Positions 1-33,540 of a stretch of 33,540 nucleotides of DNA are shown one piece after another (the stretch's first letter is position 1; the number at the start of each line of letters is the position of its first letter). The stretch lies in the sequence record KY271398.1. One strand, written 5' to 3'. The position numbers were made by a program, and so were the translations under genes. The DNA comes from Klebsiella phage 4LV2017. The notes under the pieces were generated by a model. That model was not told where the DNA came from and did no database searches. It was given only the letters and a program-made list of their open reading frames with translations.

Positions 1-8
1 GCTAAACG

Positions 9-27
9 CAGGCAACAAAAAACCCAT
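9..27. repeat. attL: attL core: 19-bp exact direct repeat caggcaacaaaaaacccat, also present at 33422-33440
   Basis: An identical 19-mer occurs at both ends of the phage-gene block. The flanking bases differ on both sides, so the repeat is exactly 19 bp. Integrase lies just inside the left copy and ogr just inside the right copy, as in P2-family prophages. Confidence 0.75.
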
Positions 28-46
28 TTATGTAAACGGGTTAATG

Positions 47-83
47 AAAACAATAAGTTAGATTAAAAACAATAAGTTAGGTT
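47..83. repeat. Tandem direct repeat AAAACAATAAGTTAG x2 (47-61, 66-80) between core and int; candidate Int arm-type or IHF-region sites
   Basis: Seen directly: the 15-mer is repeated with 19-bp periodicity inside the P' arm, between the core and the int 3' end. Confidence 0.4.
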
Positions 84-101
84 GGCGGTCAGTGGTGGTT
101 A

Positions 102-1154
102 TTACGGGGTAATGCCAACCGCTGCCGCCACTTTGTCGCCACTTGGCAGCGTTGCCAGAGGATTGAAACGGAGCGCCGTTTCCAGATGATCCGGTGCCAG
201 ATGAGCGTAACGCATAGTCATTTTTATATCGTGATGTCCGAGGATTTTTTGCAAAGCAAGGATATTTCCACCCGACATCATGAAATGCGCAGCAAACGTA
301 TGGCGCAGAACGTGTGTCAGTTGACCGCGAGGGAGGACGATAGACGTTTTTTCCATCACGGATAAAAATTGAAAATAGCAGTCTGTGAAGAAATTGAACC
401 CATCAAGCGCCATGATCTCTTCGTAAAGCTCTTTACTGATAGGGATGCTTCTGTTTTTCTTCCCCTTCGTTCTTACAAAGGTAATTCGGTATTTGGTCAC
501 CTGTGAACGAGTAAGATTTACGGCTTCTCGCCAGCGTGCGCCTGTGCTTAAGCATATCTTAACTACCAGTGCCAGAATTGGGTCATGACGTTTGCAATCA
601 GCCAGTAATTCAACAATCTGCTCATGGGTAAGCCATGCCATCTCTTTTTCTGCGATGGTGAATTTTCGCATGTTCTCCAGTGGGTTCGGATACGACCATT
701 CGCCCAGGCGGGATAGTTCGCTAAAAACACTACTTAGATAGCTTTGCTCCAGGTTAATGGTGACCGGGCTTGCTCCTTTCTTCCATTTCTCGCTGAAGTA
801 GATCTCTCCTGTCAGGCGTTTATCTCGATAGTGGGCAAACATTTTAGAGGTGAGATCGGTTGCAAGGGGATTGCCCAGAGCGTCAACTATCAACAGCAAT
901 TTGTCATAGACATGCTGCCCAGCTGTCAGAGATTTACCATGTAGTTTGAACCATAGCTCAACCACGTCTTTCAGTGTTCGACGATCCACTGATTCACCCA
1001 GCCAGGGCTTTGCCTCGGTTTCTTCCATCGTGTGACGCTCAAAAGCCAGAGCTTCACCTTTGGTGGCGAATTGTTTACGCACACGACGTCCACTACGTCC
1101 CGCGGGGTAACATTCGCATAGCCATTTTCCTGTGGTGAGTTTTCGTACTGCCAT
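102..1154 (-). CDS. int: Tyrosine site-specific integrase, P2 Int family (350 aa)
   Basis: The N-terminus MAVRKLTTGKW...GRSGRRVRKQFATKGEALAFE parallels P2 Int. The C-terminal catalytic region has R...HxLRHTFA...Y (LRHTFAAHFMMSGGNILALQKILGHHDIKMTMRYAHL). It lies adjacent to the att core. Confidence 0.93.
   Translation of the reverse strand: MAVRKLTTGKWLCECYPAGRSGRRVRKQFATKGEALAFERHTMEETEAKPWLGESVDRRTLKDVVELWFKLHGKSLTAGQHVYDKLLLIVDALGNPLATDLTSKMFAHYRDKRLTGEIYFSEKWKKGASPVTINLEQSYLSSVFSELSRLGEWSYPNPLENMRKFTIAEKEMAWLTHEQIVELLADCKRHDPILALVVKICLSTGARWREAVNLTRSQVTKYRITFVRTKGKKNRSIPISKELYEEIMALDGFNFFTDCYFQFLSVMEKTSIVLPRGQLTHVLRHTFAAHFMMSGGNILALQKILGHHDIKMTMRYAHLAPDHLETALRFNPLATLPSGDKVAAAVGITP
120..141. 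repeat. 22-bp repeat cgctgccgccaYtttgtcgcca with a second copy at 33350-33371 (one mismatch); candidate arm-type site flanking attP
   Basis: Seen directly. The left copy lies within the last codons of int. The right copy starts immediately after the ogr stop. Both are in the same orientation, so they would flank the core at roughly 70-100 bp on either side in the circular phage. Confidence 0.4.
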
Positions 1155-1184
1155 AAAAAATGCCCTCCAGTGGAGAGCATTTTT
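1155..1184. terminator. Imperfect hairpin tgccctcc-agt-ggagagca flanked by an A-run and a T-run; bidirectional terminator-like element directly upstream of the int start
   Basis: Seen directly at 1155-1184. On the minus strand it is followed by T6 and then the int ATG. Confidence 0.45.
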
Positions 1185-1243
1185 ACTGTGTGTATAACCA
1201 GTGTCAATGTATATGAATTAAGATTCATACATTGAGGTTAATT

Positions 1244-1849
1244 TTATCTTTCTACTTCCCAGCGTAGAGATTGCATTAACATAGCATAAATATTGAACAG
1301 GAAAGTTTTTAAAGTTAATACAAGGAACACTGCACTGCTTCCTACGAGTATATATAGTATTTGAACTCCAACAACTTTAGTGCAATGAGAAAACATTAAG
1401 GCTCTGAGTAATTTTGTAGCCAATCCATTTTCTTGCCCGAAAAGAAGGACTAAAAGATAGATAACAGACCAAAATATGAAATATATAAATACTCTCATAA
1501 ATACGCCATAAACATATTTTAAGTAACTTATCCCGTATAATGGATGCTTATACTCCATTAATGAAAGGAAAAGTTCAGGTTTATTTATGGTTGCAAATAT
1601 TGTAAATCCAGTAATTAAAAAACCTAATGTTGTTGTAGTGAATCCGAATACTAGAGGTGTCCATTGTCTAATAGATGAAATTAACTCTGGTGATGAAGAT
1701 AGACAAAAAGCATTAATAGATAATAATATCACTAACAACAATGTGAAATAAAAGTCAAATGAATTGATTTTTATTTTTTTAGTTAATTTGTAAACATCAT
1801 GCAAAGATCGCTCTTTGGTCAGATCTTCTGGGTTGAATGTATATTTCAT
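1244..1849 (-). CDS. Hypothetical integral membrane protein, about 4 predicted TM helices (201 aa); accessory (moron) gene
   Basis: Four hydrophobic stretches of about 20 aa (FYFTLLLVILLSINAFCL, LVFGFTTTTLGFLITGFTIFATI, VFMRVFIYFIFWSVIYLLVLLFG, VVGVQILYILVGSSAVFLVLTL). Very AT-rich. Its start overlaps the stop of the upstream gene (TAG-t-ATG). Confidence 0.7.
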   Translation of the reverse strand: MKYTFNPEDLTKERSLHDVYKLTKKIKINSFDFYFTLLLVILLSINAFCLSSSPELISSIRQWTPLVFGFTTTTLGFLITGFTIFATINKPELFLSLMEYKHPLYGISYLKYVYGVFMRVFIYFIFWSVIYLLVLLFGQENGLATKLLRALMFSHCTKVVGVQILYILVGSSAVFLVLTLKTFLFNIYAMLMQSLRWEVER

Positions 1850-1850
1850 A

Positions 1851-2900
1851 CTATAGCCACCTAGAAATTATTGATGTTAACTTGGAAAAAATTTTAGTAT
1901 AATCTTCACGTTCTGGAATAATAATATTTCCTTCATCCTTTAATTCTGTGAATGCAGAATACGCCTCTTGAGCAGCTCTTTCCAAATCAGAACTAAGTTG
2001 TGGCCTTGATGCTTTTAGAGTAAAACTATCATTATTCCCTGATAGCCTTGCTCCGTGTTCATCTTTACCACTTATAATTACTTTAGAGTTGGCCATTCGG
2101 GTTGCACTTGTTGTTTTTTGAATGACGGCCTCAGAATTTAAACCATCTTCATTTTGATTTGTGTATACTAATTGAGCTTTACTACTATTAAGTTCTTCTT
2201 TTTCTTGTTCAATTTTCCTCCAGAAGCCATCAAGAGATATATTTTCACTATTTGTTGGCAATAACTCAATTGATAATTTATTAACAACAGAAAAGAGTTC
2301 AACAAAATTGCTCAATGATCTTGGGTCTGTTAAGGGGGTAACCCGTAATTTGGGGGTTCCTAGTTTACGATAAATATCTTTTTTATACAGTCGATCAATG
2401 TATGATTTTTTCTTTCTAATTCTTATATTTTTTTTTACTTCGTAATCCACAAAAGAATTATATCGCTGTGCAAGGCAATACTTGCTAGTATTTTCAAATT
2501 CTTCTAGGGTAGGGGCTCCAGAAACCTCTTTGCAAAGCATTAATCTGTGCTCATTAAGCATAAGAATAAAAATAGAGCTGGGGTGACTTTCTAGCGTCCT
2601 GTGATCTCGAATTAATTGACCATCTCGAAATATTTGATCTCGTTTAAATATGGTCTTTTTTATAATGCGGCCACACAATGCAATTGTTGGAACTATAGGA
2701 CCAATAAAATCTGAATCTGTAGTATCTAACGTAATAATTTTTGTGTCAGTAAAGAAATATTCTGTATCTTTAAATTTTCTAACGTATTTTTGTGCGAAAA
2801 ATGAAGGAAAAACAATGCAATCAAAGGCATCTAAGAGAACTTTGTCCTCTCCAAAATTTAAGGTATAGTTTGCAAATTCAATAGTTTTCGTAAAGCTCAT
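1851..2900 (-). CDS. Hypothetical protein (349 aa), no recognisable domain; accessory gene translationally coupled to the repressor and the membrane protein
   Basis: Long ORF in an AT-rich island. Its start lies 2 nt after the repressor stop and its stop lies 1 nt before the next start. The C-terminal half is charged and low-complexity. Confidence 0.7.
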   Translation of the reverse strand: MSFTKTIEFANYTLNFGEDKVLLDAFDCIVFPSFFAQKYVRKFKDTEYFFTDTKIITLDTTDSDFIGPIVPTIALCGRIIKKTIFKRDQIFRDGQLIRDHRTLESHPSSIFILMLNEHRLMLCKEVSGAPTLEEFENTSKYCLAQRYNSFVDYEVKKNIRIRKKKSYIDRLYKKDIYRKLGTPKLRVTPLTDPRSLSNFVELFSVVNKLSIELLPTNSENISLDGFWRKIEQEKEELNSSKAQLVYTNQNEDGLNSEAVIQKTTSATRMANSKVIISGKDEHGARLSGNNDSFTLKASRPQLSSDLERAAQEAYSAFTELKDEGNIIIPEREDYTKIFSKLTSIISRWL

Positions 2901-2902
2901 TG

Positions 2903-3844
2903 TTAAACCCTTTTTCTAATTATTCCTTTAACTTTATTATTAAATTCTAAATCTTTTTTATCGCATTCAAAGCTATATTTTGTGTTTTCAACGCGGATGC
3001 GATTGTTTGGAAGTTTAAATATGTCTCTAAAAGTAAATTCTCCGTTAATAGATACTAACCATAGACCATCGCTAAGATACTCCTCTTTGCTAATGATGTA
3101 TGAATCATTTGCGGAATTAACTATATAGGGATGTTTTAAATTTTTAGGTAAAATTTCGCTCGAAACGATTAATTCTCTTTGATCAGTAAGTTTGCCGTCA
3201 CGTAGATCATAGCAGTCTAATGTAAGCAACCCACTTAGCTTTGTTTGATTGGAATACCCCTTACCAAAAGATAACCACTCGAGAGACACTCCTGTTTCTA
3301 AACAGCATTGGATGATCCAGTCTGCCGGAAAAATGTCTCGCATGTATCGTGTAGCTAATGTGCTTTTTGAGATACCAAGGTGATCGGCTAAGGCTTGGCG
3401 CGTTTTGTAACCGTAAGCCTTAACAATTCGCTCTATTGCTGCTTTACCCCCTCGAGTGAACTCCATGTGGTTTTCATTATCGAACTTTATCGTGGGGGTG
3501 TGAACTTCATTGCAAAATTCATCTGCAGACTGTTTTTCAGCATGCCGTTCTGGCGAAGGAACTGGCACTCCTTCTTCAGCATCTAAACCAAATGCTAACC
3601 ATTCGATTGATGCGCCAGTTTCCATTGAACATATAACAACCCAATCAGCAGGGAAGGTATCGCGTGCATATCTGTTAGCCATTGTACTTTGTGAAATACC
3701 AAGGTGGTTACAGAATGCTTGGCGTGATTTGAAACCATAGGCCATGAGTATTCTCTCAATGACTTTTTGCCCTCCTCGATTCTGCATGACCATGGCTTTC
3801 AGATGATCTTCAATATGGCGAAATGTGATTTTATTAGTTGACAT
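2903..3844 (-). CDS. cI: Immunity repressor, phage 186 CI family, with two tandem N-terminal CI-type HTH domains plus a C-terminal domain (313 aa)
   Basis: There is an internal repeat: GGQKVIERILMAYGFKSRQAFCNHLGISQSTMANRYARDTFPADWVVICSMETGASIEWLAFG matches GGKAAIERIVKAYGYKTRQALADHLGISKSTLATRYMRDIFPADWIIQCCLETGVSLEWLSFG. Both match the 186 CI N-terminal motif (..AYGF...LA.HL.IS.S.L.NRY.R....D.....ETG..L.WL..G). The gene is divergent from the apl-like gene across an 88-bp control region. Confidence 0.8.
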   Translation of the reverse strand: MSTNKITFRHIEDHLKAMVMQNRGGQKVIERILMAYGFKSRQAFCNHLGISQSTMANRYARDTFPADWVVICSMETGASIEWLAFGLDAEEGVPVPSPERHAEKQSADEFCNEVHTPTIKFDNENHMEFTRGGKAAIERIVKAYGYKTRQALADHLGISKSTLATRYMRDIFPADWIIQCCLETGVSLEWLSFGKGYSNQTKLSGLLTLDCYDLRDGKLTDQRELIVSSEILPKNLKHPYIVNSANDSYIISKEEYLSDGLWLVSINGEFTFRDIFKLPNNRIRVENTKYSFECDKKDLEFNNKVKGIIRKRV

Positions 3845-3932
3845 ATTCTTTATGTGAACCTATTCTCCGTTTTGTGAAGTTTTCGTCACGATTAATACCG
3901 GCTCACCACAAGCCAATAGGAGATGTTGCATC
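3845..3932. promoter_or_regulatory. Divergent lysis/lysogeny switch region (pR/pL-equivalent promoters and operators) between cI and apl
   Basis: An 88-bp AT-rich intergenic region between divergently transcribed repressor and excisionase/Cox-like genes. Contains TTGTGA at 3870-3875. No operator could be defined with confidence. Confidence 0.5.
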
Positions 3933-4154
3933 ATGACCCCTAACATTTCAATAACTTTGAATACGCCGCACGTCACAATTGAGCGTTATAGCGAACTTAC
4001 TGGTCTTTCTATCGACACAATCAACGATATGCTGGCTGATGGTCGCATCCCTCGTCATCGCCTTCGGAAAGACAAGAAAAGAGAAAAGGTAATGATCAAC
4101 CTTGCTGCTCTTACCGTTGATGCACTTACTGATTGCAATGTTGTATTCAACTAG
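3933..4154 (+). CDS. apl: Apl/Cox-like small HTH regulator and excisionase (73 aa)
   Basis: It is the first gene of the early rightward operon. A small basic protein with a central HTH-like segment ([28 protein letters not shown]). RBS aggag at 3918-3922. Confidence 0.7.
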
Positions 4155-4186
4155 TTCCATTTTGGGATACATCAGGGGTGTCGACT

Positions 4187-4696
4187 ATGTTTGATTACCA
4201 AGTTTCCAAACATCCACATTTTGATGAAGCCTGTCGTGCATTCGCGCTGCGCCACAACCTGGTGCAACTGGCAGAACGTGCTGGCATGAATGTGCAGATT
4301 CTGCGGAACAAGCTGAACCCAGCTCAACCTCATTTATTAACCGCACCAGAAATCTGGCTGCTTACCGATCTGACTGAAGATTCAACGCTGGTAGATGGTT
4401 TTCTGGCACAGATTCATTGTCTGCCATGTGTACCGATTAATGAGGTAGCAAAAGAGAAACTGCCACATTACGTCATGAGTGCAACCGCAGAGATCGGGCG
4501 TGTTGCTGCAGGTGCGGTATCTGGCGATGTAAAAACCAGTGCAGGTCGTCGTGATGCTATCAGCAGCATTAACTCTGTAACACGACTGATGGCGCTGGCG
4601 GCTGTTTCATTGCAGGCCCGTTTACAGGCTAATCCTGCGATGGCGAGTGCAGTTGATACCGTGACTGGCCTCGGTGCTTCATTCGGTTTGCTGTGA
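4187..4696 (+). CDS. cII: CII-like phage regulatory protein (186 CII family, 169 aa from ATG 4187)
   Basis: [45 protein letters not shown]... is typical of P2/186-family CII/CP76 proteins. It lies directly after apl. RBS aggggtg. The upstream in-frame extension from 4133 is unlikely to be coding. Confidence 0.75.
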
Positions 4697-4703
4697 GGTG
4701 CTT

Positions 4704-5000
4704 ATGCCGACGAAAGAACCATCATTTGCATCGCTGCTGGTAAAACAAAGCCCGGCAATGCACTACGGTCACGGCTGGATAACGGGTGAGGATGGAAAAC
4801 GCTGGCATCCATGTCATTCACAAGTTGAATTGCTATCTGAATTAACCACGAGGAAACGGAGAAAGTCCAAATGTATGCGGCAGAAAGTGAAGTGGTTTAT
4901 CAGTTTCGTTACAGAGGGGAGAGTTATTCAGTACCTGAAGATGATTTGTTCTGTTGCTATCCGTCATTGTCGGGCGATGGCAGTTACTTTTTCACGTTAA
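4704..5000 (+). CDS. Hypothetical early protein (up to 98 aa; true 3' end uncertain because of overlap with the next ORF)
   Basis: ORF with ATG 8 nt after the cII stop and a gaggtg RBS. Its last 130 nt overlap the 4871-5095 ORF in another frame. Confidence 0.35.
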   Translation: MPTKEPSFASLLVKQSPAMHYGHGWITGEDGKRWHPCHSQVELLSELTTRKRRKSKCMRQKVKWFISFVTEGRVIQYLKMICSVAIRHCRAMAVTFSR

Positions 5001-5095
5001 AGGATGGGACGTTTTTACGGGGAGAGCAGGTGAAAGAGACGATACGAAAAAATGTATCTCCTCTTGAGCGTTACCGTAAGAAAAAAGAACGATAG
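4871..5095 (+). CDS. Hypothetical early protein (74 aa)
   Basis: Good RBS (aggaaacggagaaa). The sequence looks protein-like (YQFRYRGESYSVPEDDLFCCYPSLSGDGSYFFTLKDGTFLRGEQ). Confidence 0.55.
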   Translation: MYAAESEVVYQFRYRGESYSVPEDDLFCCYPSLSGDGSYFFTLKDGTFLRGEQVKETIRKNVSPLERYRKKKER

Positions 5096-5117
5096 CAGCG
5101 TTTGGAGGATATGAAGT

Positions 5118-5459
5118 ATGGCAATTAATGGCGCTGCAGCAACTGTTCCATTAAGTCCTGGTGAACGCCTGAATGGACTTAATCACATTGCGGAGTTAAG
5201 GGCGAAAGTTTTTGGCCTGAATATTGAGTCAGAGCTTGAGCGGTTTATTAAAGATATGCGTGATCCACGGGGTATCAATAACGAACAAAATAAACGAGCA
5301 CTGGCTGCCATATTCTTTATGGCAAAAATTCCAGCTGAACGTCATAGCATCAGCATTAATGAGCTGACCACTGACGAAAAGCGGGAGTTGATTAAAGCAA
5401 TGAATCATTTTCGTGCAGTGGTGAGCTTATTTCCCAGACGGCTAACCATGCCGAATTAA
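5118..5459 (+). CDS. Hypothetical early protein (113 aa)
   Basis: RBS ggagga at 5104-5109. Clean ORF within the early operon. Confidence 0.6.
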   Translation: MAINGAAATVPLSPGERLNGLNHIAELRAKVFGLNIESELERFIKDMRDPRGINNEQNKRALAAIFFMAKIPAERHSISINELTTDEKRELIKAMNHFRAVVSLFPRRLTMPN

Positions 5460-5526
5460 CCGACTAATGAAATTAATGGCGTAAACCCGCCGGGCATCCC
5501 TTTATCTAAATTCAGGAGAATTGCTT

Positions 5527-5760
5527 ATGCGTAATATTGGAACCCTCACGACCAAAACCGGACCGGATGATGCAGGTCTTAATCTTTTACTGACAGAGGC
5601 TCGTCTGGAAGAACGCCGGGCAAGGGCTGAAGCAATGGCTGCTCGCCTTGATAGCCTGGCGTGTCATATCACATCTCGCCAGCTAAACCACGTCGAAGCG
5701 GCAGAACTGCTGCGTGTGACTGCTGAAGCAATCAAGAGCGAAGCGCAGGAGATCCACTGA
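5527..5760 (+). CDS. Hypothetical early protein (77 aa from ATG 5527)
   Basis: RBS aggag at 5513-5517. The sequence is helical and Ala/Glu/Arg-rich. Confidence 0.55.
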   Translation: MRNIGTLTTKTGPDDAGLNLLLTEARLEERRARAEAMAARLDSLACHITSRQLNHVEAAELLRVTAEAIKSEAQEIH

Positions 5761-5987
5761 TGGCTGATGCAATGGATCTCGTACAGCAGCGCGTTGAAGA
5801 AGAACGCCAACGCCATATCCGTGCTGCCCGTGCCAAAACGCCGGGCGTGTCCCGCGTGCTTTGCGTTGAGTGTGAAGCGCCAATTCCGCCAGCACGCCGC
5901 CGTGCCATTCCGGGTGTGCAGCTTTGCATTACCTGTCAGGAAATCGCAGAGCTGAAAGGCAAACATTACAACGGAGGTGCTGTATGA
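5760..5987 (+). CDS. TraR/DksA-family C4 zinc-finger protein (75 aa)
   Basis: Cys pairs CVECEAPIP...RRRAIPGVQLCITCQ are typical of phage TraR/DksA zinc fingers (the P2 orf82 position). Confidence 0.75.
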   Translation: MADAMDLVQQRVEEERQRHIRAARAKTPGVSRVLCVECEAPIPPARRRAIPGVQLCITCQEIAELKGKHYNGGAV

Positions 5988-6841
5988 GCACCATCCTGAA
6001 ATGGGCGGGTAATAAAACCGCCATTATGTCCGAACTGAAAAAACACCTTCCTGCTGGCCCGCGACTGGTTGAACCTTTCGCGGGTTCCTGTGCTGTGATG
6101 ATGGAGACGGATTACCCCAGCTATCTGGTTGCGGATATTAATCCTGATTTAATCAACCTCTATAAAAAGGTTGCCGCTGATTGTGAATCGTTTATATCTC
6201 TCGCCAGAGTTTTATTTAAGGAAGCAAACAGGGAGGTGGCTTATTACAACATAAGGCAGGAGTTTAATTACTCCACTGAAATTACTGATTTCATGAAAGC
6301 GGTATATTTCCTGTATCTCAATCGTCACTGTTACCGTGGTTTATGTCGCTATAACAAGAGCGGGCATTTCAACATTCCCTACGGTAATTATAAAAATCCG
6401 TATTTCCCTGAAAAAGAACTTCGCACATTTGCAGAAAAAGCCCAGCGAGCAACGTTTGTCTGCGCCAGCTTTGATGAAACGCTGGCGATGTTGAAGGCGG
6501 GGGATGTGGTGTATTGCGATCCGCCGTATGAAGGTACGTTTTCCGGCTATCACACTGATGGTTTCACTGAAGATGACCAGTATCACCTGGCATCCGTTCT
6601 TGAACATCGGTCATCAGAAGGACATCCGGTCATTGTTTCTAACAGTGACACATCCCTGATCCGTTCGCTGTATCGCAATTTTACTCACCACTACATCAAG
6701 GCAAAACGCAGCATCGGCGTAGCAGCTGGTGAGAGTAAATCTGCAACAGAAATCATCGCTGTTTCCGGGCCGCGCTGCTGGGTGGGATTTGATTATTCGC
6801 GTGGTGTGGATAGTTCTGCCGTGTACGGAGTACGTGCATGA
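5984..6841 (+). CDS. dam: DNA N6-adenine methyltransferase, Dam family (285 aa from ATG 5984)
   Basis: The N-terminus [20 protein letters not shown]...[10 protein letters not shown] carries the SAM motif. The catalytic DPPY motif is present ([16 protein letters not shown]). RBS ggaggtg. Confidence 0.9.
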
Positions 6842-9252
6842 GCCATGCCGATATGAACAACTGCTGCGGCTTTAACGAGGCTGCCGCATCGTTCTCATGG
6901 AACAGCCCGAAAAAGGCCATTAACCCTTATCTGGACCCGGCGGAAGTTGCGCCGGTTTCTACGCTTTCAAACCTGATCACTCTGTACGCTGCCGATAACG
7001 AGCAGGAACAGCTGCGCCGAGAGGCACTGAGTGATCAGGTCTGGGAGCGTTATTTCTTTAATGAATCCCGTGATCCTGTCCAGCGCGAAATGGAGCAGGA
7101 TAAGCTCATTAGTCGGGCAAAGCTGGCGCATGAGCAGCAGCGTTTTAATCCGGATATGGTCATTCTGGCGGACGTCAACGCCCAGCCTTCCCATATCAGC
7201 AAGCCGCTGATGCAACGTATTGAATACTTCAGCAGCCTGGGCAAGCCAAAGGCTTATTCCCGCTATTTACGTGAGACGATTAAGCCATGTCTGGAACGGC
7301 TGGAGCATGTACGCGACAGTCAGCTATCCACTTCTTTTCGCTTTATGGCAAGCCATGAAGGGCTGGACGGCTTGTTGATTCTGCCTGAAATGAGTCAGGA
7401 TCAGGTGAAACGCCTGTCCACCTTGGTAGCTGCGCATATGAGCATGTGCCTTGATGCAGCTTGTGGCGATTTGTATGCCACCGATGACGTTAAGCCAGAA
7501 GAAATCCGCAAGACATGGGAAAGGGTGGCGGCGGAAACCCTGCGTCTGGATGTCATCCCACCTGCGTTTGAGCAACTCCGTCGGAAAAGAAACCGCCGTA
7601 AACCCGTGCCCTATGAACTCATTCCGGGTTCGCTGGCGCGTATGCTGTGCGCCGACTGGTGGTATCGGAAATTATGGAAGATGCGTTGCGAATGGCGGGA
7701 AGAGCAGTTGCGCGCTGTCTGCCTGGTCAGCAAAAAAGCATCTCCTTATGCCAGCTATGAAGCCGTGATGCATAAACGTGAGCAGCGCCGTAAGTCGCTG
7801 GAGTTTTTCCGTTCTCATGAACTGGTGAACGAAGACGGCGACACGCTGGACATGGAGGATGTGGTAAACGCCAGCAGCAGCAACCCGGCGCATCGCCGCA
7901 ATGAGATGATGGCTTGTGTTAAAGGTCTGGAGCTTATCGCGGAAATGCGCGGTGACTGCGCCGTTTTCTACACCATCACCTGTCCGTCACGTTTCCATTC
8001 CACGCTAAATAACGGCAGGCCCAACCCGACCTGGACAAACGCGACGGTAAGACAAAGCAGCGATTATCTGGTCGGCATGTTTGCTGCATTTCGCAAGGCT
8101 ATGCATAAAGCCGGGTTGCGCTGGTATGGCGTGCGGGTGGCTGAGCCGCATCATGACGGTACAGTTCACTGGCACCTGTTGTGTTTTATGCGCAAAAAAG
8201 ACCGCCGCGCCATCACTGCATTACTGCGTAAGTTTGCCATCCGTGAAGACCGAGAGGAGCTGGGCAATAACACTGAGCCGCGCTTTAAGTCTGAGTTGAT
8301 TAACCCGCGCAAAGGTACGCCAACAAGCTACATAGCGAAATACATCAGTAAGAACATTGACGGGCGCGGTCTGGCTGGCGAGATCAGCAAGGAAACGGGT
8401 AAATCCCTGCGTGATAATGCTGAATACGTTAATGCCTGGGCGTCTCTGCATCGTGTTCAGCAATTCCGCTTCTTTGGCATTCCGGGGCGTCAGGCTTACC
8501 GTGAACTGCGATTGCTGGCTGGTCAGGCGGCAAGGCAACAGGGGGACAAAAAAGCAGGTGCGCCGGTACTGGATAACCCGCGCCTTGATGCCATCTTGGC
8601 TGCTGCTGATGCTGGTTGTTTTGCCACCTACATCATGAAGCAGGGCGGCGTACTGGTTCCCCGCAAATATCACCTCATCAGAACCGCTTATGAAATCAAC
8701 GAAAAGCCGACCGCCTATGGCGATCACGGCATTCGTATTTATGGTATCTGGTCACCTATTGCAGAGGGCAAGATCTGCACTCATGCCGTGAAGTGGAAAA
8801 TGGTTCGTAAGGCCGTTGACGTTCAGGAGGCGGCAGCCGACCAGGGCGCTTGCGCCCCTTGGACTCGTGGCAATAACTGTCCCCTTGCTGAAAATTTGAA
8901 CCAACAAGGGAAAGACAAATCAGCTGACGGGGATACCAGGACGGACATTACCCGCATGGATGACAAGGAGTTGCACGATTACCTGCACAGTATGAGCAAA
9001 AAAGAGCGCCGGGAACTGGCTGCAAGGTTACGCCTGGTGAAACCGAAACGGCGTAAAGACTACAAACAGCGAATTACAGACCATCAGCGACAGCAGCTCG
9101 TCTATGAACTGAAGTCCAGAGGATTTGATGGCAGCGAGAAAGAGGTCGATTTACTCCTTCGCGGCGGCAGTATTCCGTCAGGAGCAGGCCTGCGTGTCTT
9201 CTATCGGAACCAGCGTTTGCAGGAAGATGATAAGTGGCGAAACCTGTATTAA
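6838..9252 (+). CDS. A: Rolling-circle replication initiation endonuclease, P2 gene A / 186 RepA family (804 aa)
   Basis: Same size and position as P2 gpA. It has the paired-histidine metal motif ([11 protein letters not shown]) and the conserved [12 protein letters not shown] active-site tyrosine motif. Confidence 0.9.
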
Positions 9253-9405
9253 TTACGCGGGTTAACAATTCGTGCTCTTAATAATACCAGGCATATCAGG
9301 CTGATGAACGTAAAAAAACGTTTTACATCAGTAAGATTATTATATACTGTAAATATAAACAGTGGCTATACATACAGTGTTGCTTGTGGTGTCATAGGAG
9401 GAAAG

Positions 9406-9594
9406 ATGCAGGACTATTTTTTGGAGTCTTTGAAGCTCCAGCGCATTGATTTTTTTCTTAAGCTTGTAGCGGCTAGTGAGTGTAGTGATGAAGAGAAGGG
9501 GCTGGCTTTGCAGTGGGTTTCTGAACTGACAGATGAACTCATGGCAAAAATCAGAACCCACGAATACAACCGCTCAATGGATGTCATCAGCTGA
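9406..9594 (+). CDS. Hypothetical small acidic protein (62 aa from ATG 9406)
   Basis: Strong RBS aggagg at 9396-9401. The longer upstream in-frame extension has no RBS. Confidence 0.5.
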   Translation: MQDYFLESLKLQRIDFFLKLVAASECSDEEKGLALQWVSELTDELMAKIRTHEYNRSMDVIS

Positions 9595-9604
9595 GGTGAC
9601 TTTT

Positions 9605-9838
9605 ATGCGCATTGAAATAATGATCGATAAAGAGCAGAAGATTAGCCAGTCTACCCTGGACGCCCTTGAATCCGAGCTTTACCGCAATCTGCGCCCCCTG
9701 TATCCCAAAACGGTAATCCGTATCCGTAAAGGTAGCTCTAACGGTGTGGAACTGACCGGACTGCAACTGGACGAAGAAAGAAAACAAGTGATGAAAATTA
9801 TGCAGAAGGTGTGGGAAGACGACAGCTGGCTGCATTGA
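9605..9838 (+). CDS. dinI: DinI-family protein (77 aa)
   Basis: MRIEIMIDKEQKISQSTLDALESELYRNL...IMQKVWEDDSWLH parallels E. coli DinI (MRIEV...ALAGEL...ETWESADDWF). RBS gaggtga. Confidence 0.75.
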   Translation: MRIEIMIDKEQKISQSTLDALESELYRNLRPLYPKTVIRIRKGSSNGVELTGLQLDEERKQVMKIMQKVWEDDSWLH

Positions 9839-9892
9839 TTTTGTCAATAGACGCTTGTTTTTTCTAATCAAAAAGGGTTACATATGAGTGAG

Positions 9893-9926
9893 AGGCGATG
9901 ATCAATCAGATATCGCCTTGTTTTTT
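9893..9926 (+). terminator. Rho-independent terminator (aggcgat...atcgcct + TGTTTTTTG) after dinI
   Basis: Seen directly: 7-bp stem, 12-nt loop, U-tract. Confidence 0.5.
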
Positions 9927-9952
9927 GTCAAGAAAAGAATAATAGGCTAAAA

Positions 9953-10630
9953 ATGAAAATTAATAATGTAGCGTTACCAATATCTCTTGCTGTAATCCTA
10001 ACTGGTTGCGTACCACATGCTTCTAACCGAAATATCACTGCTATTGAAGTGGTGAAGCCTGCTATTGGGCAAAGTGCTACCGCCTACATGGGCGATCCCA
10101 TTATCACATCTGCTACTGGATTTAAAACGGACGTATTAGAACTTGGTGCGGCTAATGGTGCATTGTCTTCTATCGCTGCTGGTACATATTGCAGTGAGGG
10201 GAATGGAATTTATCGCAATTATCATAACCCTCAAGCTGTTGCGTTAAAAAATCTCTATGGGCAAATCGGTAACTATGTTGATTATGTTAGTTACGATGCT
10301 GCAAAAAATGAGATATCACCGCCAAATGGCACTTCTTATACTGCATCAGAAATTTCTATCAAACGTGTTCCTGATGGGCTGTGTCGAGTGAGTAACTCAT
10401 TGGTTAAGACTATCGAATACAATGGAAATGCAGGCGGTGTAATGAAGTTCACCTATCGTGAATTTGCAAACGATATGGCTCGTGCAGCATTTACAACAGA
10501 TTTTTCTGTAGATTCTAAAGGAAGTGATGTTATCGCTTACAAAGGTGCCAAGTTCAAAGTGAACAAGGCTGATAACTCGTCTATTTCTTATACAATTATT
10601 TCTGGCTTTGACAAGGCTGTCACGTTCTAG
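9953..10630 (+). CDS. Predicted lipoprotein (225 aa); accessory gene, possibly superinfection exclusion
   Basis: Signal peptide with lipobox: MKINNVALPISLAVILTG-C. The mature part looks beta-rich and secreted. The gene is AT-rich. Confidence 0.7.
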   Translation: MKINNVALPISLAVILTGCVPHASNRNITAIEVVKPAIGQSATAYMGDPIITSATGFKTDVLELGAANGALSSIAAGTYCSEGNGIYRNYHNPQAVALKNLYGQIGNYVDYVSYDAAKNEISPPNGTSYTASEISIKRVPDGLCRVSNSLVKTIEYNGNAGGVMKFTYREFANDMARAAFTTDFSVDSKGSDVIAYKGAKFKVNKADNSSISYTIISGFDKAVTF

Positions 10631-10734
10631 GTTTCACGCTTACTGAGTATGTTACGATTTTGCACATTCTGCATAAACGCGCATGTCTATGCTGCATGAG
10701 ATCGCATGATCGTTTGAGGATCTTTTGTGTTAAG

Positions 10735-10758
10735 GCCCGCCAGTTCTAGCGGGCTTTT
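10735..10758 (+). terminator. Rho-independent terminator gcccgc-cagttcta-gcgggc-TTTT after the lipoprotein gene
   Basis: Seen directly. Confidence 0.65.
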
Positions 10759-10803
10759 GCGTAGATCATGCAGGTGCATGAAAACCACTACATAAAGTGG
10801 GCA

Positions 10804-10834
10804 GGCGTGGCGGGCATACGAGCGCGCGCTGAGC
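10804..10834. other. cos: Candidate P2/186-type cos site (cohesive-end 19-mer GGCGTGGCGGGCATACGAG followed by CGCGCGCTGAGC)
   Basis: From memory, the P2 left end is GGCGAGGCGGGGAAAGCAC-TGCGCGCTGACGG and the 186 overhang is GGCGTGGCGGGGAAAGCAT. The first 11 nt and the following GCGCGCTGA block match here. The position on the portal/terminase side of the accessory hotspot is as in P2. Confidence 0.4.
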
Positions 10835-10867
10835 TGCATTCACTTGAATAATCCGTACGTTAGTGCT

Positions 10868-11030
10868 AGCCTAGCTGTGCCCTTAGCAGGAAAGTACATT
10901 CAATATGTTACTTTCTAGTGGTTGGTGTTTAGCCAACTCGTATGGATTGCTTGGTATCTCGACACAAGTTAGCCTTGTGTCATTTATAGACACCAGGCTA
11001 ACTTGTGTCTCGGGAACTCTTGTATGGGCA
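10868..11030 (+). ncRNA. msr-msd: Putative retron non-coding RNA (msr-msd). It has a conserved-looking GTGCCCTTAGCAGG start, an msr hairpin at 10921-10937, and a long msd stem-loop at 10961-11009
   Basis: Seen directly: a 14-bp perfect inverted repeat (gacacaagttagcc / ggctaacttgtgtc) with a nested inner stem (tgtgtc/gacacc). The long six-frame ORF runs straight through this palindrome, which is implausible for coding sequence. The motif GCCCTTAGCaGG resembles the Ec86 msr 5' region (CACCCTTAGCGAGAGG) that contains the branching G. It lies immediately upstream of the NDT-like effector and the retron RT. The exact ends and the a1/a2 repeats are not resolved. Confidence 0.45.
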
Positions 11031-11039
11031 TTAATTGTT

Positions 11040-11957
11040 ATGTGGTTTAAACATCCTAGATATTTACGAGCAAAAGAAAATTTTATTTCAAGTTTTTTTC
11101 CAAGTAACTTGAATTCTTTTAATTATATTCTGCCAAAAGTATTATTTATTTGTGGCGGTGATGAGACTTATTGTTCAAATAGAGGGATGCTGGAAAAATA
11201 TATTGCCAAGCATCATAAAGAATTTGTTACTTTTCGAGCAGAATTAGCATGGGAAGTAATTAGCAATTTAGGAACTCATAGTAATGTGAATGCGTTATCA
11301 CTAGAAGAATGGCTTGCGGATTTTTCTGATGTGGTAATTATTCTCGTAGAGAGTTATGGCACTGTAGCTGAATTAGGCGCATTTTCATTAAGTCCTGTTT
11401 TACGTAAAAAACTTCTTCCTATATTAGATAAAAAGTTTGAAACTCATAAGTCATTTATCAATACAGGGCCCGTAAAATGGGTTGATAGTGAATCCAAATT
11501 TGGCCCTACAATCTATACCGAATTTGAGACAATTTTAACGTGTATGCCTAAAATAAATGAAAGGCTAAATAGGAAAGTTCAATCAAACATAACTAATGCA
11601 AATTCAATAGGTGATTACAAGTATTCACCAAAAATTTTTTTATTTTTTGTGCTCGTTGTTATATCTTCTTTAGGGCCAATAACAATTCCTGAAATTATTA
11701 ATATCACAGGTAGGCTGATTAATTATAAAATTAATAAAAATATTTCATTTGTTGTTTCTATTGGAGTTGCCCTTGGGATTTTTAAGGAAAGTCGATTTGC
11801 GGGCGTGACTCATTATTCATGTGTCGATTATATTAAATTTTTTAATCATGAAAAGATGAAAGATTTAGTTGAAAGTATTCAACGAAGTAGAGCTAGATCA
11901 TTATCCGATTTAATAATGATATCCAAATTCAAAGCAGAATTAGAAAGGATCATGTGA
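11040..11957 (+). CDS. Retron effector: N-terminal nucleoside 2-deoxyribosyltransferase-like domain with a hydrophobic (about 2 TM) C-terminal region (305 aa from ATG 11040; start uncertain)
   Basis: An NDT-like beta1 motif (KVLFICGGDE) and a catalytic-Glu motif (VVIILVESYGTVAELGAFS, compare DSGTAFEIGYA in NDTs). C-terminal hydrophobic segments IFLFFVLVVISSLGPITIPEII and ISFVVSIGVALGIF. The stop lies 1 nt before the RT start. The upstream 45 codons of the tracked ORF cover the msd palindrome and are taken as non-coding. Confidence 0.65.
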   Translation: MWFKHPRYLRAKENFISSFFPSNLNSFNYILPKVLFICGGDETYCSNRGMLEKYIAKHHKEFVTFRAELAWEVISNLGTHSNVNALSLEEWLADFSDVVIILVESYGTVAELGAFSLSPVLRKKLLPILDKKFETHKSFINTGPVKWVDSESKFGPTIYTEFETILTCMPKINERLNRKVQSNITNANSIGDYKYSPKIFLFFVLVVISSLGPITIPEIINITGRLINYKINKNISFVVSIGVALGIFKESRFAGVTHYSCVDYIKFFNHEKMKDLVESIQRSRARSLSDLIMISKFKAELERIM

Positions 11958-11958
11958 T

Positions 11959-12888
11959 ATGTTAATTGAGTATCTAGCTAAAATTTTACTGTTAGAAGCT
12001 GATTTTATATTAAAAGTTGCAAATGATGCTAACTCGCATTATGGTAAATTTTCTGTACCTAAAAAAGGCGGTGGGACAAGAATCGTCTATCAGCCCTCTA
12101 AAGAATTAAAAGTTTTGCAGAGATTACTGCATGATAATATTCTGTCGAAATTGCCGATTCATCCAAATGCTGTAGCATATCAGCAGGGTTCATCAGTGTT
12201 CAGACATGCAAGCATTCACAAAGCTAAACGTTTTATGCTTAAGATGGACTTTGAAGGTTTTTTTGATTCAATTAAGGAAAGTGATGTTGAGAGATTTATA
12301 AACGATAAAAAGCATTTCTTCAGTGATGATTGGTCAAAGGATGATACTGATTTGCTGGTGAAAATAGTATGCTTTAACGGGAGACTGACTATGGGTGCTG
12401 TTAGTTCCCCTGTAGTAAGCAATGCTATATGCTATGAATTAGATCATATATTGAATGAATTTTGTCTTTCAAAAGGTGTAATATATACACGCTATGCTGA
12501 TGATATGTACTTCTCAACAAACGAAGAAAATGTATTGAAGCAAATACCACCTTTTTTACGCTCGAATTTAAAAACTTTAAAATACCCATCAAAACTATGG
12601 ATTAATAGAAAAAAGACACTGCATATGTCAAAGAAAAATAAAATGATGGTTACGGGTGTGACTTTGACAACAGATGGTGGAGTATCCTTAGGGAGAGATA
12701 AAAAAAGGATGGTTAAATCGCTTATTTTTAAATGGGAGGCTCTTGATGAGAAGAAAAGGTTATTTCTCCAAGGATATTTATCGTATTGCAAAAGTGTTGA
12801 GCCATTATTTATTAATAGGCTTTGTGCGAAATATTCATCAGAGCTGATTGATGAAATCCAGAGATATCAACCTGTAGTATCAGAATAA
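11959..12888 (+). CDS. ret: Retron-type reverse transcriptase (309 aa)
   Basis: RT motifs are all present: motif 1 PKKGGGTRIVYQP, motif 2 LKVLQRLL, the retron-specific NAVAYQQGSSVFRHASIH, motif A LKMDFEGFFDSI, motif B MGAVSSPVVSNAI, motif C YTRYADDMYFS, and the retron VTG motif (MMVTGVTLTTDG). Confidence 0.9.
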   Translation: MLIEYLAKILLLEADFILKVANDANSHYGKFSVPKKGGGTRIVYQPSKELKVLQRLLHDNILSKLPIHPNAVAYQQGSSVFRHASIHKAKRFMLKMDFEGFFDSIKESDVERFINDKKHFFSDDWSKDDTDLLVKIVCFNGRLTMGAVSSPVVSNAICYELDHILNEFCLSKGVIYTRYADDMYFSTNEENVLKQIPPFLRSNLKTLKYPSKLWINRKKTLHMSKKNKMMVTGVTLTTDGGVSLGRDKKRMVKSLIFKWEALDEKKRLFLQGYLSYCKSVEPLFINRLCAKYSSELIDEIQRYQPVVSE

Positions 12889-12895
12889 CGTGTGT

Positions 12896-12925
12896 GCGCA
12901 TGAGAATTTCCATGCGCATTTTCTT
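12896..12925. terminator. Bidirectional terminator hairpin gcgcatg-agaatttc-catgcgc + ATTTTCTT between the RT (plus) and Q (minus)
   Basis: Seen directly: a perfect 7-bp stem with an 8-nt loop, and T/A runs on both sides. Confidence 0.6.
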
Positions 12926-13952
12926 AAAAACAGTAGTCATTAAATGAAATAATTTCTTTTTCAGCCCAATTATTCAATGATTCAAAATTCTTTTGCAATG
13001 GCATTAACTCATTCCGCACAAACACTTTGCTTGCCTTCTCCACATCCCCAAATCCCCCAACATTATTCGGCATAATCCCCATCATTTGCGGCGGCACGCG
13101 GTGCGCAGCCATCATGTCATCACGGCTCACGTTCTTGATATTCAGAAACTCATCCTTCGCCGCAACTTCTGACAAAGGGATGATCTGAAGGCCGTCCTTT
13201 TTGCCGTTAGGCGAGTACATAAACAGGTTGCGGAAGTTGCCTGGACCTTTGGCGCTTTTCATTGCGTTGCGGAGGTTGTTCACATCTTCCTGGTTCTGCG
13301 CGGCATCGGTCATGTACATGATGAAGCCTGCATGGCTGCCATTGATGTAATACTTACGGCGGAACAGCGTGGCGGACTCGTTGAGCAGGGCTGACGGAAT
13401 GGCAGAAAGATAACCTGGCAGGCCGTAGATCTCCTGGTTGATGTCCGGTTCCATCAGATGAAAAATGCTGCCTTTCGTGAACTGATACGGCTGGGTTGTC
13501 ATACCGTATTGCACAAACCAGTAGGTATCCAGGTCTAACCCGCGTCGGGTGTATTTTGCCAGAGCAGGCTCAAGGGCGATAACTTCACCGAAGCGGTTAG
13601 TGCGTTTCTCCAGGTAGGCGTTACCAAAAACCAGATAGTCCTGCACAAAACGTGAAAAAGCCTGCTGGCTGAGCAGCGGGTGAGGGATATAGGTGCTGGT
13701 CAGAATATTGCACTTTACTGCAATCGGTGAGCTGTGATGCACGGCGGCGCGGAAGGTTCGCGCCAGTCCGTCAAAACTCACTGGCGGCTCATACCAGCGA
13801 TCTGTCTGTACGCATTCCACATAGTCCAGTAGTTCGCGGCGATCCAGTACTGGAATGGGATCGCCGAAGCTGAATGCTTCGGCTGAAGTCTGGCTTTTAT
13901 GCTGGGTCTGGTTCTGCGACGCAGCGCGGTTCTTCTTACTCTTTCCCATCAA
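12924..13952 (-). CDS. Q: Capsid portal protein (P2 gpQ family, 342 aa)
   Basis: Size, orientation and position next to the large terminase. Its start overlaps the end of P. Confidence 0.85.
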   Translation of the reverse strand: MMGKSKKNRAASQNQTQHKSQTSAEAFSFGDPIPVLDRRELLDYVECVQTDRWYEPPVSFDGLARTFRAAVHHSSPIAVKCNILTSTYIPHPLLSQQAFSRFVQDYLVFGNAYLEKRTNRFGEVIALEPALAKYTRRGLDLDTYWFVQYGMTTQPYQFTKGSIFHLMEPDINQEIYGLPGYLSAIPSALLNESATLFRRKYYINGSHAGFIMYMTDAAQNQEDVNNLRNAMKSAKGPGNFRNLFMYSPNGKKDGLQIIPLSEVAAKDEFLNIKNVSRDDMMAAHRVPPQMMGIMPNNVGGFGDVEKASKVFVRNELMPLQKNFESLNNWAEKEIISFNDYCF

Positions 13953-15715
13953 AAAATCTCCACAATATTACTGGTATTGGCGGACTCGCCCTGCAGTGGT
14001 TCGTTAAACAGTGCGTGCATTGTTGCCCACGCCAGATCGGCGTGGCTGGTTTCTTCGCTGCGGCTGGCTTCATACGTCGGGCGGTTGCCACTGGCGGTGG
14101 TGGCGCGACGGATTGCCATGAATGACTGCGCAATGTCGGTGTGTCCGGCGTCAAACTCCAGACGGCGGTGGCTGATAATGTCGTAGGCCTTGAGTACCAG
14201 AGCGTTTTTAACGTTGGGGTTGTAGACAAACTCCCGGACGGCAGGAAAAAACGCTTTCACGTTCTCGTAAACCCCGTGACCGACGCCGGTTGAGTCGATA
14301 CCGATGTATGTCACGTTGTACTGTTCAGTCAGTTTTTTGATGGCGTCAGCCTGGGCGCGGAAGTCCATCCCGCGCCACTGGTGACGCTCAAGAATGCGAA
14401 ACTTACCGCCCGGCACGGCTGGCGGTGCCACCACCACGCACCCGGCGCTGTCGCCGTTTTGCGTACCTTTTGCCGGGTCATAACCGATCCACACTTCGCG
14501 CCAGCCAAACGGGCGCAGGGCCAGTGCATGAAAGTCGGTCCAGACTTCCCAGCTGTCCACCATGCACGCCTGCAGCTCGCTGAGCGGAAACACGGACGCG
14601 AGATCGTCCACAAACTCGCACATCAGCAGGTTCTGGTATTCGTCCGGGCTGTACTCCATGCGCAACTGGTCGAGATCGAACAGGTTACATCCGCCGCGCA
14701 CAGCATCTTCCACGGTGACTATCTGGCGGTATTGCCCGTCTGCGCACAGCAGGCCGGGGGCCAGATTGCTGTGGGACAGGTCGATGTCCACCTTATCGGC
14801 TTTGTTGCGCCCACGGTTGAACAGCGCACCGGACCAGAACGGATAAGCACTGTGTGTCAGGCTGGATGGTGTGGAAAAATAGGTTTGTCGCCATTTTTTG
14901 TGAATAGCCATACCGGAAGCCACTTTGCGCAGCTCCTGGAATTTCGGTATCCAGAAATATTCATCCAGATACAGGTTGCCGTGGTAACTCTGGGCCGTGC
15001 GGGCATTGGTGCCGAGGAAGTAAAGCGTAGCCCCGTTGGGAAGCATCATCGGATCGCCTTTCAGCTCCACTTCCACTTCTTTGGCGAAGTCGATGATGTA
15101 CTGTTTAAAGACGTGGGCCTGTGCCTTACTGGCGGAAAGGAAAATCTGGTTACGTCCGGTAAGCAGGGCGTCAATCAGGGCTTCACGGGCAAAGTAAAAG
15201 GTCGCGCCGATCTGGCGTGACTTCAGCAGGTTGCGGATGCGGTTGGTTTTTCCGGCTTCCCACCAGTGGCGCTGGTAGTTGAACATGGAGGAATGGAAGA
15301 TTTCTTCCAGCTTCGCAATCTGTTCATCGGTGAAAACGTTCTTTTCCGGCTGACGACGCGGGCCTTTGTTGCGGTTGGCGACGTTAGGGTTTAAGTCGGC
15401 TTCGTTGCCGCCATTGTTAAACTTGCCGATCCGCGCGTGGCGCTCCGACTGGCGCGCCAGCAGGTCAATCTCTTTGAAATCTTTCCCTTCTTTGTGCTCC
15501 TTCATGATGAGCTGGCAGTAGCGTGCGGCGGTGGTGAGCTGCATCTGATCCAGCGGCCCATAGTCACCCCACTTGTCGCGTTTCTTCCAGCTGTGAACGG
15601 TTGCAACTTTCTCGCCCAGCATTTCAGCAATGCGGGCTACGCGATATCCCTGAAAGTACAGCAGCATGGCCTGCCGACGGGGATCGAGATCTGCGGATGT
15701 CAGTGTAGTGTTCAT
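13949..15715 (-). CDS. P: Terminase large (ATPase) subunit (P2 gpP family, 588 aa)
   Basis: The N-terminal LLYFQGYRVARIAEMLG HTH. The size matches and it is divergent from the scaffold gene. Confidence 0.88.
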   Translation of the reverse strand: MNTTLTSADLDPRRQAMLLYFQGYRVARIAEMLGEKVATVHSWKKRDKWGDYGPLDQMQLTTAARYCQLIMKEHKEGKDFKEIDLLARQSERHARIGKFNNGGNEADLNPNVANRNKGPRRQPEKNVFTDEQIAKLEEIFHSSMFNYQRHWWEAGKTNRIRNLLKSRQIGATFYFAREALIDALLTGRNQIFLSASKAQAHVFKQYIIDFAKEVEVELKGDPMMLPNGATLYFLGTNARTAQSYHGNLYLDEYFWIPKFQELRKVASGMAIHKKWRQTYFSTPSSLTHSAYPFWSGALFNRGRNKADKVDIDLSHSNLAPGLLCADGQYRQIVTVEDAVRGGCNLFDLDQLRMEYSPDEYQNLLMCEFVDDLASVFPLSELQACMVDSWEVWTDFHALALRPFGWREVWIGYDPAKGTQNGDSAGCVVVAPPAVPGGKFRILERHQWRGMDFRAQADAIKKLTEQYNVTYIGIDSTGVGHGVYENVKAFFPAVREFVYNPNVKNALVLKAYDIISHRRLEFDAGHTDIAQSFMAIRRATTASGNRPTYEASRSEETSHADLAWATMHALFNEPLQGESANTSNIVEIF

Positions 15716-15751
15716 GGCACAAACCTACAGCCTTGAATGAAGGCTTTCCCC

Positions 15752-15769
15752 GCCTGCGGTTTGTGTGGT
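15752..15769. promoter_or_regulatory. Ogr-type late-promoter dyad TGT-N12-ACA (tgtgtggttgtcggtaca) in the P/O divergent region
   Basis: Seen directly. The centre lies about 97 bp upstream of the O start, compatible with a -55 activator site for a rightward PO-like promoter. Confidence 0.55.
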
Positions 15770-15857
15770 TGTCGGTACAAATACCGCGCATTGTTTCACT
15801 GCCCTCATCACCGCAACCATAAGGCTCCAGTAAGTTTTTTCTAACGGAGCACGGCTC

Positions 15858-16691
15858 ATGACAGTGAAAGCAAAGCGTTTTCGCATCGGGGTGGAAGGTG
15901 CCACCACCGACGGACGCGAAATCCAGCGTGAATGGCTGGAACAGATGGCAGCCAGCTACAACCCGGCAGTGTATACCGCGCTGATTAACCTTGAGCACAT
16001 CAAGTCTTATCTGCCGGACAGCACCTTTAACCGCTACGGCAAGGTAACGGCGCTGTTTGCTGAAGAAATCACGGAAGGTCCGCTGGCAGGCAAGATGGCG
16101 CTGTATGCCGACGTTGAGCCAACGGAGTCCCTGGTGGAGCTGGTGAAAAAAGGCCAGAAATTATTCACTTCTATGGAAGTCAGCCCGAAGTTCGCTGATA
16201 CGGGCAAAGCCTACCTGGTTGGCCTGGCTGCCACTGATGATCCAGCCAGTCTGGGTACGGAAATGCTGACATTCAGCGCCAGTGCAGCCCATAACCCGCT
16301 GGCAAACCGCAAGCAGAATCCCGCCAATCTCTTTACCGCCGCAGAGGAAACGGTGATCGAACTGGAAGAAATCCAGGAGGACAAGCCGTCCCTGTTTGCC
16401 CGCGTCACGGCGCTGTTCACCAAAAAAGAGCAGTCCGACGATGCCCGGTTCTCTGATGTGCATAAGGCCGTGGAGCTGGTCGCCACTGAGCAGCAAAACC
16501 TGAGCGCACGCACCGAAAAATCCCTGTCTGAGCAGGAAGAACGCCTATCTGAGCTGGAGACAGCCCTGCAGGCACAACAGGCCGCCTTTAACGAACTGGT
16601 GGACAAGCTGAGCCATGAGGACTGCCGCCAGGACTACCGCCAGCGTGCAACAGGCGGTAACGCCCCCGCTGACACTCTGACCAATTGCTGA
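15858..16691 (+). CDS. O: Capsid scaffolding protein (P2 gpO family, 277 aa)
   Basis: MTVKAKRFRIGVEGATTDGREI... is the P2 gpO N-terminal protease/scaffold signature. Confidence 0.88.
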   Translation: MTVKAKRFRIGVEGATTDGREIQREWLEQMAASYNPAVYTALINLEHIKSYLPDSTFNRYGKVTALFAEEITEGPLAGKMALYADVEPTESLVELVKKGQKLFTSMEVSPKFADTGKAYLVGLAATDDPASLGTEMLTFSASAAHNPLANRKQNPANLFTAAEETVIELEEIQEDKPSLFARVTALFTKKEQSDDARFSDVHKAVELVATEQQNLSARTEKSLSEQEERLSELETALQAQQAAFNELVDKLSHEDCRQDYRQRATGGNAPADTLTNC

Positions 16692-16707
16692 TGGAGCATA
16701 AAACCCG

Positions 16708-17766
16708 ATGAAGAAGAATACCCGCTTTGCTTTTAACGCTTACCTGCAGCAGCTGGCGCGTCTGAACGGTGTGGCAGTTGAAGAACTGTCCAGCAAGTTC
16801 ACCGTGGAGCCGTCTGTACAGCAGACGCTGGAAGACCAGATCCAGCAGTCCGCCGCTTTCCTGACGCTGATTAACGTCACGCCAGTGACTGAGCAGTCCG
16901 GTCAGCTGCTGGGGCTGGGTGTTGGCAGCACCATTGCCGGAACCACTGACACCACCGCGAAAGAGCGTGAACCTGTCGATCCGACGCTGATGGTCGATGT
17001 GGAATACAAATGCGAACAGACCAACTTTGACACGGTGCTGACCTACGCGAAGCTGGACCTGTGGGCGAAGTTTCAGGATTTCCAGGTGCGTATCCGTAAC
17101 GCCATCGTGAAACGTCAGGCACTGGACCGCATCATGATCGGCTTTAACGGCGTGAAGCGTGCGAAAACCTCCAACCGTAGCGAAAACCCGCTGCTGCAGG
17201 ATGTGAACAAAGGCTGGCTGCAGAAAATCCGTGAGGATGCACCGGATCACGTCATGGGCAGCACCACCACGGGCGGTGAAACCACACCGGGTGCGGTGAA
17301 AGTCGGTAAAGGTGGCGAATATGCCAACCTGGACGCCGTGGTGATGGATGCCGTTAATGAGCTTATCGACGTGGTCTACCAGGACGATGACGATCTGGTG
17401 GTGATTTGCGGTCGTGAACTGCTGTCTGACAAGTATTTCCCGCTGGTCAACAAAGAGCAGGAAAACAGTGAAAAACTGGCAGCCGATATGATTATCAGTC
17501 AGAAACGCATGGGCGGTCTGCAGGCCGTGCGTGCGCCGTTCTTCCCGCCGAATGCGCTGCTGATCACCCGTCTGGATAACCTGTCCATCTACTGGCAGGA
17601 AGACACCCGCCGCCGTTCAGTTATCGACAACCCGAAACGTGACCGGATTGAAAACTTTGAATCTGTTAACGAAGCCTATGTGGTTGAGGACTACCGCTGC
17701 GCCGCACTGGTGGAAAACATCCAGATTGGCGATTTCAGCGCCGCCGCAGCAGAAGCCGGAGCGTAA
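16708..17766 (+). CDS. N: Major capsid protein (P2 gpN family, 352 aa)
   Basis: Position and size match, and the sequence is P2 gpN-like. Confidence 0.88.
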   Translation: MKKNTRFAFNAYLQQLARLNGVAVEELSSKFTVEPSVQQTLEDQIQQSAAFLTLINVTPVTEQSGQLLGLGVGSTIAGTTDTTAKEREPVDPTLMVDVEYKCEQTNFDTVLTYAKLDLWAKFQDFQVRIRNAIVKRQALDRIMIGFNGVKRAKTSNRSENPLLQDVNKGWLQKIREDAPDHVMGSTTTGGETTPGAVKVGKGGEYANLDAVVMDAVNELIDVVYQDDDDLVVICGRELLSDKYFPLVNKEQENSEKLAADMIISQKRMGGLQAVRAPFFPPNALLITRLDNLSIYWQEDTRRRSVIDNPKRDRIENFESVNEAYVVEDYRCAALVENIQIGDFSAAAAEAGA

Positions 17767-17769
17767 CCT

Positions 17770-18420
17770 ATGAGCCTGAGTCCCGCACGGCAGCATCGCC
17801 TGCGCGTTCAGGCTGAACAGGCCGCCCGTGAAGGCGGCAGTGTTCGCCACGCGTCGGGCTATGACCTGATGCTGCTGCAACTGGCGGAAGACCGCCGCCG
17901 TCTCAAGGGCGTTCAGTCCACGGTGAAAAAAGCGGAAATAAAGGTGGAGCTGCTGCCGAAATATGCCGCCTGGGCGGAGGGCGTCCTGGCTGCCGGAGGC
18001 GCTCAACAGGATGACGTGCTGATGTACGTGATGCTGTGGCGCATTGATGCCGGAGATTATGCCGGGGCGCTGGAGATCGGGCGTCATGCCCTGCGTCATG
18101 GCTGGGTGATGCCGCTGGGTAACCGCAACGTGCAGACCGTGCTGGCAGAGGAAATGGCAGATGCAGCCCAGAGCGCAATGCTTGCCGCCACCGGCTTTGA
18201 TGCCGATCTGTTGCTGCAGACGCTTGAGCTGACAGACGGTCTGGATATGCCGGACCAGTCACGGGCGCGTCTGCATAAAGCGATTGGCGCTGTCCTGAGT
18301 GAAAGCAATCCGGCTTCCGCCCTTAATCATCTCAACCATGCGTTACAGCTCGATCCCCGCTGTGGCGTGAAAAAAGACAAACAGCAGCTGGAGCGCAGAC
18401 TGCGCAATGACAGCCGCTGA
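17770..18420 (+). CDS. M: Terminase small subunit / endonuclease (P2 gpM family, 216 aa)
   Basis: Position after N and size match P2 gpM. Confidence 0.8.
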   Translation: MSLSPARQHRLRVQAEQAAREGGSVRHASGYDLMLLQLAEDRRRLKGVQSTVKKAEIKVELLPKYAAWAEGVLAAGGAQQDDVLMYVMLWRIDAGDYAGALEIGRHALRHGWVMPLGNRNVQTVLAEEMADAAQSAMLAATGFDADLLLQTLELTDGLDMPDQSRARLHKAIGAVLSESNPASALNHLNHALQLDPRCGVKKDKQQLERRLRNDSR

Positions 18421-18515
18421 CAGAACGTGCCCCCGCGCACGGGCGGCACGGGGTGGCGAAAGGCACCGCCACATCAAAACCCCGTCCACCGCCCTCTATT
18501 TCAGGAGAAAGCAGC

Positions 18516-18980
18516 ATGAAGTTTGTTGCGCCAGAACAGGCACCGGAACAGGCGGAAATCATCAGAAATACGCCGTTCTGGCCTGATGTGGACCTGTCGG
18601 AGTTTCGCAGCGTGATGCGCACTGACGGCACGGTGACGCAGCCGCGTTTAAAGCAGGTTGCGCTGTCGGCAATTTCGGAGGTCAACGCAGAGCTGTATGA
18701 GTTTCGCAGACGCCAGCAGATGCTGGGGTATGCCTCGCTGGCAGAGGTTCCGGCAGAACAGCTGGACGGGAAAAGTGAGCGCATTCAGCACTATTTCAAC
18801 GCGGTTTACTGCTGGGCACGCGCCATGCTCAACGAACGATACCAGGACTATGACGCCACGGCATCCGGTGTGAAGCGAGGCGAAGAACTGGCAGAAGCCA
18901 GCGGTGATTTGTGGCGTGACGCCCGCTGGGCCGTCAGCCGGGTGCAGGATGCGCCGCACTGCACAGTGGAGCTTATCTGA
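18516..18980 (+). CDS. L: Head completion/stabilisation protein (P2 gpL family, 154 aa from ATG 18516)
   Basis: RBS caggag and a P2 gpL-like sequence. Its stop overlaps the start of X. Confidence 0.8.
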   Translation: MKFVAPEQAPEQAEIIRNTPFWPDVDLSEFRSVMRTDGTVTQPRLKQVALSAISEVNAELYEFRRRQQMLGYASLAEVPAEQLDGKSERIQHYFNAVYCWARAMLNERYQDYDATASGVKRGEELAEASGDLWRDARWAVSRVQDAPHCTVELI

Positions 18981-19183
18981 TGAAAGTACGTGCGCATCAG
19001 TATGACACGGTGGACGCGCTTTGCTGGCGTCATTACGGGCGTACACAGGGTGTCACGGAGCAGGTACTGAAGGCAAATCCGGGGCTTGCCGAACACGGCC
19101 CCTTTTTACCTCACGGGCTGCAGGTGGAGCTGCCGGACATTCCGACCACCACCACCGTGCAGACCGTCCAGCTATGGGACTGA
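18980..19183 (+). CDS. X: Tail protein X (67 aa)
   Basis: MKVRAHQYDTVDALCWRHYGRTQGVTEQVLKANPGL is typical of P2 gpX. Confidence 0.85.
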   Translation: MKVRAHQYDTVDALCWRHYGRTQGVTEQVLKANPGLAEHGPFLPHGLQVELPDIPTTTTVQTVQLWD

Positions 19184-19186
19184 ATT

Positions 19187-19402
19187 ATGACGCTTGAGCG
19201 AATCAGCGCCTTTATCACGTATTGCATCGCCGTCGTGCTGGCCTGGCTGGGCGATTTGTCCATCAAGGATGCCTCAACGCTGGGGGGCCTGATGATTGGT
19301 GTGCTGATGCTGGCTATCAACTGGTACTACAAACACAAAACCTACCAGCTTCTGCGCGACGGGCAGATCTCGCGGGAGGATTATGAATCCATCAATCGTT
19401 AA
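19187..19402 (+). CDS. Y: Holin (71 aa, two hydrophobic segments)
   Basis: A small membrane protein directly upstream of the lysozyme. Confidence 0.7.
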   Translation: MTLERISAFITYCIAVVLAWLGDLSIKDASTLGGLMIGVLMLAINWYYKHKTYQLLRDGQISREDYESINR

Positions 19403-19895
19403 ACGCTGCCTTGTCGGGACCGTGCTGGCTATTGCTGCCACGCTGCCGGGTTTTCAGCAGCTTCACACCTCCGTGGAGGGACTGAAACTGATTGCCGATT
19501 ACGAAGGATGTCGTCTGCAGCCGTATCAGTGCAGCGCGGGTGTCTGGACCGACGGCATTGGTAATACGTCGGGCGTCATTCCCGGCAAAACCATTACGGA
19601 ACGACAGGCAGCAGAAGGGCTGATCTCCAACGTGCTACGTGTGGAGCGGGTGCTGGAAAGGTGTGTGAAGCAACAGCCGCCGCAGAAGGTGTATGACGCG
19701 GTGGTGTCGTTTGCCTTCAACGTGGGAACGGGCAATGCCTGCAGTTCCACGTTGGTGAAATTGCTCAACCAGCGGCGCTGGGCGGATGCGTGCCGACAGT
19801 TGCCGCGCTGGGTGTATGTAAAAGGTGTGTTTAATCAGGGGCTGGATAACCGCCGTGCGCGGGAGATGGCCTGGTGTTTACAGGGAGCAAACTGA
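19383..19895 (+). CDS. K: Endolysin, GH24 lysozyme-like, with a Gly/Ala-rich N-terminal hydrophobic segment (possible SAR endolysin)
   Basis: Lysozyme core LIADYEGCRLQPYQCSAGVWTDGIGNT (E...T catalytic spacing). N-terminus VGTVLAIAATLPGF. RBS gggagga. Confidence 0.8.
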   Translation: MNPSIVKRCLVGTVLAIAATLPGFQQLHTSVEGLKLIADYEGCRLQPYQCSAGVWTDGIGNTSGVIPGKTITERQAAEGLISNVLRVERVLERCVKQQPPQKVYDAVVSFAFNVGTGNACSSTLVKLLNQRRWADACRQLPRWVYVKGVFNQGLDNRRAREMAWCLQGAN

Positions 19896-19896
19896 A

Positions 19897-20274
19897 ATGA
19901 AAAAGAAATTAATCAGCGGACTGTTTCTGATGTTATGGATGGCGCTGTTAATCGCAGCAATGGTGTATCCGCAGGGGATTTTTCCGGTACTGGCAGCGTC
20001 CGGCGTTTGGGTAGCCTGTTTGCTGACATGGGCGGTAATTCCGGTAGCATTGGCTGCGTTAATTAAGAATGGCCCGCTCTGGCAGGAGTTAAGGGCATCT
20101 TTGCTGAAGACAATTACCCGAAAAGAAAACGTATTTATCAGTTGGGTGATGCGATTGCTGATTGTCGTAAGTCTCGCCTGGGCGGGGTGGGCTATTACCC
20201 TGGTCTTTTATCTGCTGACCGTTATTGCCTTCTGGATCACCCGTAATCAGATGGCGCAACAGGTAGCAGCATGA
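19897..20274 (+). CDS. lysA: LysA-like lysis-timing membrane protein (125 aa from ATG 19897)
   Basis: Multi-TM small protein located between the lysozyme and the spanin genes, as in P2. Confidence 0.7.
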   Translation: MKKKLISGLFLMLWMALLIAAMVYPQGIFPVLAASGVWVACLLTWAVIPVALAALIKNGPLWQELRASLLKTITRKENVFISWVMRLLIVVSLAWAGWAITLVFYLLTVIAFWITRNQMAQQVAA

Positions 20275-20699
20275 ACCGGTTGCTGCTGGTTGTGCTGGCG
20301 TTATTACTGGCGGCGCTGGGCTGGCAGACGTGGCGGCTGGCTGATGCCAGCCAGACCATTAGCACGCAGGCAGGCGAGCTGCAGGGCAAAAGCCAGGCAC
20401 TGGCAAAGAGCAACAGCCAGCTTATTAGCCTGTCCATTCTGACTGAAACCAATAACCGGGAGCAGGCGCGGCTCTATGCCGAAGCAGAACAGACCAGCGC
20501 GCTGCTGAGACAACGACAACACCGGATCGAGGAACTGAAACGTGAGAACGAGGATTTACGCCGCTGGGCTGATACTCCTTTGCCTGCTGACATTATCCGG
20601 CTGCGGGAACGTCCGGCACTCACCGGAGGTACGGCTTACCGTCAGTGGTTGTCCGCGAGTGACGCCGTGTCGGCTGGATCAGGCAACGCCGCGCACTAA
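20271..20699 (+). CDS. lysB: LysB, Rz-like inner-membrane spanin (142 aa)
   Basis: N-terminal TM segment LLLVVLALLLAALGW followed by a coiled-coil, Gln/Arg-rich periplasmic domain. Confidence 0.8.
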   Translation: MNRLLLVVLALLLAALGWQTWRLADASQTISTQAGELQGKSQALAKSNSQLISLSILTETNNREQARLYAEAEQTSALLRQRQHRIEELKRENEDLRRWADTPLPADIIRLRERPALTGGTAYRQWLSASDAVSAGSGNAAH

Positions 20700-20832
20700 T
20701 GGTGATCTGAACGCGTTGCTGGATGAAACGGAGGCCGCCTGGGCGGTCTGTGCAGACAAAGTGGACATGATTATTGCGTGTCAGGAGCGAAACAGTGAAC
20801 AAACCACAATCCCTGCGCCACGCCCTCAATAA
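20542..20832 (+). CDS. lysC: LysC, Rz1-like outer-membrane lipoprotein spanin, embedded in the +1 frame of lysB (96 aa, GTG start)
   Basis: Lipobox LLTLSG-C and a Pro-rich mature part. It overlaps the 3' end of lysB and the 5' end of R, as in P2. Confidence 0.55.
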   Translation: MRTRIYAAGLILLCLLTLSGCGNVRHSPEVRLTVSGCPRVTPCRLDQATPRTNGDLNALLDETEAAWAVCADKVDMIIACQERNSEQTTIPAPRPQ

Positions 20833-21226
20833 AGCGGTGCCTTATGTCCGCAATAACCCGGACAAACTGCATCTGTTTGTGGATAACGGTTCGCTGGTTG
20901 CCACGGGGGCCAGCTTCATGTCGTGGGAGTACCGTTACACCCTGAACGCGGTGATTGAGGATTTCAGCGGCGACCAGAATCTGCTGATGGCCCCGGTTTT
21001 GCTGTGGCTGAGGGATAACCAGCCCGATGCCATCAATAACCCGGCGTTACGGGAAAAATTATTCACCTTTGAGGTGGATATTCTGCGCAACGATGTCTGT
21101 GATATCAGCCTGAACCTGCAACTGACGGAGCGTGTGCTGGTCAGCACTGACGGCAGTGTGTCGAGCGTTGAAGCTGTAGCGGAGCCTGATGAACCTGAAG
21201 AAATGTGGACGGTGAAACGTGGCTGA
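20795..21226 (+). CDS. R: Tail completion protein R (143 aa from GTG 20795)
   Basis: Similar to P2 gpR (PDKLHLFVDNGSL...YRYTLNAVIEDFSGD...LLWLRDNQPD). RBS aggag 7 nt upstream of the GTG. Confidence 0.75.
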   Translation: MNKPQSLRHALNKAVPYVRNNPDKLHLFVDNGSLVATGASFMSWEYRYTLNAVIEDFSGDQNLLMAPVLLWLRDNQPDAINNPALREKLFTFEVDILRNDVCDISLNLQLTERVLVSTDGSVSSVEAVAEPDEPEEMWTVKRG

Positions 21227-21665
21227 ACTGCAGAAAGTGGACGACTGGCTGAGTGCCTTGCTGGCGAATCTGGAGCCAGCCGCCAGAAGCCGCATGATGC
21301 GCCAGCTGGCGCAGGAACTGCGCCGGACACAGCAGCAGAACATCAGGATGCAGCGCAACCCTGACGGCAGCAGTTATGAACCGCGACGGGTAACAGCACG
21401 CAGTAAAAAAGGCCGTATCAAACGACAGATGTTTACAAAACTTCGCACCACAAAATACCTGAAAACTGCCGCCAGCGCCGACTCTGCCAGCGTGCAGTTT
21501 GAAGGTAAGGTGCAGCGCATTGCCCGTGTTCACCATTACGGCCTGCGCGATCGCGTCAGTCGCAAAGGACCAGAGGTCCGTTACGCAGAGCGTCGCCTTC
21601 TGGGTGTAAATGATGATGTTGAGGCAATGACCCGCGACATTATTCTGCAATGGCTGGCGGGGTGA
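21219..21665 (+). CDS. S: Tail completion protein S (148 aa, GTG start)
   Basis: Position and size match P2 gpS. Confidence 0.75.
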   Translation: MAELQKVDDWLSALLANLEPAARSRMMRQLAQELRRTQQQNIRMQRNPDGSSYEPRRVTARSKKGRIKRQMFTKLRTTKYLKTAASADSASVQFEGKVQRIARVHHYGLRDRVSRKGPEVRYAERRLLGVNDDVEAMTRDIILQWLAG

Positions 21666-21669
21666 TCTT

Positions 21670-21687
21670 TGTATCAGCACTGATACA
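21670..21687. promoter_or_regulatory. Ogr-type late-promoter dyad TGT-N12-ACA (tgtatcagcactgataca) upstream of V
   Basis: Seen directly. A perfect dyad with an extended inner palindrome, about 55 bp before the V start. Confidence 0.6.
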
Positions 21688-21733
21688 AGTTGCAGCACTG
21701 CCGCCTTTCTTCCCCTGATGGCAACCTTTCCCT

Positions 21734-22312
21734 ATGAACGCACAATTAACCGAAATCATGCGCCTTATCACCAACCTGATCCGCACAGGGGTAGTCACCG
21801 AAGTGGACAGGGAAAACTGGCTTTGTCGGGTGAAAACGGGCGACCTTGAAACCAACTGGATTAACTGGCTGACGCTGCGCGCGGGTAATGCCCGCACATG
21901 GTGGAAACCATCGGAAGGTGAGCAGGTGGTGCTGTTGAGTCTGGGCGGCAATCTGGAGACTGCCTTTGCGCTGCCCGCTGTCTATTCGAATCAGTTCGCA
22001 CCACCGTCGAAGTCGGCGGACGCCTGCGTGACAGAACATCCTGACGGTGGTTGGTTTGAATACGAACCCGCCACCGGGCGCTGGTATGTCAGGGGCATCA
22101 AATCCATGGTCATTGAGGCTGTCGACAACATCACCATGAAAACCAGTGAGTTTGTACTGGAGGCTGACCGCACGCACATTAACAGCGAAGTGGTGATCAA
22201 TGGTGGCGTTACCCAGGGCGGCGGAGCGATGAGTTCTAACGGGATTGTGGTTGATACGCATCAGCATACTGGCGTCCTGAAAGGCGGCGACACAACCGGA
22301 GGTCCGGTATGA
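21734..22312 (+). CDS. V: Baseplate spike / assembly protein V (192 aa)
   Basis: MNAQLTEIMRLITNLIRTGVVTEVD...TWWKPSEGEQVVLLSLGGNLETAF parallels P2 gpV. Confidence 0.88.
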   Translation: MNAQLTEIMRLITNLIRTGVVTEVDRENWLCRVKTGDLETNWINWLTLRAGNARTWWKPSEGEQVVLLSLGGNLETAFALPAVYSNQFAPPSKSADACVTEHPDGGWFEYEPATGRWYVRGIKSMVIEAVDNITMKTSEFVLEADRTHINSEVVINGGVTQGGGAMSSNGIVVDTHQHTGVLKGGDTTGGPV

Positions 22313-22668
22313 CGCTTTATAGCGGGATGAACAATACCAGCGGCAAAGCCATTACTGATATTGACCATCTGCGCCAGTCGGTGCGGGACATTCTGCTGAC
22401 ACCGCAGGGTAGCCGTATTGCCCGTCGGGAATATGGTTCTCTGCTGTCGGCACTGATAGACCAGCCACAAAATCCGGCATTACGCCTGCAGGTCATGTCG
22501 GCAGTGTATGTGGCGCTGAGTCGCTGGGAGCCACGGCTGACGCTGGATTCCATCACCATTAACAGCAATTTTGACGGTTCAATGGTGGTGGAGCTGACCG
22601 GGCGGCGTAATAACGGTGTGCCTGTTTCCCTTTCCGTATCAACAGGAGCAGAGAATGGCAGTGATTGA
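22309..22668 (+). CDS. W: Baseplate wedge protein W (gp25/GPW family, 119 aa)
   Basis: Position and size match. The GPW motif is present (RDILLTPQGSRIARREYGS). Confidence 0.85.
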   Translation: MTLYSGMNNTSGKAITDIDHLRQSVRDILLTPQGSRIARREYGSLLSALIDQPQNPALRLQVMSAVYVALSRWEPRLTLDSITINSNFDGSMVVELTGRRNNGVPVSLSVSTGAENGSD

Positions 22669-23563
22669 CCTTTCGCAGTTGCCTGCGCCGCAGATTGTGG
22701 ATGTGCCGGACTTTGAGACGCTGCTTGCCGAACGCAAGGCCGAATTTGTGGCGCTTCATCCGAAAGATGAACAGGAGGCTGTGATGCGTACCCTGGAACT
22801 GGAATCTGAACCCGTCACCAAATTGTTGCAGGAGAACGCTTATCGTGAGTTGCTTCTGCGCCAGCGCATTAACGAAGCCGCGCAGGCGGTGATGGTGGCT
22901 TATGCCATAGGGAGCGATCTGGACCAGCTCGCTGCCAACTACAACGTGACACGCCTGACGGTGACGCCTGCTGATAATGATGCTGTGCCGCCCGTTGCAG
23001 CTGTGATGGAAAGCGATGAAGCGTTACGCCTGCGTGTGCCTGCAGCCTTTGAAGGGCTTTCTGTTGCGGGGCCAACTGCAGCTTATGAATTTCATGCCCG
23101 AAGCGCCGACGGTCGGGTGGCGGATGCCAGTGCAACCAGCCCGGCACCTGCAGAGGTGGTGCTGACTGTCCTTAGCCGCGAAGGCGATGGAACTGCAGAA
23201 AAAGACCTGCTGGACGTGGTGGAAAAAGCTCTGAACAGTGAGAACGTCCGCCCGGTGGCTGACCGTCTTACGGTTCGCAGCGCAGAAATCATCCCGTATC
23301 GCGTGGAAGCCACCATTTTTCTCTATCCGGGACCGGAAGCAGAGCCGGTAATGGCAGCGGCAAAAGCCAGTCTGCAGAAGTACATTGCCAGCCAGACGAG
23401 GCTTGGTCGGGATATTCGCCGTAGCGCCATCTTTGCTGCTCTGCATGTTGAGGGTGTTCAACGTGTGGAACTGGCTTCTCCGCTGGCGGATGTGGTCCTG
23501 AACAAAACACAGGCGGCATCATGTACGCAGTGGAGCGTAACCAACGGAGGAACGGATGAATAG
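22655..23563 (+). CDS. J: Baseplate assembly protein J (302 aa from ATG 22655)
   Basis: Same size as P2 gpJ. RBS aggagcagag. Overlaps the W stop. Confidence 0.85.
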   Translation: MAVIDLSQLPAPQIVDVPDFETLLAERKAEFVALHPKDEQEAVMRTLELESEPVTKLLQENAYRELLLRQRINEAAQAVMVAYAIGSDLDQLAANYNVTRLTVTPADNDAVPPVAAVMESDEALRLRVPAAFEGLSVAGPTAAYEFHARSADGRVADASATSPAPAEVVLTVLSREGDGTAEKDLLDVVEKALNSENVRPVADRLTVRSAEIIPYRVEATIFLYPGPEAEPVMAAAKASLQKYIASQTRLGRDIRRSAIFAALHVEGVQRVELASPLADVVLNKTQAASCTQWSVTNGGTDE

Positions 23564-24161
23564 TCTGCTGCCACCGGGTTCAACACCACTGGAGCGTAGG
23601 CTGGCGCAAACCTGCAGCGGGATTTCTGAACTGCAGGTGCCGCTGCGTGACTTGTGGAATCCGGCTACCTGTCCGGTCAGCTTCCTGCCTTATCTCGCCT
23701 GGGCGTTCTCTGTGGATCGCTGGGACGAGGGCTGGACAGAAAGCGTCAAGCGCCAGGTGGTGAAGGATGCTTTTTATATTCATCAGCATAAAGGGACCAC
23801 CAGTGCCGTGCGGCGGGTGGTGGAGCCGTTCGGCTTTCTGATCCGCATTATTGAGTGGTGGCAGACCGGAGAGGCACCGGGCACGTTTCGCCTGGATATC
23901 GGCGTGCAGGACCAGGGCATCACTGAAGATACCTATCTGGAACTTGAGCGACTGATAAGCGATGCCAAACCATGTAGCCGTCACATGATCGGCATGTCCA
24001 TCAATCTGCAGACCAGCGGCCCGCATTGGGTGGGAGCCGTCAGCTATCTTGGCGAAGAAATCACGATCTATCCGTATATCAACGAAACAATTATTTCCGG
24101 CGGCACCGCGCATGAAGGCGGGGCGGTCCATGTTATTGACACAATGAGAGTGAATCCATGA
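23556..24161 (+). CDS. I: Baseplate / tail formation protein I (201 aa)
   Basis: Position between J and H. P2 gpI-like. Confidence 0.8.
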   Translation: MNSLLPPGSTPLERRLAQTCSGISELQVPLRDLWNPATCPVSFLPYLAWAFSVDRWDEGWTESVKRQVVKDAFYIHQHKGTTSAVRRVVEPFGFLIRIIEWWQTGEAPGTFRLDIGVQDQGITEDTYLELERLISDAKPCSRHMIGMSINLQTSGPHWVGAVSYLGEEITIYPYINETIISGGTAHEGGAVHVIDTMRVNP

Positions 24162-25579
24162 GCACAAAATTTTATACCCTGCTGACGGATATTGGCGCGG
24201 CGAAACTTGCCAGCGCCGCCGCGCTCGGTGTGCCTTTAAAAATTACCCATATGGCGGTCGGCGATGGCGGCGGAACATTACCAACGCCGGACGCAAAGCA
24301 GACAGCACTGGTAAATGAGAAACGCCGGGCTGCGCTGAATATGCTCTATATCGACCCGCAGAACAGCAGCCAGATTATTGCTGAACAGGTGATCCCTGAA
24401 AACGAGGGCGGTTGGTGGATACGTGAAGCGGGCCTGTTTGATGAGTCCGGGGCATTGATTGCCGTGGGCAACTGCCCGGAAAGCTATAAGCCGCAACTGG
24501 CTGAAGGCAGCGGACGTACCCAGACCGTGCGTATGGTGTTGATTACCAGCAGCACGGACAATATCACCCTGAAAATCGACCCTGCCGTAGTGCTGGCAAC
24601 CCGCAAGTATGTGGATGATAAGGTACTGGAGCTGAAGGTGTACGCGGATGATCAGATGGCAAAACATCTTGTCGCACCGGACCCGCATTCACAGTATGCA
24701 CAGAAAGAAAGTCCTACGTTTACCGGGACACCCAAAGCGCCAACGCCAGCGGCGGGGAATAACACCACGCAGGTTGCGACCACCGCGTTTGTTCAGGAGG
24801 CACTGACGGCTCTTATTAATGGTGCGCCAGCCACGCTGGACACGCTGAAAGAAATAGCCGTAGCCATTAACAATGATCCGAAATTCAGTACCACCATTAA
24901 CAATGCGCTGGCACTGAAAGCGCCGCTGTCGAGTCCGGCACTAACCGGAACGCCAACAGCCCCCACGGCGGCGCAGTCGGTCAACAATACACAGATTGCC
25001 ACTACGGCTTTTGTGAAATCGGCGATTGCGGCAATGGTGGGTTCTGCACCTGCGGAACTGGATACACTGAACGAACTGGCGGCGGCGCTGGGGAATGACC
25101 CGAACTTTGCCACGACAATGCTTAATGCGCTGGCAGGTAAACAACCGTTGGACAATACGCTGACTAATTTGAGTGGAAAGGATGTGACTGGTCTTCTCGC
25201 ATACCTTGGTTTAGGGGAATTGTCTGCTGCTGGGGTTAGCGGTGGCGCTGCATCTGCTTCAGGATACATCACCATTCCGATGATTATCAGTGGAGCACGG
25301 CGGGTCTTATACATTCAATGGGGAGGATTTACTGGAGCTACAGGTAGCTCCGGCTCTGACGGGGTATATGAAACCTCAAATATCACCGTCACCTGGCCAG
25401 TTGCTTTCCCCAATGCGGTTTTCCAGGTGATAACAGGCGGTTCATCTGATGTTAGTGGTGTCGGGCAGCAAGAGATGGCATGGAGTCTGGGCAAGACAAA
25501 AACTTATGGGGTTTTTGGTTTTCAATGCCGTACCCCAAACGCATCGATGAATGGCTCATATCTTGCAATTGGCTATTAA
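24158..25579 (+). CDS. H: Tail fibre protein H (473 aa) with two tandem copies of a tail-fibre repeat of about 75 aa
   Basis: The N-terminus MSTKFYTLLTDIGAAKLA is conserved in P2-like gpH. The internal repeats SPTFTGTPKAPTPAAGNNTTQVATTAFV... and SPALTGTPTAPTAAQSVNNTQIATTAFV...APAELDTLNELA are visible. The C-terminus diverges. Confidence 0.85.
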   Translation: MSTKFYTLLTDIGAAKLASAAALGVPLKITHMAVGDGGGTLPTPDAKQTALVNEKRRAALNMLYIDPQNSSQIIAEQVIPENEGGWWIREAGLFDESGALIAVGNCPESYKPQLAEGSGRTQTVRMVLITSSTDNITLKIDPAVVLATRKYVDDKVLELKVYADDQMAKHLVAPDPHSQYAQKESPTFTGTPKAPTPAAGNNTTQVATTAFVQEALTALINGAPATLDTLKEIAVAINNDPKFSTTINNALALKAPLSSPALTGTPTAPTAAQSVNNTQIATTAFVKSAIAAMVGSAPAELDTLNELAAALGNDPNFATTMLNALAGKQPLDNTLTNLSGKDVTGLLAYLGLGELSAAGVSGGAASASGYITIPMIISGARRVLYIQWGGFTGATGSSGSDGVYETSNITVTWPVAFPNAVFQVITGGSSDVSGVGQQEMAWSLGKTKTYGVFGFQCRTPNASMNGSYLAIGY

Positions 25580-25592
25580 ATGAGGGCATTAA

Positions 25593-26069
25593 ATGAGATT
25601 TTCAGTTAGCACCCAATCATTCTACGATGATAATTATGAGGAAAACGCAATAGTCGACGATTTACCCTCAGATGTTCAGGCGATAGATAATGAGCAATAT
25701 GCCCGTTTTTTTAATGCAATAAATAGTGACCGGGTGGTTTATCTGGTTGCCGATAAATACAACATTTCTCAACCGCGCCCTGATAAATACCATTCATGGG
25801 ATGCAGCTGGCAATACCTGGGTTATGACAGATGCAGCCGTAACGCGAAAGTCGGCAGATCTAATAGCTGATGCTGAGCTACGGAGATCTACGTTGTTATC
25901 CGAAGCAGGTACCGCGATATCTCCGCTGCAGGATGCTGTTGAACTGGATATGGCAACAGACGAAGAAAAGAGCCGCTATGATGCCTGGCGAAAATACCGC
26001 GTATTGCTGATGCGGGTGGATACATCGCTGGCACCTGATATTAACTGGCCTGAGCCGCCCAAAGATTAA
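25593..26069 (+). CDS. G: Tail fibre assembly chaperone G (158 aa)
   Basis: Position immediately after H and size match. Confidence 0.7.
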
Positions 26070-26075
26070 TCCCGT

Positions 26076-26098
26076 CCCCGCACCTGCGGGGATTTTTC
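26076..26098 (+). terminator. Rho-independent terminator ccccgc-acct-gcgggg-ATTTTTCT after G
   Basis: Seen directly. Confidence 0.6.
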
Positions 26099-26110
26099 TG
26101 TCCTTTCCAT

Positions 26111-26128
26111 TGTGTCATTCCCCACACA
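26111..26128. promoter_or_regulatory. Ogr-type late-promoter dyad TGT-N12-ACA (tgtgtcattccccacaca) upstream of FI
   Basis: Seen directly. The centre is about 83 bp before the FI ATG. Confidence 0.6.
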
Positions 26129-26202
26129 TAGCCCGGCGCGTGCGGCGCGCGCTTATTAACCAGAACATAGGCACACCCCCTGTAAATTGGAGAGACTGCC
26201 TT

Positions 26203-27375
26203 ATGGCCCAGGATTACCACCACGGGGTGCGCGTTGTTGAAGTCAACGATGGCACCCGATCCATTACCACGGTGAGCACCGCTATCGTGGGCATGGTCTG
26301 CACCGGCGATGATGCTGATGCGTCCATGTTTCCGCTCAATAAGCCGGTCCTGCTGACCGATGTGCTGACCGCCAGCGGTAAGGCGGGCGAGTCCGGCACA
26401 CTGGCTCGTTCGCTGGATGCAATTGCTGATCAGGCAAAACCCGTGACCGTTGTTGTGCGTGTGCCGCAGGGTGAAACGGAAGAAGAAACCACAACTAATA
26501 TCATCGGCGCAGTGACTGATGAAGGTAAAAAAACAGGCATGAAAGCTCTGTTATCTGCCCAGTCACAGCTCGGCGTTAAACCGCGCATTCTCGGCGTGCC
26601 AGGCCACGATAACAAAGCCGTTGCGACTGAGTTGCTGAGCGTGGCGCAAAGCCTGCGTGGGTTTGCTTACCTGTCAGCGTATGGCTGCAAGACAGTGCAG
26701 GAGGCGATCACTTACCGTGAAAACTTCAGTCAGCGTGAAGGAATGCTGATCTGGCCCGACTTTACTGGCTGGGACACGGTGCTGAATGCCGAAGCAACGG
26801 CTTATGCCACCGCCCGTGCGCTTGGTCTGCGCGCTAAAATTGACGAGCAGACCGGATGGCACAAAAGCCTGTCCAACGTGGGCGTTAACGGTGTCACCGG
26901 AATTTCTGCTGATGTGTTCTGGGATCTGCAGGACACGGCAACAGATGCGGGACTGCTGAACCAGAACGACGTCACCACCCTTATCCGCAAAGACGGTTTC
27001 CGCTTCTGGGGTTCCCGCTGCCTGAGTGATGACCCGCTCTTTGCCTTCGAAAACTACACCCGCACGGCGCAGGTACTTATGGACACAATGGCAGAAGCGC
27101 ATATGTGGGCGGTGGACAAACCGCTGAACCCGTCGTTGGCACGCGACATTATCGAAGGTATCCGCGCCAAAATGCGCAGCCTGGTCAGTCAGGGCTATCT
27201 CATTGGTGGTGATTGCTGGCTGGATGAGTCGGTGAACGACAAAGATACTCTGAAAGCCGGGAAGCTCACCATCGACTACGACTACACGCCAGTGCCGCCA
27301 CTTGAAAACCTGATGCTGCGTCAGCGCATCACCGATCAGTACCTGGTGAATTTCTCCAGCCAGGTCAGCGCGTAA
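26203..27375 (+). CDS. FI: Tail sheath protein FI (390 aa from ATG 26203)
   Basis: [19 protein letters not shown]... matches the P2 FI N-terminus. The size matches. Confidence 0.9.
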
Positions 27376-27384
27376 GGGGATAAC

Positions 27385-27900
27385 ATGGCTTTACCACGCA
27401 AATTAAAACACCTGAACCTGTTTAACGACGGGAACAACTGGCAGGGGATCGTTGAGTCGCTGACGCTGCCGAAATTCACCCGCAAATATGAGAAGTATCG
27501 CGGCGGCGGAATGCCGGGGGCGGTGGATGTGGATCTGGGGCTTGATGACAGTGCTCTGGACACAGAATTTTCCATTGGTGGTACTGAACTGCTGCTGTTT
27601 AAGCAGATGGGCAAATCCACGGTGGATGGCATCCAACTGCGCTTTACCGGCTCTATCCAGCGTGACGATACCGGGGAAGTGCAGGCCGTGGAGCTTGTCG
27701 TGCGTGGGCGTCACAAAGAAGTGGATTCCGGCGAGTGGAAGACGGGCGAAAGCAACACCACCAAAGTGACCAGTACCAACAGCTACGCGAAGCTGACCAT
27801 CAATGGTGAGGTGCTCTATGAAGTGGACCTTATCAACATGGTGGAAATTGTGGACGGTGTGGATCTGATGGAAGCGCACCGCAACGCCCTCGGCCTCTGA
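27385..27900 (+). CDS. FII: Tail tube protein FII (171 aa)
   Basis: MALPRKLKHLNLFNDGNNWQG... is P2 FII-like. Confidence 0.9.
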   Translation: MALPRKLKHLNLFNDGNNWQGIVESLTLPKFTRKYEKYRGGGMPGAVDVDLGLDDSALDTEFSIGGTELLLFKQMGKSTVDGIQLRFTGSIQRDDTGEVQAVELVVRGRHKEVDSGEWKTGESNTTKVTSTNSYAKLTINGEVLYEVDLINMVEIVDGVDLMEAHRNALGL

Positions 27901-27954
27901 TGTATCTGAACGGCGCGGAATGCCGCGCCAGGACCCAATTTACAGGACAGCAAA

Positions 27955-28257
27955 ATGAGCGATAAGCAGACTGAAAAGACCATTCAACTGGATACCCCCA
28001 TCAAGCGTGGTAAAACTGAAATCACCGAAATTGTGCTGCGTAAACCACAGTCCGGTGCGCTGCGCGGTACACGCCTGCAGGCCATTATGGATATGGATGT
28101 GAACGCGATGATGACCGTGATCCCCCGCATCTCCAGCCCGGCACTGACCACACAGGAAATTGCAGAGATGGACCCGGCAGATCTCACTGCCATGTCGGTT
28201 GAGGTTGTCACTTTTTTGTTGAAGAAGTCGGTGCTTGCCGGTTTACCGACAGCCTGA
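27955..28257 (+). CDS. E: Tail assembly chaperone E (100 aa)
   Basis: It lies upstream of the tape measure gene and contains the slippery site. Confidence 0.85.
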   Translation: MSDKQTEKTIQLDTPIKRGKTEITEIVLRKPQSGALRGTRLQAIMDMDVNAMMTVIPRISSPALTTQEIAEMDPADLTAMSVEVVTFLLKKSVLAGLPTA

Positions 28258-28391
28258 CGGTTGACGATCTGGTGGCAGATATCGCCACCATTTTTCACTG
28301 GCCGCCATCCGTTACTGACGTTATGCCGCTGACAGAAGTGCTGGAATGGCGGTATAAAGCGATTCAGAGAAGCGGGGCCAACGATGAGTGA
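27955..28391 (+). CDS. E': E' (E extended by -1 programmed frameshift at T-TTT-TTG, 28212-28218); -1 frame read-through to the TGA at 28389
   Basis: The heptamer is identical to the P2 E/E' slippery site. The -1 frame encodes ...DDLVADIATIFHWPPSVTDVMPLTEVLEWRYKAIQRSGANDE, matching my recollection of the P2 E' C-terminus (DDLVADIATIFHWPPS...). Confidence 0.65.
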
Positions 28392-31300
28392 TAATAACCT
28401 GCGCCTGCAGGTCATTCTTAATGCGGTTGACAAACTCACCCGCCCATTCCGTGCTGCACAGGCCAGTTCGAAAGAGCTGGCTGGCGCAATCAGTAACTCC
28501 CGTGACGCATTAAAGCAACTCAATCAGGCGGGTAACAGCCTGGAAAAATTTCGCAAGCTGCAGGCCGATAACAAAAGGTTAGGCGACAGGCTGAACTATG
28601 CCAGACAGAAGGCAAATTTGCTTAGTTCTGAGCTGGAAGCGATGGAACAACCATCACAACGGCACCTTGTGGCTTTAGGTCGGCAAACGCTGGCAGTCCA
28701 ACGCCTGGAAGAACAACAAAAATATTTGCAGAAGCAAACGGCGCTTGTGCGTGCAGAACTGTATCGGGCGGGAATTTCTGCGAAAGATGATGCGGGAGCA
28801 ACTGCCCGTTTAGCCCGTGAAACATCACGTTATAACCAGGAATTGTCGAAACAGGAGGCGCGGCTGAAGCGACTGGGGGAAGCTCAGCGCAGGATGAATG
28901 CGGCGCGTGCCAGTTATGCCCGTTCGCTGGAGGTGCGTGATCGTATTGCAGGAGCCGGAGCCACCACCACGGCTGCAGGGCTGGCAATGGGGACACCAGT
29001 GATGGCGGCAGTAAAAAGCTATACCAGCATGGAAGATGCCATGAAAGGTGTGGCAAAGCAGGTCAATGGTCTGCGTGACGATAATGGCAACCGCACTGCA
29101 CGTTTTTATGAAATGCAGGATGCCATCAAGGCTGCCAGCGAACAGTTGCCGATGGAAAACGGTGCGGTGGACTTCGCTGCACTGGTTGAAGGTGGTGCGC
29201 GTATGAACGTCGCAAACCCTGACGACAGCTGGGAAGACCAGAAACGTGACCTGCTGGCCTTCGCCAGTACGGCGGCAAAGGCGGCAACAGCCTTTGAGCT
29301 GCCAGCGGATGAACTGTCAGAAAGTCTGGGGAAAATCGCCCAGCTCTACAAAATACCTACCCGCAATATTGAACAGCTCGGCGATGCGCTGAACTATCTG
29401 GATGATAACGCCATGTCGAAAGGGGCGGACATCATTGATGTCATGCAACGTCTGGGCGGTGTGGCTGACCGTCTGGATTATCGTAAAGCGGCGGCACTGG
29501 GTTCCACCTTTCTGACACTGGGCGCTGCGCCGGAGGTTGCAGCCAGTGCAGCAAACGCGATGGTGCGTGAATTGTCCATTGCCACCATGCAAAGCAAGAG
29601 TTTCTTTGAAGGGATGAATCTGCTGAAACTCAATCCTGAAGTGATTGAAAAGCAGATGACGAAGGATGCGATGGGAACTATCCAGCGTGTGCTGGAGAAG
29701 GTGAACGCACTGCCGCAGGACAAGCGTCTGTCTGCCATGACCATGTTGTTTGGTAAAGAGTTTGGTGATGACGCGGCGAAACTGGCAAACAACCTGCCGG
29801 AACTGCAGCGCCAGCTAAAACTGACAGCGGGCAATGATGCGCTCGGTTCCATGCAGAAAGAATCCGACATCAACAAGGACTCACTTTCTGCTCAGTGGTT
29901 GCTGGTTAAAACCGGAGCGCAGAACACCTTCAGCAGCCTGGGCGAAACGCTGCGCCAGCCGCTGATGGATATTCTGTACACGGTGAAAAGCATTACGGGG
30001 GCATTGCGCCGCTGGGTGGAAGCTAACCCGGAACTGACAGGCACACTGATGAAAGTAGCGGCTGTTGTGGCTGCGGTTACCGTAGGCCTCGGCACCTTAG
30101 CGGTGGCGCTGGCTGCAGTGCTGGGGCCGCTGGCAGTGATCCGTCTGGGATTCTCTGTGCTGGGTATCAAAACGTTACCTTCCGTTACGGCAGCAGTAAC
30201 TCGAACCAGCAGCGCGTTGTCCTGGCTGGCTGGCGCTCCACTGGCACTGCTGCGACGCTGGCTTGCTTCATCGGGCAACGCAGCGGGTTTACTTACTGCG
30301 CCGTTGTCGTCTTTGCACCGCACGGCATCACTGACGGGAAATGTCCTGAAAACTGTAGCAGGTGCGCCGGTTGCACTGTTGCGGTCTGGATTATCCGGTT
30401 TACGTGCGGTTGCTGTGATGTTTATGAATCCACTGGCAGCACTACGCGGCGGGCTGGCTGCCACAGGCACGGTGCTGCGAGTACTGGCATCTGGTCCACT
30501 GGCGATGTTGCGCGTTGCCCTGTATGCCGTATCTGGTCTGTTAGGTGCTCTGCTCAGTCCGATAGGTCTTGTGGTTACTGCACTGGCGGGTGTGGCACTG
30601 GTTGTCTGGAAATACTGGCAACCCATCACCGCATTTCTCGGTGGCGTGGTGGAAGGATTCAAAGCGGCGGCAGGTCCCATCAGTGCAGCGTTCGAACCGC
30701 TTAAGCCTGTGTTCCAGTGGATTGGCGACAAAGTGCAGGCGCTGTGGGGCTGGTTTACTGATCTGCTGACGCCCGTTAAGTCGACCTCTTCCGAACTGCA
30801 GAGTGCAGCGGCAATGGGGCGTAGATTCGGGGAGGCACTGGCGGAAGGGCTGAATATGGTCATGCATCCGCTGGACTCCCTGAAATCTGGCGTTTCCTGG
30901 TTGCTGGAGAAACTCGGCATTGTCAGTAAAGAGGCTGCAAAGGCGAAACTGCCGGAAAGAGTGACGCGTCAGCAACCTGCGACGGTGAATGCAGACGGTA
31001 AAGTGATGATGCCATCGGGTGGTTTTCCGTCATGGGGATATGGCTTTGCGGGGATGTATGACAGCGGCGGCTATATCCCGCGCGGGCAGTTTGGCATCGT
31101 CGGTGAAAACGGGCCGGAAATTGTTAACGGCCCGGCAAATGTGACCAGCCGGAGAAATACAGCTGCACTGGCTGCCGTTGTTGCCGGAATGATGGGCGTT
31201 GCTGCCGCGCCTGCAGAGCTTCCACCGTTGCATCCGTTGGCACTTCCCGCGAAAGGCGGCGAAGCGATGTTGAGTCGTGCAGCCACTGTGCCGCCCGTTC

Positions 31301-31461
31301 AACGGATTGAGGCACCGACGCAGATCATCATTCAGACGCAGCCAGGACAAAGTGCGCAGGATATTGCGCGGGAGGTGGCCCGCCAGCTTGATGAACGTGA
31401 ACGCAGGCTGAAGGCAAAAGCCAGGAGTAACTACAGCGATCAGGGGGGATACGACGCATGA
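28384..31461 (+). CDS. T: Tail tape measure protein T (1025 aa)
   Basis: Size, the coiled-coil N-terminus, the Gly/Ala-rich hydrophobic middle, and the position after E/E'. Confidence 0.9.
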   Translation: MSDNNLRLQVILNAVDKLTRPFRAAQASSKELAGAISNSRDALKQLNQAGNSLEKFRKLQADNKRLGDRLNYARQKANLLSSELEAMEQPSQRHLVALGRQTLAVQRLEEQQKYLQKQTALVRAELYRAGISAKDDAGATARLARETSRYNQELSKQEARLKRLGEAQRRMNAARASYARSLEVRDRIAGAGATTTAAGLAMGTPVMAAVKSYTSMEDAMKGVAKQVNGLRDDNGNRTARFYEMQDAIKAASEQLPMENGAVDFAALVEGGARMNVANPDDSWEDQKRDLLAFASTAAKAATAFELPADELSESLGKIAQLYKIPTRNIEQLGDALNYLDDNAMSKGADIIDVMQRLGGVADRLDYRKAAALGSTFLTLGAAPEVAASAANAMVRELSIATMQSKSFFEGMNLLKLNPEVIEKQMTKDAMGTIQRVLEKVNALPQDKRLSAMTMLFGKEFGDDAAKLANNLPELQRQLKLTAGNDALGSMQKESDINKDSLSAQWLLVKTGAQNTFSSLGETLRQPLMDILYTVKSITGALRRWVEANPELTGTLMKVAAVVAAVTVGLGTLAVALAAVLGPLAVIRLGFSVLGIKTLPSVTAAVTRTSSALSWLAGAPLALLRRWLASSGNAAGLLTAPLSSLHRTASLTGNVLKTVAGAPVALLRSGLSGLRAVAVMFMNPLAALRGGLAATGTVLRVLASGPLAMLRVALYAVSGLLGALLSPIGLVVTALAGVALVVWKYWQPITAFLGGVVEGFKAAAGPISAAFEPLKPVFQWIGDKVQALWGWFTDLLTPVKSTSSELQSAAAMGRRFGEALAEGLNMVMHPLDSLKSGVSWLLEKLGIVSKEAAKAKLPERVTRQQPATVNADGKVMMPSGGFPSWGYGFAGMYDSGGYIPRGQFGIVGENGPEIVNGPANVTSRRNTAALAAVVAGMMGVAAAPAELPPLHPLALPAKGGEAMLSRAATVPPVQRIEAPTQIIIQTQPGQSAQDIAREVARQLDERERRLKAKARSNYSDQGGYDA

Positions 31462-31943
31462 TGATGGTGCTGGGATTATACGTGTTTATGCTGCGCACCG
31501 TGCCGTATCAGGAGCTGCAGTATCAGCGCAGCTGGCGACATGCGGCTAACAGCCGGGTTAACCGACGCCCGTCAACGCAGTTTCTGGGACCGGATAACGA
31601 CATGCTGACGCTTTCTGGCGTTCTTATGCCGGAAATAACAGGCGGCAGGCTGTCGTTGCTGGCACTGGAGCAGATGGCAGAACAGGGGAAAGCATGGCCC
31701 CTGATTGAAGGCAGCGGCACGATTTACGGCATGTATGTGATTGAGGGACTGAATCAGACTAAAACGGAGTTTTTCCGCGACGGTATGCCGCGCAGGATTG
31801 AGTTCACCCTGTCGCTCAAACGCGTGGATGAATCCCTGTCCGATATGTTCGGTGATCTCAGTGCGCAACTGAATAATCTGCAGGGAACGGCAACATCTGC
31901 CTTAAGCGATATCAGTAAAACGGTGGGAGGGCTGCTGTCGTGA
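31458..31943 (+). CDS. U: Tail protein U (161 aa)
   Basis: Position and size as P2 gpU. Confidence 0.8.
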   Translation: MMMVLGLYVFMLRTVPYQELQYQRSWRHAANSRVNRRPSTQFLGPDNDMLTLSGVLMPEITGGRLSLLALEQMAEQGKAWPLIEGSGTIYGMYVIEGLNQTKTEFFRDGMPRRIEFTLSLKRVDESLSDMFGDLSAQLNNLQGTATSALSDISKTVGGLLS

Positions 31944-33040
31944 ATTTCAGCTCTGAACTGCTTAACAAAGGCAACAAAACTCCGGCATTCAGCATCAGTA
32001 TTGAAGGCAGGGATATCACCACTGTGCTGGACAACCGCCTGATGGGGCTGACGCTGACGGATAACCGGGGATTTGAAGCGGACCAGCTTGATCTGGAGCT
32101 GGACGACGCCGATGGAAAAATCGTGCCGCCGCGCCGTGGTGCGGTCATTACGCTGGCGCTGGGCTGGAAGGGGCAGCCGCTTTTCCCGAAAGGGGCATTC
32201 ACGGTGGACGAGATTGAACACACTGGCGCACCGGACCGCCTGACTATCCGGGCGCGAAGTGCTGATTTTCGGGAAACCCTGAATACCCGCCGTGAAAAAT
32301 CGTGGCATAACACCACCATCGGGGAAGTGGTGAAGGAAATAGCCGCGCGGCACAAGCTGAAGATGGCACTGGGTAAAGAGCTGTCGGATAAGCCCGTGGA
32401 GCATATAGACCAGACTAATGAGAGTGACGGCAGTTTTCTGATGCGACTGGCGCGACAGTACGGTGCCATCGCGTCGGTGAAAAATGGCAATCTGTTATTC
32501 ATCCGGCAGGGGCAGGGCAAAAGCGCCACTGGTAAACCACTGCCAGTGATCACTATCACACGCAAGGACGGCGACAGTCACCGCTTTACCCTGGCTGATC
32601 GCGGAGCCTATACGGGCGTAATTGCCAGTTGGTTGCATACCCGCGAACCCGCGAAGAAAGAAAGCACCACGGTGAAGCGTAAGCGCAGGACTAAGAAGCA
32701 GAAGAAAGAGCCGGAAGCGAAGCAGGGCGATTACCTGGTGGGTACAGATGAAAACGTGCTGGTACTTAATCGCACCTATGCCAACCGGAGCAACGCTGAA
32801 CAGGCAGCGAAAATGCAGTGGGAACGCCTGCAACGCGGCGTTGCGTCATTCTCGCTACAACTGGCGGAAGGGCGGGCAGATCTCTACACGGAAATGCCCG
32901 TGAAAGTCAGTGGCTTTAAACAGCCGATAGATGATGCGGAATGGACCATTACGACTCTGACACATACCGTCAGCCCGGATAATGGTTTTACGACCAGTGT
33001 TGAGCTTGAAGTGAAGGTTGATGATCTCGAAATGGAATGA
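31940..33040 (+). CDS. D: Tail protein D / late control gene D (366 aa)
   Basis: Position before ogr and size as P2 gpD. Confidence 0.8.
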   Translation: MNFSSELLNKGNKTPAFSISIEGRDITTVLDNRLMGLTLTDNRGFEADQLDLELDDADGKIVPPRRGAVITLALGWKGQPLFPKGAFTVDEIEHTGAPDRLTIRARSADFRETLNTRREKSWHNTTIGEVVKEIAARHKLKMALGKELSDKPVEHIDQTNESDGSFLMRLARQYGAIASVKNGNLLFIRQGQGKSATGKPLPVITITRKDGDSHRFTLADRGAYTGVIASWLHTREPAKKESTTVKRKRRTKKQKKEPEAKQGDYLVGTDENVLVLNRTYANRSNAEQAAKMQWERLQRGVASFSLQLAEGRADLYTEMPVKVSGFKQPIDDAEWTITTLTHTVSPDNGFTTSVELEVKVDDLEME

Positions 33041-33130
33041 TTCTTCACAATGGAGAACTTTTAAGTTTGAAAAATGGAATAATTCGATATCATTATTGTG
33101 AATTTAGCAAAAATGGGGAGAACTCGAAAA

Positions 33131-33349
33131 ATGATGATTTGCCCACTGTGTGGAAGTGCCGCCCATACTCGCAGCAGTTTTCAGGTATCTTCATTGACCA
33201 AAGAGCGTTACAACCAGTGCCAGAACATTAACTGCAGCCATACTTTTGTTACCCATGAAACTTTTGTTCGTTCGATTGCAACGCCAAAAGAGTCAAATCC
33301 GGTTCAGCCGCATCCAATGAAATCAGGACAGGTGGCGCTCTCTCTTTGA
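33131..33349 (+). CDS. ogr: Ogr/Delta-family zinc-finger late transcription activator (72 aa from ATG 33131)
   Basis: MMICPLCGSAAHTRSS...TKERYNQCQNINCSHTFVTHETF...VQPHP parallels P2 Ogr (CPLC...AHARTSRY...TKERYHQCQNVNCSATF). RBS ggggag. Confidence 0.9.
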   Translation: MMICPLCGSAAHTRSSFQVSSLTKERYNQCQNINCSHTFVTHETFVRSIATPKESNPVQPHPMKSGQVALSL

Positions 33350-33371
33350 CGCTGCCGCCATTTTGTCGCCA
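33350..33371. repeat. Second copy of the 22-bp repeat cgctgccgccaYtttgtcgcca (see 120-141)
   Basis: Seen directly, with one mismatch relative to the left copy. Confidence 0.4.
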
Positions 33372-33421
33372 TCGTTAAAAAACAGTGCTTCTAACATCAT
33401 GATTTTAAACGGTATAAATTT

Positions 33422-33440
33422 CAGGCAACAAAAAACCCAT
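33422..33440. repeat. attR: attR core: second copy of the 19-bp direct repeat caggcaacaaaaaacccat
   Basis: Identical to 9-27. Confidence 0.75.
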
Positions 33441-33475
33441 CAACCTTGAACCGAAGTGGCGGGGTTGATGGGCTC
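33428..33475 (-). terminator. Host-side rho-independent terminator read on the minus strand (cccatcaacc...ggttgatggg + TTTTTTG); its U-tract overlaps the att core
   Basis: Seen directly: cccatcaacc at 33436-33445 pairs with ggttgatggg at 33465-33474. On the minus strand the stem is followed by tttttt. Confidence 0.5.
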
Positions 33476-33540
33476 CACAAAATGGGGACATCAAAGAAAA
33501 GCAGTGGCATTACTTATGACTGATGCCCTGAGAAAAAGTT

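Follow-up and report, generated by a model that had tools for sequence, protein, structure and literature searches.

The immunity region of Klebsiella phage 4LV2017 raises the question of what two genes are doing between the integrase gene and the gene for the CI repressor. An earlier sequence-only reading had proposed that they form an undescribed defence module, composed of a sensor and a membrane effector, inserted as an island and expressed from the lysogenic promoter. We followed up this proposal in the window (the whole analysed stretch of DNA, 33,540 nt, from sequence record KY271398.1) and in related loci.

Layout of the cI-A-B locus

The features of the locus, all on the minus strand, are the following.

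102-1154, minus: int, tyrosine integrase (Pfam Int_N and Phage_integrase), bounding the int-cI junction
1155-1184, minus: terminator-like hairpin with a T6 run, from sequence and RNA fold, ending at the int ATG
1198-1237, minus: second hairpin, AT-rich, in the MFE structure, just past the gene B stop
1244-1849, minus: gene B, open reading frame for a membrane protein of 201 aa, the proposed RexB-like effector
1862-1857, minus: Shine-Dalgarno-like AGGTGG for gene B within the gene A 3′ end, read from the sequence
1851-2900, minus: gene A, open reading frame for a cytoplasmic protein of 349 aa, the proposed infection sensor and DNA-binding activator
2912-2908, minus: Shine-Dalgarno-like AAGGG for gene A within the cI 3′ end, read from the sequence
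2903-3844, minus: cI, CI repressor of 313 aa, opening the presumed lysogenic operon

The repressor matches Pfam PF07022 (Phage_CI_repr, E = 4e-57) in two stretches, corresponding to two tandem HTH domains, and its C-terminal domain matches PF16452 (E = 1.7e-19). Among the window's open reading frames, cI, gene A and gene B share one orientation, and their junctions read exactly as first described: two nucleotides ('ca') separate the cI stop TAA (2905-2903) from the gene A ATG at 2900, and one ('t') separates the gene A stop TAG (1853-1851) from the gene B ATG at 1849. The strong AT richness ascribed to the segment between cI and int was confirmed by measurement, with a GC content of 32% for genes A and B versus 51% for the remaining window; the AT-rich zone takes in the 3′ third of cI as well, and GC falls to 28% at 2851-3150. 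The three genes are presumably expressed jointly in the lysogen, as predicted from their position; of the proposed expression from the lysogenic promoter, what was borne out is that A and B lie behind cI and are co-oriented with it.

The terminator-like hairpin noted earlier in front of int is real as judged by fold energy, z-score and T6 run. The RNA of 1140-1250 folds with -33.5 kcal/mol (z = -6.4 versus shuffles), and the int Shine-Dalgarno sequence GGAGG (1168-1164) lies inside the 3′ arm of the hairpin. A consensus terminator scan did not have this hairpin among its predictions, probably because A/T tracts lengthen the stem. Promoter-like sites occurred at the chance frequency of AT-rich DNA (13 versus 12.3 expected) and therefore speak neither for nor against an internal promoter for gene B, for which lambda pLIT is the model.

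The two proteins and their relation to Rex-like systems

Neither protein was matched significantly by any Pfam, NCBIfam or PADLOC model, in keeping with the initial view that both lack recognisable domains. In the family scans of both proteins, a Cas6_C match at E = 0.056 was sub-threshold and was put down to chance. Protein A gave one weak, partial match to phrog_10040 (E = 3e-10), a PHROG family of no assigned function. A tblastn search with protein A and its family consensus returned no match in 50,697 deposited phage genomes, and a PDB sequence search with the 21- and 88-sequence profiles of the family returned only noise. RefSeq names some A homologues, WP_040038354.1 among them, "DUF4747 family protein", and precomputed tables give PF15931 for five of 25 protein A family clusters. 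With hmmscan, this label was reproduced neither on family members (no PF15931 in 88 members at E <= 0.01, nor in the closest 21 at E <= 10) nor on CarolAnn gp44.

Protein A has no hydrophobic membrane segments and, in a very confident structure model, takes the two-domain fold of RexA and RdgC. RdgC scored nearly as high as RexA, so the fold by itself does not specify defence. The recombination-associated DNA-binding protein RdgC (PDB 2OWL) shares only this fold with protein A, which has no match to Pfam RdgC; RdgC is encoded by a stand-alone housekeeping gene without a membrane partner, whereas gene A is AT-rich mobile-element cargo paired with a transmembrane gene. Protein A is basic like RexA (pI 8.6) and has conserved Arg/Lys residues at positions 41, 78, 81, 87 and 119. 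They hint indirectly at the putative non-specific DNA binding of A as a dimer.

Protein B was proposed to be a four-TM membrane protein, and both its four stretches of hydrophobic or helical character (roughly 30-50, 53-88, 109-137 and 155-200) and the four long helices of its AF2 model (pLDDT 81) agree with this. Its N-terminus is rich in Lys/Arg (seven within the first 30 residues), and E13, S15, G76-F77, K111, K181, N186 and R196-W197 are conserved. Membrane proteins with four helices are generic. A comparison of the model with BFVD gave nothing significant (best E = 0.38); among the ten best BFVD matches, a 165-aa Sbash protein had the top TM-scores (0.40/0.46, E = 1.7).

Lambda cI-rexA-rexB is the oldest known abortive-infection system. 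RexA and RexB (Pfam PF15969 and PF15968; PDB 8TWQ) are likewise encoded behind cI in a co-oriented operon expressed in the lysogen, with the gene for the cytoplasmic protein ahead of that for the four-TM protein, and have similar pI values. The lambda proteins are of 279 aa (RexA) and 144 aa (RexB), compared with 349 aa and 201 aa for A and B, and reside in a lambdoid phage rather than a P2/186-type phage. Protein A matched neither Pfam PF15969 nor PADLOC RexA, both of which were matched by lambda RexA as a control, and protein B matched neither Pfam PF15968 nor PADLOC RexB. With hhalign, the 88-sequence protein A family against a 29-sequence RexA family reached a probability of 3.3%, and the protein B family against RexB 0.5%; the protein A profile against the single lambda RexA sequence was not significant. 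A-B looks like a very diverged counterpart of lambda RexA/RexB and shares three features of the Rex-type class: the modelled RexA/RdgC fold of A, a four-pass membrane protein directly downstream, and a position after a co-oriented repressor.

Other Rex-like systems have been described, namely CarolAnn, Sbash, Butters, Pseudomonas putida RexABpp and Vibrio cholerae Sucellos, and they are unrelated in sequence. We take CarolAnn gp44/gp43 and Sbash gp30/gp31 to represent one actinophage Rex-like type, "DUF4747/CarolAnn". CarolAnn genes 45-44-43 follow the order of cI-A-B: they encode a repressor, then a protein of 370 aa, then a four-TM protein of 178 aa, and their stop and start codons overlap. 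CarolAnn gp44/gp43 are expressed in the lysogen and experimentally defensive (PMC6426606, PMC6426596). A-B and gp44/gp43 fall in different PHROGs, and the hhalign probabilities were 0.1% for protein A with gp44 and 0.04% for protein B with gp43.

V. cholerae SclA/SclB, which we presume to be VCA0367-0368, form Sucellos. This superintegron cassette of two genes is structurally RexAB-like and unmatched by the Rex Pfam models; its defence needs both genes, a pore is predicted for SclB, and the system has been located in integrons of Vibrio and, often, in prophages of enterobacteria (bioRxiv 10.1101/2024.07.02.601686). The published description fits A-B, whose family likewise extends over Vibrionaceae and enterobacterial prophages, in a comparison by description rather than by sequence. 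No V. cholerae or Salmonella protein was among the protein A homologues of at least 38% identity, so any kinship between A-B and Sucellos is distant. RexABpp (PP_5643/PP_5644) of P. putida prophage P1, compared on the same descriptive basis, is like A-B prophage-borne behind a CI-like repressor, and the four-TM RexBpp is its effector (PMC12894663). RexApp hits RexA with HHpred at 98% probability, and its BLAST relatives are reported to be confined to pseudomonads; the protein A family, in contrast, gave no such match to RexA with hhalign. Kiwa (four-TM KwaA plus KwaB, DUF4868) was considered for its layout and rejected, given that no PADLOC or Pfam match was found and that the gene order is reversed, with the membrane protein first.

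Conservation and context of the A-B pair

The A-B pair is strictly syntenic across Proteobacteria. Gene A precedes gene B, with a gap of -14 to +8 nt, in all 12 complete loci outside the window that were examined closely (from Silvania, Vibrionaceae, Alteromonadales, Oceanospirillales and Betaproteobacteria), where the B homologues have 201-228 aa and four hydrophobic segments. Gene B lay directly downstream of an A homologue in every locus examined, IMG/VR loci included, and the GC content of the pair was below that of the flanking DNA in 12 of 13 loci measured. The family comprises at least 700 clusters at 50% identity and is found in Vibrionaceae and in enterobacterial prophages, including those of Escherichia coli and Klebsiella. 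The full order cI-A-B-int recurs in 17 of 25 IMG/VR loci, and other searches found it in Silvania (L006) and Enterobacter cloacae (L019) too.

Among related P2-like prophages, cI, A and B each diverge to about 42% identity, against 94-100% for int and cII. As cI, A and B diverge together, the pair behaves as part of the immunity block and not as a recent insertion beside a fixed cI; the idea of an inserted island is accordingly not supported. In other E. coli genomes of the prophage lineage, the int-cI junction holds different cargo, always co-oriented with cI. Surveying this junction, as the sequence-only reading had advised, thus revealed a variable cargo site with A-B as accessory cargo. 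The int-primase interval has been reported as a minor P2 defence hotspot (PMC13586616).

Some A-B pairs have no repressor or prophage nearby. In one locus (L022), hsdMSR lies directly upstream of the pair, and type I specificity subunits are close to three of 13 loci; other copies are flanked by transposases, and one is on an IncF plasmid. Widespread occurrence outside mobile elements had been named in advance as an argument against defence. The pair is indeed common outside prophages, but there it stands in mobile or defence-island contexts, and this spread does not count against a defensive role.

A proposed Rex-type exclusion model and its alternatives

Overall, we consider it likely that the locus encodes a phage-exclusion (abortive-infection) module of the Rex type, made of two components and housed in the immunity region of a P2/186-like prophage. 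A sensor paired with a membrane effector is retained as the best reading of the pair. The term "undescribed" is not, given the modelled RexA/RdgC fold, the layout resembling lambda cI-rexA-rexB and the several Rex-like systems already described; A-B is probably an anti-phage system of an already known type, not of a new kind. More tentatively, the pair may stand for a large Rex-type clade with no sequence kinship to lambda RexAB, the actinophage systems, RexABpp or Sucellos. In structure, A would then be midway between RdgC and RexA, and in 186-like phages the pair would be passed on and exchanged together with cI as one "immunity plus exclusion" cassette; we lean somewhat against this wider reading.

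We provide a putative mechanism for exclusion by A-B. In the lysogen, the lysogenic promoter would drive cI, A and B as one transcription unit, mostly ending at the hairpin before int. The analogy with lambda RexA, CarolAnn gp44 and P. putida RexApp suggests that protein A may bind DNA non-specifically as a dimeric clamp. It would sense something made by the superinfecting phage, be it a phage protein or an intermediate of replication or recombination. Having sensed it, A would switch on B, which may oligomerise into a pore or channel. The resulting collapse of membrane potential and ATP would arrest the cell and abort the infection.

The roles of the two proteins might be inverted, with A as a toxic or antiviral effector that B tethers or sequesters at the membrane until infection. 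Mycobacteriophage Butters gp30/gp31, of the same architecture, works so in the account of PMC7542560 given by PMC12894663, and the strongly conserved polar residues H118, E125 and N217 of protein A could make up an active site. We regard this arrangement as improbable for A-B. About equally improbable is a role that is not primarily defensive, in which A, as an RdgC/RexA-like DNA binder, tunes the lysis-lysogeny switch or recombination of the prophage and B is a membrane anchor or regulator. Such tuning is weakened by the copies that lie beside restriction-modification genes and transposases, since there is no phage switch to tune where the repressor is absent; it is also compatible with defence, as lambda RexA does both.

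Two further explanations are very unlikely. Sie and Imm-type exclusion proteins are small polytopic membrane proteins, and B, as an inner-membrane protein made from a prophage, could stop the entry of incoming phage DNA at the envelope with A as an accessory; however, such systems normally need no 349-aa cytoplasmic partner with a DNA-clamp fold, and the strict synteny of A and B points to a joint mechanism. A module of the addiction or toxin-antitoxin kind, stabilising the prophage or mobile element and having no anti-phage role, would agree with a membrane toxin plus cytoplasmic partner and with the copies on mobile elements, the IncF plasmid included, but the Pfam, NCBIfam, PADLOC and PHROG scans showed no resemblance to a TA family, typical antitoxins are far smaller than the A proteins, and the RexA fold points elsewhere.

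To our knowledge, Rex was the first abortive-infection system to be found, and how it is triggered and works is still a matter of research. According to one paper, only five Rex-like systems had been described as of January 2026. PADLOC-DB v2.0.0 does not recognise the A-B pair; therefore, defence inventories based on it miss A-B. As a Rex-type exclusion module, the A-B family would extend this kind of defence to P2-like phages and would offer a tractable new model, being large, carried by E. coli and Klebsiella prophages, provided with a confident model of A, and open to E. coli genetics and P2/186 tools. It would also suggest that temperate phages repeatedly build their immunity regions by pairing a repressor with a Rex-like module.

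The immunity region and its two-gene pair

In the window, cI and its neighbouring genes form the immunity region of a prophage of the P2/186 type, in which two ORFs, A and B, separate the repressor gene from the integrase gene.

Features of the immunity region and right end of the window
102-1154, minus strand: tyrosine integrase (int)
1244-1849, minus strand: B, 201-aa ORF with four hydrophobic helices
1851-2900, minus strand: A, 349-aa ORF with no hydrophobic helix
2903-3844, minus strand: CI repressor, 313 aa, with two tandem Phage_CI_repr HTH domains and one CI C-terminal domain
3933-4154, divergent from cI: Apl/Cox-like gene
4133-4696, divergent from cI: CII (CP76) gene
33427-33505, minus strand: RybB host sRNA gene (Rfam RF00110, 103 bits), at the right end

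The remainder of the window aligns with E. coli P2-family prophages integrated beside rcdA. Since rcdA lies to the left of these related prophages and RybB at the window's right end, the element seems to have inserted between rcdA and rybB.

The sequence-only reading had described a two-gene AT-rich feature with tight cI/A (TAA-ca-ATG) and A/B (TAG-t-ATG) junctions, and both junctions were read in the sequence as described. A and B together have a GC content of 32%, compared with 51% in the rest of the window, and neither protein significantly matched Pfam, NCBIfam or PADLOC, which confirms the feature. Shine-Dalgarno-like motifs for the A and B starts lie within cI and A, respectively. The AT-rich stretch also reaches into the 3′ third of cI (2850-3150). 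Three related prophages (L019, L025 and L026) encode single-HTH CIs of 189-203 aa, compared with the two-HTH, 313-aa CI of the window, and another (L023) carries two separate CI genes.

Two hairpins lie downstream of B. The second of them, the terminator-like one claimed earlier at 1155-1184 (minus strand), is indeed strong (folding energy of 1140-1250, -33.5 kcal/mol; z = -6.4), and the T6 after it leads directly into the int ATG. The Shine-Dalgarno GGAGG of int (start 1154) sits within the 3′ arm of this hairpin, which could have a dual role in the lysogen, stopping the cI-A-B transcript and occluding int translation.

Relationship of A and B to Rex-type exclusion proteins

A belongs to a large family. 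A profile search covering 1.84 billion cluster representatives recovered 702 at E <= 1e-3 and 350 at E <= 1e-30, nearly all of 320-350 aa; A, but not B, partially matches phrog_10040 (E = 3e-10), a family of unknown function. The AlphaFold2 model of A, built from an 88-sequence alignment, is very confident (pLDDT 94.3, pTM 0.91). Two structure searches with this model were concordant; in one of them, Foldseek against the PDB, lambda RexA (crystal structure 8TWQ; E = 2.8e-5, probability 1.00) was the sole significant target. The whole-chain TM-scores are low (0.28/0.34), as would be anticipated when the two domains of a protein are known to re-orient. The match is thus one of domains, not of global conformation.

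By sequence, no link between A and RexA emerged: hhalign gave a probability of 3% for the A family against the 29-member RexA family and 0.1% against CarolAnn gp44, and A, lambda RexA and CarolAnn gp44 fall into three different PHROGs. Some A copies are labeled "DUF4747 family protein" in RefSeq, and papers from the Hatfull lab reported DUF4747 in RexA, Sbash gp30 and CarolAnn gp44 on the strength of weak HHpred matches (PMC6426596, PMC6426606). The corresponding Pfam model, PF15931, was not recovered with any A-family member scanned.

B homologues can be aligned over their full length, with conserved motifs at the N-terminus (LT-E-SL-D-Y), further along (GFLI-GFTIF-T, LKY and K-F-FN-Y) and at the C-terminus (LRWE). 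The model of B contains four long helices (pLDDT 81). Its Lys/Arg-rich N-terminus suggests an N-in topology, in which case the central loop and the C-terminus would also be cytoplasmic. RexB (144 aa) and CarolAnn gp43 (178 aa), described as four-pass membrane proteins in their source papers, are likewise basic with several hydrophobic segments. Sequence and structural similarity of B to either protein was below significance; therefore, B may be called RexB-like by topology and position only.

Overall, the pair does not qualify as lambda RexAB by sequence, and the PADLOC RexA/RexB models match lambda but neither CarolAnn nor A-B. In structure and architecture, the locus corresponds to the Rex class. 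We consider that the A-B pair would best be filed as a Rex-class system, new and distinct by sequence. The functional class proposed earlier, a defence system with a sensor and a membrane effector, was judged correct. Its novelty as "undescribed" was overrated, because the A model matches lambda RexA and the cI-A-B layout is that of lambda cI-rexA-rexB and CarolAnn 45-44-43. A candidate identity for the pair is Sucellos, a system described as RexAB-like by structure, unmatched by Rex Pfam models and present in Vibrio integron cassettes and often in enterobacterial prophages. Its description fits the A-B pair, the two having been compared by description only; no V. cholerae or Salmonella protein came within 38% identity of A.

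Distribution, divergence and alternative cargo

In every complete locus examined closely, a B homologue directly follows the A homologue (gap -14 to +8 nt), and at 12 of 13 measured loci the pair is lower in GC than the DNA on either side. The loci came from Silvania, Salinivibrio, Photobacterium, Vibrio, Pseudidiomarina, Colwelliaceae, Marinomonas, Halioglobus, Alcanivorax, Denitromonas and a Rhodocyclales MAG. Where the pair lies outside prophages, transposases and some housekeeping genes are among its neighbours; type I specificity subunits lie near 3/13 loci, and type I restriction-modification genes lie directly upstream of the pair at one locus (L022). The order CII, Apl, then CI-A-B-Int was found in 17 of 25 IMG/VR viral contigs and, as far as the contig end, in 3 more; CI-A-B-Int also occurs in Silvania (L006) and E. 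cloacae (L019). Two IMG/VR contigs (L035 and L036) with a 73% allele have the order CI-Int-A-B, which puts the pair on the att side of int instead of between cI and int. Related prophages therefore house the cassette at two different sites.

Three allele classes are 99%, about 75% and about 42% identical to the window. Complete E. coli genomes carry the window allele in 11/5,426 and the 42% allele in 13/5,426, and a detectable A homologue was found in 0 of 50,697 deposited phage genome records. A 100% identical A is present on a K. pneumoniae conjugative IncF plasmid (NZ_CP083056, 140503-157549; L004), which carries an identical copy of this prophage segment, its early region, with a recombinase, ISKpn19, qnrS1 and blaTEM-1 immediately past int; B lacks annotation in that record.

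In four prophages (L042, L044, L045 and L048), CI, A and B are each only about 40% identical to those of the window, whereas Int (98-100%) and CII (94-99%) are nearly identical; therefore, cI-A-B change as one unit, by divergence or by exchange, much as the lambda imm region does. This sequence pattern points to an exchange of immunity and exclusion genes as one cassette.

In other genomes, the int-cI junction holds different cargo, always co-oriented with cI: a 324-aa unknown protein without a family match, P-loop NTPases of 443-505 aa, a three-gene set including an ASCH-domain protein, and a small YdcA-like gene. These may be further defence candidates. In P2-like phages, the int-primase interval has been reported to be a minor hotspot for defence genes (PMC13586616).

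Uncharacterised cargo downstream of cI in E. coli prophages that share the attachment site
L002: 3135-4109
L023: 2641-4158
L024: 5489-7693
L026: 5135-6662

Together with the A-B pair, an St85-family retron in the gpA-gpQ hotspot brings the defence candidates on this prophage to at least two.

Retron genes, as assigned in RefSeq for the best-matching E. coli prophage
10905-11957, plus strand: St85-family retron effector, 350 aa
11959-12888, plus strand: St85-family retron reverse transcriptase, 309 aa

A putative mechanism

By analogy with Rex, cI, A and B would be produced together in the lysogen. A might clamp DNA as a dimer, sense a product of the superinfecting phage and switch on B, which would form a pore or channel, collapse membrane energetics and abort the infection. 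Because A is close to RdgC, and lambda RexA is known to affect the lysis-lysogeny switch, room is left for a second role of A in switch or recombination control. The literature supports the scheme for P. putida RexABpp and for the systems of lambda, CarolAnn and Sbash, and both genes are also needed in Sucellos; Butters, whose effector is the cytoplasmic protein, is a counter-example (PMC12894663, PMC7542560, bioRxiv 10.1101/2024.07.02.601686). The A-B pair is of value because it would bring Rex-type defence to P2/186-like phages and offers a large A family and a well-modeled putative sensor in a genetically tractable host.

Follow-up and report, generated by a model that had tools for sequence, protein, structure and literature searches.

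Among the described retrons, Retron-Sen2 of Salmonella Typhimurium (msDNA-St85; rcaT/STM3845 and rrtT/STM3846) and its Escherichia coli relative Retron-Eco9, both of type II-A1, are the closest to the locus analyzed here. The operon order msr-msd, effector, reverse transcriptase (RT) was described for Sen2 and Vmi1 (PMC11701397), and the toxin-antitoxin logic with its phage triggers was shown for Sen2 and Eco9 (bioRxiv 10.1101/2020.06.22.160168, 10.1101/2020.06.22.160242). What the II-A1 effectors (RcaT) act on biochemically is still regarded as unclear (PMC13645617). According to Mestre et al., type II effectors combine a nucleoside deoxyribosyltransferase (NDT) part, a hydrophobic helix and a winged helix, with a possible single transmembrane (TM) segment (PMC7736814). 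This layout explains why the Sen2 and Vmi1 effectors were termed “putative inner membrane proteins” (PMC11701397). For Retron-Eco1 (Ec86; E. coli B/BL21), which belongs to type II-A3, NAD(P)+ hydrolysis and a Dcm trigger are summarized in a passage of PMC12673091. Retron-Eco2 (Ec67) of the retronphage phiR67 is of type I-C and consists of an RT-Toprim fusion without a separate effector. In a 186-related prophage it takes the place of the sequence from cos to the portal-side terminator (Dodd & Egan 1996 and Hsu et al. 1990, as related in a passage of PMC7826664). The cos-proximal site of P2/186-type prophages was documented as a defence hotspot (PMC9122126; Dodd & Egan 1996, cited in PMC7826664).

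We analyzed a stretch of 33,540 nucleotides from Klebsiella phage 4LV2017 (KY271398.1), called the window throughout. It very probably harbors an ordinary anti-phage retron of a catalogued kind, the Salmonella Sen2/St85 type (II-A1: Sen2/St85, Ec73, Vc81), in a 186/Fels-2-like prophage. An earlier note on the same DNA had proposed a retron built like Retron-Sen2, with the ncRNA first, followed by an NDT-like effector and the RT. Family HMMs, covariation and structure prediction agreed with this proposal. The features are compiled in Table 1.

Table 1. Features of the retron locus and its surroundings (positions in the window).
Feature	Position	Strand	Evidence or remark
Dam-type MTase	5924-6841		
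gpA	6838-9252		
Prophage cos site	10804..10822	.	19-nt cohesive end GGCGTGGCGGGCATACGAG; context, outside the retron
Putative sigma-70 promoter	10844..10872	+	-35 TTGAAT 10844-10849, 17-nt spacer, -10 TAGCCT 10867-10872
Retron ncRNA (msr-msd), 153 nt	10878..11030	+	fold and covariation
a1 arm	10878-10885	+	TGCCCTTA
Branching G	10886	+	directly 3' of a1
msr stem-loop 1	~10889-10917	+	
msr stem-loop 2 (conserved)	10920-10938	+	GGTTGG-TGTTTAG-CCAACT
msd template hairpin	10958..11012	+	21-bp arms 10961-10981 / 10989-11009, one mismatch, flanking pairs extend
a2 arm	11023-11030	+	TATGGGCA; one U.U mismatch versus a1
Effector (RcaT-like), 305 aa	11040..11957	+	PADLOC, NCBIfam, homologs, AF2, Foldseek
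Retron RT, 309 aa	11959..12888	+	motifs, Pfam, PADLOC, NCBIfam
Terminator-like intrinsic hairpin	12894..12926	+	GTGCGCATG...CATGCGCAT, then TTTTCTT; terminator scan, sequence
Portal gene	12924-13952		

Location of the retron in the prophage

The retron operon covers positions 10844-12919 of the plus strand and is compact, with a low GC content of ~32%. Along this strand a weak promoter, the ncRNA, the effector gene, the RT gene and a terminator hairpin follow each other. The promoter assignment is putative. In the alignment the spacing of the TTGA.. and TA...T boxes to a1 was identical in the relatives; the -10 box is poor with 3 of 6 consensus matches, and the promoter consensus scan did not pick up the promoter at 10844-10872. 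Transcription would be expected to start at ~10878-10880, at the a1 arm. At the other end the terminator hairpin closes the operon and adjoins the stop (12924) of the convergent portal gene.

Alignment with Fels-2 and with the two termini of the linear phage 186 record located the cos site, which bounds the cargo slot on the left. Similarity to the Fels-2 backbone stops at ~10829; Fels-2 and the Klebsiella phages have a common backbone up to ~10830 and different cargo beyond. The retron thus lies between gpA and gpQ beside cos, at a place whose content is variable among related phages. With high confidence we regard the carrier as a 186/Fels-2-like (Peduoviridae) prophage and the retron, of type II-A1 (Sen2/St85 family), as its cargo between cos and the portal gene. 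It is a textbook case of defence cargo in the hotspot that P2/186-like prophages have beside cos. The earlier assignment to the A-Q accessory slot of a P2/186-like prophage, used also by Ec67 and Ec86, was supported by comparison with phage 186 and the Ec86 locus. Retron-Eco1 occupies the same slot: in its 186-like prophage it lies between cos and the portal gene. The prophage of Ec67 has a Dam methylase, as does the window.

Identification of the reverse transcriptase

Pfam detected RVT_1 in the RT (1.5e-22). The best PADLOC model was RT_II-A (PDLC02939, E=2.9e-104), followed by RT_I-A at 1e-82. Using the NCBIfam models, retron_St85_RT scored 324 bits (cut-off 235), while the Ec67 model (cut-off 450) reached 151 bits and the group II, Drt2 and Drt4 models remained at or below 38 bits against cut-offs of 300-450. 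Among the PDB sequence matches, the top 14 of 15 were named retron RTs, the weakest being a generically named RNA-directed DNA polymerase. After PDB 22et the closest solved RTs came from type I-A (Eco7/Ec78, Eco4/Ec83; E 1e-43 to 1e-48, 311-312 aa). The type I-A effectors are, in contrast to the NDT-like protein found here, a PtuA ATPase and a PtuB HNH nuclease.

The earlier note had credited the RT with every retron hallmark. FFDSI, YADD and VTG are indeed present in the translation and all catalytic motifs are intact, but the NAxxH position reads HASIH (N to H), which aligns with NATPH of the Ec86 RT and NALAH of PDB 22et. The protein thus falls into the retron clade with intact YADD, VTG and xAxxH regions. 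An RT of another defence class (Abi, DRT/UG, DGR or group II intron) with an incidental hairpin upstream is effectively refuted. Such a reading could draw on the RVT_1 fold, which is common to all these classes; the model scores and PDB matches given above and the ncRNA with its a1/a2 stem, branching G and covariation contradict it. The original view of a retron RT was thereby confirmed: retron_St85_RT passes its cut-off, and the group II, Drt2 and Drt4 models fail theirs.

Structure and conservation of the ncRNA

The general architecture of retron ncRNAs was found at 10878-11030: a1/a2 inverted repeats, a branching G directly following a1, stem-loops in the msr part and a hairpin in the msd part. 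An unconstrained fold of this region reproduced the a1/a2, msr and msd parts, and a larger region around it folded with z = -6.1 versus shuffles. The alignment comprised 15 sequences, i.e. the window and 14 relatives from the same effector family. In the relatives the a1/a2 stem, the branching G and the msr hairpin were conserved and covarying. Over the 15 sequences, pairing of a1/a2 and stem-loop 2 amounted to 94.8% (at most 59.5% in the slid-partner control), and compensatory double changes were observed at 5 pairs. The arms of the msd inverted repeat are 95% complementary. By analogy with Ec86, whose ends were used as a guide, the predicted msDNA would be the complement of ~10952-11021, about 70 nt in length; folded as DNA it gave -21.5 kcal/mol. 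Rfam searches, permissive over 9000-13500 and with gathering thresholds over the whole window, yielded no retron msr family, the sole matches being chance snoRNA/CRISPR-like ones. The ncRNA predicted upstream of the effector was found at 10878-11030. The start of 10860 given in the earlier note lies in the stretch from the putative promoter to the a1 arm.

A different pairing, of AATCCGTACG (10850-10859) with CGTATGGATT (10939-10948), was longer, window-specific and dominant in the first fold. It was rejected as a1/a2 stem because it is unconserved in the relatives and leaves the msd outside the stem.

The 8-bp a1/a2 stem of the window contains one U.U cell, the only unpaired one at its column among the 15 sequences. 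Its source is an A-to-T change in a2, which reads TATGGG in the window and TAAGGG in 14 of 14 relatives. The mismatch might lower the msDNA yield. Taken further, together with the weak -10 box and the AT-rich island, which may be H-NS-silenced, it could indicate a decaying or silent passenger of a successful prophage, producing no msDNA and providing no defence any more. We consider this very unlikely. Neither ORF is truncated, the catalytic residues are intact, 7 of the 8 a1/a2 pairs are still formed, and an E. coli copy with ~98% nucleotide identity keeps the same mismatch. Furthermore, a toxin gene lacking a functional antitoxin should be selected against, but identical proteins occur on hundreds of contigs; an intact toxin gene at such a frequency argues for a working antitoxin.

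In this enterobacterial II-A1 lineage, a2 (TAAGGG) also provides the sole Shine-Dalgarno-like sequence, located 9-15 nt ahead of the effector start codon. One speculative and rather improbable possibility is that the a1:a2 duplex, and RT binding or priming on it, would occlude the toxin ribosome-binding site in cis. Toxin translation would then depend on the state in which the antitoxin RNA is found, and the A-to-T change of the window would weaken both functions of a2 together.

Effector gene and its translational start

The longest ORF of the effector gene extends from 10905 to 11957 on the plus strand (350 aa), and databases often annotate the protein from the ATG at 10905. Based on sequence comparison, the true start is the ATG at 11040 with the conserved MWF. 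The 350-aa version was rejected because the homologs have 305-316 aa with an invariant W2 after the MWF start, the HMM alignments begin downstream, and the first 45 codons are ncRNA. This corrects a mis-annotation in which the 350-aa calls swallow the ncRNA. As noted earlier, the gene ends 1 nt before the RT start: the single base 11958 separates its TGA (11955-11957) from the ATG, and the Shine-Dalgarno sequence of the RT gene (GAAAGGA, 11943-11949) lies within the 3' end of the effector gene.

The best PADLOC effector model was NDT_II-A (PDLC02928, E=1.7e-53), and NCBIfam STM3845_fam scored 178 bits with a cut-off of 100. The local Pfam copy gave no domain, including NDT, for the effector; the precomputed PF28093 entry in the database is newer than this copy. 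The motifs VLFICGGDE and ESYGTVAELGAF, on which the NDT-like reading had been based, are present in the translation, and the fold was recovered by structure prediction and family HMMs.

Fold of the effector and its hydrophobic segment

The AF2 model of the effector reached a pLDDT of 86.9 and a pTM of 0.83. Its best Foldseek matches were chains of the Retron-Eco1 effector (8qbl_E / 8qbk_E / 7xjg_J) over 288-308 columns, i.e. full length, with E ~1e-11. The N-domain matched DNPH1 (8rpt_B, probability 1.00), NDT (8pqq and 9emx) and BcmB (4jen_B), and MarR-like wHTH matches were also obtained. A match to a GPCR (7k15; TM 0.31, rmsd 17) was considered spurious. Model and alignment together point to a flavodoxin-like fold of the NDT/DNPH1 type that contains a catalytic Glu. 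E111 is invariant in 54 homologs and aligns with E106 of Eco1, the column in which the wild-type and E106A chains differ.

Residues 199-217 (IFLFFVLVVISSLGPITIP) showed a Kyte-Doolittle 19-residue mean of 2.34, with a usual threshold of 1.6; the maximum in II-A1 homologs had a median of 1.83. The C-terminal hydrophobic helices described before are therefore real as a hydropathy peak. Their reading as TM helices was not supported: they form a winged helix-turn-helix in the model, and the segment aligns with a soluble Eco1 domain. In the AF2 model, residues 197-261 form a helix-helix-helix-beta-beta arrangement typed as winged helix (pLDDT 89-95), whose hydrophobic helix (helix 1, pLDDT above 90) has only 15 residues and is followed by the invariant G212-P213. 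In a profile of the 54 homologs the segment aligns with Eco1 ~203-220, part of a soluble effector with a C-terminal DNA-binding domain. [quoted passage not shown] For Sen2-type effectors in general, they probably represent the winged-helix core.

A new subtype with a membrane-anchored toxin, whose C-terminal TM helices tether the NDT domain so that it acts at or through the inner membrane and not as a soluble msDNA-bound enzyme, appears very unlikely. It would agree with the hydropathy value above 1.6, with the Ec86 effector having no such C-terminal peak, with the possible single TM of Mestre et al. and with the homolog called “putative inner membrane protein” in the Vmi1 paper. However, the short helix before G212-P213, the profile pairing and the superposition of the full model on the soluble Eco1 effector stand against it. 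Moreover, the hydrophobic feature is common to the whole II-A1 family, so that even a membrane anchor would not make a new subtype. A broader version, in which II-A1 effectors unlike Eco1 are membrane-associated via the hydrophobic helix 198-220, is in our view weaker still than the a2 Shine-Dalgarno reading.

Classification and comparison with known retrons

Effector and RT both scored above the curated NCBIfam cut-offs for the “retron St85 family”, and their PADLOC and NCBIfam matches greatly exceed what chance would give. The Ec86 (II-A3) control obtained other II-A models in PADLOC (PDLC02930 / PDLC02941) than the window (PDLC02928 / PDLC02939), which places the system in Mestre type II-A1. 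RT clade 1 and the ncRNA type are common to I-A and II-A1 (Mestre et al., PMC7736814), and RT_I-A as second-best model is expected for this clade. Taken as sequence evidence, the best and second PADLOC models, the nearest solved I-A RTs and the Ec86 control point indirectly to clade 1 for the RT. The effector agrees with II-A1 by PDLC02928, STM3845_fam and the NDT/DNPH1-like and wHTH matches of its model, and the operon shows the II-A1 order msr-msd, effector, RT. Type II-A3, with effector, msr-msd, RT and a clade-9 RT, does not apply, since the window has the ncRNA first and different best HMMs.

Two arguments for a different or new subtype had been raised. The RT was regarded as short, but 309 aa is normal for clade-1 retron RTs (best PDB relatives 310-312 aa). 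The combination of NDT and TM segments matches the layout of the Mestre type II effectors, and the proteins already bear the name “retron St85 family”. Nothing supports a new subtype.

By family models and published descriptions, the window retron resembles Sen2 in operon order, in both proteins passing the NCBIfam models of the family, and in an NDT-like effector with a C-terminal DNA-binding part containing a hydrophobic helix. In contrast, Sen2 is chromosomal while the window retron is prophage cargo, and the Sen2 msDNA has GATC, making Dam a trigger, while the window msd is without GATC. An identity of the effector with Eco9 RcaT was rejected: Ser155/181/254/292, named for that protein (PMC13645617), are absent in either numbering. 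With Retron-Eco1 the window shares the effector fold over the full length, the catalytic Glu and the a1/a2 core CCCTTAG / GTAAGGG of the ncRNA. It differs from the effector-ncRNA-RT order of the Ec86 locus (effector 2591-3514, ncRNA 3501-3670, RT 3734-4639). Effector identity is 41% over 116 residues (NDT core only) and RT identity 32%, and the Eco1 effector is without a strongly hydrophobic helix.

Proposed mode of action

The anatomy of the locus is consistent with a single transcript beginning just upstream of a1, the 5' 153 nt of which would constitute the msr-msd and the remainder would encode effector and RT by close coupling. As a member of its family, the RT would bind the conserved msr stem-loop, prime at the 2'-OH of G10886 and copy the msd into an msDNA of ~70 nt. 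From Sen2/Eco9 genetics and the Eco1 structures, the RT-msDNA may bind the effector and hold it inactive, with the winged-helix domain touching the msDNA. The effector would then be an NDT-fold N-glycosidase with the catalytic Glu111 in a tripartite toxin-antitoxin system, and abortive infection as for Sen2/Eco9 would be expected. An infecting phage would modify, degrade or titrate the msDNA (methylases, RecE-like exonucleases) and thereby free the effector. The freed effector would arrest the cell, probably by hydrolyzing NAD(P)+ or by ADP-ribosylation, activities reported for Eco1. Since the II-A1 target is described as unclear, the NADase step is modeled on Eco1, a more distant retron of type II-A3. 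The arrest would abort the infection and protect the lysogen population and the prophage. By analogy, msDNA production, toxicity and defence are thus inferred for this retron.

Distribution

The system is already known: PGAP and PADLOC standard annotation names it, and the analysis adds little in this respect. The exact proteins are found on ~800 to >1000 public contigs under the NCBI name “retron St85 family”, and the carrier prophage is widespread in Klebsiella pneumoniae. Exact ncRNA coordinates are now at hand for a retron very frequent in this species, with possible relevance for phage-therapy host range and as retron-editing chassis. The effector relatives came from a genome-contig scan with 26 loci, Salmonella not being among them. 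Against 50,697 phage records, megablast matched only the 200-bp cos backbone, and a tblastn search with the RT as query gave no match above 40% identity, so this phage collection does not contain the retron, although one UniRef name refers to a Caudovirales entry.

Gene Order and Assignment of the Retron

The retron coincides with a stretch of low GC content (approximately 29-35% across 10830-12923, 2.1 kb), while the surrounding phage backbone shows 52-60%. The stop codon of the effector gene and the start of the reverse transcriptase (RT) gene are separated by one base, with the Shine-Dalgarno sequence of the latter (GAAAGGA) placed within the 3' end of the former. The promoter-like pair in front of the operon has a weak -10 box and was not called by the promoter scan. 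All peptide motifs quoted in the earlier note were found in the translations, except for NAxxH; the equivalent position exists in the RT, but reads HASIH and aligns with NATPH of the Ec86 RT and NALAH of PDB 22et.

Features of the retron and of the adjoining phage backbone
Feature	Position	Strand	Remarks
t95b-like terminator	10734-10758		
cos, 19-nt cohesive end	10804-10822		10631-10900 aligned with both ends of the linear phage 186 record
Promoter-like pair TTGAAT-17-TAGCCT	10844-10872		relatives show similar boxes at the same place
a1 arm TGCCCTTA	10878-10885		conserved in alignment
Branching G	10886		
First ORF	10905-11957	+	350 aa, taken as longest ORF
msr stem-loop 2	10920-10938		conserved in alignment
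msd hairpin	10961-10981 / 10989-11009		21-bp inverted repeat, one mismatch
a2 arm TATGGGCA	11023-11030		conserved in alignment
Second ORF (RT)	11959-12888	+	309 aa
Hairpin and T-run ending the operon	12894-12926		terminator scan and sequence

The RT matched Pfam RVT_1. Among the PADLOC models RT_II-A PDLC02939 was the best match (2.9e-104), followed by RT_I-A (1e-82), and NCBIfam retron_St85_RT was matched with 324 bits (curated cut-off 235). Scores against the group II intron, Drt2 and Drt4 models of NCBIfam remained far under the cut-offs. The effector matched PADLOC NDT_II-A PDLC02928 (1.7e-53) and NCBIfam STM3845_fam, the family of the Sen2 effector (178 bits, cut-off 100). Mestre et al. 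(PMC7736814) split type II-A into three subtypes: II-A1 with a clade-1 RT common to I-A (e.g., Sen2, Vc81, Ec73), II-A2 with a DNA-binding domain fused to the RT, and II-A3 with a clade-9 RT (e.g., Ec86). PADLOC model PDLC02940 (477 positions) fits the description of the fused II-A2 RT. The Ec86 locus of E. coli BLR(DE3), run as a control against the same models, gave other II-A models as best matches for effector and RT (PDLC02930 and PDLC02941, respectively). As the best II-A model thus differs from that of Ec86 and RT_I-A came second, the profile is that of II-A1, which points to a type II-A1 retron, assigned indirectly from HMM matches.

Of 15 PDB entries related in sequence to the RT, the top 14 are named retron RTs; 8bgj_A, the weakest match, bears only a generic name. 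Those nearest to the RT (22et, Ec78, Ec83) comprise 310-312 aa, hence 309 aa is the usual length in this clade and not the hint at a deviating subtype for which it had been taken. The retron identity and its overall interpretation in the earlier note were essentially right. The suggested new subtype found no support. The retron belongs to an already catalogued type, and its hotspot is known as well.

Retron ncRNA and Start of the Effector Gene

The 220 nt 5' of the effector gene were aligned for the window, an E. coli copy of the retron and 18 loci encoding effector relatives. Three conserved blocks became visible: (G/T)CCCTTAG, GTGGTTGGTGTATAGCCGACCCG, and GTAAGGG(C/T) shortly before the ATGTGG of the effector start. 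The Ec86 ncRNA shares the same a1/a2 core (CCCTTAG / GTAAGGG) for its closing stem. Unconstrained folding of 10878-11030 yielded the canonical retron shape, in which the a1/a2 stem encloses a pair of msr hairpins and the long stem of the msd, and the wider region folded 6 SD better than shuffled sequences. Covariation was analyzed for 14 pairs of a1/a2 and msr stem-loop 2 in 15 sequences (a1-msr and a2 parts). These were paired to 94.8%, compared to at most 59.5% in slid controls, with changes on both sides at 5 pairs, e.g., C-G to U-A in four sequences. At column 12/95 the sole unpaired cell was the window's own, a U.U caused by the change from TAAGGG to TATGGG in a2, which the E. coli copy carries identically. 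By analogy to Ec86 we infer an msDNA of about 70 nt that would run from opposite ~11021 to near 10950.

The effector is listed by PGAP and in most database entries in its 350-aa form (799 contigs), which reads through the retron ncRNA (10905-11039); the 305-aa form is likewise present in NCBI. The start at 10905 was rejected, as its extra 45 codons are ncRNA. Effector relatives comprise 305-316 aa and open with MWF (W2 invariant), ATGTGG is kept at the DNA level, and the PADLOC and NCBIfam HMM matches begin 3' of the extra codons. Together with the ncRNA overlap, these sequence features place the true start at ATG 11040.

In enterobacterial relatives, TAAGGG of the a2 arm (-15 to -9) resembles a Shine-Dalgarno sequence better than anything else within 45 nt of the effector ATG, so that the a1:a2 duplex could mask the ribosome-binding site of the toxin gene. 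In relatives that are more distant and have longer spacers, an AGGA/GAGG box is present separately from a2. The TATGGG of the window (region 11023-11040) makes both a weaker stem and a weaker Shine-Dalgarno element.

Effector Structure and Proposed Mechanism

The AlphaFold model of the effector (54 homologs; pLDDT 86.9, pTM 0.83) found its best PDB matches in the Retron-Eco1 effector chains 8qbl_E, 8qbk_E and 7xjg_J (288-308 columns, E 1e-10 to 1e-11, TM 0.51-0.59). Further down the list, the N-domain matched DNPH1, nucleoside 2'-deoxyribosyltransferases and BcmB, and the C-domain matched MarR-type winged helices. Glu111, invariant among the homologs, aligns with Eco1 E106, the residue changed in the "inactive effector" entry 8qbl. 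The hydrophobic C-terminal helices described earlier were confirmed (residues 199-217 reach a Kyte-Doolittle value of 2.34), but a true membrane span is considered unlikely. In the model, the hydrophobic stretches belong to a winged helix of helix-helix-helix-beta-beta layout, as its helix 1 (197-211, up to the invariant G212-P213) and its helix 3, and in the 54-sequence profile the segment aligns with the Eco1 effector's soluble C-terminal domain. Such helices are a trait of the II-A1 effector family and are missing from the Ec86 effector. Type II effectors were described before as "NDT-like + winged helix, potentially one TM" (Mestre et al., PMC7736814), and the Sen2-type effector as a putative inner membrane protein (Vmi1 paper, PMC11701397). 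The combination of NDT domain and hydrophobic helices is therefore the family norm and no sign of a new subtype.

Based on homology, the N-glycosidase-type effector would be kept inactive by the RT-msDNA complex until a phage interferes with the msDNA and thereby sets the effector free. For Sen2/Eco9, RT-msDNA is the antitoxin of the toxin RcaT, with specificity from the RT, and triggers are Dam methylation of the msDNA GATC or RecE degradation (bioRxiv 10.1101/2020.06.22.160168,.160242). For Eco1, filaments, a Dcm-type trigger and NAD(P)+ hydrolysis are summarized in PMC12673091. In contrast to the GATC-containing, Dam-triggered Sen2 msDNA, no GATC was found in the ncRNA/msd (10878-11030). 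Given the GATC-free msd, the prophage's own adenine methyltransferase (5924-6841), an enzyme of the D12 class (Dam-type), would not be expected to trigger the effector, a compatibility of the two. The sole CCWGG of the ncRNA/msd (CCAGG at 10993) falls exactly on the single mismatch of the msd stem.

Prophage Context, Distribution and Further Loci

As a 186/Fels-2-like prophage, the window has genes for integrase, CI, CII, the Dam-type methyltransferase, gpA and DinI/Tum, followed by portal and terminase genes on the opposite strand. The phage 186 record finishes at its right end with ...GTGGGCA and opens at its left end with GGCGTGGCGGG. Similarity to Fels-2 and 23 Klebsiella phage records ends at ~10830 and homology picks up again at the portal stop codon, so the retron fills the cos-to-portal slot, in agreement with the proposed A-Q accessory hotspot; in Fels-2 a different gene is found there. 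The presence of Ec86 and Ec67 at this locus, as given in the earlier note, also held: Ec86 was confirmed on the fetched E. coli BLR(DE3) locus, and both were mapped to the slot by Dodd & Egan, as cited in PMC7826664. Rousset et al. (PMC9122126) described it as a P2 defence hotspot with retrons among its contents. The non-coding backbone block of 200 bp at 10631-10830, holding terminator and cos, is kept to 97-99.5% in Fels-2, RE-2010, 23 Klebsiella phage records and 573 E. coli records, and is flanked by variable cargo on both sides.

Identical sequences were found on at least 1000 contigs for the RT and on 799 for the effector, mostly from Klebsiella pneumoniae, both proteins being named "retron St85 family ..." in the databases. 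In eight complete E. coli genomes the slot is likewise occupied by a copy, ~98% identical at the nucleotide level (345/350 effector and 302/309 RT residues identical). The deposited-phage collection contained no close copy. Effector relatives at 44-63% identity occur in Yersinia, Pantoea, Pectobacterium, Vibrio, Shewanella and others.

Left of cos, a 225-aa ORF (9953-10630, +) with a lipoprotein-like N-terminus (MKINNVALPISLAVILTGC) showed no Pfam, PADLOC or NCBIfam match. Phage 186 has at this position orf97, which blocks 186 infection when plasmid-expressed, and Fels-2 has STM2726; the ORF may be a superinfection-exclusion candidate. No tRNA gene was found in the window. A RybB sRNA (33427-33505, -; 103 bits, gathering score 40) lies at the right edge, where GC content falls, probably in host flank or the prophage attachment region. 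Between integrase (102-1154) and CI repressor (2903-3844), Pfam, PADLOC and NCBIfam gave no match for two adjoining ORFs of 201 and 349 aa (1244-2900, -; 30-32% GC). The pair resembles a second accessory or cargo island of the prophage, possibly of greater interest than the retron.
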